Below are positions 1-64,000 of a DNA stretch of 64,000 bases, in pieces. The stretch spans positions 9,486,001-9,550,000 of the forward strand of contig JAWMAR010000008.1 of the NCBI GenBank assembly GCA_036785375.1, read 5' to 3'. Source of the DNA: Leucoraja ocellata. Lineage: Eukaryota. The notes under the pieces are model-generated. The model was not told the DNA's origin, did not search any database, and saw only the letters and a list, made by a program, of their open reading frames with translations. Positions within the stretch are counted from its first letter, which is position 1. The number at the start of each line of letters is the position of its first letter. The position numbers were made by a program, and so were the translations under genes.

Positions 1-74
1 CCAATGTTAGTACAAAAGGTATGTTTCAAAACACGACTTGGCCAGCATTTTATTTTACCTGGGACTCGCAATAC

Positions 75-180
75 AATAGCATATAGGTTTGACAGTGAGT
101 CAGGAGCTTATGAGTTCAAGTGCCATTCCAGGACTTGAGCACATAATTGCCACAGGCAATTCAGTGTAGTTCTGCATTAT
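75..180 (+). mobile_element. 5' part of an old DeuSINE/SacSINE1-like SINE (3' part at ~2505-2810)
   Basis: tgagtcaggagcttatgagttcaagtgccattccaggacttgagcacataat resembles the tRNA-derived head (B box GGTTCAAGTCC-like) of shark DeuSINEs as recalled. Confidence 0.5.
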
Positions 181-247
181 TACTTTAAACAAATCAAATT
201 AAGAGTTAAGAGTGTTTAATCATCATATGTATTTAAAAGGGAACAAT

Positions 248-376
248 AGATAGACACAAAAATCTGGAGTAACTCAGCGGGACAGGCAGCATCTCTGGCG
301 AGAAGGAATGGGTGACGTTTCGGGTTGAGACCCCTCAGGATTTAAACCAGCATCTGCAGATCCTTCTTACACATAC
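248..376. mobile_element. Penelope-derived inverted mini-element (centre deleted), 11-bp TSD
   Basis: An antisense arm is followed by the sense tail ccagcatctgcagatccttctt. It is flanked by aagggaacaat at 237-247 and 377-387. Confidence 0.8.
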
Positions 377-475
377 AAGGGAACAATGACTTGTTGCAGC
401 TGGACAAGCCTGCAAATGAAATAACAGACAGATAAATATATAACAATCAAAAGTACAATAAATTAATAACCATAG

Positions 476-966
476 TTTAGTTTAGTTTAGAGATACAGTG
501 CAGAAACAGGTCCTTCAGCACACCAGGTCCGCACCGACTAGCGACCCCCGCACATCCTACACACACTGGGGACGATTTAGACTTACACCAAGTCAATTAA
601 TCTACAAACCTGTACGTCTTTGGACTGCGGGAGGAAACCAAAGATCTCGGAGAAAACCCGTGTTGTTATGGGGAGAACATACAAACCCCGTACAGACAGC
701 ACCCGTAATCTGGATTGATTACAGGTCCCTGGCGCAGCAAGCGCTGTAAGGCAGCAAATTCATTGGCTATATTTAAGAGCGAGTTAGATGTGGCCCTTGT
801 GGCTAAAGGGATCAGGGGGTATGGAGAGAAGGCAGGTACAGGATACTGAGTTGGATGATCAGCCATGATCATATTGAATGGCGGTGCAGGCTCGAAGGGC
901 TGAATGGCCTACTCCTGCACCTATTTTCTATGTTTCTAAATCTACTGCTGCATCACCGTGCCGCCC
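476..966 (-). mobile_element. HE1-type V-SINE split by a CR1 3' fragment
   Basis: (TTTAG)n tail at 476, V-domain body, and head caccgtgccgccc at 954-966. Confidence 0.9.
760..938 (+). mobile_element. CR1/HER1 LINE 3' end nested in SINE
   Basis: gatcagccatgatcatattgaatggcggtgcaggctcgaagggctgaatggcctactcctgcacctattttctatgtttcta tail. Confidence 0.9.
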
Positions 967-1779
967 ACTGGGAACAATCTGTTCTTGAATCTGGTGGTTA
1001 CAATGTTTAGGCTCCTGTACCTTCTTCCCGATAACTGTGGCAAAATTAGAGTGTAGATAAGTGGTGTGGGTCTTTGACGATATTGGCTGTCATTTTGAGG
1101 CAGAGCTGCGCATACATCCCTAACATGGTGGGGAGGTCTGTACCTGTGATAGATCGGGCAGTGTCTACCCCTTTCAGCAGCTTCCTATGTGCCTGGGACA
1201 GTTGCTGAACCAGGCCATGATGCAACCAGTCAATATACTGTCTACCGTACACCAGTAAAAGTTCCATAGAGTATTCAGTGACATATTTAATGCCGTCAAT
1301 CTTCTAAGGATGTAGAGGCGTTGATGAGTTTCTTTGTAATTGCATCGATGAGTTGGGCCCAAGACGGTTCTTCAGAGATATGCACACCCAGTAACTTGAA
1401 GCTGCGTTACTGGTGACTCTCTCCACCTCCGTCCGATTGAACCACAGTTTTATGGATCCCCACGTTTCCGCTCCTGAAGTCAACACTCAGCTCTTTGGAC
1501 TTGATAATTTTGATTGTTGCTCTGGCACAATTCTAGAGATTTTCAATCTCCCTTCTACACTCTGACCTGTTATTTGTCCAACAACAGTGGTAACATTTGT
1601 GAATTCAAAGATGTCATTGGAGATGTGTCTGGATACACAGTCATTGGTTTAGAGAGAGTAGAGCATGGTACTGAACTTGCATTCCTCCAAGTCGAGAGAC
1701 CTAGTTCTAGTTTGATGTTAGGTTTGGGGAGGATAACTCAAAGCTGTCATTGTTTGACCGACAGTCTGACATACATTTC

Positions 1780-1945
1780 TACCTTGTTCAACATGATCCC
1801 ACCACCAGTCTCATCTTCTCATCCCCACCCCTTTCTACTTTCCACAGAGAGCACATCCTCCACAACTCCTTGGTGTGCTCTCCCTTCTCACTTCTCACCC
1901 AAACCGCCCCTTCCTCAGGTACTTTCTCCTGCAACTGCAGGACAT
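1780..1945 (+). mobile_element. Penelope-like element internal fragment (RT-EN linker)
   Basis: Peptide QHDPTTSLIFSSPPLSTFHREHILHNSLV...GTFSCNCR resembles the PLE linker DPTT.IF.SPPL.AFRR..SLRDSLV...GTFPC. Confidence 0.65.
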
Positions 1946-2504
1946 TTAGTTTAGTTTAGTTTATTGACATGTGTACAGTGAAAACCTTTATTTTCCAACA
2001 TCGGGCTCATTGGTTGAGATGACAATGGAGGCCCAAAAAGGTACATAGATGCTCTCTCTTTTGAAGGAAGCTTAGAAAACATTGAGTCCTTGCTATTACT
2101 TGAACTATCACTTTGTTTCATCTTGTAGGATGTGATGGTGTACCACAGTTGCTGGATGTCCATTTCATTCTTTAGTCCGAAAGTGAATCTTTGCTTTTCT
2201 GATGAGCTTTATCAAGGTCGTGTATCCAAGGGTTTTGTTTAGGGAACGTTCGGATGGTAGTGGCAATGCACTCCTCCACACATTTATTTGTGAAGTCGAT
2301 TACGACTGTAACCGTGGCCCATGGCCCATTGCCGACTCCTTGCACAATGTCCAGTCTACCGACGTCAAGCAATTGTACGTGGACAAAAGTGCTGGAGAAA
2401 CCCAGCGAATGAGGCAGCATCTATGGAGAGAAGGAATCGGCGACATTTCAGAAGCAATTGCACAGTTGTTTCAATGCATCCTCTGACCAACTTTGTGCAA
2501 TCCT

Positions 2505-2810
2505 CATCACTGTAGCTGAGCTCCTCTGTCTCTGTCTGTATGCAGAAGAAGGAGACATTTTGGCCCCGACTGCCTGTTCACAAAGGTATAAATGATTGCC
2601 ACAATATTATTTGGGAAAGAGTAAGGGATTTCCCTTGGTACGCTGGGTAACATTTATCACCCAAGCAGCACAATAAAGCACGGATTAAGTGGTCATTTGT
2701 CTCATATTGTCTGCCTACGTAACAACAGTGACAGCTCAGTGATAATAATTCATTCCCGCTAAGTGCTTTGGGACTTGCTGAAGACTGGAAGAAATTGTTG
2801 CAAATACAAG
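2505..2810 (+). mobile_element. 3' part (Deu domain and L2-like tail) of DeuSINE/SacSINE1-like SINE
   Basis: ggccccgactgcc...gggatttcccttggtacgctgggtaacatttatcaccc...ggattaagtggtcatt...acaacagtgac...aagtgctttggga...aaatacaag is colinear with the recalled Deu-domain consensus. Confidence 0.55.
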
Positions 2811-3080
2811 CATTACATAAAAAGCAAAAGTCGTTACCATGAAACGACACATGTAGAAGCAACATCTAAATGTACATTCCACCATTTTATGGCATTACCC
2901 ACGTCTGCTCCAAAACACTGCACTGTTCTGATATTGTTAACGGGACAGTGCTATCCGATTCAAGAGACAGACAAGAATAATATCAGTGAGATGAATATTT
3001 AAAAGGTGCAAGTAAACTATTCTAATTTTAACGTGAGATAATATTTCAAACAGTGCTTGGTAATCTATTACAGTATATTG

Positions 3081-3284
3081 CATAGGAAGGAACTGCAGGC
3101 GCTGGTTTAAACCGAAGATAGACATAAAAAGCTGGAGTAACCCAACGGGACAGGCAGCATTTCTGGAGAGAAGGAATGGGTGACATTTCGGGTTTGAAGA
3201 AAGGTCTTAACCCGAAACATCACCTGCTCCTTCTCTCCAGAGATGCTGCCTGTCCAGCTGAGTTACTCCAGCTTTTTGTGTCTA
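3081..3284. mobile_element. Penelope-derived hairpin mini-element, 17-bp TSD
   Basis: Two inverted arms are joined at the degenerate hammerhead motif. tctattac(a/g)gtatattg occurs at 3064-3080 and 3281-3297. Confidence 0.85.
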
Positions 3285-4639
3285 TTACGGTATATTGTTC
3301 TTTTTTTCACTTATTAAATACTGATAAGGATTGTTATATTTATCGCTTGTTTTAGTACCTAGTATCCATAAATCATCTGATTATTGGCCTAAGTTTAAAT
3401 TAAATGAATGAGTTGCTGGGATGGGAGAGGAAAGACTCTTTCATACATGAAGATATTAATTATTTGCTTCCAAATTCAATCATTTAGCTGGCGAAGGGAT
3501 TTTGTTTTGAAGTTATCGCACCCATTATCTCCAATTATTTTGCAATAAAATGCTGATTTTCTTGGATATGGTTTCCATTCTCTCTATCCAAGGGCTATGA
3601 ACTAGCTCTGATATTTCCAGTGATACGGATCATATCAGTGATATTCAATCTATTACTTTCCAGTCTGAGGGATTAGTCTCTGATTATTCAATAACCTGCA
3701 GGATGAATATGGAGCTGCTGATAACACTGAGACTGATGTAAACTTAGGAAATGCAAGCTCACACTCAGAAGAGAGAAGGTGTACCAATAGTGTGGATTTA
3801 CATACTGATGGCACTAAATTAATTGAAAACAATGCTCTCTGCAGCAAATTCTATGATAAATAAGTATAAATTTAAACTGCAATATGGAAAGGCAGTGAGC
3901 TCAACGCTCTAGCAAATAAACTGTTGTTGCCCTTTGGGCCAAGAGCTTGAGAGAAGACTATCTGACCTTTCTAACACCTCTATGGAGATAAACAGGTCAA
4001 TATGATTGCGATGTCCAAATCAGATAAAGATCCTAGCTCTGCAGGGAGTTGACATCTGCACTGCTCAATCTACAGTGATATGAGGAGATAATATTGGGTA
4101 AATAGCAATGACAATGGACGGACAGATGATCACTCTAGTCCAGTCTTAAATGCACAGCTTTGAAAAGTCATACATTTTCTGGCCACATAACACAGCAAAA
4201 TCTTCAAGCTGTGGGTATCGACTGTATTTTCTCCATGACGTTGGAGAGTCTGGTTAGTTCAGAACACCAGCGCCTAGGATACAAAAATCTCACGTAACCT
4301 CAATCAGGCAAAGCTGAGTGGCAAAGGATGGTAATAATATAACAACGTGAAAATTGAGAAATATGTCAAATGTGAATGTGGGGAGTGTTTGGGAAAATAC
4401 TTGACCATTGGATAATCCATAACCACTGTCAGCATCCAGCAGCATCCTCCAACTCTTCAGGCCAAATGGCATCATTAGATTCTGGCTGAGGATTTTGAGC
4501 AATGCATATGATTCTTAGATGATCTGAGGATGGAAATTTGAAAGCAAGCCCACAGTCTTTAGCATAGTCTTGCAAACCTTGGGGCAGAGAGGACCACAGA
4601 TTTGTTGATGAATATGAAATAGCTTGATTGGCTTTAAAT

Positions 4640-5060
4640 TGTAGGTCGAATTGATCTGCTCAATCTTGACTCCTAGGATATTGATGGTGGGGGAATCAGT
4701 GATGGAATTGCCATTGAATCTCAAGGACAGGTGGTTAAACACTCCCTTCTTGCATCTGACTATTTGCCAGCATCTATGTGGCATAACATTGGCCCATGCT
4801 TGAATCACTGCATTCAGCCATGGACTTTGTTTATCTGCTGAGCAGTTAGAAAATGGAATTGAGCATTATACAATCACCAGCGAACATGCCCACCTCTGAC
4901 TTTATGATGCATGGAAGGTCATTGATGAAGTGTCTGATGATGGTTGGACTCTCTGACTTTCTATGATTCTATGACATTGTCTTGTGGAACTTCTGCAGAA
5001 GTGTTCTGAAACTGAGATTGTTGATCTTCAGCAGCCTCAACCATCTTTCTTTATGCAAGG
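4640..5060 (-). mobile_element. Old CR1/L2-clade LINE RT fragment
   Basis: Peptide IQAWA...PHRC...FNGNSITDSPTINILGVKI. Related sequence lies at 19820-20520 and ~40290. Confidence 0.6.
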
Positions 5061-6540
5061 TACAACTCCAACTTCTGCCCATGAATCACGGACTTACAAA
5101 GCACAGAAAAAGGCCAAACATCACTTATACAAATCTCTTTTACATGTACTCACTCCATGGTCTTCCATGCCTTGATAATTAAATTGCACAGTTAATGCAG
5201 GTTACAAAGAAAGGTTATGAAGTACATTTCTACCATTAACTGTTGGGGTTATGGCAGAACAGCACAGATATCAACTCATGCCTTTGTGGCACCAGGTAGC
5301 ACGTGACTTGGAAAAGGCATGAACGCTTTGGCATGTCTGCTGTGTGCACCTACATTTGAAGTACACCCAGCCATGCTAAACTGCCCAAAGCCAATTAAGT
5401 GGTCCTGCAGTGGTAGATCGCTGTCATACAGGAATAATATTTTAGTCTAACCTAGAAAATGGAACTTGGTGTCCTAAATTTAATATTCATTTCCTGCACG
5501 TCATTTTCCGACTGCCAAGAGATTAATCCTCAGATTATTGGAAAGCATGTCAGATTTTATTGAGTCACATTCAAGATTAATGTAATTGCAATGCATGCAA
5601 TTAGCATCGCATAACGCAGCATGTCATGTTCCCTTACGGATGCAAAGGGGCTTTGAATTCTCAGCAGAAATGAGGTTTCTTTTACAAGCTGCCCAATATG
5701 ACATTATTCATTTCAACTCAATTATATTGCCCAGTTAGATAAAATGAAATATTGTAGGCATGCTGCATGTTAAAGTGTCAGTATCTGCCAGTCTAACAGC
5801 TCCGGAAATATGAAATATGAAACAAGCGTTGCTACATTTTGCCACTTGTCCATAATTTGAAGTAAAATTACCATTTAAAAAAGGTACTGCTTTTATTTTT
5901 ATTCATCTCTGTATAAACATTGACTAGAGAGCTCAATGTCAAACACTAGTACATCTGCAGGCAATGTCAGATTAGTAATTGTATTCAGAATAGTATTTCC
6001 CCACCAGATGTTCACCTTTTCGCTGTGAAAATGTTTTATTTATTACTGCCAGATACAGTGCGACATTAATCACAGTCAAAGATTATGACGTCACAGTAAA
6101 GGAGGTGATTGTGTTCAGAAATTACAGAGTTGGGAGGGCATAAAGGCAAGAGCGTTGAGGAGATTAGTGCAACTGGGATTGTGCAGGTTTATACACACTT
6201 TGATAGGATTAGCTAAACTGCATACAAGGGTCAACCAGATCCACTAACACTTAAAGAAACAATGTGGGGACTGGGTGAAGTAATTCATCTTTGATCATTG
6301 GCCCTCACTTGGCACATAAATAGCGACCTTTGATTATATCTCCTCTGCAGGTTTGGTTCATTGACTCTTGCATTCAGTGTTTTTAACTGTACTCCTTCAG
6401 CACCCAAGACAAAATCTGCTTTCAATGTGTGCATTTAATTTAATTTGCTGCAGGAGTTTCTAACATGGCACAATACATAAACGGTTTAAGCTTGCTCTGC
6501 AACCGCAAATTACACACCATGTTAAAGCAATATATTGTTT

Positions 6541-7025
6541 AAGAAGGAACTGCAGATGCTGGAAAATCGAAGGTACACAAAAAAGCTGGAGAAACTCAGC
6601 GGGTGCAGCAGCATCTATGGAGCGAAGGAAATAGGTAACGTTTCGGGCTGAAACCCTTCTTCAGACTGATGGGGGGTGGTGGTAGTGGCGGGGAGAAGAA
6701 AGGAAAAAGGAGGAGAAGGAGCCCGAGGGCTGAGGGAGAGATGGGAAGGAGAGGAGACAGCAAGGGCTAACAGAATTGGGAGAATTCAATGTTCATGCCC
6801 CCAGGATGCAGACTACCCAAACGGAATATGAGGTGCTGTTCCTCCTATTTCCGGTGGTGCTCACTCTGGCCATGGAGGAGGCCCAGGACAGAGAGGTCGG
6901 ATACGGAATGGGAGGGGGAGTTGAAGTGCTGAGCCACCGGGAGGTCAGGTTGGTTAATGCGGACTGAGCGGAGGTGTTCAGCAAAATGATCGCCAAGCCT
7001 ACGCTTGGTCTCACCGATGTAGATC
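6541..7025 (-). mobile_element. 5'-truncated Penelope-like element: GIY-YIG endonuclease C-part plus 3' end, 18-bp TSD
   Basis: YIGETKRRLGDHFAEHLRSV...PVAQHFNSPSH (6845-7025) is a PLE GIY-YIG domain. taaagcaatatattgttt is duplicated at 6523-6540 and 7032-7049. Confidence 0.9.
6637..6664 (-). ncRNA. Minimal hammerhead ribozyme motif in PLE 3' end
   Basis: Minus strand reads CUGAAGA-A-GGG-UUUCAG-CCC-GAAAC-GUU: the catalytic core boxes, a short stem II and a palindromic ACGU stem III. Confidence 0.65.
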
Positions 7026-7319
7026 AATATGTAAAGCAATATATTGTTTGGTTAATTCCGTGATAGTTTGTTTGAAGGAACAGCCATACCACAAATTGCA
7101 AATAGGACAAATACTATGTAATGTAACTTGTTCTTCTGACTGGGCAATTTCAAATTTAACTGACTTCTATTTAACCCAATGAACACAATAGTGTTTTTAA
7201 TTAATTTGATATCCAACCGAAATCTAGAGCAGGAGGTGTTATTTTCAGCATTCCATAAAAAGGCAGGTCCAATTATCTCAAGGACCTGGAAGTAATCTAG
7301 AAAAAGTATACTCCATTTC

Positions 7320-7612
7320 ATTGGTGAGTTTCATTGTCTGTAACTTGTTTTCATCTTGTTCACAGCTAACAATGGCCTATTTCATTTATCATCGTTACAT
7401 TTTTGCATAACTTTCATTCATTTGTTCTCTCCCTCTCTCTATTATCATCTACATCTCTCGTTTTCCTTTCTCCTGACTCTCAGACTGAAGAAGGGTCTTA
7501 ACCCGAAATGTTACCTCTTTCTTTTCTCCAAAGATGCTCTCTGACCCGCTGAGTTACTCCAGCATTTTGTGTCTACCTTCAGCGTAAACCAGCATCTGCA
7601 GTTCCTTCCTAT
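7320..7612 (+). mobile_element. Penelope-like element 3' end
   Basis: Pyrimidine-rich UTR, ctgaagaagggtcttaacccgaaatgtt hammerhead remnant, and ccagcatctgcagttccttcct terminus. Confidence 0.8.
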
Positions 7613-7957
7613 ACAAATAAATGAGAACAATGGGGGACCCTGTGGTAGGAGTGTGTCGTCTAATAAGAATAATTGATGGGAAGAAGATGAAGACATCTTC
7701 CATAATCTACAACCCCTCCTGACTCTGTCACCATTGGACCCTTCCCTCCCTCACCAGACTCCAATTGCCAATAAACTTGTCTTCAGGTGGATCCACCTAA
7801 TACTTCCCTGCTCTTGCCATACCTCTCCCCCTCTGTATCCTGGCTCTCTCCCCTCTACTCTTTCAGTCCAGGTGAAGGGTGTTGATCTGAAACACAACTT
7901 TCATTTTCTTCCACAGATGCTGTCTGACCCACTGAGTTATAGAGCCATAGTGTCTTA

Positions 7958-8396
7958 AGGGCGTGTCCCATGAGCATGCGACCTGCATGCGGCAAGTGCG
8001 ACCTAAAGGGCCGGTCCCACCAGCATGCGCCTGCATGCGGCAAGCGCGACCTAACGTGGTTGCTTGAGCCGTACGGCATGCGGCAAGCGCGACCAAACCA
8101 GAAGCGGGAGCCGCACGGAGGTCGAGTGAGTGACATGAGGCGGCTGCGGGCCGCCAGGCCGGTGCCGCGCGGAATTATTAAACTCGGTCAGTTTTTCAGA
8201 GCCCCGCGCGATGTCGGGACCAGCTCCGCACAACTCCATATGGCTTCGGCGATCGAAGTGGGACCGGCCCCGCGAGGCCGTACGGCTTAAGTTACCACAT
8301 TAGGTCGCGCTTGCCGCATGCAGGCACATGCTGGTGGGACCGGCCCTTTAGGTCGCGCATGCCGCATGCAGGTCGCATGCTCGTGGGACAGGCCCT
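7958..8396. mobile_element. PIF/Harbinger-like MITE with tandemly doubled TIRs, TTA TSD
   Basis: Termini AGGGC..GTCCCA / TGGGAC..GCCCT, with TTA at 7955-57 and 8397-99. It interrupts a CR1-type tail (catagtgtcTTActgcgtggaaacaggccc). Confidence 0.85.
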
Positions 8397-8399
8397 TTA

Positions 8400-8535
8400 C
8401 TGCGTGGAAACAGGCCCTTTGGCTCAACTTGCCTACACCGGCCAACATGTTGCACCTGCCTGTGTTTGGCCCATATCCCTCTAAACTTGGCCTATCCATG
8501 TATCTGTCTAAATGTTTCTTAAACATTGTGATAGT
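8400..8535 (-). mobile_element. CR1/HER1 3' tail fragment
   Basis: FKKHLDRYMD...LEGYGPNTGR on the minus strand and the ggaaacaggccc tail. Confidence 0.75.
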
Positions 8536-9051
8536 TCCTCCAGCAGTTTGCTTTTTTGCTTGCAATTCAGGGACTGGATATCGTCAACATCAAATGGACT
8601 GTAACAAATAGAGAAGATAGCAAACCACTAACCGCATGAATAGATAAAAGCTAACTTTCCCATTGATGTCCAAATGCTGTGAATAGTTGTGCACGCTGCA
8701 ACATTTAGTTTTTGACTGAATTTTATTGGGACTTTTCATGTTTTCATCTACCTGTTCCCTTCATATAATTATAGTGTCATACAAACAATACCAGCACAGA
8801 TTTCCCAAAGGAACTTGAACTAAGGACAGTTTGAAACAAGACTAGTAAGCAAAAAGAGGCAGCTCTCAATAGTTTGGCTTTGTTTATCATTTGTTTAATA
8901 TATGAGGATTGACAAATATATGGACCCATCAATATATGAACTCTTTGTTTTAAAAAGTTTGTTTTAAAATCTGGCAAGTTTTTTCTTCATTCTTTTCTCG
9001 TCAATGTTTTTTTTTTTGTGGTTTGCATTGGAATGGCATTGCATTCTTCCT

Positions 9052-9165
9052 CAAGGAAGATGCTGGAAAAACTCGAAGGTAGACAAAAATGCTGGAGAAA
9101 CTCAGCAGGTGAAGCAGCATCTCGGGCCTCACCCGCTGAGTTTCTCCAGCATTTTTGTCTGCCTT
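9052..9165. mobile_element. Penelope-derived hairpin mini-element (centre deleted)
   Basis: agacaaaaatgctggagaaactcagc ... gctgagtttctccagcatttttgtct inverted arms. Confidence 0.75.
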
Positions 9166-9643
9166 ACATTTATCCTTTCTGTCATTGAAAACACTCCATA
9201 GATTGGGCACTCTCTCTCCTTGCAAATCCCTCCAGCTTTGCAAGTCTTAGACATCTGCGTAATCTTTAAATCCTGGCCCTTTTGCAGTGATGATTTCCTC
9301 TGTGCTACCATAGCTGACCAGGTGGAATTCCCTTCAAATACTTACTTGATTCAAAATGCTCCTTTATGCCTCCACTATGTGTAAAGATTCTCACCATCTA
9401 TGTTTGTACGGTTCAGTCTTAAATCCTGCCTGTTGATGCTCCAGTGAAGCACCATTGGGCATTTTATGATCTTAGACACCAAGTAAATACAAGTTGGTAT
9501 TGATTGCTTTCCCTTGCGCATGTCAGTTATCCTCTGAAGTGTACCTTGACCCCAATTATTCTAATCTTTCAATTTAATATCTTCCAATCTGATGTCTCGA
9601 TTGAATATCATTATAGTCCAGGGGAAAGGTAAATGGAGAAGAC

Positions 9644-10039
9644 AGACACAAAAAGCTGGAGTAACTCAGCGGGTCAGACAGCATCTTTGGAGAAAAGAAA
9701 GAGGTAACATTTCGGGTCAAGACCCTTCTTCAGTCTGAGAGTCAGGAGAAAGGAAAACGAGAGATGTAGATGATGATAGAGAGAGGGAGAGAACAAATGA
9801 ATGAAAGATATGCAAAAAAGTAACGATGATAAATGAAATAGGCCATTGTTAGCTGTGAACGAGATGAAAACAAGTTACAGACAATGAAACTCACCAATGA
9901 AATGGAGTAAACTTTTTCTAGATCACTTCCAGGTCCTTGAGATAATTGGACCTGCCTTTTTATGGAATGCTGAAAATAACACCTCCTGCTCTAGGTTTCG
10001 GTTGGAAAACAAATTAATTAAAAACATTATTGTGTTCAT
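9644..10039 (-). repeat. Inverted copy of 7179-7574 (PLE 3' end plus ~140 bp of flanking sequence)
   Basis: Near-identical reverse complement. It produces the twin spurious ORFs MKWS(I/K)LFLD.FQVLEIIGPAFLWNAENNTSCSRFRL. Confidence 0.9.
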
Positions 10040-10559
10040 CAGCCAACAAACAACTGATCGTATAAACTGCAGAACTATTTGTAGCTTAACGATTTGTATC
10101 ATTATTCATTCATTATTAAATGTAGGTACACTCAAAGACCAATCAAAATGTTGGTTCATCTTGTGGTACGTGTTCATTCCGAGCTGCAAAGTTTTACTTT
10201 GTTTTTGTCACATGCTGGTTCTTCATTATTCTCCTTTTGCATTTTGCTGTTTCTTCGTTGATGGCATTTTAATCTATGTTGCCTGTTTATTTGCAATCTT
10301 GGTAATATTGAATAAACCTCAGTTTGTGATTAGTTATTTCATTGCTGATCTCATCAGATTTCTTTTGGCTTGTGTTCATTGAAACTATAATTCAGCATGT
10401 CACATGCAAGACATTTTATTTCTAGAGACTACACCATTTGGGCTCAATTTACGACATATTTTCCTTGATCTAACCACTATAGACTTAAATTTGAATCTCA
10501 GTCGAATCTCAGTCGAATCTATACTTCTTATAGTCCTCTTATGCAAGGTTTATTTTAAC

Positions 10560-10737
10560 AAATTTACAGAAGCCAATTAACCCACAAACCTGTACAACTT
10601 TGGAGTGTGGGAGGAAACCGGAGCACCCGGAGAAACCTCACGTGGTCACAGCATACAAACTCCGTACAGACAGCAGTAATCAGAATTGAACCCAGTGCTG
10701 TGGTGCTGTAAGGCAGCAACTCTACCACAGTGCCGAT
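10560..10737 (-). mobile_element. HE1 V-SINE (partial)
   Basis: tgggaggaaaccggagcacccggagaaa...aaggcagcaactctacc. Confidence 0.85.
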
Positions 10738-10880
10738 GTGCCATTCCTGAACTTGCATATACATATGTGGATATACGTACACATACTCTGAACACATGCA
10801 GGGATACCCCAACAGTATATTGCTGTGGGACTGTTGAAATTGTAGAGTTTCTATCCTGATGAAAAGATAATTGACATCTG

Positions 10881-11251
10881 CTCTGTCTCCTCAGATCCTG
10901 GTGAACTTCTACCGCTGCACCATCGAGAGCATCCTTACCAACTGCATCACAGTATGGTATGGCAACTGCTCTGTCTCCGACCGGAAGGCATTGCAGAGAG
11001 TGGTGAAAATTTCCCAACGCATCACCGGTTCCACGCTCCCCTCCATTGAGTCTGTCCAAAGCAAGCGCTGTCTGCGGAGGGCGCTCAGCATCGCCAAGGA
11101 CTGCTCTCACCCCAACCATGGACTGTTTACCCTCCTACCATCCGGGAGGCGCTACAGGTCTCTCCGTTGCCGAACCAGCAGGTCGAGGAACAGCTTCTTT
11201 CCGGCGGCTGTCACTCTACTAAACAACGTACCTCGGTGACTGCCAATCGCC

Positions 11252-11284
<33 letters not shown>

Positions 11285-11423
11285 ACACTTATTATTTTTT
11301 TTATTCAAATCGTTTGCTATGTCGCTCTTCAAGGGAGATGCTAAATGCATTTCGTTGTCTCTGTACTGTACACTGACAATGACAATTAAAATTGAATCTG
11401 AATCTGAATCTGAATCTGAATCT
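10881..11423 (+). mobile_element. Rex1/Babar LINE 3' fragment (young)
   Basis: Open frame ILVNFYRCTIESILTNCITVWYGN...[19 protein letters not shown]...RNSFFP, a poly-C tract in the 3' UTR, and a (TGAATC)n tail. Confidence 0.9.
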
Positions 11424-12317
11424 AAATTACATAAAGAGTATTTTAAGTAAGAGTTCCAACAGTTAGTCTGGAAATTTGTCCAAAATATTCACCTAATGAA
11501 GACATTTGGTCTAGAGCCATACTTTTTTTTCTTTATCCAACACCACTCTAGGAAAATTAATAACTGTTGATTCAGTCTTAGACTGTGTGAGATTCTGCTG
11601 ATGTAGAAACGCTCATTTTCTTTCCGATGAGCATGGAAAACCAGAAAATGGAACTAACCCATCCACATTGTACTCTTTTAAAATCCACAGTAAGAAAGAT
11701 CAATTTCTTTTGCCTACGGCACTGTGCACTACAGTTTGTGTATCAAACACGGCAAAAGGTGGGGAGAAATGATATAATAGGAATTATTTGGATAGGTGTA
11801 AAAGCCTAATGGTCCAGATGTTCTCATTTTGCTATAGTATGATTAGCCTTGCAGCCCTGCACAGATGATCACGTTTTGATGAAGCTACAGTATTAGGAGA
11901 ATGGGTAGATTTCCAAGGATTCTCGTATATTTGTAGCTGTAAGAAAGTTTCAATGAATGAGATGCCAATTTTAGTTCACACTTGGAAACGCTTTGCTGAT
12001 GAACTTAATAGGCAGGGAAGTCTAACTGCAGCACATTAGCACACTGTCAGGTATGGCGTCCAGGCCACTAGCCATCTTTAGCAATTCTTCACCCTCTTAG
12101 CAATGCTCATTCAGACTTTTACAACACATTTAATTCCATGCTGAAAATCAAGATGTGGAAAGAATCATAGGATTTTTTTAATACTTCCAATTGTGAAATT
12201 CCAGTAGATTTTTAAAAATTATTTTCACGTGATTGTTCACTTGAGTATCTGTCACAAAGTCTTGTTTAAAAACTGTGAAACTGTAGTCAATCTTCAAAGC
12301 TTATGATTAGATGATTA

Positions 12318-12610
12318 GGGCGGCACAGTGGTGCAGTGGTAGAGTTGCTGTCTTACAGCTCCAGAGACCCAGGTTTGATCGTGATAATGGGTGCTGTCTG
12401 TACAGAGTTTGTACGTTCTCCCTGTGACTACGTGGGTTTTCTCCGGGTGCTCCAGTTTCCTCCCACACTCAAAAAGAAGTACAGGTTTGTAGGTTAATTG
12501 GCCTCGGTAAAAATTGTAAATTGTCCCTAGTGAGTAGAATAGTTATTGTATGGGAATCGCTGTGAGCTGAAGGGCCTGTTTCCATGCTGTATCTCTAAAG
12601 CCTAAAGTCC
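12318..12610 (+). mobile_element. HE1 V-SINE, full length
   Basis: gggcggcacagtggtgcagtggtagag A box, B box, V domain, and gggcctgtttcc...tctctaaa tail. Confidence 0.9.
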
Positions 12611-12809
12611 AGTCCAACCCATGCAGCTGATTCTTCATTGTTTCCAGAGTTCAAGGCCAGTTAGAAATGCACCATTGCCAGCGATGTCCATATCCCAGTG
12701 GAATAGAAAAATGAGAATAGAATAGAAACGTTCTCCCTGTGACTGTGTGGGTTTTCTCCAGGTGCTCTGGTATCTTCCCACATTCCAAAGACATACAGGT
12801 TTACAAGTT

Positions 12810-13033
12810 GTTCAAGAAGGAACTGCAGATGCTGGAAAATCGAAGGTACACAAAAATGCTGGAGAAACTCAGCGGGTGCAGCAGCATCTATGGAGCGAAG
12901 GAAATAGGTGACGTTTCGGGCCAAAACCCTTCTTCAGACTGATGAAGGGTTTCGGCCCAAAACGTCACCTATTTCCTTCGCTCCATAGATGCTGCTGCAC
13001 CCGCTGAGTTTCTCCAGCATTTTTGTGTACCTT
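12810..13033. mobile_element. Penelope-derived hairpin mini-element, 14-bp TSD, two opposed hammerhead motifs
   Basis: Near-perfect ~95-bp inverted arms. TSD caggtttacaagtt at 12796-12809 and 13034-13047. Confidence 0.9.
12910..12937 (-). ncRNA. Minimal hammerhead ribozyme motif
   Basis: CUGAAGA-A-GGG-UUUUGG-CCC-GAAAC-GUC. The opposed plus-strand copy (12939-12966) has G12>A. Confidence 0.65.
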
Positions 13034-13440
13034 CAGGTTTACAAGTTAATTGGCTTCAGTAAATATGTAAATTGTCCCTAGCGTGTAGGATAGTGTTTGT
13101 GTACAGGGTGATTTCTGGTTGGTGCGTTCTCGGTGGGCCACATTTTATCTCTAAAGTCTAAAGATCCAACTTGAGATTTGAGATAGGCCTGCGGGAAAAA
13201 AAGGTTTTAGTAAGCTCTGTGTCTCTGTTAGAGCCAAAAAGCAGTCGAAATGATACACTCTTAGAATGGTCAGTCACAGGAGCAAAGAATGCATGTTCAG
13301 CAATAAACACTACTCTCCAATGTCACACTCCATCTCTGAACAATCTGGCAATAGCACAACTGGCTGAATGGAAAACATGCAGGACAAAAGTAAAAGTAAA
13401 ATAGGTATCGTCAAAAATACACTGAGAAGTGATTAGTACA

Positions 13441-13563
13441 AGGGTTTCGGCCCGAAACGTTGCCTATTTCCTTCGCTCCATAGATGCTGCTGCACCCGCT
13501 GAGTTTCTCCAGCTTTTTTGTGTAACCTTCGATTCTCCAGCATCTGCAGTTCCCTCTTAAACA
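13441..13563 (+). mobile_element. Single-arm Penelope 3' end, 7-bp TSD
   Basis: Begins inside the hammerhead (agggtttcggcccgaaacgtt). tagtaca occurs at 13434-40 and 13564-70. Confidence 0.8.
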
Positions 13564-13928
13564 TAGTACATGTTCTCACCCAGTTTGGGCAGATATCGTA
13601 AATTTGGTACAAAAGCTGCACAAACAGGTGCAATAATAAAAAAATCCTTCCTGTGCGTGGCATTGAAATTCCCCCAACAACTTTCAACTGACTGCTCACA
13701 TTTTTCTTGAGTTTGATTTGGGTTTGAAATAAAAATTATTCATGTCTATCCATATTTATAGCCAGTTTCCTTAATCACGGAGTGAGACTCACATCTTCAC
13801 CATTATATCACAACTTAATTATTTTACAATTTTATCACCCAACTAAAGACACAACCCTCATGCAATTTTACGCTCATTTAATCTGCTCTTGTGGTTTGCA
13901 CTCTTTCAATTATTATCTTTATTAGAAA

Positions 13929-14506
13929 CTAGACCAAGTGCAGACCCGTTGGGTCTGGTCCCCGAACTTGCTTCAGACCCCCCGAGTACGGGGCGGAGGG
14001 AGGGGGGAGGGGGATGTTACTGAACTGAACTCACTGTGGAATGAAAAGTCAGTGAAAGCGGCGCGATTAGAGACTGTGAGGCCTTGCATCCTCGCCACTT
14101 CTGAGACGCCGGCTCTGTCGCGCTGGCTGTTCCCCCGCTGCTGGAAAAGCAGTGGTTGAAGATGCGATGTTTGGCTTGAGGCAGTGTGACAGAGCCGGGC
14201 AGGGCACCAGCGGTAGGGGGAAAATGTCGGCGTTTTTGGAGCAAGAGGCGGGCGTCAGCAGCCGTTATGGTCTCTGGCCAACAGGAGGCAACAAAATGAG
14301 TGAGTGGGGTCGGGGGATTTGATTAAAAAATGGGTACATAAAAAAGTCAAAATGTTTTGAGGAGTGCATAATTGAATGTAATAGTGAATGAGCTAGCGAA
14401 ATGGAAAAAATGACGGAGATTCAGTGTGTGGTGCTGGAGGAACAAGGAATCAAAGGCCGAATCTGACATACACCCACACACACACAGAGTTTTAATAGTA
14501 TAGAGA
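13929..14506 (-). mobile_element. Non-autonomous Helitron
   Basis: Minus strand starts A|TCTCTATACTATTAAAACTCT and ends with the hairpin agacccaacgggtct and CTAG|T. No TSD. Confidence 0.8.
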
Positions 14507-16871
14507 TGGAAAAAAATGCCTCACATTTCTCAACTGAATGCTGACCATTTCAGTTTACCACCAGGTACAACATTTCCAGTGTGAACCCAAGGCAGTGACT
14601 CAACTCAGATTTGTCTGATATTAGCACTCCTAAAAAAGCTGAAATGCACTTTTAATAACTCTAATAATCCAGTTACTGCTAAGGTTATGAATTTAGCATA
14701 ATCGCTTCTGCTATTTACAATGCCTGTTTTTTTTCTTGTAGTTGTCTGGGATGCATTTAGACTATAGCAAGTGACATCATTATAACAGTGTGCAGGAAAT
14801 GAGGTGAGGCAGAAAATTGATTAGGACCTTCTTTAATGTACTGAAGACCAATCAAGTGGCCATACATGCTTTGCCTTGAGGATATCTACCAGCGTGAATA
14901 AGTAAAGCATCATAGTAATTGGTTGTGGTTCAGCTGACAACTAGATTTTTTTAAATGAAACTGTCTGGCCCCTAAAATTAAAACCTAAAAACTGCATTAT
15001 CCAGATAGTTTTCAAATTATATTGTAATAACAAAAATAATACATATTGTGCAGCATATAATAACATATCTTTATAATAGCCTAGAAAGTAGAATGTTAGC
15101 ATTGTGTATTTCAGTGCTATCCTACTGAAAATAACAGTTGGACGAGGTTAAACGCATAACAGCCAAGTCCAGGTTTCTTATGTCCAGAAATTCAATTGGG
15201 AGTTTTTCAAGGGGGTGAAGCTCGATTGTTTGATGCAATTTGTACTTCAGATGCACGTGAAATGACATTATTTTGTTTGATGTTAGAGCGCGGCAAGGAA
15301 TATTAGTCCACATTATCCTGATAGCCACCATTGTTAGTGACCCCCCCAGGTTAATCATGTTATTGTTGTGTAATATTGCACTGGGATTCCATTAGGGTAA
15401 ATCTCATTCTTGCATTCTCTTCTTATGCACTGTCATACTGCTCTCCAGGCATCGATCGCTCCACTAACACCCTGCTCTGCTCAGGTTCCAATTCTTTCAA
15501 GATTGCTGAACTTGTCACCATCTGAAAACCCTGATCATCTGATTCCCAAGGCTCTGGTCTGAAGAATCCTTGATCTACAATCCCATGTATTTTCCAATTC
15601 AGTGACCTCCAAGATTCTGATCTCCCAAGTCCTTGCCAGTTGTCCGTGCAGAAAAGATTCCCTTGTCCCTAATGCTTTGATCCCAAGGACCTTCATGATC
15701 ACTCATCCCATCACTTCCTAGGAATTCCAACTCAGTAATTCTCAAGGCACATATAATTCAATAGTTGAGCATAGAGAGATAAATAAACAAACAATTGATA
15801 ATGCTCGGCAGAAATGTAGCTCACTTGGAAAGGGATTCCAGGAGAAAGACGGACCATCCATGGTTGACAAAGGATGTCAAGAATATAATAAATCTAAGAC
15901 AAGAAATGTAGAGTGGCAAGGACTAGTAGTAGACCAGAGGACAAGGAATTTTATAAGAACGAGAAAGTAGCTCATCATCTGAGCATCCATTGTCCCACCA
16001 GTAGTGTTCGCCCAACATCTGAGTGTTACCATCAACATCTGCTGGGCAGTATATGTTGGCTGCTCTGGAAATATTGGCACTTATCCATAGCTCTGGATAC
16101 CATCATGCAAAGCAGCTTCAGAACATCGCAGCTCTTCTACAATATTTTCTCTTGTAGATCTACTTCTTAAAGTTCCCACGACCAAAATGGTCGCCGGCTA
16201 AGAGCCCCTGTAGTGTCCCTGCAGACTCTTCTAGCAGCGTTCCCTGCATTACATTGCATCTTTATTCTCCCAACTGTGCTCAATACTAAGGACAAGAAGC
16301 AGCTGATATCTACAGAGATCTGTTCACTCAGCACTTCCCACACAGCTCCCTGGCCACATCTGTAGTTTTAACTAGGCATGGAACTTACCAAACTTTAAGA
16401 AATACAACAGCCAAACAACCAGATGGGGTTGAACACATTCCTAACATTTCTAACATTTACTGTTTTTATTTGAGATTTCTAGAATCTGCTGCTGTCTATG
16501 TATTGATCATGTTGCTGTATTTTGTAACCATTCTATTCTTCCATTAATTTTAATTTCTGCACCGTCTGGAAAAAGTGAATATTGGAATACATACTGGATT
16601 GCAAATAGAGTGTTACAAAACAGTCACACAGCTGCTCTGAATGTGTATTTAAGGCATTCACTTCATTATCACATACACCTTATAGCACTGACATTACACT
16701 TCAGCAGAAGCTTCTATAGAGGCTGTGATATATCAAGCTGTTTCGTAATTTCACTGGAAAAGTTTATTAAAACTTCTGGTATGTGGACAGCGTAGTTACT
16801 TTCCTGCAATCAGCAAGCATGAGAAGCTTTCTCTTTAATAGTGGATCTTTGTGCAGAGTTTGGTTACCCAG

Positions 16872-17049
16872 GTGTATTCAAGAGAGAGTTGGATATAGCT
16901 CTTCAGGCTAAAGGAATCAAGGGATATGGGGAGAAAGCAGGAACGGGGTACTGATTCTGGATGATCAGCCATGATCATATTGAATGGTGGTCCTGGCTCG
17001 AAGGGCCGAATGGCCTACTCCTGCACCTATTTTCTATGTGTCTATGTTT
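16872..17049 (+). mobile_element. CR1/HER1 3' end
   Basis: Same tail as 760-938. Confidence 0.9.
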
Positions 17050-17132
17050 ATTTGAGTTCTAGACAGAAAATCTGGAACTTCCAGTTACCCTGAACAGCAT
17101 AAACACCAAGCCACATATGTATGTTTCATCCC

Positions 17133-17356
17133 AGGTAGACAAAAATGCTGGAGAAACTCAGCGGGTGCAGCAGCATCAATGGAGCGAAGGAAATAGGCAA
17201 TGTTTTGGGCCAAAACCCATCTTCAGATCTGAAGAGGGTTTCGGCCTGAAACGTTGCCTATTTCCTTCGCTCCATAGATGCTGCTGCACCCGCTGAGTTT
17301 CTCCAGCACTTTTGTCTACCTTCGATTTTACAGCATCTGCAGTTCCTTCTCAAACA
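17133..17356. mobile_element. Penelope-derived hairpin mini-element with hammerhead motif (17229-17255, +)
   Basis: Inverted arms joined at cttcagatctgaag. The plus strand reads CUGAAGA-GGG-UUUCGG-CCU-GAAAC-GUU. Confidence 0.85.
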
Positions 17357-17779
17357 TGTATTGAGGATTCATCCTCATCTGCAAGGCAGCCTGACGAACA
17401 GAAAACAATCTTGTTAGAAGGAAAATTCCTGTGGTTTAAGGCTCATCCCAGGAGCAGACAGATTTAATGATGTTGGATATGACAGGAGAGACTCTTGATT
17501 CTGTTGGATGGCTTGTTTTGGAGATGAAAGTTTTAATGGCAGGCCTTGGATATATTATATTAACTGTCTTTATCTCACCAATGATGTTGCATGGCCCGCT
17601 GAGCATTGCCAACATTGTCGCTGGGTAAGAGGAAACGAGGCTGAGAGAAATCCTGTGGGTGGAGCTAGCGTGTGGAGGTGCAGAAAGTGACAAGAGATGA
17701 GGGGCATGGGAGAGAGATGGTGGATGGTAATCATGGGGCGTCAGTGGAGAGGTGACATCGACAGTGGCAAGGACTGGCA

Positions 17780-18075
17780 CTGAGTAATAACTCCGGCACA
17801 GGCTCTGGCCACTTAAATCAGCTGCCCTGGACATTTTATGACTGTTTTTACTTGTATTTTAATGTTGCTGTTTTTACCTGCACTTTTTAAAACTATTTGT
17901 ACTGTTTTATCAGGAACTGGATTGTTTTTTTTATTGTTTTTATTATATGCGTGAAATGTTTAAGTTTTATGTGCGATGCTCCAGTATTCCCTAGGAAACG
18001 TCTTCTCATTTTGCACTGTACAACTGTTGCTTTGCAAGATGACAATAAAGGATGATGATGATGATGATGATGATT
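17780..18075 (+). mobile_element. LINE (Rex1/L2-like) 3' UTR with (GAT)n tail
   Basis: T-rich UTR, ...gatgacaataaag then (GAT)8. Confidence 0.6.
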
Positions 18076-19361
18076 TAAATGGCTTGTTTGCTGGATATGG
18101 AGTTAAAACTAGAACTTTTTAAGAATAGAATTACTAAATTAGCTTCATGGGGGGTTTGGATCACATTTGAAAATGTTAACATGTATTGGTATTGGTTTAT
18201 TAGTTACCAATATATGGTGAAAAACTGCATTCTATCCAGTCAAATTGTACTATACATAAGTACAATCAAGTTATACACAAAATTGTAGTGCAAAGAGAAA
18301 AACACCAGAGTGCACAATATAATGCCACAGCATTAAAGCATTGCAGTCTGTTTGTCTTCCCAACCAGTAACAACCTTGGCAATAGAGAGAATTTTTCATA
18401 CAATCCAAAGCCACCCTTGTTTGTACCAATGCCACAAGGGCAGTGCAGTCCTAGTAGGTTGGTTAGATGTGCCAAAAAAATTGAACGCATTGGAGTAGGC
18501 ATTTGTTAATGTAAAAGCACTTGATCACAGATCCCAAACACCCAGTGAAATAAAATGGACTCTGAAACATCACTAAATTGGTTTTGTAATGTTCTTTCCA
18601 CAAAGGAATAAATCCTTGTATAAGAAGATTAACATACAGTTCAGACCCCAATGTCAAAGTAATGTTGAGTTTTTACTGCTGTTAGATTGATTTATCGGTG
18701 TTGATGGCAGGGGAAACATATATTGCCAGCTCAAATTGTCCATTTTCTTGGCTTGCTATCGTTCTGGGACCACATGCAAGCCAAACCCCAGATAAAGATG
18801 ACAGATTTCACTCGTGAATTAGATGAATTTTAACAAAGATCCACTGAGCAACTTGGGGGCAAAGAAGACATAACATTTTAAAATTGTAACATGCCTCAAA
18901 ATACCGGATAGCTGCTCGACCTCCTTCTTTAAAAACAACTGGGCTTGCACAATAAATGAATTAAACTGCCATATTAAGTATTGCAAGGACATTTTCGCAA
19001 GTTGTAATGTTTCTTCGCAAAGACGCTAAAAATGTTTGTTCGGCATTTTGTATTTCTTTACCTGGTCTTTCTAATTGTGTTTCTTATTCAAACTATTTTT
19101 TTCTGTCCATTTTTATTTTACAGTTTTTATACCGTATCTGACTGATTTTATTCACCCTCTGCAAATCTATTGTTTTCTTCAAGCCCACTGGACAATTAAA
19201 TGTCATTCTTATCTTTCACTCAGACGCCCATAGATCATTCAGCCTGTCAGCTATCAGCTAAGCCAGCTATCAGAGCATCCCCATCAGTCTCAGTCCCATA
19301 CTTATTTTTCTGTTACATATTCTTCATACGTTCCAGGTTCTCCTGCCACGCACAGGCACCA

Positions 19362-19693
19362 GGGCGGCATGGTGGCACAGCGGTAGAGTTGCTGCCTTAC
19401 AGTGACTGCAGTGCCGTAGACCCGGGTTCGATCCCGACCACGGGTGCTGTCTGTACAGAGTTTGTACATTTTCCCCATGACCGCATGGGTTTTCTCCGAG
19501 ATTCTGGGTTTCCTCCCCCACTCCAAAGACGGACAGGTATGTAGGTAAATTGGCTTGGTAAATCTAGAAAAAAAAAATTGTCCCTAGTGTGTGTCGGATA
19601 GTGTTAATATGTGGGGGTCGCTGGTCGGAGCGGACCCGGTGGGCCGAAGGGACTGTTTCCGTGCCGTATCTCTAAGCTAAACTAAACGAAACT
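19362..19693 (+). mobile_element. HE1 V-SINE, full length
   Basis: Intact A/B boxes (gggttcgatccc) and (AAACT)n tail. Confidence 0.9.
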
Positions 19694-19819
19694 AGAGGCA
19701 ATTTATACTTAATTAACCTACTGGTACATTTGGAATATGGGAGGATTGAATGGAAACCCGTGCATGTCACTGGGAGAACCTGCAAATTCGTGAAACTCTA
19801 GCTCCTGTGCGCTAACTCT

Positions 19820-20520
19820 TAGTGAAGGTCTTGGTGATGGTATTGCCATTGGAAGTCAAGAGTAGGTGACTAGATGTTCACTTGATAAAGATAATCACCG
19901 TCTGACACTTACAATGCATAAAGTCTATTGGCTACTTATCACCCCATGTCTGAATACGATCTACTATCTTGATGCGTGCTGGCATGGACTGCTTCGTTCA
20001 TTGAGACATTCGCAAAGGGTGGAACATTGAGCAATTATCAGGAACATTCACACTTCTGATCTTATGATGCATTGACAAAGCAGCTAAAGATAGTTGGGGC
20101 AAGGGCACTGGTCTAAGGAATTCTTGCAGTGATGTCCCAGGGACAGGATGAAAGACCACTATTAACAATCATCTTCTTTTGTATGGCTCCAAAGCTTTTT
20201 CCTTTGATGCTCATTGAGCGGTTTTATTAGGGCTTCTTGCTGCCACGCTTGGTCAAATGCCGCCTTGATGATGGGACAGTCACTATCACCTTACCTCTGA
20301 CATTTAGCTACTTGGTATATGTTAGGTTCAAGACTGCAATGAGCTTTAGAGTTGAGTGCTGTAGTCCTGATGAAACCCAGTCATGACAATAGTGATTACA
20401 GGTAGATTGGAGGTCAGATAGTTTCACCTCACGGGTTGGATTGCTCACTACCGGCTGCAGAGCTAATCTTTCTGCTACATCCTCTGGACCTGGTCAGCAC
20501 AGTCATTAGTGGCGCTCCAA
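19820..20520 (-). mobile_element. Old CR1/L2-clade LINE RT fragment
   Basis: Minus strand catcaaggcggcatttgaccaagcgtgg encodes IKAAFDQAW (RT motif D.KAAFD.VW). Related to 4640-5060. Confidence 0.6.
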
Positions 20521-21431
20521 ATCATCAATCTTTACCGACCACGGCCATCAAGTCCCACCCAACAACTGCATCATAACAAACTAACAGGTCCCTGATGCAC
20601 TCTTGCACACATGAGCCACTGACTCCTGCTCACAACCTATGATTGTGACTGCTCCCACCATCCAAAACATCCTCATACCATAATCCACAGCTGTTTCTAT
20701 TTACCATTGTGATCACCAACTTTCCCTCCACCCTCAGCCCCTCTATTCCCCGCAGCCCCTTTGTAGAGTACAGAAAAGACATGCCTTTCTCAGAGTACAG
20801 TGATTAGAATAAAATTAAGAAGCATCTTTACACTAGAGATGCAAATTGAAATTTCTCGAAAGCTTGCGGCTGCTGTGTCAGCAGAAGTTTATTTAGACTT
20901 TACTTTAGACCTCAGAGATACGTTCACATTTTTCAATCAAGGCCAGCAAATATTTACCTGTTCTTTCCCCTAGCCTTTTCAAGTAAACCAATGGCAACAA
21001 TTGCATGCATTGCATCATGTCATTGCATCATGTCAACTTATTCATGACGATTGGTCCAAATAAAAAAAGCGCATTCTATTTCCAAATCTGCAACTGAATA
21101 TCTATTGCACTTTCCTCATTCCATCTGAATATTTCACAGGCTAATAATCAACAAACATAATTTTCTGCCAAGGGACAATCTAAATTGGTATCTCAGTTAC
21201 TGACAATACCTAAAAAGTAGCGGCAGAAAGGGAGCATTGACAGTAGACATTCCAGGAAGGCCACTGAAACATTCCTAGGTAGTGCTGCCCATATGATACA
21301 GAGGCGCTGTGGTATTCCCAAAACAACTCAGATTTCACTTGGTCTCAAAATGCACACATTGTAGGTCAAAGCCAACATACACTTAGTAAATGTTGCTCTT
21401 TATTTTTGCAAATCCCTCCCCGCACAGACAA

Positions 21432-21935
21432 GGATTGTAGGAAGGATGTGGGGGCTTTGGAGAGAGTGCAGAAGAGGTTTACCCGAATCCTGCCTGGATT
21501 AGAGGATATTAGCTACAAGAAGAGGTTGGACAAAGTTGGATTTTTTTCTATGGGGCATCGGCAGCCGAGGGAAAACATGATAGACGTGCATGAAATTATG
21601 AGGGAATAGATAGCGTAGATGGTAAGAATCTTTCTCCCGGGGTGGAAAAGTCAAAGACCAGAGGGCACGGCTCTAAGGTCAGAGGGGAGAGTTTAAAGGG
21701 ATGTGCCACAGCAAGTCTTTTTACACAGAGAATGGTCTTTGTGTGGAATGTTTTGCCAGCGGTGGTGGTAGTTGAAGCAGATATAATATTGGCATTTAAG
21801 AAGCTTTTAGATATGCACCTGCAAATGCAGGGAATGGAGAGATATGGATCATGTGCAGGCAGAAGAGATTACCTTGACATCATTTTCGGCACAGACAATG
21901 TGTTCAGGTGCGGAACTGTTTTCTGTTGACTGTAC
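21432..21935 (+). mobile_element. CR1 LINE 3' fragment
   Basis: KDVGALERVQKRFTRILPGLEDISYKKRLDK; KTRGH...FTQRMVFVWNVLP. Confidence 0.9.
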
Positions 21936-23156
21936 TTCAAGAATAAGGAAAGATTATGTTTGTCCTTGAACCCACTATATGGAGATGTTGCTCAACCATC
22001 AGGAACGAGGCTTAAATCAAAGAAATTGTCCCTTTCTAATAACAGGTACTCCACAACATTTGATCTGTATCGATAGTGGCCAACACAAATCTGAGCAAGC
22101 TGGGTTTTTTTTTACTTGAACCCATGTTTAACAATATCCCTTCAGGATTCAGATATTCCAGAATTTATTCATAGAAAAGGTGAGGTATTGTGGACTTGCC
22201 AGGCTGCATTAGTAGCTAGGTGGAGTAAAAAAAAACACTTGGCATTACATAGAGGGACTGAATCAATCCATTCACTTGGCCTGTAATGTCATTAAAGAAC
22301 TTTTGGACCTTATTACATATTTTCTCTTGCTGAATGCCTAAGTCACATGAAAGCATATAAAGAATAGACTACTGATATGAGAGTCCTCATAGACATATGG
22401 GAGTTATTATAGGTAAATGGAGTTGCACATCAGCTGTAATCTAATTGAGTCTAGGAATACTCCAGCAGAACTGAACTGCCTATTTCCTGATCGTATACAG
22501 CAGCAATAATGTTTTTCCTTAAGTTTCTTTAAAATATATAGTCCAACATTTTTGCTGATAGGAACCAACAGTGTTCATTTGATCTATTAAACACATAAAT
22601 TGTAAAAAGACCTTCAGTAGATGGTTTTGCAAACACATGCTGCTGCAATAAATGTAATGGGAAGAATCTATGTAAATTTGACCTTTTTATCTTTGTACCT
22701 TTTTCATCCACCAGCATGTGGTAAGCTTGATCACAGCTTGCTGTTTTCTGATTTTGGAGTGCGTTAGTGGGAACTGGTAGACTGCATGCTGGTCATTAAC
22801 ATTATTCAATCCCTAATTGCAGTTTAAGACAAAATTTCCATTTTGACCGATCATCAAATTCTCCTAATTTTTTGCGACTTTTAGTGTTATGGCAATCAAC
22901 AGCACCTGGTGGACTTCCTTTAAAAGTAAAATACTGCCTTTCTTGGGGAATCATTCTTGGGGAAGATCTAATCATGTCACAGCAACAGATTAAATATACT
23001 ACAGTCCAGCACATCCACAAATGAACAGTGGAGATGCGAGAGACTGTGGTTGCTGGAATCTGGAGCAACAAATGAATGGTGCTCAGTTTTTCAAGAGAAG
23101 ATGTGGAAGTGGCAACTAAGCGTACAATCAAATTGAAACCTCGAATTACGTCGCAA

Positions 23157-23570
23157 AAAGAAGGTTGGTGAATCTGTGGAATTCTTTGCTACAGAAGACT
23201 ATGGAGGCCAAGTCAGTGGATATTTTTTAGATAGAGAGAGAGAGATTCTTGATTAGTACAGGTGTCAGAGGTTATGGGGAGAAGGCAGGAGAATGGGGTT
23301 TGGAGGAAGAAATAGATCAGCCATGATTGAATGGCGGAGCAAACTTGATGGGCCGGTCTAATTTTACTCCTATTCCTTATGACAATATAAATTTAATTGG
23401 AAAATAGTTGGATTTGGCGCCAGGGAACTTTATTTGCATTTGATAATTAGCCCACGTTATAAGTTCATTAGTTCATAAGTGATAGGAGCTTCAGAATTAG
23501 GCCATTCTGCCATTCAATCTCTCCCTTAACCCCATTCTTCTGCCTTCTCACTATAAACCCTGATACCCAT
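23157..23570. mobile_element. Two CR1 3' fragments in tail-to-tail orientation (23157-23383 +, 23457-23570 -)
   Basis: gtgaatctgtggaattct...gatcagccatgattgaatggc and its reverse complement. Confidence 0.75.
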
Positions 23571-25557
23571 TATATGGAAGAAATTGATCAGATATTTGTT
23601 AAAATATTTTGCAGTGGAATATTACATATTTCAGTAATATGACACCATGCTCAGTAATCAGGAGCAAAATACTACAGTATTTGGATAAAATGTCAAAAAA
23701 AGGAAATATTTAACAAGCCAGGCTGGGACTATGGAGAGAGAACCAGAACCTCAGGTTCATGACATGACATTGCAACCGGGAAAGAAATTGCAAATAAACA
23801 GATTTTCAGATGCAATGAAGGGCATAAGAGGAAGTAAAGTGAGAGTGAAAGAAATTAGATGACAAATAGCTATGATGGTGTAAGTAGATCCTAAAGAGAC
23901 AAATAGGGGATGCATAACTGGCAAATGGAGATGCTCTGAAATCTGAATTCTAAGAAATGAGAGTTGTAGTTTTGTGGAGAGATATAATCACAAAATATTG
24001 AAGATTTATTACAGAAATTCAATAATTTTTTTACATAATTTGGATCTTCAATATTGCCATCACTACATCGGAGATTTACTTTCTCACCTCAAGACTTTAT
24101 CGTTTATCTAATTATATAGAGAATCTTACCAAAAAAGCAAACTATTTCATGAATCATTTCCCATAAAACAGTTTTGAAAGTTTTCTGCCAAACTCTGGAC
24201 ACTTTAGAGGAAAGATTTGATTTTTTTTAATAAGGAATGAGATTTTTTTTTGCCAGGACTTCATTCAGCAGTCACTGTGCTATTTTTAAAATTAACTGGA
24301 TGGCATAAACATGCAAGAGATTTTCAATCCATAAACTAGTAATTTGATTGACAAAGTGTCGTCATTAAACTACAGTTAGAATTCATATATACACAACTCG
24401 GAAAAATAAGTTTTCTGTTTTTTCCTGCATCACCTCTGTGAATTCCAGTTGTGTTACGGCTGAGAACTTGCGTCTTTCATTATTATCTAACAAGATACTG
24501 CCAGAGGGTGCATGTGTATATGTGGGAGGAAGGGGGTGGTGCAGTGGTGATGATGCACGAATGGACAGTTGGGGGCATTAACCACCAAAATCTTTTGCAA
24601 TCCTTATAATTATGCTTAAAAATGTACACGCTGTCCAAGTGCAGTGTTTTATTTTTAAACCATAAGCCATTTCTATGAAAATTATTACCTTCTGAAGCCC
24701 AAGTAATGCATTTAACTGCTGCATTTTGCTGCTGTACACACTCGAGCACATTTAAGCAGCGGGTCGGGTGTTCCATTTTCTCTCTGCAAATGCCAACCAG
24801 TTAATGGTTCATCTACTGTAAATCCGACCATTTAATCTGCTGACATTTTCCAATTTGTAATGCATGACCTGTATGATGCATATGAGGGTGATTATTCCGG
24901 TGAGGAAAGGAATTTCAGTCATTTTTAATAAACGATATTTCTATAGCAACTAGCAAAGCTTAACATTATAAATATTATATCCAGTTTTCTTGTGAAAATG
25001 TTGCCATGTCTGATTAGCTCAAATTGAAAAAATGGAAATTCCAACACTATAAATATAAATGCTCAATAATAATATTGAACAATACCAGAACAGGAACGAA
25101 AGTCCAATAAACTTCAAAGGTATTTTCACTTTCACTATTTGGAATTTGGAATTTTCGATCTATGCGGTGACAAAAATTATTCGTAAAACAACTTATAAAT
25201 GGCATTCAAAAGACTCTTTGAATGTTATTCCTCTTCAGTAAGTTGGCTGTGAAAGACCTTCCCCACATCTTTTTGCAATCAACACCTGGTTGATTTAACG
25301 TGTCTATTTTTACCTCCTGCCCTCTAGTTCTTTCATTGGCAGTGCCCTTCTTGTTGATTGGCATAAATACCTTCCCATCACCTCCCCCTCTGAAAGATGT
25401 ATTACCATATTTTCATGTGAGGGCAGCATCTTCACATTCAGTGACTTACACTCCCAATCTCCACACTGCCACCACCCTCTCATCATTTGCACACGTCCCC
25501 TGCTTTGTATGCTCTCAATTCATAGTTTTTCTCCCAACACTTTCGTAAAATGTCTTA

Positions 25558-25686
25558 CGAAGGATCTCGACCCAAAACATCACCCATTCCTTCTCTCCAG
25601 AGATGCTGCCTGGTCTGCTGAATTACTCCAGCATTTTGTGTCTATCTGCGATTTAAACCAGCCATCTACAGTTCCTTCCTGCACAC
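25558..25686 (+). mobile_element. Penelope 3' end single arm
   Basis: gaaggatctcgacccaaaacatcacccattccttctctccagagatgctgcc...cagttccttcc. Confidence 0.75.
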
Positions 25687-28545
25687 TTTAGGAAAGATTT
25701 TACTGTTGCTTGATTTTGATACTTCACATTCCTTTACGATAGGCTTCAGATACTTCAATCTCAGCGTGAGGCATCATTCACAATTGCAAATGCCCAGTCC
25801 TATCCTGGAAAAGTGTGAGATGGCACAGAAACAAGTACATCTATATGGTGATGGTGGAAGGTGAAGGGTAAAGTCGATGACTGTGTTGTTTGGTGTTGTG
25901 TTGTGACTGGTTGTTGAGCCCGCCTCCCATGCCCCTTGTTGCCCTCTGCACACTGAAGTGGAGGGCGGCAGCCGGAGGCAGTGGTTGCAAGTTGTGATGT
26001 TGGAATGGGAAGACGCATGTTAGGCTGGGTGAGCGAGCGCAGCCTGTAGCAGCTGCATGGAACGGCAGCGGCCATAAAAGGAACCAATAAGATAGCCCTG
26101 GGTCAGGGCAACCCTCACACCATCGATCCAGTGCCACCAGGCCACTGGGACTTAAAGTGAGAAAGTATAAAAAGCAGATCTCCCGAGGCCAAGATCGAAC
26201 TTGTGATTTTCGGGGACTGGATATTTGAAAATGGCAAGAGAGTGCCAGAACATACTGTTCCAGAAGATTATCTAATATGATCCACAACAATAATTCCATG
26301 CTCATACTTGTGTACGATTGTATTCATGGTATAAATTGATTGGATAACATGCAAAACAAAGTTTGTCATTGTATCTCAGTACACGTGACAATAATAAACT
26401 AAACTAAAACAAGCTATCGTAACAGAGTTCACTATTTCCGAAAACCTTTGCTGGTTTTTTTCTACCTGTATAATGCAATTGAGAAACTAATTTTTTTTTT
26501 CCCAGAGTGAATTGCGGTGATGCAGGGGTTAAAACAAGTTTTTCAGCTAAAATGGAGGTGTCTGTTAATAGTCCCTATGTCGAGCAAGCGGGCTCTCTTA
26601 GAAGAGAAATTAGATGCTTAGGAAAATAATTAGGCTCAGTTGAAAGAACTAGTAAATCAAAGGCCTCAGATTATGTAACCTCAAGGACATGCATTAGTAA
26701 GACAACAAATGTTATATTTCCCCAAATATCTCTGAGATGAGTTCAATCCTGATACCATAAATAACCCCTGTTCCCTTCACTCAGAAAGATACCTAGTTTT
26801 AAAAACATGGTTGACTTTTGTTTGTAGATCAAGGAAGAATTGATGGCTCCTTGACTTATCAGTGCATGTTGTGTGTGAGCTCACTCTACTTCGCCTTGGA
26901 CCGGGATCTGGAATGGTGCCAGTACACTCAAGTACTTCAGAGCAGCCATTGCATACAGGAGTCCTGGATGGGTACAAGGCTAGGAGATGCTACCACCCTC
27001 TGCTAGTAGCAATGAACTGTCAATGTTGTTTTATTCATTCTTTTCCTGCACTTTACTTTATGTTGCTTTATTCATTCTTGGACGATTTCTACAGGTGTCC
27101 CTTGTTCCCCATTATGCTCAAAGAAGGAGTGCAGACTGATACATGCCCATGAATTTCTGAGAAGATAATTGGGCAGGATGACAATGGCAACTCGCCACAG
27201 GATATGGAGATTGTGTTTATCTCATGGACAATTTTATTTTCAGTAGCGTAATACTGAAATAAACAATTATGCAATAGAACTTTACAGCCTACATGTCTCA
27301 TTTTCTTCTGATAAGATTTGCTGTTAAGCCCAAAACACATGACGTTGCAAGGTGTCCAGCTGCAGCTCCCTTCACCAGAAATTCATGCTTCACATCTGCA
27401 ATGACGCAAGTGCTGACTCCGCATATTTGTACTGTGACGAAAACAATGGCAATTAAATGCATTTTATGCTACAGCCATGGCATGTGTCCATCTTTGAAAT
27501 GCCATTTGGGACCAACAAATTTAATTTCATTATGAATTATTTAACTAAGAAGCTGATGGACTATTCCTGCTACTTTATTTTGATTGCATAGTTTCAGAAT
27601 GAATGAGAAATTCGCCAGAAGATGTGAACACTATCAGAATTATGATGACTACCTTTTTTTTAAACTCAGTTTGACTTGAACATAAGGGAAAGAGATTATA
27701 TTAAATACAAAATGTCGTTATTTTGCAATCGCTTAAAATGCTTAAAATTCAAATAAAATGTCAATATACTTTACTTTCTCTATATTTGTACTGCCTCTTT
27801 GCGTAATAAGTGACTGCATTGCATTGCATTGCCTACATTTATATTGCTCACATTCAATATACAGTTCACATCCCAAAGGACAATTCCACAGCAGCGCAGT
27901 TTGATTCTATCTTTAAATAAATAATGAACTGGCAGCCTCACCTATAAATTGTCTCCTCTTTCTGCATTCTTCTCTGTCAACTAAACTAATATATCTTTCT
28001 TAACTATTCATCCCCTAGCTTTGGATCCAATGCGCATTGTGTAAGTAGTCTCTCTTCACTCAGATCAAAAAACATATTTATCTAATGCCATCGGCACAAA
28101 AGCAGACTGATTTTTCCATCCTCTCAGGCTATATACTGTAAATATCAAGCCAGTAACCATGACTTTCTTTTAACTTACTTGCTTCCAGGCCTCAGAACAG
28201 AAGGTCAAAAACTGCAGCCAGGGGGCCTCAGCTGTGTGGCAACTCATTATGCACATACTTTGTGGTCATGCTATGCGTACAGCATATGTGCAGTTCCAAA
28301 CTTACCCGCATATATACTATGCCACAGAAAGAGGTAATTTAGTCTATTGGGTCCATGGTGACTCTCTACAAAGCAATCCCATCAGCACCGTTTCCCTTCC
28401 TTATTTCTCTCTCATGCATCCATGAACTCCCATTTACACTTTTTTTGACACTTACCTACACTAATGATAATGTGCAGTGGCCAATTAACCCATCGTAGCA
28501 CGTCTTTGAAATGTGGGAGGAAATTAGGGCGTCCGAAGGAAAGTA

Positions 28546-28681
28546 CGGCACAATGGTGCAGCTAGTGGAGCTACGGCCTCACGGGTCTGATGGACGGAAA
28601 TCCAATCCTGGCTTCCAGTGCTGTTTGCATGTATTTGCTTGTCCTCCCCATGGCCATACTGGTATTTTACGGGGTGCACCA
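28546..28681 (+). mobile_element. Old V-SINE 5' half, continued at 31492-31600 after LTR insertion
   Basis: ggcacaatggtgcagctagtggagct head; ...ggggtgCACCA|gttttcacccacatc is restored on removing the LTR element. Confidence 0.7.
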
Positions 28682-28825
28682 TGCAATGTATTCATACATA
28701 TTCATGTATATGTTAATGAGTTGGTGTTCAATATAAGCAGGGAATGTTGGGTAATAAATCTCTCTCTCATGATCCAGGCAACCAGCGTGTAAGTTGTTAT
28801 TCATTCTGCCGTCCGGAATACAGCA
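28682..28825 (+). repeat. 5' LTR (144 bp)
   Basis: Starts TG, ends CA, contains TATAA and AATAAA, and matches 31371-31491. Confidence 0.9.
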
Positions 28826-28829
28826 AAAT

Positions 28830-28847
28830 TGGCGAGGAGGATGGGAT
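28830..28847 (+). promoter_or_regulatory. Primer-binding site complementary to tRNA-Ser(GCT)
   Basis: TGGCGAGGAGGATGGGAT versus expected TGGCGACGAGGATGGGAT (17/18), 4 nt after the LTR. Confidence 0.85.
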
Positions 28848-29172
28848 AGAGTTTGTGAACTCATCCTTTAAATACAGTGCAGGACTGATTTGCAACATGC
28901 AGTATTGTTTAACATTTTAAACAGTAAATACGGAGTTGTGTCGCAGTTGTTTGCGAGCTGGACACGATAGGCCACAGATCCTTCTATGCAGGGGACTGTA
29001 GTTTAAAATAGCAGCTGTACAAATCAGCGAGAATTTGTCAGGCAATCTCTATGTTGGGTCTACGTGGCAAGATGATGTCCTTGGGATTGTATAACATTTT
29101 AGATTGAGTTTTTCTTTGTCGAGTTCCTCAAGCTGTATAGCCTTTGTGCAGATAAGTTTTAGGTGAATTGTT

Positions 29173-30343
29173 AGATATAGATATGCCATTTATTGTCACT
29201 ATACATGTACAGTGAAACTGAAAGCTGCTCGTACTCAGTGCATACATACAATTTAGCACAAAAAACAAGAAACAGAAAAAAACAAAAAACAGAAGGGAGA
29301 TGGGGGGGGGGGGGGAATAGGTGCACAAATTCTGCGGCGCTACATTCATATATACATATATACAGATGGAAGTCCGTGTTGGGCGGTGTAGTCAGTGCAT
29401 GTGTGAATTTGAATTTATAGTAGATATAATTCTCGGGAAGCAACTATTCCTGAGTCTGTTTGTCCTGGATTTGATGCACCTATAGCGCCTTCCAGAGGGC
29501 AGCAGGTCGAACAGTCCAAACGCAGGATGGGAGCTGTCTTTGATGATCTTCTTTGCCCTGCTAAGGCAGCGGGAGGTGTAGATGTCCATCAGGGAGGGGA
29601 GAGGGCAGCCAATGATCCTCTGCGCTGTCCTGGTTACCCTCTGAAGCCTCTCCCTGTCTGCCATGGTGCAGCTGCCATACCATGCTGTAATGCAGTATGT
29701 CAGCAGGCTCTCGATGGACGAGCGGTAGAAGGTCAGCAGCAGGTTAGAGTCCAGGTTGTGCTTCCTGAGGACCCTCAGGAAGTGCAGCCGCTGCTGAGCC
29801 TTCTTGATGACCGCTGTCGTGTTGTCCGTCCAGGAGATGTCAGCAGCGATATGGACACCGAGAAACCGGAAGGTGTTGACCCTCTCCACACACTCGCCGT
29901 TGATGTGTAGGGGGGCTAAGTCGGTGCTGTGCCTCCTGAAGTCGACAATGAGCTCTTTTGTTTTCCTGGTGTTCAGAGCCAGATTGTTTTCTGAGCACCA
30001 GGTTGTCAACTTCAGGACTTCCTCTCTGTAGGCTGCCTCGTCTCCCTTCGAAATAAGTCCGACCACACTAGTGTCGTCAGCAAATTTGACGATGCGGTTG
30101 TTGTTGTGGGCCGGACTACAGTCGTAGGAGTAGAGACAGTATAAGAGGGGGCTTAGCACACAGCCCTGTGGGGAACCGGTACTCAACCTGCGAGTGGAGG
30201 AGAGGTGGGGGCCGAGTCTCACAGTCTGGGGCCGGTTGATGAGGAAATCCTTTATCCAGGCACATGTGACAGTGGGGAGGCCGAGAGTGACCAGTTTACC
30301 TATGAGAATGTCCGGAATGATTGTATTAAAGGCTGAACTAAAA
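29173..30343 (-). mobile_element. 5'-truncated Rex1/Babar LINE with uninterrupted RT C-half, inserted in the Gypsy leader
   Basis: [61 protein letters not shown]; stop at 29392; short tandem tail. Confidence 0.95.
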
Positions 30344-30405
30344 CACCAGAACAGACAGGATATCGGGGTTTTGAACTGACCTTTTTTAAAAAAAAAGAGA
30401 ATTAC

Positions 30406-30808
30406 ATGATGGCTGCATCCACGGGTTACATCAGAAACCTTGGCACTATCGACAAGAGTAGAGAGCCGTTCAGCTCCTGTATGGAGAGAGCGAACATGTT
30501 TTTCACGGCAAAAAACATAATGGAGATCAGTGATGAAGGAGAGATAGTGACTGAAACAAATACGGCCGTTTGCGAACGCATGAAAGCGATTCTGCTCACG
30601 GAGATCGGTCCTGAAAGGCACACTTGTGAATCTCCTTGCGCCCATAAAGGCAAAAGACGTGCCATTCAATGACATTATGAAGAAGTTGGAGGAGCACCTC
30701 TACCCATAGCCTCTGGAAATTACAGAACGCTATAAATTTGGCACTAGAAACCAGAAGCAGAATGAGACAATCAATGAGTACATTGTTGCCTTGAAAAACT
30801 TAACTTAA
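30406..30808 (+). pseudogene. gag: Gypsy gag remnant
   Basis: [13 protein letters not shown]...[11 protein letters not shown], then a frameshift to [40 protein letters not shown] (Gypsy capsid motif ERxxFxxRxQxxxETIxEY). Confidence 0.8.
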
Positions 30809-30810
30809 GA

Positions 30811-31115
30811 TACTTAGTTGAAGTTGGAGATAGGATCAATAGTGTTCATGTTGATCAAATGATTCCAGCCAAAGATGAACCAAAAACTGAGCAAGAAGTC
30901 CTAATCCCTGAGTTTTTATCTGAGTGAGTTTGGAAGAGACCACTGTGATTGAAACACAAAGTTCAGTTAGTACAGACAAAGAAACAGATTGCTCTGGTCA
31001 AAGTCAGGGTACTAAAACAGAGCCAAACAAGCCTACAGTTAAGTTTACACCTAAACCTGTTACGCCTGTTACTGTTAGACAATCAGGCAGGATCCGTAAC
31101 CAGTGGTCAGGTTAG
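30811..31115 (+). pseudogene. Gypsy integrase C-terminal remnant
   Basis: YLVEVGDRINSVHVDQM ... VRQSGRIRN resembles the HVDQL and RRSxR motifs at Gypsy pol ends. Confidence 0.6.
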
Positions 31116-31288
31116 ATTTGTAAGTTAAGTAACTCACTGTAAAATGAAAACGTGTAGATATGTAAAATAAATATATTATGTTTATCATTTAAAATTTCAT
31201 GAAAACTGGTATCTTATGAAAATTTCATGAAATCAAGTATCACAGCAACAAAATTGTAACTGTGTGCATAGATTTAATACTTAAAAAA

Positions 31289-31363
31289 GATCAGCCATGA
31301 TCACATTGAATGGCTTGAAGGGCCCAATGGTCTACTCCTGCACCTATTGTCTATTGTCTATTG
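31289..31363 (+). mobile_element. CR1 extreme 3' tail inserted into the polypurine tract
   Basis: gatcagccatgatcacattgaatggc...cctattgtctattgtctattg lies between aaaaaaga and agagcag. Confidence 0.75.
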
Positions 31364-31370
31364 AGAGCAG

Positions 31371-31491
31371 TGTAATGTATTCATACATATTCATGTAAAT
31401 GTTAATGAGTTGGTGTTCAATATAAGCAGGGGATGTTGGGTGATAAATCAGGGTGTAAGTTGCTATTCATTCTGCCGTCCGGAATATAACA
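31371..31491 (+). repeat. 3' LTR (121 bp)
   Basis: Matches the 5' LTR apart from an ~23-bp indel and a few substitutions. Confidence 0.9.
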
Positions 31492-31774
31492 CACCAGTTT
31501 TCACCCACATCACAAGATAGGCTGATTGACCACTGTAAATTGCTTCTGGTATTTTGGCAAGCAGTGGAATAAAATAGGATTAACATAGGATTGGTGTAAC
31601 TTGGTGCTTGATGACTGGTGTGGATTTGATGGACCATGGGGTCTGTTTCCTTGGAAACCAGCCGGAAATATATTGGAATACCAGGGTAAGAGAGACACAA
31701 GTGAGGTTTCAAGAACAGATTACCTCAGGCAGCAGTCAAGACAAATAAGACCAGAAGACATAGGAGCAGTATTA

Positions 31775-32328
31775 TGGGCTTGTCCCACTTAGGCGATTTT
31801 TTCGGCGACTGCCGGCGACTGTCATAGTCATAGCAGGTCGCTGAAAAAATGGCGGCTGGAACCCCTTATGACAATGTCTACGACAACCTACCGCCTAGTC
31901 GACATTAAGCTATGGCAAGCTACCGACAACCGGCGACCGATAGGACGTCCACCTACGACCACACCTGCAACAACCTACGTCCACCCACGACAAGCTACAA
32001 CAAGGTAAGACAATTCAGTCGCCGGTACGTGTCGACAGTTGACGTAGGTAGTTGTCAATGGAATTCACAGAAGTCAGCACCGGGTCACAACCTACATCTT
32101 CCTGGCGACAACCTACGACAGCACCTACATCAGGAGAAGTCAAGCTACGACAAGCCCACGGCCGCCGACTGTCGTCAAAAAGTTTTGAGCATTTCAAAAT
32201 CCAGCGACGACCAGAAAAACGCTACAATTCTTTGGGTGACTGTGGAGACCATACAGGTGACACCTCGGCGAACATGTGATGACTGCCTAGTGGGATCGCC
32301 TAAAAATCGCCTAAGTGGGACAGGGGCT
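31775..32328. mobile_element. PIF/Harbinger-like MITE, TTA TSD
   Basis: TIR TGTCCCACTTAGGCGATTTTT. It splits the CR1 tail ataggagcagtaTTAggctattcagccc. Confidence 0.9.
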
Positions 32329-32331
32329 TTA

Positions 32332-32635
32332 GGCTATTCAGCCCATCGAGTCTACTCCACTATTCAATCATGGCCGATTTATTTTTCCCTCTCAACCCCA
32401 TTCTTTTGACTTCTCCGTAACCTTTAACACCCTTTCCAATTAAGAACCTATCAATATCTGTCATATGTTTCCCAATGTCTTGCCCTCCACAGCCATTTGT
32501 AATCACAGCTTCTCCACCCTCTGTCTAAAGAAAATCATCCTCAGGTCTATTTTAGAGGTACACCCTTTTATTCTAAGACTATGCTCTTTGGTTCTAGACC
32601 CCCCATTTCTGGAAACATCCGTTCCACGTCCACAA
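32332..32635 (-). mobile_element. CR1 3' fragment (continues at 31745-31771)
   Basis: ctattcaatcatggccgat..., ccctctgtctaaagaaa, ccttttattctaagactatg. Confidence 0.8.
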
Positions 32636-33487
32636 ATGATGTTTGGAGGTGGAAGTAGACACTGCTTATTTGGTTAAAGCTCATCTCAGGTTCAAAGCGC
32701 AGTCGCATGATATCTCCTTTAACCTCTGGCAGCAGTCCAGAAGAGGGATGTAGTCAATGGGTGGCTAGCCTTGTGGTGCAGACCAAACACATTATATCAG
32801 ATCCCACTGACCAAGCTTGTACAACATATTCCCCTATTACATACCATATCTCCTCACTATTTGAAGATGCATGGGACATGATCATACTCTTTTTGCTTCT
32901 TAATTATAACCAAACGGATGTGTGTTTAATTTTTAAGTTGCTTCCAATTGACTATTTAATCCATTGGACTGTTCCAGAACTTGCAATCTATTTTGTTCAC
33001 TAGGAAATAATTTTGGCAAGAAAGAGGCAAAGAAAACTTTCAAACAAAGAGAACTGTTTTCTAAAAGCAACTCAAAAATGAAAGTGACATTTGTTCATTT
33101 GTGAAGTCTTGCTTGCGTTTACTGTTTGACAGCTGTACGAATGTGAAGTTTTTTCATCAGAAGAAGTGTGATGTTAAATCACTTCTATTGATGGTGCAGT
33201 TGCATCTAAAGTGAAACCTCCTCCGATTAATATTTATAGAATAGGTTTTGTGGCAAAACTATAAAAATAATTCTGGTATATCTTTTTCAACGCATCAAAA
33301 AAATCTCCGTATGTGACATTTCATGCTCTCCCTCTGCCAGATGGTGTAAACCAGCTTTGCAAGGTTTCAAAACGTTAAGTTTTAAAATGGTTTAAGCTCA
33401 CTATGAATCATAACTAATTTAAAAAACATGTCATTTTCCTGGTTTGGGGTCCCATGGTTTGGCCTTGAACGTTTTTCAGTGAAGAGA

Positions 33488-33650
33488 CTCCAAAGACATA
33501 CAGGTTTGTAAGTTACTTGGCTTGGTGCAAGTGTAAATTGTCCCTAGTGTATGTCGGATAGTGTTAATGTGCAGGGATCGGTGGCCGCTGCGGATTCGGT
33601 GCGCCGAAGGGCCTGTTTCCACGCTGTATCTCTAAATTAAAAACTAAAAA
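33488..33650 (+). mobile_element. HE1 V-SINE 3' half
   Basis: ctccaaagacatacaggtttgt...gggcctgtttccacgctgtatctctaaa. Confidence 0.85.
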
Positions 33651-33763
33651 GAGATTGTTTGTTAAGACTAAAAAATCTAAATCTTCTAAAGTAATTTGTT
33701 ATAAATTCATTAGCTTCTTGAAAGGAATATTAAAATATCACTGCATGGTTCATTCATACTGAT

Positions 33764-33820
33764 TCATATTTGAGCATCAGCATTGTGGTTCTGAATCGCA
33801 ATGCAGATGTTCAAATATGA
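33764..33820. repeat. 57-nt near-perfect inverted repeat
   Basis: tcatatttgagcatcagcattgtggttc / gaatcgcaatgcagatgttcaaatatga: 24 Watson-Crick pairs, 3 G-U and 1 mismatch on the plus strand. Confidence 0.85.
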
Positions 33821-34199
33821 GGCATACGTTCTTGTTAAGGGAGGCAGGATTATGATCATTAATACCAAGACAATTTTGATCAGCTAACTTTTGCAAGTTA
33901 GTCATGCAGCTGATGTGCAAGGCTCCTGCCCTTTACAACGGACAGTTGATATAAAATCACATCACATCACCCTGCTGCAGGTCATGTGGCTGGTTAAGAA
34001 GCGTTTTACTGAATGATAACTGGAGATATTTGTGGATGAATTTCAAAACCAGGGGTAGGATGTGCCTGTAGGAACCAGGAGTCCTTTGAGGCATTGGCAT
34101 CTCAGTGCTGGCAGTAAGTTGTGGGGAAGGTGTCTGACCCCATTCAGCATCAGGATCTTACAAGATATGTCAGGCCGAGAAAGCCTGGACTTTCAATTA

Positions 34200-34492
34200 G
34201 GGGCAGCGCAGTGGTGCATATGGTAGAGCTGCTGCCTCACAGCACTGGAGACACAAGTTTGCACTTTTTCCCTGTGACTGCGTGGGTTTCCTCCTGGTGC
34301 TCCGGTTTCCTCCCACATCCCAAAGACATGTGAGCTTGTAGGTTAGCCTCTGTAAGTTGCCCCTGGTGTGTAGGGAGTGGATGCAAAATTGGTATTGCAT
34401 AAAAAACATGCGTTCACGGCTGATCGATCGTTAGTGTGGACCTGGTTGGTCAAAGGGCCAGTTTCAATGTTGCATCTCTAAACTAAATTAAA
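34200..34492 (+). mobile_element. HE1-type V-SINE
   Basis: ggggcagcgcagtggtgc head, V domain and aaact tail. Confidence 0.85.
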
Positions 34493-35944
34493 CCATGCAA
34501 ATGGCGCTAAAATTGTTCTGCTAACACCTATACTCAAATACCATCTCTTCCTCACACATCCCCACACCCAGAGACAGGCACACAGAAACGCAAATCCACC
34601 TCCAACCTTCTGCCCACCTCAATCAATCACCACATACACACCCCTGGGTTATGACTGACTTTCATTCTTGAAAACTGACTGTAACCAAAACCACCCGGCA
34701 ATTTATTTAAATAAAAACCATAGGGCAACCAAGGACCAGTCCTAATGCAGTAATGCAGTGCAACCCTGTAACATATCTCTTTCTGTAGTTAAACTAGGGC
34801 ATTTAGCTCAACTATTCAGGTATGGCTGCAGACAGGTGCCCACCTGGCAGGAGATGTCTACAACCCCGTAACAGCCAGCTAATCCACCCCTCTAGTCGTC
34901 CGAACGTTTGCTTGCATGCAGAGGCTGTATGTAAGTCGGGCGTAGGCAACCTGGGGAGGACCTTCACACAAATCCATAAATAACTCGTGAGGTTGGAATT
35001 GTAGTTGTTGCTCATCGTACAAAATACCCTATTTTTCTCTGAGGTCGAGGATGTCAAAAATCCGAGGCTAGTCCAACTGACAAGGGGGAACCCTCTCTTG
35101 TGCTCAGGGCCAACCAGACCAGGCTGGAGGATAACAGATTTGCAGCGGGTGATCCCCAAGATAATGGTGCCACTGAATTATTAATCTCTGCAGTGTGCAA
35201 GTAACTTGCAGACTTTCATCATCCCTCGGCCCCTTATTAAAATGACTGTTCTGTCTAAAAGAATCAGAATATCTGCTGACTGCTTTTTGCCAAAGGGCAA
35301 TGAAAGCAGCAATATTATTCCATTGCTTGCCTACTTCGTACTGCAGTGTCTCGGCAGAGAAACCCATCCCCCACCCCAACGACAAACACAAGGGCATGGA
35401 GAAGACAGGGGGACAGAAGCAGCGGGAGTCTCTGAGGCCACTACAATGGACCGGACGAACAATGACCTGTATCATGGTGCTTTAGACCAGTAATTTAGAT
35501 ACCAACAGCATAAGAGCAGAAGGCAACAAGTTAGGGATGTCAGGGGTTATGAGGAGAAGGCAGGAGAATGGGGTTAAGAGGGAAAGATTATTGAATGGCG
35601 GAGTAGACTTGATGGACTAAATGGCCTAATTCTGCTCCTATCATTTATGAAATTATGTTAAAGGAGTGCACTGCATTTGGACTGGCAGCCACACTAATCA
35701 GCTCCAGAGGGGGAAAAAATATAAGGTGCTGGCTTGCTGGATGGAAGATCCCTGGGGAAATCAGATAGAAAACCCTGTTAGGGAAGCTTTCAGGAGAATG
35801 CTCGTGTGCTGCACAATAAAATGCTGGGCATGTTGCCTGACCTGTCAAACGGACTGCACTAGATATCTGCGAGCATGTCAGTCTGTATCCACATATGTGG
35901 GACCAAGAGTGCATCACACTGAAGGTTGTTCATGTTTTGGCGCT

Positions 35945-36395
35945 CATAAGTCATAAGTGACAGGAGTAGAATTAGGCCATTCGGCTCATCAAGTCTACTC
36001 CGCCATTCAATCATAGCTGATCTCTCTCTCCCTCCTTACTCCATTCTCCTGCCTTCTCCCCACAACCTCTGACACCTATACTAATCATAAAACCTTCAAT
36101 CTATCTATCTATCTCTGCCTTAAAAATATCACCTGACTTGGTCACCACAGCCTTGTGTGGCAAAGAACTCCACAGATTCACCACCCTCTGACTAAAGACA
36201 TTTCTCCGCATCTCCTTCCTAAAAGAACGTCCTTTAATTCTGTGGCTATAACCCCTAGTCCTAGACTCTCCCACTAGTGGAAATATCCTCTCCACATCCA
36301 CTCTATCCAAGCCTTTCACTATTCTGCATGTTTCAATGAGGTCCCCTCTCATTCTTCTAAACTCCAGCCAGTACAGGCTCAATTCCGACAATCAT
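35945..36395 (-). mobile_element. CR1 3' fragment
   Basis: LYWLEFRRMRGDLIETCRIVKGLDRVD...SRTRG...SQRVVNLWSSLP. Confidence 0.9.
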
Positions 36396-39300
36396 AGGTT
36401 ACCCTACTCATTCCTGGTGCTAGTCTATATGAATTCCACACTGCAGCAACTGATTGATCAGGTCTGAGCTTCCATGGAGGCAGGGACTGAATCCGTTCAG
36501 TCTTCTCTCTCTCTCTCTCTCTCTCTGGAGGCACATGTTGAACCCATCAGCTTTGCTGATTGTCATTGGGAGCATATTGCTGTCAAGAGATCAAAGCGAT
36601 GCTGCCCATGGGCAGATTGCTCATCTCCAGGAATAGAAAGACGCTTCTGGAGAGCAGATTGATCTCATTAAGGAGCAGATTGTCCCTGATTGTTCACTAT
36701 TGTTCACTGAGGGTTGACTCCCAAGAGTTTAATCCACCGAGAATGGAGAGGGGCTTTGTGTGATTTGGTTGTCAGGTTTGACAGAAGGCTCTGGACTTTA
36801 AAGGCAATCGTGAGACGTGTGTCAAAGCAGATTCAGACCACGTTTTGTCTGTCTGGTTTGCAATAGAGGCAGTGACATTGGAAAGTATGAAACTGTTATT
36901 CTCCCTCAGGACGTCCGCATTCTCCCCCCCCCCCCCCCCCCGCCCACCCCCCCGCAATAGCTCTCAGGCTGTGCCTTCACCAGTGTTTCTGCAGCCAGCT
37001 CTTCCAGACTGCAGATAATCATGGCGGGTTACACAGCCAAAAGTCAATCCTTTCAGGGCAACTATTGGTTATACCAGTGAAATGATGCATCGTTCAAGTA
37101 ATCTGGAGGCAGCTATTATTGGGCCAGAGAGACGTGGAGGTAGATAAGTTAAATCTACATGGTAGCCACATATGATAGCGTGTTATAGGACAGTAAACAC
37201 GATGGTTCATCTAAAACCTGCCTATTAATTGCATGAGCATTGATAAATAACTATATGAACATTATAGGAACCTCAGCTTTCTACTATCTTAGTGTAGGCT
37301 ACCAAGCAATAATGTCCAAAGGGACAAGTAGCTTGCAATGCTTGTTTCTGCCCAGCTACAGTTATTTCATTGGAAGACAAGATTTAATGGGGAGAAAACG
37401 TGATGCCCTTGCCCCTGTGGTGGATGGCTCGCTCATACTCTTCTTGCTGCAATGGTTGTGCCTTCCTGACGTCTTTTTCTCTGGATAAACAGTAACAAGT
37501 GGAGATTTGCCACTGGTTTGTATGTGCCGTCTCCATCAGTAATGGCCTTGTTTTCTTCCTCTCATATAGATTTCCACATCTCTGTATCAGGGTCAGAGAT
37601 GCTGCCTAACCCAAAGCAAATTCTAAATGAAAGAAACATTTTAAATGACCTCCAGCGATCTTGAATTTAAATGTATTTGATCTCACTTGAGTATTCAATT
37701 TTGATAACCCTGCATTAAAAATCTGACCCATGTCCCTATATGGATAGGGTTGGCTTAATTCAAAATAATAGTTCAAGAGAACTCACAGGACATCTTATTG
37801 GCAATTACTTACCTGGTGATAATCATTCCACATATATATATTTCAACGCTGCTGCTTCCATGAATCTTTTAAATATCACCTTTCATTGAATCCTTAATGG
37901 AAGAAAGTGATTGTTATGAGCAATTGCTTGTTCTCTGTGGAAGTGTGGCCACAATCACAGGTGCAATGGATGAGGCTGATGTGCTGCAGTATACTTTTAT
38001 TTGGAGGAGGCAACAAAAATGGCCCCCTTTTAACATTAATCAATTGTGATGGTCCTAGAGCAAAAAAAACGTACATAGCTTAATAAGCATCCTCTAGAGA
38101 TGCTGTCTGACCTGCTGAGTTACTCTAGCACTTTGTGTCGTAAGCATAAGTTGAGTGCACTTCAAGTTCTTCCCTTGCACAAATTGTAGGTAGGCTTCCT
38201 CGGGAATGCAGTGTTTCAGTGTCCCCTGGTTTAGTGCAGACAACTGAATTACATCAGAGGAATCCAATGGCAGTCAGTAGTACTTGGAATGATATTATGA
38301 GCATGTCACTGACTATGGAAATGCACCACTTACACATGCACGACTCCCACTGAGTAATGCAAGGTCAGGGTGACCTGGAAACAACTGTTATTGCAGTTTA
38401 CTTTTGAAAGCTCTTAATTTCAAGCAAATTGCTCTGAAATAAACAGTACTGTGTGATCTAATGTTTAGTTTGTCAGACTTGATCTGTGATTTTTTTCCCC
38501 ACAAAAATATTCAATTTGGTTTAGCAGAATAAAAAGCAATTCATCAGGATGCCAACCAACACAAACAGAATTCACATTCACATTCCTCTCCACCACCTTC
38601 CTTTGCTTAAGTTCCTGTTCCATCCACTTGCACAGCATGGAGTAATTTTTGACTGCATTATCAGTTCTAATCTTCTGTAACTATTACTTAACTTTAATTA
38701 CATACTTTCAATCATTTCCTTTAAATCCCGCTCAAGAATGAAAAGTGCTGAATTGGTGCACATTTTAAAGATCAAGCTGCAGCTTAAAACTAATTCCCCT
38801 CATAAATTCTGAGTTAACTGCAAACTGATTTACAAATAGCATTGTCACCTATTTGCTTATTTGTGAAATATATTAAAAAAAATATGCACAATGTCGAAAA
38901 TTATTTCAGGTGTATTTATCATCAACTGTTTCTCATGTTAATGTTTACCCTGCTGCCAACATCAAACATCCGCCTAACTGAGTAAATCAGGCTGGAGATT
39001 AGAGGCAGGCATTTTAATGCCCCACCACAACCAATACAAATTCAAAGCAACCTGGTCTCAGATGTCCTCCACTAGATTAATTCTTTACACAACCCATTCG
39101 AGTGAATGCTTTCAGGAAATAACAGCGGCTAAAGGAAACTATTATATACATTTTTTATATACAGTGCACTTACTCCAAAACATTAAGTTGTTATGCTATC
39201 AAAATTGGAAATCTATACTTCAGTGGGTCAGAATTGAAACATCCTTTGGAACTAAATAAATAAATTGTGGTGGGAAGCACTAACTAAATTTGCCAATGTT

Positions 39301-39480
39301 TCGCAATAAGAATTTGTTCATGGATCAACTTAGCTACAAAAAATGTGTTTTCGAAAATCAATTTACTCTTCCAGTTTTCCTGTAACTAATGCTCAAAACT
39401 GAGTTTGGTTACATCATTTACCCTCAAGCTACTTCACCATACCATGATGTTCTTGCCATCAAGGAGAGTTGCTGCCTTAA

Positions 39481-39528
39481 AGCCCCTGTCCCACTTAGGA
39501 GACCTAAACAGCAACCTCTGGTGACCTT
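39481..39528. mobile_element. Orphan Harbinger-like MITE end
   Basis: TAA|AGCCCCTGTCCCACTT, the same terminus as 46168 and 32328. No partner end seen. Confidence 0.6.
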
Positions 39529-40108
39529 GGAAATCCGTTGGAAATGGATTTATTACAAATATTAAACTTCACAATGAATCAAAAATGCCCCCTGAGATTT
39601 GAAATAAATTAAACATCATTAACCTGTTTACTAGTTGACATAAACGTTCAGTTTCTTGGCAAATTAAGAATGTGTTTGATATTTGAAAGCTTTCAGAATG
39701 TGCTCTTTAGTCTGCTTGTACCTTATAGAGATTTAATGATAAGAACATTCTTGAAGAGCAACTTTCCATCATAAGGTCAGAAATGGGGATATTTTTTGAT
39801 GTTAACAATTTCCATTTGCAGTACCACGGATACCGAGTAACTCATGCAGCAATGCTTAGACGATGAAAGACAAGTAATAATCATTGTAAATAAACAGAAT
39901 GCTGGAAGAACTCAGCAGGGCAAATAACATCTGCAGAGGCAATAGGTGTAAATCAACATTTTGAGTCAGCACCCTCTTTGGCCTATCGAATCCACACCGA
40001 CCAACGATTCCTGCACATTCAGATTCCCCCATCCGTAGTCTCTTTTGTCTTTTAACAATTGTGCCATCTAAGTGCCAAGAATTGTTAACTCGCCATCAAG
40101 AAAATGTA

Positions 40109-40261
40109 GATAGACACAAAAAGCTGGAGTAACTCAGTGGGACAGGCAGCATTTCTGGAGAGAAGGAATGGATGACGTTTCAGGGTCACGGTCAAAGTCT
40201 GAAGAATGGACTTTTTGTGTCGATCTTCGGTTTAAACCAGCATCTGCAGTTCCTTCCTACA
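40109..40261. mobile_element. Penelope-derived inverted mini-element, 15-bp TSD
   Basis: catcaagaaaatgta at 40094-40108 and 40262-40276. Confidence 0.85.
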
Positions 40262-40419
40262 CATCAAGAAAATGTATTGACCTCTCTATGACATTCAACG
40301 GAATTAATATCCTGGGGTCAAACTGATCAAAGACATAATACTTTAGCTGCAAGAGTGGGTCAGAGCTCCACTATCCAGCAGTAATGGCACACATCATGAC
40401 ATTCCAAAGTGGTTCCACA

Positions 40420-40737
40420 AGTTTAGCTTAGTTTAGAGATACAGTATGGAAACAGGCTCTTTGGCCTATCGAATCCACACCGACCAACAATTCCTGCACG
40501 TTAACATTATCCTACACACACTAGGGACAATGTATACTTATGCCAAGCCAATTTCCCTACATTCCTGTACTTCTTTGGAGCGTGGGAGGAAAACGAAGAT
40601 CTCGAAGAAAACTCACGCGGTCACAGGGAGAATGTACAAACTCCGTACAGAGACTATTCGTTGGGATCGAACCTGGGTCTCCGGTGCTGCAAGTGCTGTA
40701 AGGCAACAACCCTACTGCTGCGCCACCGTGCCGCCCA
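40420..40737 (-). mobile_element. HE1 V-SINE, full length
   Basis: Tail at 40420; head ccaccgtgccgccc at ~40724-40737. Confidence 0.9.
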
Positions 40738-41947
40738 ATAATGAGGATGATGCAATGTACTAATCCATTTATCAGGAAGAGTGCAACCCGAGAACCTCAA
40801 CACAAACCAGGAAAAAGTAAGTAACTCGAGTGGCACCCCATCCACCATAGTAAACGTTCATTCCATTCCATACTGAAGCACAACATTGTAGAGTTTGTAC
40901 CACTTACAAAATTGCATTGTTGCAATTTCATGGACTTTTTGTTAGCATCTATCAAACCCGTGGCCTTTACCAAGAAGGAAATGAACTCCAGGCACATTAT
41001 AAAGCTTCCACCTGGAAGCTTCTACCTTCCACCTAATGACTTAGCATGCACTGGAAATTACGTGATATTTACTGCTAATATGCCACTTCCAGTTGAATTA
41101 CACCAGAAAGCCAAAAAAACTAGCATACCCTTGTGGTTCTATTAACAAATTACTCAGACAGATCTGCACCTGTGATCAGTGTCACTTGATCAGCATCCGA
41201 TTCAGGTGATCAGCATCTGCAAGCTGAATCTTGTGATTAAAGGCAGCAAGAGTTACAGTTCCTTTGTCGGCTCATAGAAAAAAAATCTCTCCTGAGCTAT
41301 TTTGGAAGCGGGGGCATTTTAATGTGCAATAAAAAGCTTAAAAGCAGCGTAAAGTGAATAGTTTCGAACAGGCCATTTTTCTTCCATTAATATCATTTTT
41401 CAAGACAGATGTATCAAATCACTAGCCAGACACTGAACAATAATTTTAAAGGCAAATCCTGATGGATACCGCCGTACGTTCACTTGGAAAGTGGATTTAA
41501 CTTATGACTGATTAATGAAAAAAACAGCAAAAGTGCCTTCAGCTATTCTGAGGAAAGAATATAAATCTGGAGCTGTGAGAAAGGGAAATGTGGTCTAGGA
41601 GGTAACCAAATGTACAAATTAGAGGAAGTTCATGGGTGCTACTGTGGCTCAGCCAAGCATCCAAAGGGCATTTTGAGTTCTATTCTCTTGTGTATTCTCG
41701 TAACACATCACTTTACTTTGTCAAATTCCACAAACTTTCAAATGGTACCAGAACCTATCCATCCCAAACCCTAAATATTTTCCTTCAATATTCCCTGACA
41801 TTTTCCCCATATTCCAGAATCTATTCCTAAATCAGAGACTGTTAATATTATCCTACCATTTTTGTTTATTATGGCTCATTATCACCTTGCCTTCTCCTTA
41901 ATATATATTTAATATATAACATATATATACATATAATTAATAAAGCT

Positions 41948-42197
41948 TGAGGTGAGAAAAAACTTTTTCACCCAGAGAGTTGTGAATTTATGGAATTCCC
42001 TGCCACAGAGGGCAGTGGAGGCCAAATCACTGGATGGATTTAAGAGAGAGTTAGATAGAGCTCTAGGGGCTAGTGGAGTCAAAGGATATAGGGAGAAGGC
42101 AGGCACGGGTTATTGATAGGGGATCACAATAAATGGTGGTGCTAGCTCGAAGGGTCGAATGGCCTCCTCCTGCACCTATTTTCTATGTTTCTATGTT
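41948..42197 (+). mobile_element. CR1 3' end (young subfamily)
   Basis: tttttcacccagagagttgtgaatttatggaattccctgccacagagggc; nearly identical to 42553-42917 and 56003-56362. Confidence 0.9.
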
Positions 42198-42552
42198 AAC
42201 TTGGAATATTTTAGCAAGGGTCTGGTAGACATCAATACTCTCATACTCTGAATTCCCTTCCATAGGCTCCCAACTATTAGACCTTGCCATTATTTGGCCA
42301 CACAAAGATCCCGGTACAAGTATCTGACTCTCATCATTATTAAACATGTTACTCACTGTGAAATACACCACAGAACATCAGCTTGCATTAAATAACATTT
42401 GCACAACAGTAAATAAGAGGGAATGTTTTCGTTTCCTGATTTGTTAAGTATACTTTGCATTTGCTTAGATTTTGGGTAAGCTTGGCTATGGAGTATAGGT
42501 ACTACAGGATGAACAGCTTGATTTTAGCGCTCTCGGCAAGCTCCGCACATGT

Positions 42553-42917
42553 TATAGATCTTATAGAAACATATAAAATTATAAAAGGACTGGACAAGCT
42601 AGATGCAGGAAAAATGTTCCCAATGTTGGGTGTGTCCAGAACCAGGGGCCACAGTCTTATGATAAAGGGGAGGCCATTTAAGACTGAGGTGAGAAAAAAC
42701 ATTTTTTGTGGAATTCCCTGCCACAGAGGGCGGTGGAGGCCAAATCACTGGATGGATTTAAGAGAGAGTTAGATAGAGCTCTAGGGGCTAGTGGAATCAA
42801 GGGGTATGGGGAGAAGGCAGGCACGGGTTATTCATTGGGGACGATCAGCCATGAATGGCAGTGCTGGCTCGAAGGGCCGAATGGCCTCCTCATGCACCTA
42901 TTTTCTATGTTTCTATG
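42553..42917 (+). mobile_element. CR1 3' end (young subfamily)
   Basis: DLIETYKIIKGLDKLDAGKMFPMLG.SRTRGHSL. Confidence 0.9.
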
Positions 42918-42949
42918 TGGGAGGTTTGTTAGAGCCAAGATGTGACATT

Positions 42950-43135
42950 GCAACAGGAAAGATTGAGCAAAGTGGTGGAGCAAGGACGTATCCTTGTTTG
43001 ACACCAATCGTCATTGAGCATGGACCTGCTGTTGGTTAATACCGTGGCTTGTGTGTTGTTGTGGAGCAAGCAGAAGATGGAGGTCAATTTCTGTCAACAG
43101 CCTTATTTCAGAGAGTTCATAGTGGCCCCAAATTG
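42950..43135 (-). mobile_element. RTE-clade LINE RT fragment
   Basis: Minus strand GVKQGYVLAPPLCSIF, equivalent to the RTE motif GVKQGCVLAPTLFSIF. Confidence 0.7.
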
Positions 43136-43138
43136 TGG

Positions 43139-43267
43139 NNNNNNNNNNNNNNNNNNNNNNNNNNNNNNNNNNNNNNNNNNNNNNNNNNNNNNNNNNNNNN
43201 NNNNNNNNNNNNNNNNNNNNNNNNNNNNNNNNNNNNNNNNNNNNNNNNNNNNNNNNNNNNNNNNNNN
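43139..43267. other. Assembly gap (129 N)
   Basis: Run of N. Confidence 1.
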
Positions 43268-44117
43268 CGTGTGAGTGTGAGTGTGCGTGTGCAGGCCCAG
43301 AGCTGCGGAAGAGTCAGGGTGAGTTGGTGCCGGGTCGATACCTCTGTAAAAATACATGATTACCGTCTTTGTCTTTACTTGCTTGATAATTATATTTCAT
43401 GATAATTAGTGAGTGCCGCTGTGCAATATTTTGTCATATTATTAAATTAAGTATTATATGTTTTATTGTACTTATACACTGGGATGTAGTGATAAGCCAT
43501 AATCTTGTTTGACCCTCTTGGGAGACTAGCTTGCCCCCCCCCCCCAATCAAAACCTGAAATGACGCACCTGTTTGACGGCTCCGGCACCTAAAAGATTAG
43601 CACTGCAATGCTGCGTAGCACTATGTCTGTTTTCATGCATAAGCCAGACTGTATAAGGAAAGCAAGACAGACACAAAGTGCTGGAGTAACTCAGCGGGTC
43701 AGACAGGGTGAAGAGAGTGGTGGGAGAAACACTGGGTGGGGATGGTGAGCAGGAGAAAGAGGAGGGTGTAAGGGGCATTTCTCGAAATACTTCTACTGCT
43801 GTAATTTTGCTTTTTAGGCAACGGCAAAATTCTAATAGACAAATTGCCCTCAATATACCTGTGGATTCCATGCCTTGCTCGTTAGCAAAACGAAAACCTA
43901 GAGCAAAAACAACTGAAAATCAGTGCATTTCCCAGGATGGATTAACTGTATGTGTCAGTAGTTACGGATATAAAAAAGAACATTGAAGAACAAGTGACAG
44001 TCATCTTGAAATATGGCCAGAACAAAGTGAATGGTCCAACACATTGGAAAAGGGAAATGGATTTCCCACTTTCAGTTTTGTGCATGGAAATAATAAACCT
44101 ATTTTACTAAGCTCAAT

Positions 44118-44239
44118 GGGGTGAGAGATTGTAACGTTCACGTGGTCCACCCTGTGTCGACTGATGCAACCAACCCAACGTGCACAAACAAATAGCTGTA
44201 GTGTTTTGTAAGGCTATGCACGCCATAGGCAAGAAGAAG
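44118..44239 (+). mobile_element. Short 5'-truncated non-LTR retroelement with (AAG)n tail, 12-bp TSD
   Basis: actaagctcaat at 44106-44117 and 44240-44251; ends gcaagaagaag. Confidence 0.75.
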
Positions 44240-46167
44240 ACTAAGCTCAATATTTAGGCAATGATTGCAATCTTCACCAAAATCTGTACATTTTGGATGG
44301 ATTGATTGTAATCATGTAGAGTCCTTCCGCTGACTGGATAGCACGCAACCAAATAAACACTGTTCACTGTACATCGATATACGTGACAATAAACTAAACT
44401 GAAATCTGCATCACAAAATAGAATAATAAGTAAAGGCCAGCATTTTTTTTTTTGGGGTGGCTATTGTTTGAGTGAACGTTGATATTTCAGAGGAATCATT
44501 ATGCCAAACTGATGGTGGCATGGACCCGTATGACAGATAGTTTTTCAAAGCCTCTTGATAATCTATTTCAAAAGCAAAATATTACTGACGTTGGGAATCT
44601 GCAATAAAAACAAAAAAGCTTGGGAATATGTAGCAGATAAGATTTGATAAAAAAAAATGTTCCAGGTCCATGACGTTTCATCATAAGATATAATAATGAA
44701 ACAAATAAAGTGATAACAATAACGTGCACAAGTTTCCGCGTGTATTTAAGATGGAGACTGTGGATGATAAACGACCACACCACGTGATTGCAGGTAGAAC
44801 AATGGAGTTATTTTTAAAATAACCAGATTGGCCAGCCATTCTCCTAGCGTTTACCCAGCAAATATCAGGAGGTTTAGATTTTGCATAAAAGGCTGCATTT
44901 GGTAGCTGCTTCACTTCCGAGTTCAACAGCGGACTGACTCGTCATGTAGGCCATGGTGGAACACAAACGTGAATTTATTCCACCACAGTTATTCTATAGA
45001 GGTCGGCCACAGCAACAGCAAACCCATTCAATTCAGTGGAGAGGAATGGCTGAGATTTATTGACATGTTATTAAAGATTATCTGATTTGTTAAAACAGCA
45101 TTTGTGCTGTTAATTACCAGCCTTAACTGATTGTGGCAAGTTTAACTTGACATTAATCTGCAAATCTAGTAACTTCTTAAAAATAATGAGGAGACCGAGA
45201 GCGAGATGTTGTTTATAGAAAGTAATCAGTAGAGAGACAGAACACAACCAGTATGATTTACGACTCATGGCATATTTCTTAATCACCTGATCTTGCCAGC
45301 TGATTCGCACGTAAATAATTCTGTGCTTCATTAACACGGCACTTTTTTTCCAGCAAGATCTGAACCAGCGAGTTGACCTTAAGTAAAATCTACCAGTTTA
45401 GCACATTAATTTAGATTGTAATATTAAACAGCAGCTGCCGTTATCGCTCTTCCCAATGATACTTAATACATTATTTAACCGTGGTAGAAATTACACAGAA
45501 CCATCACAAAACAAAAACATCGGTTTCAAATAATACTGATGGCAAAATGACACACAGATAGGGCGATTAAAAATTAATGGTGAATTGCCTCTGGACCTGG
45601 CTACAGAAATGGTTTATGAAGGTACGATAAGTATAAACAGTAACCAATAAGAATTATTTATCTTTTCTTTGTCTGCTCTGACAAAAATAGGTAACCCAGT
45701 TTGCATTGAAGCTATAGCTTCTCAGATCTTTTTTTTAAATTTCTTCACCTCTTAATAAATTGTAATTCTCATCTTCAAACCATGACATTTGGATATAGTG
45801 TGGGTGATACTCCAGTGTCCGACTGATTGAAGTTGAATTGTAAGAGTTTGTATGCTATTAAACACAGACATCCCGTGCTTGTTTAGATGTTAAAAGAGTC
45901 AATGACACAATTCACTGGCAGCTGAGTGAGGTAAGTGACAAAGGCCAGAGGTGAAAAAGGGGGACAAAAGGGTGCCAGATAAGGAACGGAGAGGAGAGGT
46001 GAAATGGAGGGAGGCATATGGGTGGAAAGGGACAGGGGAAGGGAAAAGTAGGGGGGCGAGGGGTAAAAGGGAAATATGGAATTTCAGAATGGGAGATGAG
46101 TGCTGAGGAGGGGAGGGTAGAGTATCAGGGTATCGAGTAATACCCCCAGTATCAAAGTATCAAGTAA

Positions 46168-46671
46168 AGCCCCTGTCCCACTTTCACAACCTAATTGGGG
46201 ACTTCTGCCGAGTTTGCCCTTGACCCATACTCACAGCATGCTCACCACGAGGTTGTAGAAGGTCTTCGTAACTCTTCCTCATGCTCGTGAGTGGTCTCCG
46301 TGTACTCATGGCCTCAAATAGGTAGCGGCGTTTTCTCCAGCCTGATAAAAAATGTCCACGAGTAAAAAAAGAGGTCGGCATGGGAAAATTTGATACTTTT
46401 TACACATAGGTAGGTCGTGGGTAGGTCATAGTAGGTCGTGATGGTAGTCGTAGGTAGTCGTAGGTTGGTAACTGGCCCGAGAAATAAAATGCAAACATGA
46501 TATCATTTTATCATGTGATCATTTCCCACTGGTAGCTAGTCGTAGTTGGTCTTAAGTGTGGAAGATTGAGGTCGAGGGGGGTCGTAGGAGGCTGTGGACA
46601 TAGTCGTAGGAGTTTTTTTACTTCGGCGAGTCTAAACTCGTGGATTAGGTCATCCAAATGGGACAGACCCC
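46168..46671. mobile_element. PIF/Harbinger-like MITE, TAA TSD
   Basis: AGCCCCTGTCCCACTT ... AAATGGGACAGACCCC, with TAA at 46165-67 and 46672-74. Confidence 0.85.
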
Positions 46672-46944
46672 TAATACCCCCAATCCCACCTCTTTCCCCT
46701 GCTCCACCAGCCCAGTGTTTCTCCCACCATCTCAGGTGAGATGGATGGGGTTAGGTGTATTTCTTGAAATTTGGAGACTTTGGTGCACATACAGTTGGGT
46801 TGTAGCTTACAAAAGCAGAATATGAGTTGCTGTTTTTCCAGTTGGCAAGTGGCATAATTTTCCAGTTGGCATCATTTTCATGTAAAAGGTATTGGGGAAT
46901 ATTTTTAACAAAGGGATGTTTACTGGATGTGTTCAAACCATTTT

Positions 46945-47250
46945 AGTTTTGATTAGAGATACAGCATGAAAACTAGTCCTTTGGCCCATCGAGTTCGTGC
47001 TGACTAGTGATCCCCCATATATTAACACTATCCAACACATTAGGGACAATTTATAATTTTTACCAAAGCCAAATAACTTACAAACCTGTACGTCTTTGGA
47101 GTGTGGGAGGAAACCGGAGCGCCCAGAGGAAACCAATGCAGTCATGGGGAGAACATACAAACTCCACACAGGCAGTACCCGTAGTCTGGATCAAACTCGG
47201 GTCTCTGGCATTGTAAGGCATTAACTCTACTGTTGCATCACTGTGCTCCC
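46945..47250 (-). mobile_element. HE1 V-SINE
   Basis: Full body on the minus strand. Confidence 0.9.
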
Positions 47251-47333
47251 CAGTGTTTTCATCAAATACTGAATATAATCAGTGGCAATCTTTGCTACCG
47301 ACAGGCAGGTTGTAAATCTAAAGGTTTGAACGA

Positions 47334-48437
47334 TCTATCTATCTATCTATCTATCTACATAACTAAAACCGTCATCTTGTAATCTTCCAGTTTGCGTTGT
47401 TTTTACATTTGCACAAAAACGATGCATGATAGCGCTATAATTTTTCTCCACCTTACTCACTATTCTCCTGTGCTGCAAGTGCAACAGGTTTTGTCCCGAT
47501 CGGTGATATATTTTAAAAGTTATTAAGATTCAAAAATCTTAAAAACCACACATGTGCAGATTGGTCTCCTCTCCTGTCGCTCATTGTCGGGATAGCAATG
47601 CCCCTTCCTGCACCATTGCCACACTGATTGGCTGCATCTGCCATCAGTTACTGGCGGCACCCGGCTCTGCCCAGCGTTGCCCGGCACATCTGTATGGCTC
47701 GGCCTCTGGTTGGCGCAAACTCCGGTCAAGGCAACCTCCGGTCAGAGAAACAGCAACCTCGAGATCTTTGGGAGGTGAGGAGGGAGAGTGGGGGAGTTGG
47801 GAGAGAGGAGGAGGTAGGGAGGGAGTGAGGGAGAGTGGGGGGAAAGTGGGGGAGGTGAGGAGGGAGAGTGGGAAAGGAGGGGGGATAGAAGGAGAGGACG
47901 GGGTAGAGAGGGGAGAGGAGTTATGGATGGAGGAAGTGACTGAGGGTAGGGGAAAGGAGAGGTGAGGGAGGGACTGGGGAGGATAGGAGAAGAGGGGAAA
48001 AGAGGGAGGAGGTGAGGAGGGAGAGTGGGGAGGAGGAGTAGAGGAAGAAGAGGGGGGAGTGGGACAGGTGGGGAGTGGGAAATAGAGGGAGAGGAGGGTA
48101 ATGGGGGAGGTGAGGAGTGAGGGAGGTGGGGGATAGATGATAGAACGGGGTAGAGAGGGGAGAGCAGTTATGGAGGGAGGGAGGGAGTGTCTGAGGGTAG
48201 GGGAAAGGAGATGGAGGGAGAGGTGAGGGAGGGAGTGGCGGAAGGGAGGAGGAGAGGGGAAAGAAGAGGGAGGCTGAAGAGGAGAGGAGAGAGTGTGGGG
48301 GATTGAGGGGAAATGAGCTGCAACTGCACGGTTGGGGGCTATGGGTGAATGGTGGAATATTGCGGTGGGGGAACGGGTTGCATTGGGGGACCAGGCATCC
48401 CGTGTGACAGGGACCCAACGGGTCCCACTTAGCCTCG
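47334..48437 (+). mobile_element. Non-autonomous Helitron with internal polypurine tract
   Basis: A|TC start with (TCTA)n then cataactaaaac. The 3' hairpin gggacccaacgggtccc is followed by CTCG|T (mutated CTAG). Termini are related to 13929-14506. Confidence 0.75.
47770..48312 (+). repeat. GA-rich low-complexity tract
   Basis: Almost pure G/A with many GGG runs and an internal duplication (gggtagagagggg...gagggtaggggaaaggaga twice). Confidence 0.9.
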
Positions 48438-49878
48438 TTAAATTTACTAAGGTGAATGTCAATATTTTATGTGCTTTTAAAAAAGAGCATGTTCATATAG
48501 CAATAGTACTTTGTCTTTGTATTGTGTTCCTTCAACCTCTAGGATATCCCCTGAACTACCTCACAGCTATTTAATTACTTTTCTGAAATGCAGGAACTGC
48601 TCAGAAAAATCACATTCCTCTGTAAATTAACAGCTTTCAGCCATAGCTGAGCAAGTTTCATTATTAATTATTCATAAAGGAACACTAATTTTCCTATATT
48701 ATCATTTTTAGATTTACAGCTCAAATTACCATGCACCTTAATATCATTCTCTGCAAATAGTTTTCTACTTTTAATTAAACTTAATTCCAATTATGTACCA
48801 ACTTAAATTGAATTTGTGAAAAACTGGCTCTTGTGTTGTTTAGTTAAATTGCTTAATTTGAATTACTGGGCAATTTGCATTTTCAAAGCATAAACCCGCT
48901 TCAAATTAACATAACTAAGCTGCAGTAGTAACAAACAGATTTGCATGAAATTTCTTGTTTTCCATTTTGGTGAAAGAAACAATAATATGGGATATCTATT
49001 TTAAAATAAGCAACACATCTCATGAAATCTTATCGATTAAAAATCCATGAATATACTTCATCGGGTGTATTTTTATATTAAGCAGTATAATTTTCCTCCC
49101 TGCAGCTTTCCACTGTGGTCCTGTGCCTCGCTGTACTTGCGTTTTTGACAATAAACTCGACTTGAATACTTATTTCTAAGTAAATATCACCTGAAATATC
49201 TGATGACTTCAAATAACATGCCTATTCTAACTGAGCAAAATGGTTGGCTAATTAGCATACCCTGCTGCAATTATCATCTGTTAATTCATTGCTAAATATA
49301 GGGCAATGCACAGGCCTTATTATAGGACCGTGCAGATACAAAAGTAGATTTGGCAGGCTATATCGCCAGATTCAACCACCTATTCCCTCTGGCAGTTTTG
49401 AATAAAACAAGAGAAGTGATGACACAGCATGTTAGTCAACACTGTGAAGAGACAGAAAATGGATTATTAAAATGGGTAATGTGCCAGAGCTGGATAAACT
49501 CCATCTCAGACTGCTAATGGAAGCAAGAAAGGAATTTACAGAACCTCCATTTGCAATTTATCAATTCTCCCTGGGTGCGAGTGTAAGGACTGCCAAGCCT
49601 ACAGCATTGCACAAAAACAGAGAAAGATAAATCAAACAAAGAGATGGTCATTGATCTTAATTGTTAAATTGCTTTTCTCTTGAATGGTGCTGACTGGTTT
49701 ACCCTGGGTATTTCCAGGGTATTACTGGGTAATCCTTCTTTAATAAAGCACTTTGGTTCAAATACTGGTTTTGTTGAAAAGTGCTATATAAATAAAGATT
49801 ATTATTATTATTATTATTCTTCTTTCAAATTTTCATCCACACTACCTTTTTTTTAAATTCATAGTTACAGGTCACTTA

Positions 49879-51431
49879 CAGTGCCCTCCATAATGTTTGG
49901 AACAAAGACCCATCATTTATTTATTTGCCTCTGTACTCCACAATTTGAGATTTGTAATAGAAAAAAACCCACCTGTGGTTAAAGTGCACATTGTCAGATT
50001 TTAATAAAGGCTATGTTTATACATTTTGGTTTCTCCATGTAGACATCACAGCAATGTTTATACATAGTCCTCCCATTTCAGGGCACCATAATGTTTGGGA
50101 CACAGGAATATCATGTAAATGAAAGTAGTCATGTTTAGTAGTTTGTTGCATATCTTTTGCATGCAATGACTGCTTGAAGTCTGCGATTCATGGACATCAC
50201 CAGTTGCTGGGTGTCTCCTCTGGTGATGCTCTGCCAGGCCTGTATTGCAGCCATATTTAGCTTATGCTTGGGGCTAGTCCCCTTCAGCTTTAGCGGTATG
50301 TTTGGGATCATTGGCTTGCTGTAGAATGTACCACCGACCAATGAGTTTTGAGGTATTTGTTTAAACTTGAGCAGGTAGGATGTATCTATACACTTCAGAA
50401 TTCATTATGCTACTACCATCAGCAGTTGTATAATCAATGAAGATAAGTGAGCCAGTACCTTCCACAGCCATACATGCCCAGACCATAACACCCCCACTAT
50501 CGTGTTTCAGAGATGAGGTGGTATGCTTTGGATCTTGGAAGTTCCTTCTCTCCTCCATACGTTGCTGCCATCACTTTGATATGTTAATCTTCGTCTCATC
50601 TGTCCAAAAGACCCTTTTCCAGAAATGTGGTTGTTCTTTTAAGCACTTCTTGACAAACTGCAACCTGGTCATCCTATTTTTGCAGCTAACCAGTGGTTTG
50701 TATCTTGCATTGTAACCTCTGTATTTCTGTTCATGAAGTCTTCAGCGTACAGTGGTCACTCACAAATCCACACCAGATTCCTGAAGAGTGTTTCTGATCT
50801 GTTGAACAGGTGTTTGGGGATTTTTTTTTAAATTATAGAGAGAATTCTTCTGTCATCAGCTGTGGAGGTCTTCCTTGGCCTGCCAGTCCCTTTGCGATTA
50901 GTAAGCTCACCAGTGCTCTCTTTCTTCTCAATGATGTTCCAAACAGTTGATTTTGGCAAGCATAACATTTGGCTGTCTCTAACAGTTTTATTCTTGTTTC
51001 TCAGTCTCATAATGGCTTCTTTGACTTTCATTGGCACAACTTTGGTCCCCTTGTTGATAAACAGCAATTAAAATTTCCAAAGGTGATGGAAAAACTGGAG
51101 GAAAGACCAGATGCCGAGAGCTCTCATACCTGCATTAAGAAGGCAATTAAACACACATGAGCAATTACAAATGCCTGTGAAGCCATGTGTCTCAAACATT
51201 GTGGTGCCCTGAAATGGGGGGGGGGGGGGGGGGGGGGGGGGACTATGTGTAAACACAGCTATAATTTCTATATGGTGAAACCAAAATGTGCAAACATGGC
51301 CTTTAATAAAATTTGACAATGTACACTTTAACCACATGTGAGTTTTTTTATATTACAAATATCAAATTATGGAGTACGGAGGCAAATAAATGAATGATGG
51401 GTCTTTGGCCCAAACATGATGGAGGGCACTG
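49879..51431 (-). mobile_element. Full-length inactive Tc1-like transposon with long IR/DR termini, TA TSD
   Basis: TA|CAGTGCCCTCC ... GGAGGGCACTG|TA, with ~225-bp TIRs containing an inner repeat of the terminal motif. Confidence 0.95.
50135..51037 (-). pseudogene. Tc1 transposase pseudogene
   Basis: KSTVWNII...GRPRKTS..DDRRI (paired-like domain), KH..GGVMVWACM...GTGSL, and QAWQSI...LVMSMNRRLQAVI, broken by frameshifts and a deletion. Confidence 0.9.
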
Positions 51432-52260
51432 TATTTTAACTTTGGTGGTGGTAAAATTCTTGAGATCTGTTCTGTGGTGCAGTACAAAGTTTATTTTCGA
51501 ATGAGAGACTAGCCAATAAGCATGGGTGCATTAAGATTTGGGAGGTGTAGTGTTGGAGATGATGCCGGGTTTATGACTACGGCAATGACTACAACACTCA
51601 TTGTTACTGGTGAGAGGTTTTGACTAAATCTCCAAAGAATTCATAGTTGAGATGGCGAGAGGGGAAGGTTTAGGTAGCAGAGAAGATGCTATTTTTACAC
51701 TTGTGTGGAAGATATAAAGCATGTGCCTTCATTGTTCAGTGTTTCCCATTCATCTTTAACAAATTTCCACAAGCCACCACTTGAGAAATAAACATTTGTG
51801 TATTACAGCTTTCCACATTATATAAATGTTGGATGCATCAGGCTTGCCTGCAATTTACATTGCAATAATCTTAACCAGGAGCAGCAGTGAAGTTTTAACT
51901 CCCTGTGGATCCTTAGAGTCCATCCAGCACGGCTCACTGAACCTTGGAAGCCCTGACCCATCTACAATCTATTTCTGCTTCCCTTGCATTGTGCTGTCTA
52001 TCCAGAATCCATCGTTTCAAGCTTGTAATAGTCTGTTAAATAGAAAAGGAGAGAGGGGGAAGAGGCAAAGATCAAAAAGGAGTGGAAGGCAGAAGCGTTC
52101 AACTGGTTGAATTCTGGATTTACCATTAACTTTTGCCACACACATCTCATAATGAGGAATGCTAAACCAAGAAGTTAGTTGTTTCATGTAACACAGATCT
52201 CAAGAACAATATGATCACTATTTCCAATCATACTTGCTTAGTCTGTGCTATATATTAGCT

Positions 52261-52262
<2 letters not shown>

Positions 52263-52325
<63 letters not shown>
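52263..52325. repeat. (CT)n microsatellite
   Basis: About 31 CT units. Confidence 0.95.
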
Positions 52326-52329
<4 letters not shown>

Positions 52330-53249
52330 TATATTATTTCACAGATGCTCGCAAAGGGCATTTATAGAATTCCCACTGCAGTCTTATTTTTTTTCTACTT
52401 ATTTTCTATTCATAAGGTATTTACTACCAGTTCATCGTATTATATTTTCTCCATTCGGATATTTTTCCTCGCTTTCTAGCATAACCCTTCCACCTTGGAA
52501 TACTTAGTTCTGAGTCCTGACAATTTTGCAAACACGTCTCAGTGATGGTTACAATCTCATACACCTCAAGTTTACTTCCATTAAGTAGCCTAATATTCGG
52601 CATGTTATATAAAGAATGTTTATTTAGGTTGTGCAGTCTAATTTGCCTGTCTGCCTAATTTTTCTTATTTTATATTTATTTTCTCTCTTTGCTGCATTAA
52701 TTACTTTACACCTTTTACATTTCCCATCACCTATGGTAATTATAGCAACATTTCTCACCATGCTTTGCTCTCTTTGCCTTTGAGAACTGTTATCTTTACC
52801 CCTAAGGTGTCATCCCACCTTTTACTTATTTAAAATGCTTGTCACTGCCCTATTTATTCCATCTGTGCAGCTCCTGGTCTTTTGCTGCTTTAGATGATAT
52901 AATAGTCCAATTCCTCCTTGCCCAGTACTGTGGCAGTGTCTGTACAATCCCTCTTTCCACACTATTCCTTCAGTCATATGTTTATCTCCTTAATATAATT
53001 ATCCCCATAATGACAGGATCCCATCTCATTTCCTCAGATTTTCTTTCAAGCCAATTTGAGCTTTCCCTCATCTGGCACCAGACGGTTAATGAACCATTTT
53101 GTTTTCTTTGTTCTACTATCAATCACTTTAGCCTTTTATTCACTCCAGCTTTCAACAATATTAGAGCCTTTCATTTGTTCATTCTTCACCGACATTCTCC
53201 CTTTTTCTTGCTTGAAACCCACCAAACCTATTTTAGACCCGTGATGTAA

Positions 53250-53555
53250 GGGGCGGCACAGTGGTATTGCACTAGAATTGCTGCCTCGCAGTCAGAGACT
53301 CGGGTTCAATCCTCACAACGTGCTGTCTTTGTGAAGTTCGTATGTTCTCCCTGTGACTACGTGGATTTCCTCCCGGTGCTCCGGTTTCCCTCACATATTC
53401 CACAGAGATGCAGGTTTGTAGGTTAATTAACCTCTGTATATTGTCCCTAGTCTGTTGGATTGAACTAGAGTACGGATGATCATTGGTTAGTATGGACTCG
53501 GTGTGCCAAAGGGCCTGTTTCCACGCTGTATCTCTAAACAAAACTAAAACTAAAC
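53250..53555 (+). mobile_element. HE1 V-SINE, full length
   Basis: ggggcggcacagtgg head, B box gggttcaatcc and aaact tail. Confidence 0.9.
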
Positions 53556-54929
53556 TTATCCACCTAAGATATTAACTCTATTTTGTTCACTGCAGATTCA
53601 CCCTGACTTGCCGAGTATTTCCTGTAAATCTTTTTATTATCAGAGTTTACTTCTTCTTTAGACAAGTGTAAGGAAATATATTTTTGGATGTCACCATAAA
53701 CAGGATGTTTACTGTAAATGGCAGAGACCTAGGAGTGTTGATGTGCAGAGCAACCTTTGGGTGCAAGTCCAGCTCTCTGAAAGATAGGTAGTAATAAAGG
53801 CATATGGCTTGCTTCGCTTCAAAGGCCAAGGCACTGGGTATTAGTTGGAATGTGATTTTGTACACTCCATTTCTTCCCCACCATCTCTGTAAGTAAAAGT
53901 ATTTTATTTTCTCTCATTCCAATTCTGATAAAGGTTCTCAAACTGAAATGTAACCATGTCTCTCTTTCCACTGATGCTGTCCGGCCTTTTGAGTTTTTCC
54001 AGAATTTTATGTTCTTTTTTTAGATTTGATATTCATTATGGCCAGCATTTCTGAAGTTAGATTTAAACAATTTCTGCATTCGTCTAAAGCTGTTGTCCAA
54101 TTATCTGAGGCAACTAATTCAGTTGTATGTCTGAAATGTGCTGTTATTTGATTTACACTGGGCTATAAAAAGCTTTATCAAGTGCTGCCTGTTTTTTTTG
54201 TTGCACCATCTGAGCAAATTATATTTTGGTGCCGGGATGTTGCGTTTACTGCTGTGTTCACTGATATGCACATTCCATGAAAATGAAATCAATTTGAAAT
54301 CTTTGATTAGAGCATACAAATAAAATATTTAGACAGTGAGGTATTGTTCTGTGAAAAAAACAGTCACCTTCAATTTAGCTCCTGAGACTAACTTATGTAT
54401 GTGAGTAAGGGCATTTCAGAATGAGATAAAAGCAAGTGCCTGAATTATTTATTGCACTTCTGCTGATCAATTCGCATGCCATCAATACACCAGAGATGTT
54501 GCACTAATTCCCAAACTGGCAGAATCAGGGCACTGCATGTGCTAACAGAGGGCAAGGAACCTGTGATGCAGCACCATGTTAAAAAGACAGAGACAAATAG
54601 CGAGAGATACAATCAACTGCTTCATCAGCACAATAGATTCTCCACAAAACAGCAAGATTTAAAAAAAAGCAAAGTGTTGCAATGCACAGCACTGAGAGAA
54701 ATAAAAAGCAGCTGCACAAACACAGAGACCTGGGAGCTCGCATACACAAATCGTTGATGTAGACAGAACAGATAAATGAATGCAAAAAAAAACATAACAT
54801 ATGGATATTTGGCTTTTAGATAAAGGCTTCAGGTTCTCGGCTAAAAATGTGATTCTATGTCGATTTTATATCACGGCGAATGCCTCAACTGGACAATTGT
54901 GTCTGGCTGTGGACACCATTTTGCAGCAA

Positions 54930-55081
54930 GGGGGAGAGAGGGATGGGGGTGGGAGGAGGAGGAGGGGGAGGAGAGGGAGAGAGGTGAGGAGAGGGAGATG
55001 GAGAGGGGGAGGGGAGAGGGGTGGGGGAGGGGAGGAGAGAGGGGAGGGTGAGGGAGGTGTGGGGGAGGGGGCAGATGGGGT
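54930..55081 (+). repeat. G/A-rich tract (G-quadruplex potential)
   Basis: Many runs of 3-5 G. Confidence 0.85.
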
Positions 55082-55751
55082 ACCACCTCCAGTTTAAATT
55101 CCATTTGGAATATTTTGGAGGACCAAGAAACCAAGAACCAAGAACCAAGGGCAACAGTGTCGAGAAGATAGATACACATTGCTGGACTCAGCAGGCCAGG
55201 CAGCATCTCTGGAGAAAAGGCATATGTGACCCTTTGGGTTGAGACCCTTCTTCAGCCTTGTCTTGAACTGAGTGCGGGAAAGATAAGGCAGGATAAGGAA
55301 TCTCAGTAATGCGGATTCTCATTCTCCTTGGAGCAGAGAAGAAGATAATAATTTGCATGGCTATGGTGTAGGAACAGGGAGAATGGGATCAATTGGATTT
55401 TTCAAAGAGATGGCACAGACATAAAGGAAAAATAAGAGTCTCCATCCATGATTCTCACATCACGAAATAGAAACATGTATCATCCTGGTTTTAAGCTCTA
55501 AGCGATCCAACTTCAATGAAAAATGAATGATAACCGAGAGTCAGGGGCTTTTGTTCAAGATGCATATGTTCTGCTGTTTCACTTCAGCTCCTTTGTCCAA
55601 CTAATGCCTTAACACATGGATAGAAGGAGTGGATTCTAATGCACAACCGGATGGCATTTCTGCCATTTTTGATCACACTGGCATGGACCAAGCTATTCAT
55701 GCAGAAACAAACAATCACAGTGCCTATAGCGGCTGCTTCAGAGTGACTTAA

Positions 55752-55812
55752 AGGGGACCTACATTTATGGATCCCAGGCCAGAGATGGGAACCTAACTCA
55801 GGTAGGTCTCCT
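55752..55812. mobile_element. Possible 61-bp Kolobok/T2-like mini-MITE
   Basis: TTAA|AGGGGACCTAC ... GTAGGTCTCCT|TTAA. Confidence 0.45.
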
Positions 55813-56002
55813 TTAAGGTAGGCAATTACATGGGCACCCCAGACACACCATAAACCTTTCATTCCCTGCCTGGCACTACCCACCCCCTTCCCCACCCAAC
55901 CACCTCTCCACCAATTTAATCCAACACTACTTACCCTCAATGACCAAGCCTACCTCCATCTGACACCAAACCACTGCTCCAAAATACCGGTTGCTCCTCT
56001 CC

Positions 56003-56362
56003 ATAGAACCATAGAAAATAGGTGCAGGAGGAAGGCATTCAGCACTTCGAGCCAGCACCGCCATTCATTGCGATCATGGCTGATCGTCCACAATCAATAA
56101 CCCGTGCCTGCCTTCTCCCCAAACCCCTTGATTCCACTAGCCCCTAAAGCTCTGTCTAACTCTCTTTTAAATCCATCCAGTGATTTGGCTTCCACTGCCC
56201 TCTGTGGCAGGGAATTCCACAAATTCACAACTCTCTGGGTGAAAAAGTTTTTTCTCACCTCAGTCTTAAATGGCCTCCCCTTTATTCTCAGACTGTGGCC
56301 CCTGGTTCTGGACTCGCCCAACATTGGGAACATATTTCCTGCATCTAGCTTGTCCAGTCCTT
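56003..56362 (-). mobile_element. CR1 3' end (young subfamily)
   Basis: MFPMLGESRTRGHSLRIKGRPFKTEVRKNFFTQRVVNLWNSLPQ. Confidence 0.9.
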
Positions 56363-57849
56363 TTTATCTCCAACCATCAACCTCACTCCCAATTTCTAAT
56401 CCTATCTCTGCACAGGCCCCAGCAGGTAATCCTTGCCCCGGTGATGTGGCCACTGATAGCATGGCAACCTCTCCATCCCCTAACCCACCTAATTCAGCCC
56501 TAGGGCTTACCTGATTTCTTCATCTGCTCCCAATGTTGGACCATGCAAAACGAAAGGCTGTGAGTGTCCCAGGGCAAATCAGAAGGATGCTGGGGGCTTG
56601 AAGAGTTTCTGAAATTCCCATCCCCTTCACAGAATTTTACAGGGTCCGTCACACACCATCTGCTTGACACATCTTTACAGGCACTGGCCAACTGATGTCA
56701 GCCTATAATTGGAATAGTGGCAGTGGAAAGAAATAACAAAATAACCAAGGTAAATTGTGCCCGTGCAAAATGGTAAATGGGCTTATCTGAGGCAACTCTA
56801 TCGTATCTAACACAATAACATCTTCTGGCAGCATTCAAATCCTTGATGTTAGAAATTCACTTAAACACTCAACGGGTCATCCATCAATGTTCATGCTACA
56901 AATAAGAAGACAAAGCCGGAGAAATCTAAAACAAAATCAGAAATTGCAGAAATGCACAATGGGCCCCTGTTAAGAGACACATATGTCAGAGGGATAAAAT
57001 GAATCTAAATTGTCTTTGCTGCATTTTCTGCATCAATTTCTGTAGAAGTGAGTATGAAGGCACTTGCAAAGAGAAAAAGACTGAGAATATAATTATTTCC
57101 ATCCTCAACTGAAAATATAAAAGGCAGCGTTATTCTTTAAATTCGCTTTGCATTCAGAGTAAGCTCAGGCGTGCAAAGAAACCATATAGCATCAACACAA
57201 GGTCCATAAAATCAAAATATACACACATCTACACTTTAAAAATTATTGAGCTAGACATTTGCTCGTGTAGCACATGAGTTCAGTCAACATGACCAAGGCA
57301 TTTAATTTAAAATCCAAAAGCTTTGCTCATGGGATTTTGATGTGTTTAAACTGCAACAGGCCGATGTGTATGAAGTGCAGATGCATAGATGTCATTGTGT
57401 AGCGCTGCCTTGGTGATTTTTCTGGAAAATCAATCTGTGCACTTGACATTTGAGAATGGGATGGACCATTCACGCTGACACAGCTCAGACCTGCTACAAT
57501 TAAAGGGACTCACTTACCTGATCTGTATTGCAGTCTAAAATGGCTTCTTTTGGAATTGTATTTGTTGCTTCCTCCAACTTGCATCCATCACCATCAATAC
57601 GGATCAGCCCCAACCACATTTACAGCCACCCCTTTCCTCAGCCAGGTCTTGTATCAACACTAGCCACTCCAGATCAGTTCCATCCACAGTGACACAATCT
57701 TTCTCATACACTCATTCCTCAAATATCCATGGCACATCTTATTCAGGTTTAGGCTTATTATTGTCATATGTACCGAGGTACAGTGAAATGTTTTATTTTG
57801 CATGCTATCCAAACAGATCCGATGGACTCCGGGATACTTTGTACTTTGA

Positions 57850-58139
57850 TGCGACAGCGGTAGAGTTGCTGCCTTACAATGCTTGCAGCACCAGAGACCC
57901 GGGTTGAATCCCAACTGTTTGTACGGACTTTGTACATTTGCTACGTGACCGCGTGGGTTTTTCCCAAGATCTTTGGTTCACTCCTACACTCCAAAGACAT
58001 TAATTGGCTTGGTATAAGTGTACATTTTCCCTAGTGTGGGTAGGATAATGTTAATGTGCTGGGATCGCTGATCAGTGTGGATTCAGTGGGCCAAAGGGTC
58101 TGTTTCCGTGCTGTATCTCTAAACTAAACTAAACTAAAC
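57850..58139 (+). mobile_element. HE1 V-SINE
   Basis: cagcggtagagttgctgccttac ... (AAACT)3 tail. Confidence 0.9.
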
Positions 58140-58320
58140 GTTGTCATTGCCCTTTACGTGGCGACTATTTGCATACCTTGGGTATGCAAGCAAAGAATTT
58201 CACTGTTACTTATCAATTGTAACAATAAAGTATTCATTCATTCATTCAATCATTCATTCATTCAATCATTCATTCATTCAATCATTCAATCATTCAATCA
58301 TTCAATCATCCATTCATTCA
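58140..58320 (+). mobile_element. LINE 3' tail with expanded (CATT/CAAT)n
   Basis: gcaagcaaagaatttcactgt...aataaag plus (ATTC)n; the same tail occurs at 62765-62838. Confidence 0.7.
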
Positions 58321-59084
58321 TACTATACATACATACAATTAAGTCACTCAAATACAACAGGTAGAGCAAAGGGCAAGATGCAGAGTGCAGAATAGAGTTT
58401 TCAACATCAATAGAGTTCTCCCTGTTGGAGATAGGACACCTGTGTAAATGTTTTGTTCTGCAACATCAGTTTTATTGCACATGATGCCTTGGAGCGCATG
58501 CAAATAATTCCAATAGGATTCAATGCAGGACTGCCTCTTAGATTACATATATATTTACATGTTATATACACACATACACACATATATATATATATATATA
58601 TCCCACAGCACTGGATATAAGAGACATTTTATATATCTATATATATGTGTAAGAATTAATTGTGTTTGTGCACAGTTTCAATTAGTTGAAGGAACTTTGT
58701 GAGCACAGCTTCAAGGCTGCAGCTAGGTTAGATATGAAGAGTTTTGGTTTTCTCCTGCGAGAATAGTGAAGGAATGGAACAGACTGTCAGCTCGTGAGGA
58801 GAATGCTAATTTGGTGAACTCCTTCAAGTGGAGCTGTGCTGCTTCTGACTGGGGGGAAAATATCACATTCACAAACCCACAACTGGTATTGATCATCCAA
58901 TGGAGAAGATTTTAGACTTTCTTATGCCCTCTTTTCCTTGCTTTTATATAAGATTTTGTCTCTCTCGGGAGGTTCCTCCAGCTTTTTTGTGTACCTTCGA
59001 ACATTTTACAAGGCTCAGCGGGTTCGAATTTGGATTAATACCAAGGGCTTAATGATGTTTACTAGGCTTTTTTCAGAAGAGAAG

Positions 59085-59295
59085 AAATTGCAGGTGCCCT
59101 GATGGAGATCTTTAAATCTTTATTGGTCACAAGTGAAGTGGCAGGTGACTGGATAACACCAGGTATGGTATCTTTATTCAAGATGGAGCCCAGGGATTAC
59201 GCAGGTAATTACAGGCTGGTGAGTTGCATGTCAGTGGTAAAGCAGTTATTGGAAAATATACTGAGGGACAGGATTAAAGTACCTTTGGAAAGGCA
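59085..59295 (+). mobile_element. CR1 RT N-terminal fragment
   Basis: EIFKSLLVTSEVAGDW...SLFK...GNYRLVS..SVVKQLLENILRDRI. Confidence 0.8.
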
Positions 59296-59304
59296 GGACT
59301 TTAC

Positions 59305-59875
59305 TCTTTTAGACTTTAGAGATAGAGCACGGAAACAGCCCATTCGTCCCACCAATTCCATGCCGAACACTGATCACCCCGTACACTAATACTATCCAAC
59401 ACACTAGGGACAATTTACAATTTTACTGAAGCCCATTCTACAATTCTACAAGCCTGTAGATCTTTGAAGTGTGGGAGGAAACCGGGACACCCGGTGGCGC
59501 AGGGGTAGAGTTGTTGCCCTACAGCTCTTGCGACGCTGGAGATCCGGGTTCGATCCCGACTACGGGTGCTGTCTGTATGGAGTTTGTATGTTCTCCCCGT
59601 GACCGCGTTGGTTTTCGCTGAGTTCTTCAGTTTACCTCCACACTACAAGGACATACAGGTTTGTAGGTTAGTTGGCTTGGTGTATGTGTAAATTGTCCCT
59701 AGCGTGCGTAGGATAGCGTTAATGTGCCGGGATCGCTGGTCGGCGTGGACTCGGTAAAACCAAAGGGCCTGTTTCTGCAATGTGTCTCTAAACTAAACTA
59801 AAAACCCACAAGGTCACATGGAGAACGTAAAAAAATTAAATATAGACAGCACCCATGATCCGAATAGAACCCGGG
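59305..59875. mobile_element. HE1 SINE (-) interrupted by HE1 SINE (+, 59492-59802)
   Basis: The minus copy breaks at gggacacccgg and resumes at aaaacccacaaggtcac after the plus copy's (AAACT)n tail. Confidence 0.85.
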
Positions 59876-60937
59876 AGTTAATCAAAATGTAGAAATAAAG
59901 AACTGCGGATGCTGATTAATATACAAAAAGACACAAAGTGCTGGAGTAATCAGCAGGTCGGGTAGCATCTCCAGAGAACATGGATAGGCGATGGTAGTAA
60001 GTTCTGTATTCTAATAAGACTCCAAGTGTGAAAACGGTGCTGTGATTTGTTCAAACGAGGTTGGTGAGAAAAGATAACCACACATCCACACAAAATAGAC
60101 ATTGTGTTATAAAGACACTGATCTATTAACAACAGGAATCAATTAGAACTGAATTAACTTTTTTCTTAGCACATTGTAATTAGTTTGGGTTGAGAAAATA
60201 TTGAATTTTGACCTGGAGATATATCATGTGACTATAAGACTTTAAAAATGAAATAAAATATTTTCTGACTAAAGACACACACCATCAGCTGAGTGATCAT
60301 CTTTACTTATTCTCTATCAAACGTTGCCTAAAAATCACTCTACCCTGTGCAGTCCACATGCATTGCTAATTATGCTTTGTGAAGCTCATGGATTCAACTT
60401 TAGTCTGGCCAAATCTCCTCTGTGATCCCTCAATATGCATCTTTCTCTCGATTCTCTTTTATTCTCTGTAAGTTCATCTTGTTCAAGAGATTTCACTTCA
60501 ATTCACTCCTGCAGGGGTACACTTCCTGCAACTGGCTCATGCTCAACACTGCCCTCTGAGGAGTGGAAAATGACATCATGCTTGTGAATGTTATATATAA
60601 AACAACGCACTGGGGAGAATAACAGAGGCTCTGATTTTCCAACTGCACAAGATAAAAGCTGACATACCTTTCTACTAATTTAAATTCAGATCCCGCAAGA
60701 AAATGAAACAGCTGCCAGCATAGTTTGCAAACTTCACAAGCAGAGGCTCATCAATCTAATTGATCTCAATCTTTAAGAATATTAGCACATGATTTTCTTA
60801 CAACTGTTGTCAATGATGTGGTCTTGACTCAAGCACCCGTCTTGTTAAGTGATACACATGGGAATCGTGTATCTCATTTATTATTAGATATTTCACATCA
60901 ATTTCACATAACTCACCAGTAAAATCTTGCAACATTA

Positions 60938-61040
60938 CAATAGACAATAGGCAATAGACAATAGGTGCAGGAGTAAGCCATTCGGCCCTTCGAGCCAGCA
61001 CAGCCATTCAATGTGATCATGGCAGATCATCCACAATCAG
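60938..61040 (-). mobile_element. CR1 3' tail
   Basis: (CAATAGA)n followed by ggtgcaggagtaagccattcggcccttcgagcc. Confidence 0.85.
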
Positions 61041-62129
61041 TTTTGATGACGTTTCAGATTTGTCACACGATTGGAAGCCATATACTAACGAAGCTACAAA
61101 TGTAACCTGCACCCAAATTCAATTCATCTTTATGTCTAATGCATTTGCATCAATATTATTTACTTGGACCACTGAACCCGAGCTGTTTTACCTCTCTAAA
61201 AATGCTGCACCAGAAGCTTCCCAACAATGGTAACCACTACATCACAGAACAGGAGGAAGCTGTATATAGATGCTGTGCATAGGCAGACATTTGGAAAACT
61301 GTATGATTTTACTATGCATTGGGAACAGTGGTCAGAGAGAGAGAATCTTGGGAGACAGCCAGGCAGATGAACCATCACATCGACAGTAAGCAACACTACT
61401 GAAAAGATGAAGAGCATGGTACACAGGTGTTAAACAGAAAAAAGACTGCACAGTGTTAAAGATTTAGTCATTCAAAAACAAAATGGCTTTCAAGGGATTA
61501 AAATTCTCATAAACATATGGAACTGCTGGCAAATCAGGAGAGGATAGACAACAAAGCAGGGGAACCACAACTGAGCCCTTTTCTACTGAAGCTCGTACCC
61601 CCATACATTTTCATCTCCATGATAGTTCGACATCCTTTCCCCCAACCCGGGTAAGCTTCAATAGAACCTGTCAAATCGTATAGTATAAATATTAGTGATC
61701 TGTGAAATATAAAAAATTAACAACGTTATTTAATAACTATGGGATGACCTGGACTCACCACACCAAGGGCTAAAACTGTGATGTTGTTATCAGTCTATAA
61801 TTTTTTTCTTTGATTAAGATAACAACTAATTGGTTTCTGGATGTTTCAAAACTGGACCTTATCCCCACAGAACCTCAGGGAAGCAGTCCCAGACAAACAT
61901 TAACAACTAAACATCACAACAAGGTTCAAATTCACAAGCCATGAGTGACATCAGGCACTGAGACATGGATTTTTTGAGGCTGAGCACAAGAGAATGTAAA
62001 TTTAAAACTTTGTCCAAAAATTATCAAGTTGGCTCATTGCTTTGTAGGCAGCAAAGTCAATTTGTGTTGTCTGCTGTTTTAATTATTGCTGCCTGCCAGC
62101 CCTACTGATTGGCCACACATCTGGGATGC

Positions 62130-62345
62130 GTGCAGTGGAGCAGCTCATCATGTTTGCGCCCCGCGACCCGGGTTCAAACCTGACCTCTGGTGCCATCTGC
62201 TTGGAGCTTGCACATTCTCATCGTGGCCGGGTGGGTTTCCCCCACGCATTCCAGTTTCCTCCCATGTGCCAAATAAATGTTGGTGGGAGGTCCAGTGGCC
62301 AAGTGAATTGTACCTGATATGTATGAGAGTGGTAGAATCGGCAAA
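62130..62345 (+). mobile_element. Old V-SINE
   Basis: gacccgggttcaaacctgacctctggtgc...ccagtttcctccca. Confidence 0.7.
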
Positions 62346-62349
62346 GTTA

Positions 62350-62838
62350 AGAAGAAGGTAGGCGCCCAGCCGGGGCCTCGCAGGTTGGTTGGAGGTGCCC
62401 CACCTCGTGGGTCGGAGCCTGGGTTGGTGGAGCACCCGACGGGGCCCGCGCTGGGGCCCGGATCGGCACCACGGAGGCTTCAGGAGAGGATGCGGTGGCG
62501 TTGTGAAGAGGTCGGTGTGGCAGCCGATGACGGTGCTGACCGACGGACAGACGGACACGAGAATTAAGGGAGTCGCTGCCGAGGGAAGGAATGAAGAAGG
62601 ACCTGGCATGGGGGGACCACCGTGAGGGAGGGGGAAGAGCAATGGAGACCCGACCATTGTGGGGGGGAGGGTAGAACAATGGATAATGGGGATCCAGCGG
62701 GGGGCACTGCCGTGAGGAGTGGGAGAGGCGGGGGTGGGGGGAAGAACAAAGGGGGAACTGGCAAGGTATGCAAGCAAAGAATTTCACTGTGACTTATCAC
62801 ATGTGACAATAAAGATTTAAGTTTTCATTCATTCATTC
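62350..62838 (+). mobile_element. GC/G-rich LINE 3' UTR with (ATTC)n tail
   Basis: Degenerate tandem ccgtgaggga..gggggaagaacaa units, followed by the same tail as 58180-58320. Confidence 0.55.
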
Positions 62839-63018
62839 AGACTGTGGGAGAATAGATTTCAGTGAAAAGAAATGGGAAATGAGGTTGCTCTGTGATCCAA
62901 CGTAGACTTGATGGGCTGAAAAGCAGCTGTCTGGTGTAAGAAACTATGGAAATACCATCAGGGAGCCTGATACTTTGAGTGGTGAACACGATCCTACTAC
63001 AGTCTGCACCTCTTATAT

Positions 63019-63896
63019 AGGGGGGTTGCACGGAAGGTCACTGGGTCATAGGACTCGACACATGGAGCCGCTAAATCCAACTGGAAGACATCCGTCACTT
63101 CCGGTATATGGTATTAATATGTTATTAAACGCGTACTTTCCTACCTGTTAAAAACCGCCAAAATGTTGAATTTTTGCGCTGAAAAAAATTGTGGGAGTCG
63201 GGGTAAGTGTGAGAGACATGTATCCAACTTCAGAATTCCAAAAGTGAAGCGAAATGAAGATATAGAGAAGCGAGAACTGAAGGGACTACAGCAGCTAAAG
63301 TGCTTGGTAAACATTGAAAATATTGGGAATTATCGCGTTTGCTCACTGCATTTCATCAAGTAATGCATTATTTGTGTTTTTTCTTAATTCCTTTGGTATC
63401 TAAAAATTCTCAGAAGTGATAAATCTGGCTGTAAAGTTTTCTTCAGGTGCGTTTTCATTTTGTATGTAAAAACGCACGAGAACCATGGGCGATTTAAAGA
63501 AATTACAGCCAGATTTATCACTTCTGAAACTTTTTAGGTGCCAAAGGAATCAAGAAAAAACACAAATAATGCCTTACTTGATGAAATACAGTGAGCAAAC
63601 AGCCAATGTTCGCCAAGCACTCTGGCTGTTGTTGTCCCCTTCAGCTCTCGTTTCTATCTACCGTCATTTCTCCTCACTTTTGGAATTCTGAAGTATGCTA
63701 AATGTCTCTCATGCTTATCCCGATTGCCATAATTATTTACAGCGCAAAAATTGACAATTTCAGCGGGTTTTAACAGGCCCGCTACGCTGGAAACAATGGT
63801 AAGTGCGTACCTGCCGTACATCGCGTGTAATCCATTTGGAGTAGCGTAGCAACAGTACGGGTCATGGGTCGTGACCCGACTGCCGTGAACCTCCCT
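63019..63896. mobile_element. Palindromic non-autonomous DNA transposon, ISL2EU/Harbinger-related, AT TSD
   Basis: AT|AGGG..GTT.CACGG ... CCGTGAACCTCCCT|AT. Arms ~63140-63440 and ~63495-63778 are inverted copies. Confidence 0.75.
63163..63359 (+). pseudogene. THAP zinc-finger exon remnant of transposase (inverted copy at 63578-63758)
   Basis: MLNFCAEKNC...FRIPKV...CLVNI...RVCSLHFI fits the C-x4-C / P / (W) / CSxHF THAP signature and is followed by GTAA. Confidence 0.75.
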
Positions 63897-63984
63897 ATAG
63901 GTGGTTCAATGTGGCTTAGGAAATGTTGGTAGTCAATTGAAAGCAAATCTGTGGGCTGATATCTTGAAGAATGCAGGAGAGTAA

Positions 63985-64000
63985 AGGGGCTGTCCCACTT
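63985..64000. mobile_element. Start of another Harbinger-like MITE (runs off the window)
   Basis: TAA|AGGGGCTGTCCCACTT. Confidence 0.6.

Follow-up and report, generated by a model that had tools for sequence, protein, structure and literature searches.

Does the inverted repeat at 12810-13033 of a 64,000-nucleotide stretch of the Leucoraja ocellata genome (the window, contig JAWMAR010000008.1) belong to a lineage of hairpins that is copied as such, or was it made anew when a Penelope-like element (PLE) inserted? The first-pass annotation listed it among six inserts centred on back-to-back hammerhead ribozymes and offered both readings, i.e., a non-autonomous, retrozyme/MITE-like lineage or a stereotyped by-product of PLE integration.

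A Penelope-derived hairpin with its own target site duplication

The insert is a 224-bp hairpin with 93% complementary arms (12833-12937 and 12939-13043), a folding energy of -186 kcal/mol (z -27.7) and an exact 14-bp target site duplication (TSD), in agreement with its earlier description as a hairpin with a TSD of its own. As 69 other flank pairs of the host SINE in our sample carry this 14-mer only once, the TSD is a true duplication. The features of the locus are as follows:

12796..12809, + strand: left TSD, 14 bp, within the host SINE (flank comparison)
12810..12841, - strand: tail of about 32 nt, present on the complete arm only
12810..12937, - strand: pLTR arm in full, equivalent to about 6-133 of the 3946-bp parent unit (its 5' UTR)
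12910..12937, - strand: hammerhead motif, core letters all intact (CUGAAGA and GAAAC-GUC), stem II of 4 bp, stem I of 2 bp only
12934..12942, no strand: junction on the element's own micro-palindrome TCAG-A-CTGA
12939..13033, + strand: short arm without tail; hammerhead core with G12A
13034..13047, + strand: right TSD

In the right arm, the U of CUGAUGA is supplied by upstream letters of the element, and 53 loci share exactly this junction. Three further hairpins (L307, L309 and L255) are independent insertions at nearly the same host-SINE site as 12796-12809; the SINE itself is abundant (about 140 flank matches in 1.26 Mb) and a target preference is possible. A second copy of the window region, with an identical GIY-YIG piece and the same junction, lies at G000 C731:689379 and 694918, and is either a duplicate or a second haplotype; several other loci are paired likewise.

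Related inserts in the window are:

248..376: head-to-head insert of non-overlapping arms (antisense body and sense tail only), 11-bp TSD, no hairpin
3081..3284: older-subfamily hairpin with an asymmetric junction and without an intact core; 17-bp TSD, one mismatch
6541..7025, - strand: 5'-truncated PLE copy with GIY-YIG remnant, 3' UTR and pLTR with tail
9052..9165: hairpin with 40-bp stem, lacking both the motif and a clean TSD; the join lies downstream of the hammerhead
13440..13563, + strand: solo pLTR stub, 97% identity to the intact unit, 7-bp TSD
17133..17356: young-subfamily hairpin, tail at right, no clean TSD; one hammerhead motif match
40109..40261: head-to-head insert with 25-nt filler, about 19 nt of arm overlap and 15-bp TSD

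The four TSDs mentioned earlier for the inverted inserts are all present (at 248-376, 3081-3284, 12810 and 40109-40261), whereas the central back-to-back hammerheads are found at 3081, 12810 and 17133 and had to be given up for 248, 9052 and 40109. Intact cores number one at 12810 (- strand), one motif match at 17133 and none at the other four, and two intact cores at one locus were seen in none of the six. The dsRNA of about 95 bp predicted for these inserts is not expected at 248-376 or 40109-40261, because their arms barely overlap (longest helix 5-8 bp), and survives as a 90-bp helix for hairpins of the 12810 type. The link of the repeat to a GIY-YIG frame is real, as the copy at 6541-7025 is 86% identical to the intact unit, has an 18-bp TSD (6523-6540 and 7032-7049) and carries YIGETKRR in its frame at 6845-7051 (- strand), but this frame is a fragment and not a whole ORF. 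The 59-aa fragment itself gave no Pfam match, and its longer relatives match Pfam GIY-YIG below the cut-off.

Elsewhere in the window there are two unrelated MITE-like inverted-repeat elements (7957-8397 and 63144-63777, with 121-nt and 141-nt arms), other common repeats placed as inverted pairs (35538-36074, 23246-23582 and 59544-59874) and a run of 129 N (43139-43267).

The parent element and its larger inverted copies

Searching with the N-terminal piece of a relative led to long open frames within a 3946-bp unit that occurs in tandem or partial tandem. It starts with TCAGTCTGAAG, followed by the 135-nt arm, and a 1221-aa frame begins about 35 nt past that arm. Its matches to RVT_1 (E 1.5e-6) and to GIY-YIG (E 0.013) fall short of the Pfam cut-offs. 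Among 108 longer homologs most carry RT and PF26215 and some carry GIY-YIG; a bamboo-shark protein is 64% identical over half of the query. A single ORF with RT plus GIY-YIG at its C-terminus is thus present, as in EN+ PLEs. Each hairpin arm corresponds to the first 100-135 nt of the unit, just upstream of the RT/GIY-YIG frame, and since the tandem unit carries the arm at its start, ahead of the frame, the arm is the pLTR, which forms the 3' end of one insertion and serves as 5' UTR for the unit that follows. Tandem units (L291 and L292 at G000 C8:5606419-5614529, and L293) and partial tandems (L295-L298) are 98.5-99.8% alike with frames of about 1233 codons, and the family looks recently active; candidates number 4381 for the N-terminal piece and 103543 for the GIY-YIG piece. 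Ahead of its GIY-YIG region the protein has a linker of the form C-X4-C-X2-C, and a CX2-5CxxC linker between RT and endonuclease is described as a mark of Neptune/Nematis (PMC8557442), which, judged from the protein sequence, points to a place for the parent in the Neptune group.

The same architecture exists on a much larger scale. Locus L294 (1845-8365) is a 6.5-kb palindrome whose 3.2-kb arms are identical at 3237 of 3240 positions, with a one-armed tail and a 16-bp TSD; the arms stop at most 2 nt apart, inside the ORF, around a short loop. Four more loci (L264, L269, L278 and L287) are likewise head-to-head, so the hairpins are the short end of a size continuum that reaches up to copies with kilobase arms. 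Long copies without an inversion have their ends at +98 to +102 or near +135, where hairpin arms end too, and for this reason +98 to +102 is a genuine end of ordinary insertions.

Abundance and orientation of the pairs

In 1.064 Mb of the 3.44-Gb genome (100 hand-picked stretches on large contigs plus the window) we found 489 fragments of the PLE end, and neighbouring fragments were head-to-head in 96 cases vs 12, 6 and 6 for the other orientations. A looser threshold applied to 1.264 Mb gave 132 vs 13, 5 and 20, i.e., about 100 head-to-head pairs per Mb. An exact junction pattern returned 1984 matches genome-wide vs 0 for its reversed control, and TSDs of at least 9 bp bracket 42 of 127 pairs vs 2 of 501 mismatched controls, with hairpin TSDs running from about 9 to 19 bp. 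The earlier observation that one arm is complete and the other lacks the tail applies broadly, the tail being on one arm in 87 of 131 sampled pairs, on neither in 27, unclear in 10 and on both in 7, the last a noisy count that includes older copies. Pairwise junction mapping of old copies is similarly noisy, and the junction counts given below come from HMM ends and exact patterns.

Hairpins arise de novo at each insertion, by all appearances

If hairpins were copied as units, their two sides should carry side-specific variants and a fixed polarity. From 95 young hairpin loci, none of them two-tailed, we retained 65 with a tail and a short arm and, after removal of 6 paralogs and 9 members of another subfamily, 50 independent ones. 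The arms resemble each other within loci (non-CpG distance 0.028 vs 0.052 between loci), a closeness reached by 0 of 2000 shuffles; a subfamily variant sits on both arms in 19 loci (7.6 expected), and rare variants are common to both arms in 6 cases (0.28 expected). Arms are discordant at the main site pair in 4 of these 50 hairpins and in 2 of the 50 listed loci of the stem II set, and the nearest neighbour of an arm is its own locus in 7 of 50, another in 18 and tied in 25, an uninformative split. There was no structure separating tail sides from short sides (195 of 500 permutations), and a side bias was seen at one site alone, the junction base, in a sample selected in part for resemblance to the query.

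Taking the central junction base as the sign of the arm that is collinear with the element, tails are on either side equally often: 18:18 among the first 50 of 1984 loci (14 with no or unclear tails) and 14:15 among the first 30 of 2104 loci (one pair paralogous), without a two-tailed case in either set. The 29 loci most similar to the query are biased towards its polarity and were left out of these counts. For the focal junction type (CTGATGA) the counts are skewed, 17:5 (p 0.017); one locus of this type appears to have two tails, and its second arm switches subfamily. As neither fixed polarity nor side-specific variants are seen, a master hairpin is without support, and whole-unit copying was not found by side structure or by the one asymmetric junction searched (3 loci, of which two are paralogs and the third belongs to another subtype).

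A ribozyme-bearing hairpin lineage copied as a unit by the PLE RT would account for stereotyped 224-bp copies, each with its own TSD, and for the 53 loci with the exact focal junction, and animal retrozymes are reported to derive from pLTRs (bioRxiv 10.64898/2026.07.22.740005). Yet both polarities occur, side-specific variants are confined to the junction base, junction types are many (of 131 sampled pairs, only 13 have a symmetric junction at TCAG-W-CTGA), the commonest one destroys both cores, the one asymmetric junction searched has just 3 loci and kilobase versions exist, and we regard such a lineage as highly improbable, even if single hairpins may rarely be re-copied. The comparison of left and right arms that had been proposed as a check thus comes out on the de novo side, and the alternative suggestion, a stereotyped by-product of PLE integration, is the one that stands. 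Very probably, then, the hairpins arise anew at each insertion, and the stubs are likely dead.

Junctions follow self-complementary words

Exact patterns of the young subfamily place 2503 junctions genome-wide on the 7+7 palindrome of stem II vs 768 at TCAG-W-CTGA, and a stem II junction leaves neither arm with a CUGA box. Of 568 junctions, the first 50 include 24 at AACGTT and 5 at the GC of the predicted cut; of 297, the first 50 include 12-16 at a GC and 6 at a TA. All of these words are self-complementary in the element. Scaling gives about 57 junctions at the predicted cut and about 70-95 at a control GC word 13 nt downstream of it, so that no excess at the cut site was found for symmetric junctions of the young subfamily. 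Because the sites are self-complementary words and the cut-site GC does not exceed its control, we conclude that the junctions follow microhomology and not cleavage. The junctions fall on words along the whole arm, and the suggestion that RT folds back at the ribozyme does not agree with the commonest junction of the young subfamily, which deletes the CUGA box.

It could still be argued that hammerhead self-cleavage sets the RNA 5' end and hence the fold point, given that neither the core letters nor stem II have been lost in the intact family and that some junctions lie exactly on the predicted cut. Against this stand the richer control word, the 5' ends, most of which lie upstream of the cut, and a stem I that never exceeds 2 bp in the 24 copies with an intact core, where 4-5 bp are published, and this explanation is the least credible of those we weighed, with next to no chance of being correct.

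Among 80 young-type copies, 31 start at -10 to +8, 11 run far upstream and 3 start at 31-36; 20 of the 31 are solo copies (of these 20, about six run on upstream as diverged sequence), and solo copies and hairpin arms accumulate 5' ends at one and the same position. TCAGTC resembles the initiator consensus. The Penelope of D. virilis is reported to have an internal promoter (PMC2377424), and we infer a transcription start at TCAGTC.

Shorter junctions might also be secondary, i.e., a full-length hairpin inserts and mirrored words are later joined by deletion. Self-complementary words are direct repeats across a palindrome, and palindromes favour deletions between such repeats. However, the hairpins with short junctions count the youngest subtype among them, whose arms show 0-1 differences and whose TSDs are intact, and in unmutated copies stem II junctions are three times as frequent as those at the CUGA box, all of which makes this a very unlikely general origin.

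Two further arrangements were seen near these ends. Short head-to-tail repeats of the arm's first 17-35 nt, some ending near the predicted cut, occur in L143, L139, L178 and L316 and are possible template jumps at the RNA 5' end. In L330, L318, L170 and L194 the second arm is only about 11-16 nt long, and in two of these a 12-13 bp TSD with letters in common with the arm directly follows it.

A proposed route with two cDNAs on one RNA

We consider that the hairpins are probably the shortest head-to-head insertions of an abundant PLE, in which two cDNAs made on one RNA are joined by microhomology. Transcription would start at TCAGTC, and upstream of the sites where RT starts the monomer RNA would leave no more than about 130 nt. 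Both cut target strands would each prime a cDNA on the same RNA, reverse transcription beginning at about +135 on one strand and at about +100 on the other, and both cDNAs would be extended in the direction of the RNA 5' end and would pair at whichever available word is best (7+7 nt in stem II, 4+4 nt at TCAG-W-CTGA, AACGTT, GC or TA), with flaps trimmed. The central mismatch could be resolved either way, leaving tail side and junction base independent. From such a route would follow the one-sided tail, the even polarity, the shared variants, the zero-loop junctions and the tail-only arm at 248-376. The PAc protein (from Poseidon of Anolis carolinensis) is reported to cut and extend both strands in vitro, with two start sites that bracket the tail (PMC11167929). 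The 17:5 polarity of the focal junction type speaks against this route, as a share of fold-back events would produce such a bias.

The published alternative is self-priming, proposed for the Adineta Penelope palindromes (PMC3846280), where the cDNA folds back and copies itself; an endonuclease, whose part in tail resolution has been suggested (PMC8557442), would then trim the tail from a random end. It would explain rare variants common to both arms, the biased junction class and the short loop at the L294 junction, and the fold-back at the stem II junction is stable within one strand (-4.0 kcal/mol). The energy of a 3'-paired fold-back is nevertheless positive at six of seven ends tested, and the zero-loop junctions at AACGTT, GC and TA, present in the youngest copies, cannot come from one strand folding at its centre. 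Self-priming also leaves the non-overlapping arms at 248-376 and the end of the short arm, which is where ordinary copies end, without an explanation, and even polarity in two large classes requires extra, symmetric trimming. We therefore think it rather unlikely as the main source of the hairpins.

For the route with two cDNAs several qualifications apply. The short loop of L294 fits a fold-back or a shared RNA end equally well, some symmetric junctions could have formed later by deletion between mirrored words, and arm concordance could come partly from gene conversion. A stricter version, in which a protein dimer primes both target strands at two fixed RNA sites and the young hairpins record a PLE integration intermediate, is to us evenly balanced between true and false.

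The hammerhead motif

The intact family keeps the core letters, stem II and palindromic stem III of a minimal type I hammerhead, with a stem II of at least 4 bp in 16 of 24 intact-core copies; stem I has no more than 2 contiguous pairs in any of the 24. Minimal hammerheads are described as having a stem I of 4-5 bp and cleaving weakly even as dimers (PMC4209133). No Rfam hammerhead match was found in the window at E <= 1. The only Rfam matches were to miRNAs, below threshold and caused by the hairpin shape. Folding of a hairpin transcript buries the motif at 12910-12937 inside the long, 90-bp helix, with the second motif on the other strand. PAc hammerhead mutants reportedly still insert (PMC11167929), and we infer that the hammerhead is an inherited passenger here, even if there may be ribozyme activity in the parent RNA, perhaps assisted by protein.

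Comparison with known systems and implications

The layout (inverted pLTR, junction palindrome, tail and TSD) is already known for PLEs. Complex EN+ PLE insertions with an inverted 5'-truncated pLTR, a one-sided 30-40 bp tail and a TSD have been described (PMC3846280, PMC8557442, PMC2377424), and inverted 5'-truncated skate copies have the same one-sided 30-40 bp tail and TSD. Like Adineta Pen2a and D. virilis Penelope, the skate family has head-to-head arms, a junction palindrome, a one-armed tail, a single TSD and a hammerhead in the pLTR; unlike them, most of its copies are 130-220 bp long, without an ORF, and occur at about 100 per Mb. The junction spectrum and the even polarity argue against the self-priming model offered for Adineta Pen2a. 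PAc shares the pLTR 5' of the ORF, two ends about 35 nt apart and an apparently dispensable hammerhead (PMC11167929). It differs in that its ORF is reported to start inside the hammerhead, whereas the first skate ATG is about 35 nt past the tail, and in that the skate protein has the C-X4-C-X2-C linker.

With the minimal metazoan PLE hammerheads (PMC4209133) the skate motif shares the CUGANGA and GAAA core and a loopless palindromic stem III, but its stem I has 2 bp only. Opposite-strand hammerhead pairs 100-700 bp apart have been noted in PLEs in the same source. The two skate motifs cannot form a tandem dimer, because they are on opposite strands and each pairs with the complement of the other. 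Non-LTR retrozymes (bioRxiv 10.64898/2026.07.22.740005) are likewise non-coding, derived from pLTRs and hammerhead-bearing; they are reported as head-to-tail arrays with one hammerhead per unit, whereas the skate inserts are head-to-head and often coreless, adjacent pairs being head-to-head in 132 cases vs 25 on the same strand.

A MITE has terminal inverted repeats at both ends and a TSD of fixed length; the skate insert has an unpaired tail at one end and TSDs of variable length. In L1 twin priming two primers on one RNA give a 5' inversion, a microhomology join and one TSD, which resembles the shape of 248-376, but most skate arms have an overlap of 50-95 nt, with a fixed position for the second start.

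A literature search that covered sources other than subscription journals, Repbase, Dfam and supplements returned neither a prior report of such hairpins in cartilaginous fish nor a two-cDNA annealing model for PLEs. Added here are a ranked junction spectrum, a polarity test, a negative control for the cut site and an intact parent. The later steps of PLE insertion are described as unvalidated (PMC11167929), and thousands of near-identical junctions together with intact parents provide a natural record of how PLEs likely insert, in which the two insertion models are separable by counting and a simple assay. At about 100 inverted pairs per Mb, the family is also a possible large source of dsRNA, if transcribed. 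If the route with two cDNAs is true, two-strand priming would replace the published self-priming model for PLE palindromes, the RNA would start at an initiator just before the hammerhead, and the palindromic stems of the hammerhead would act as DNA annealing sites and not as a ribozyme.
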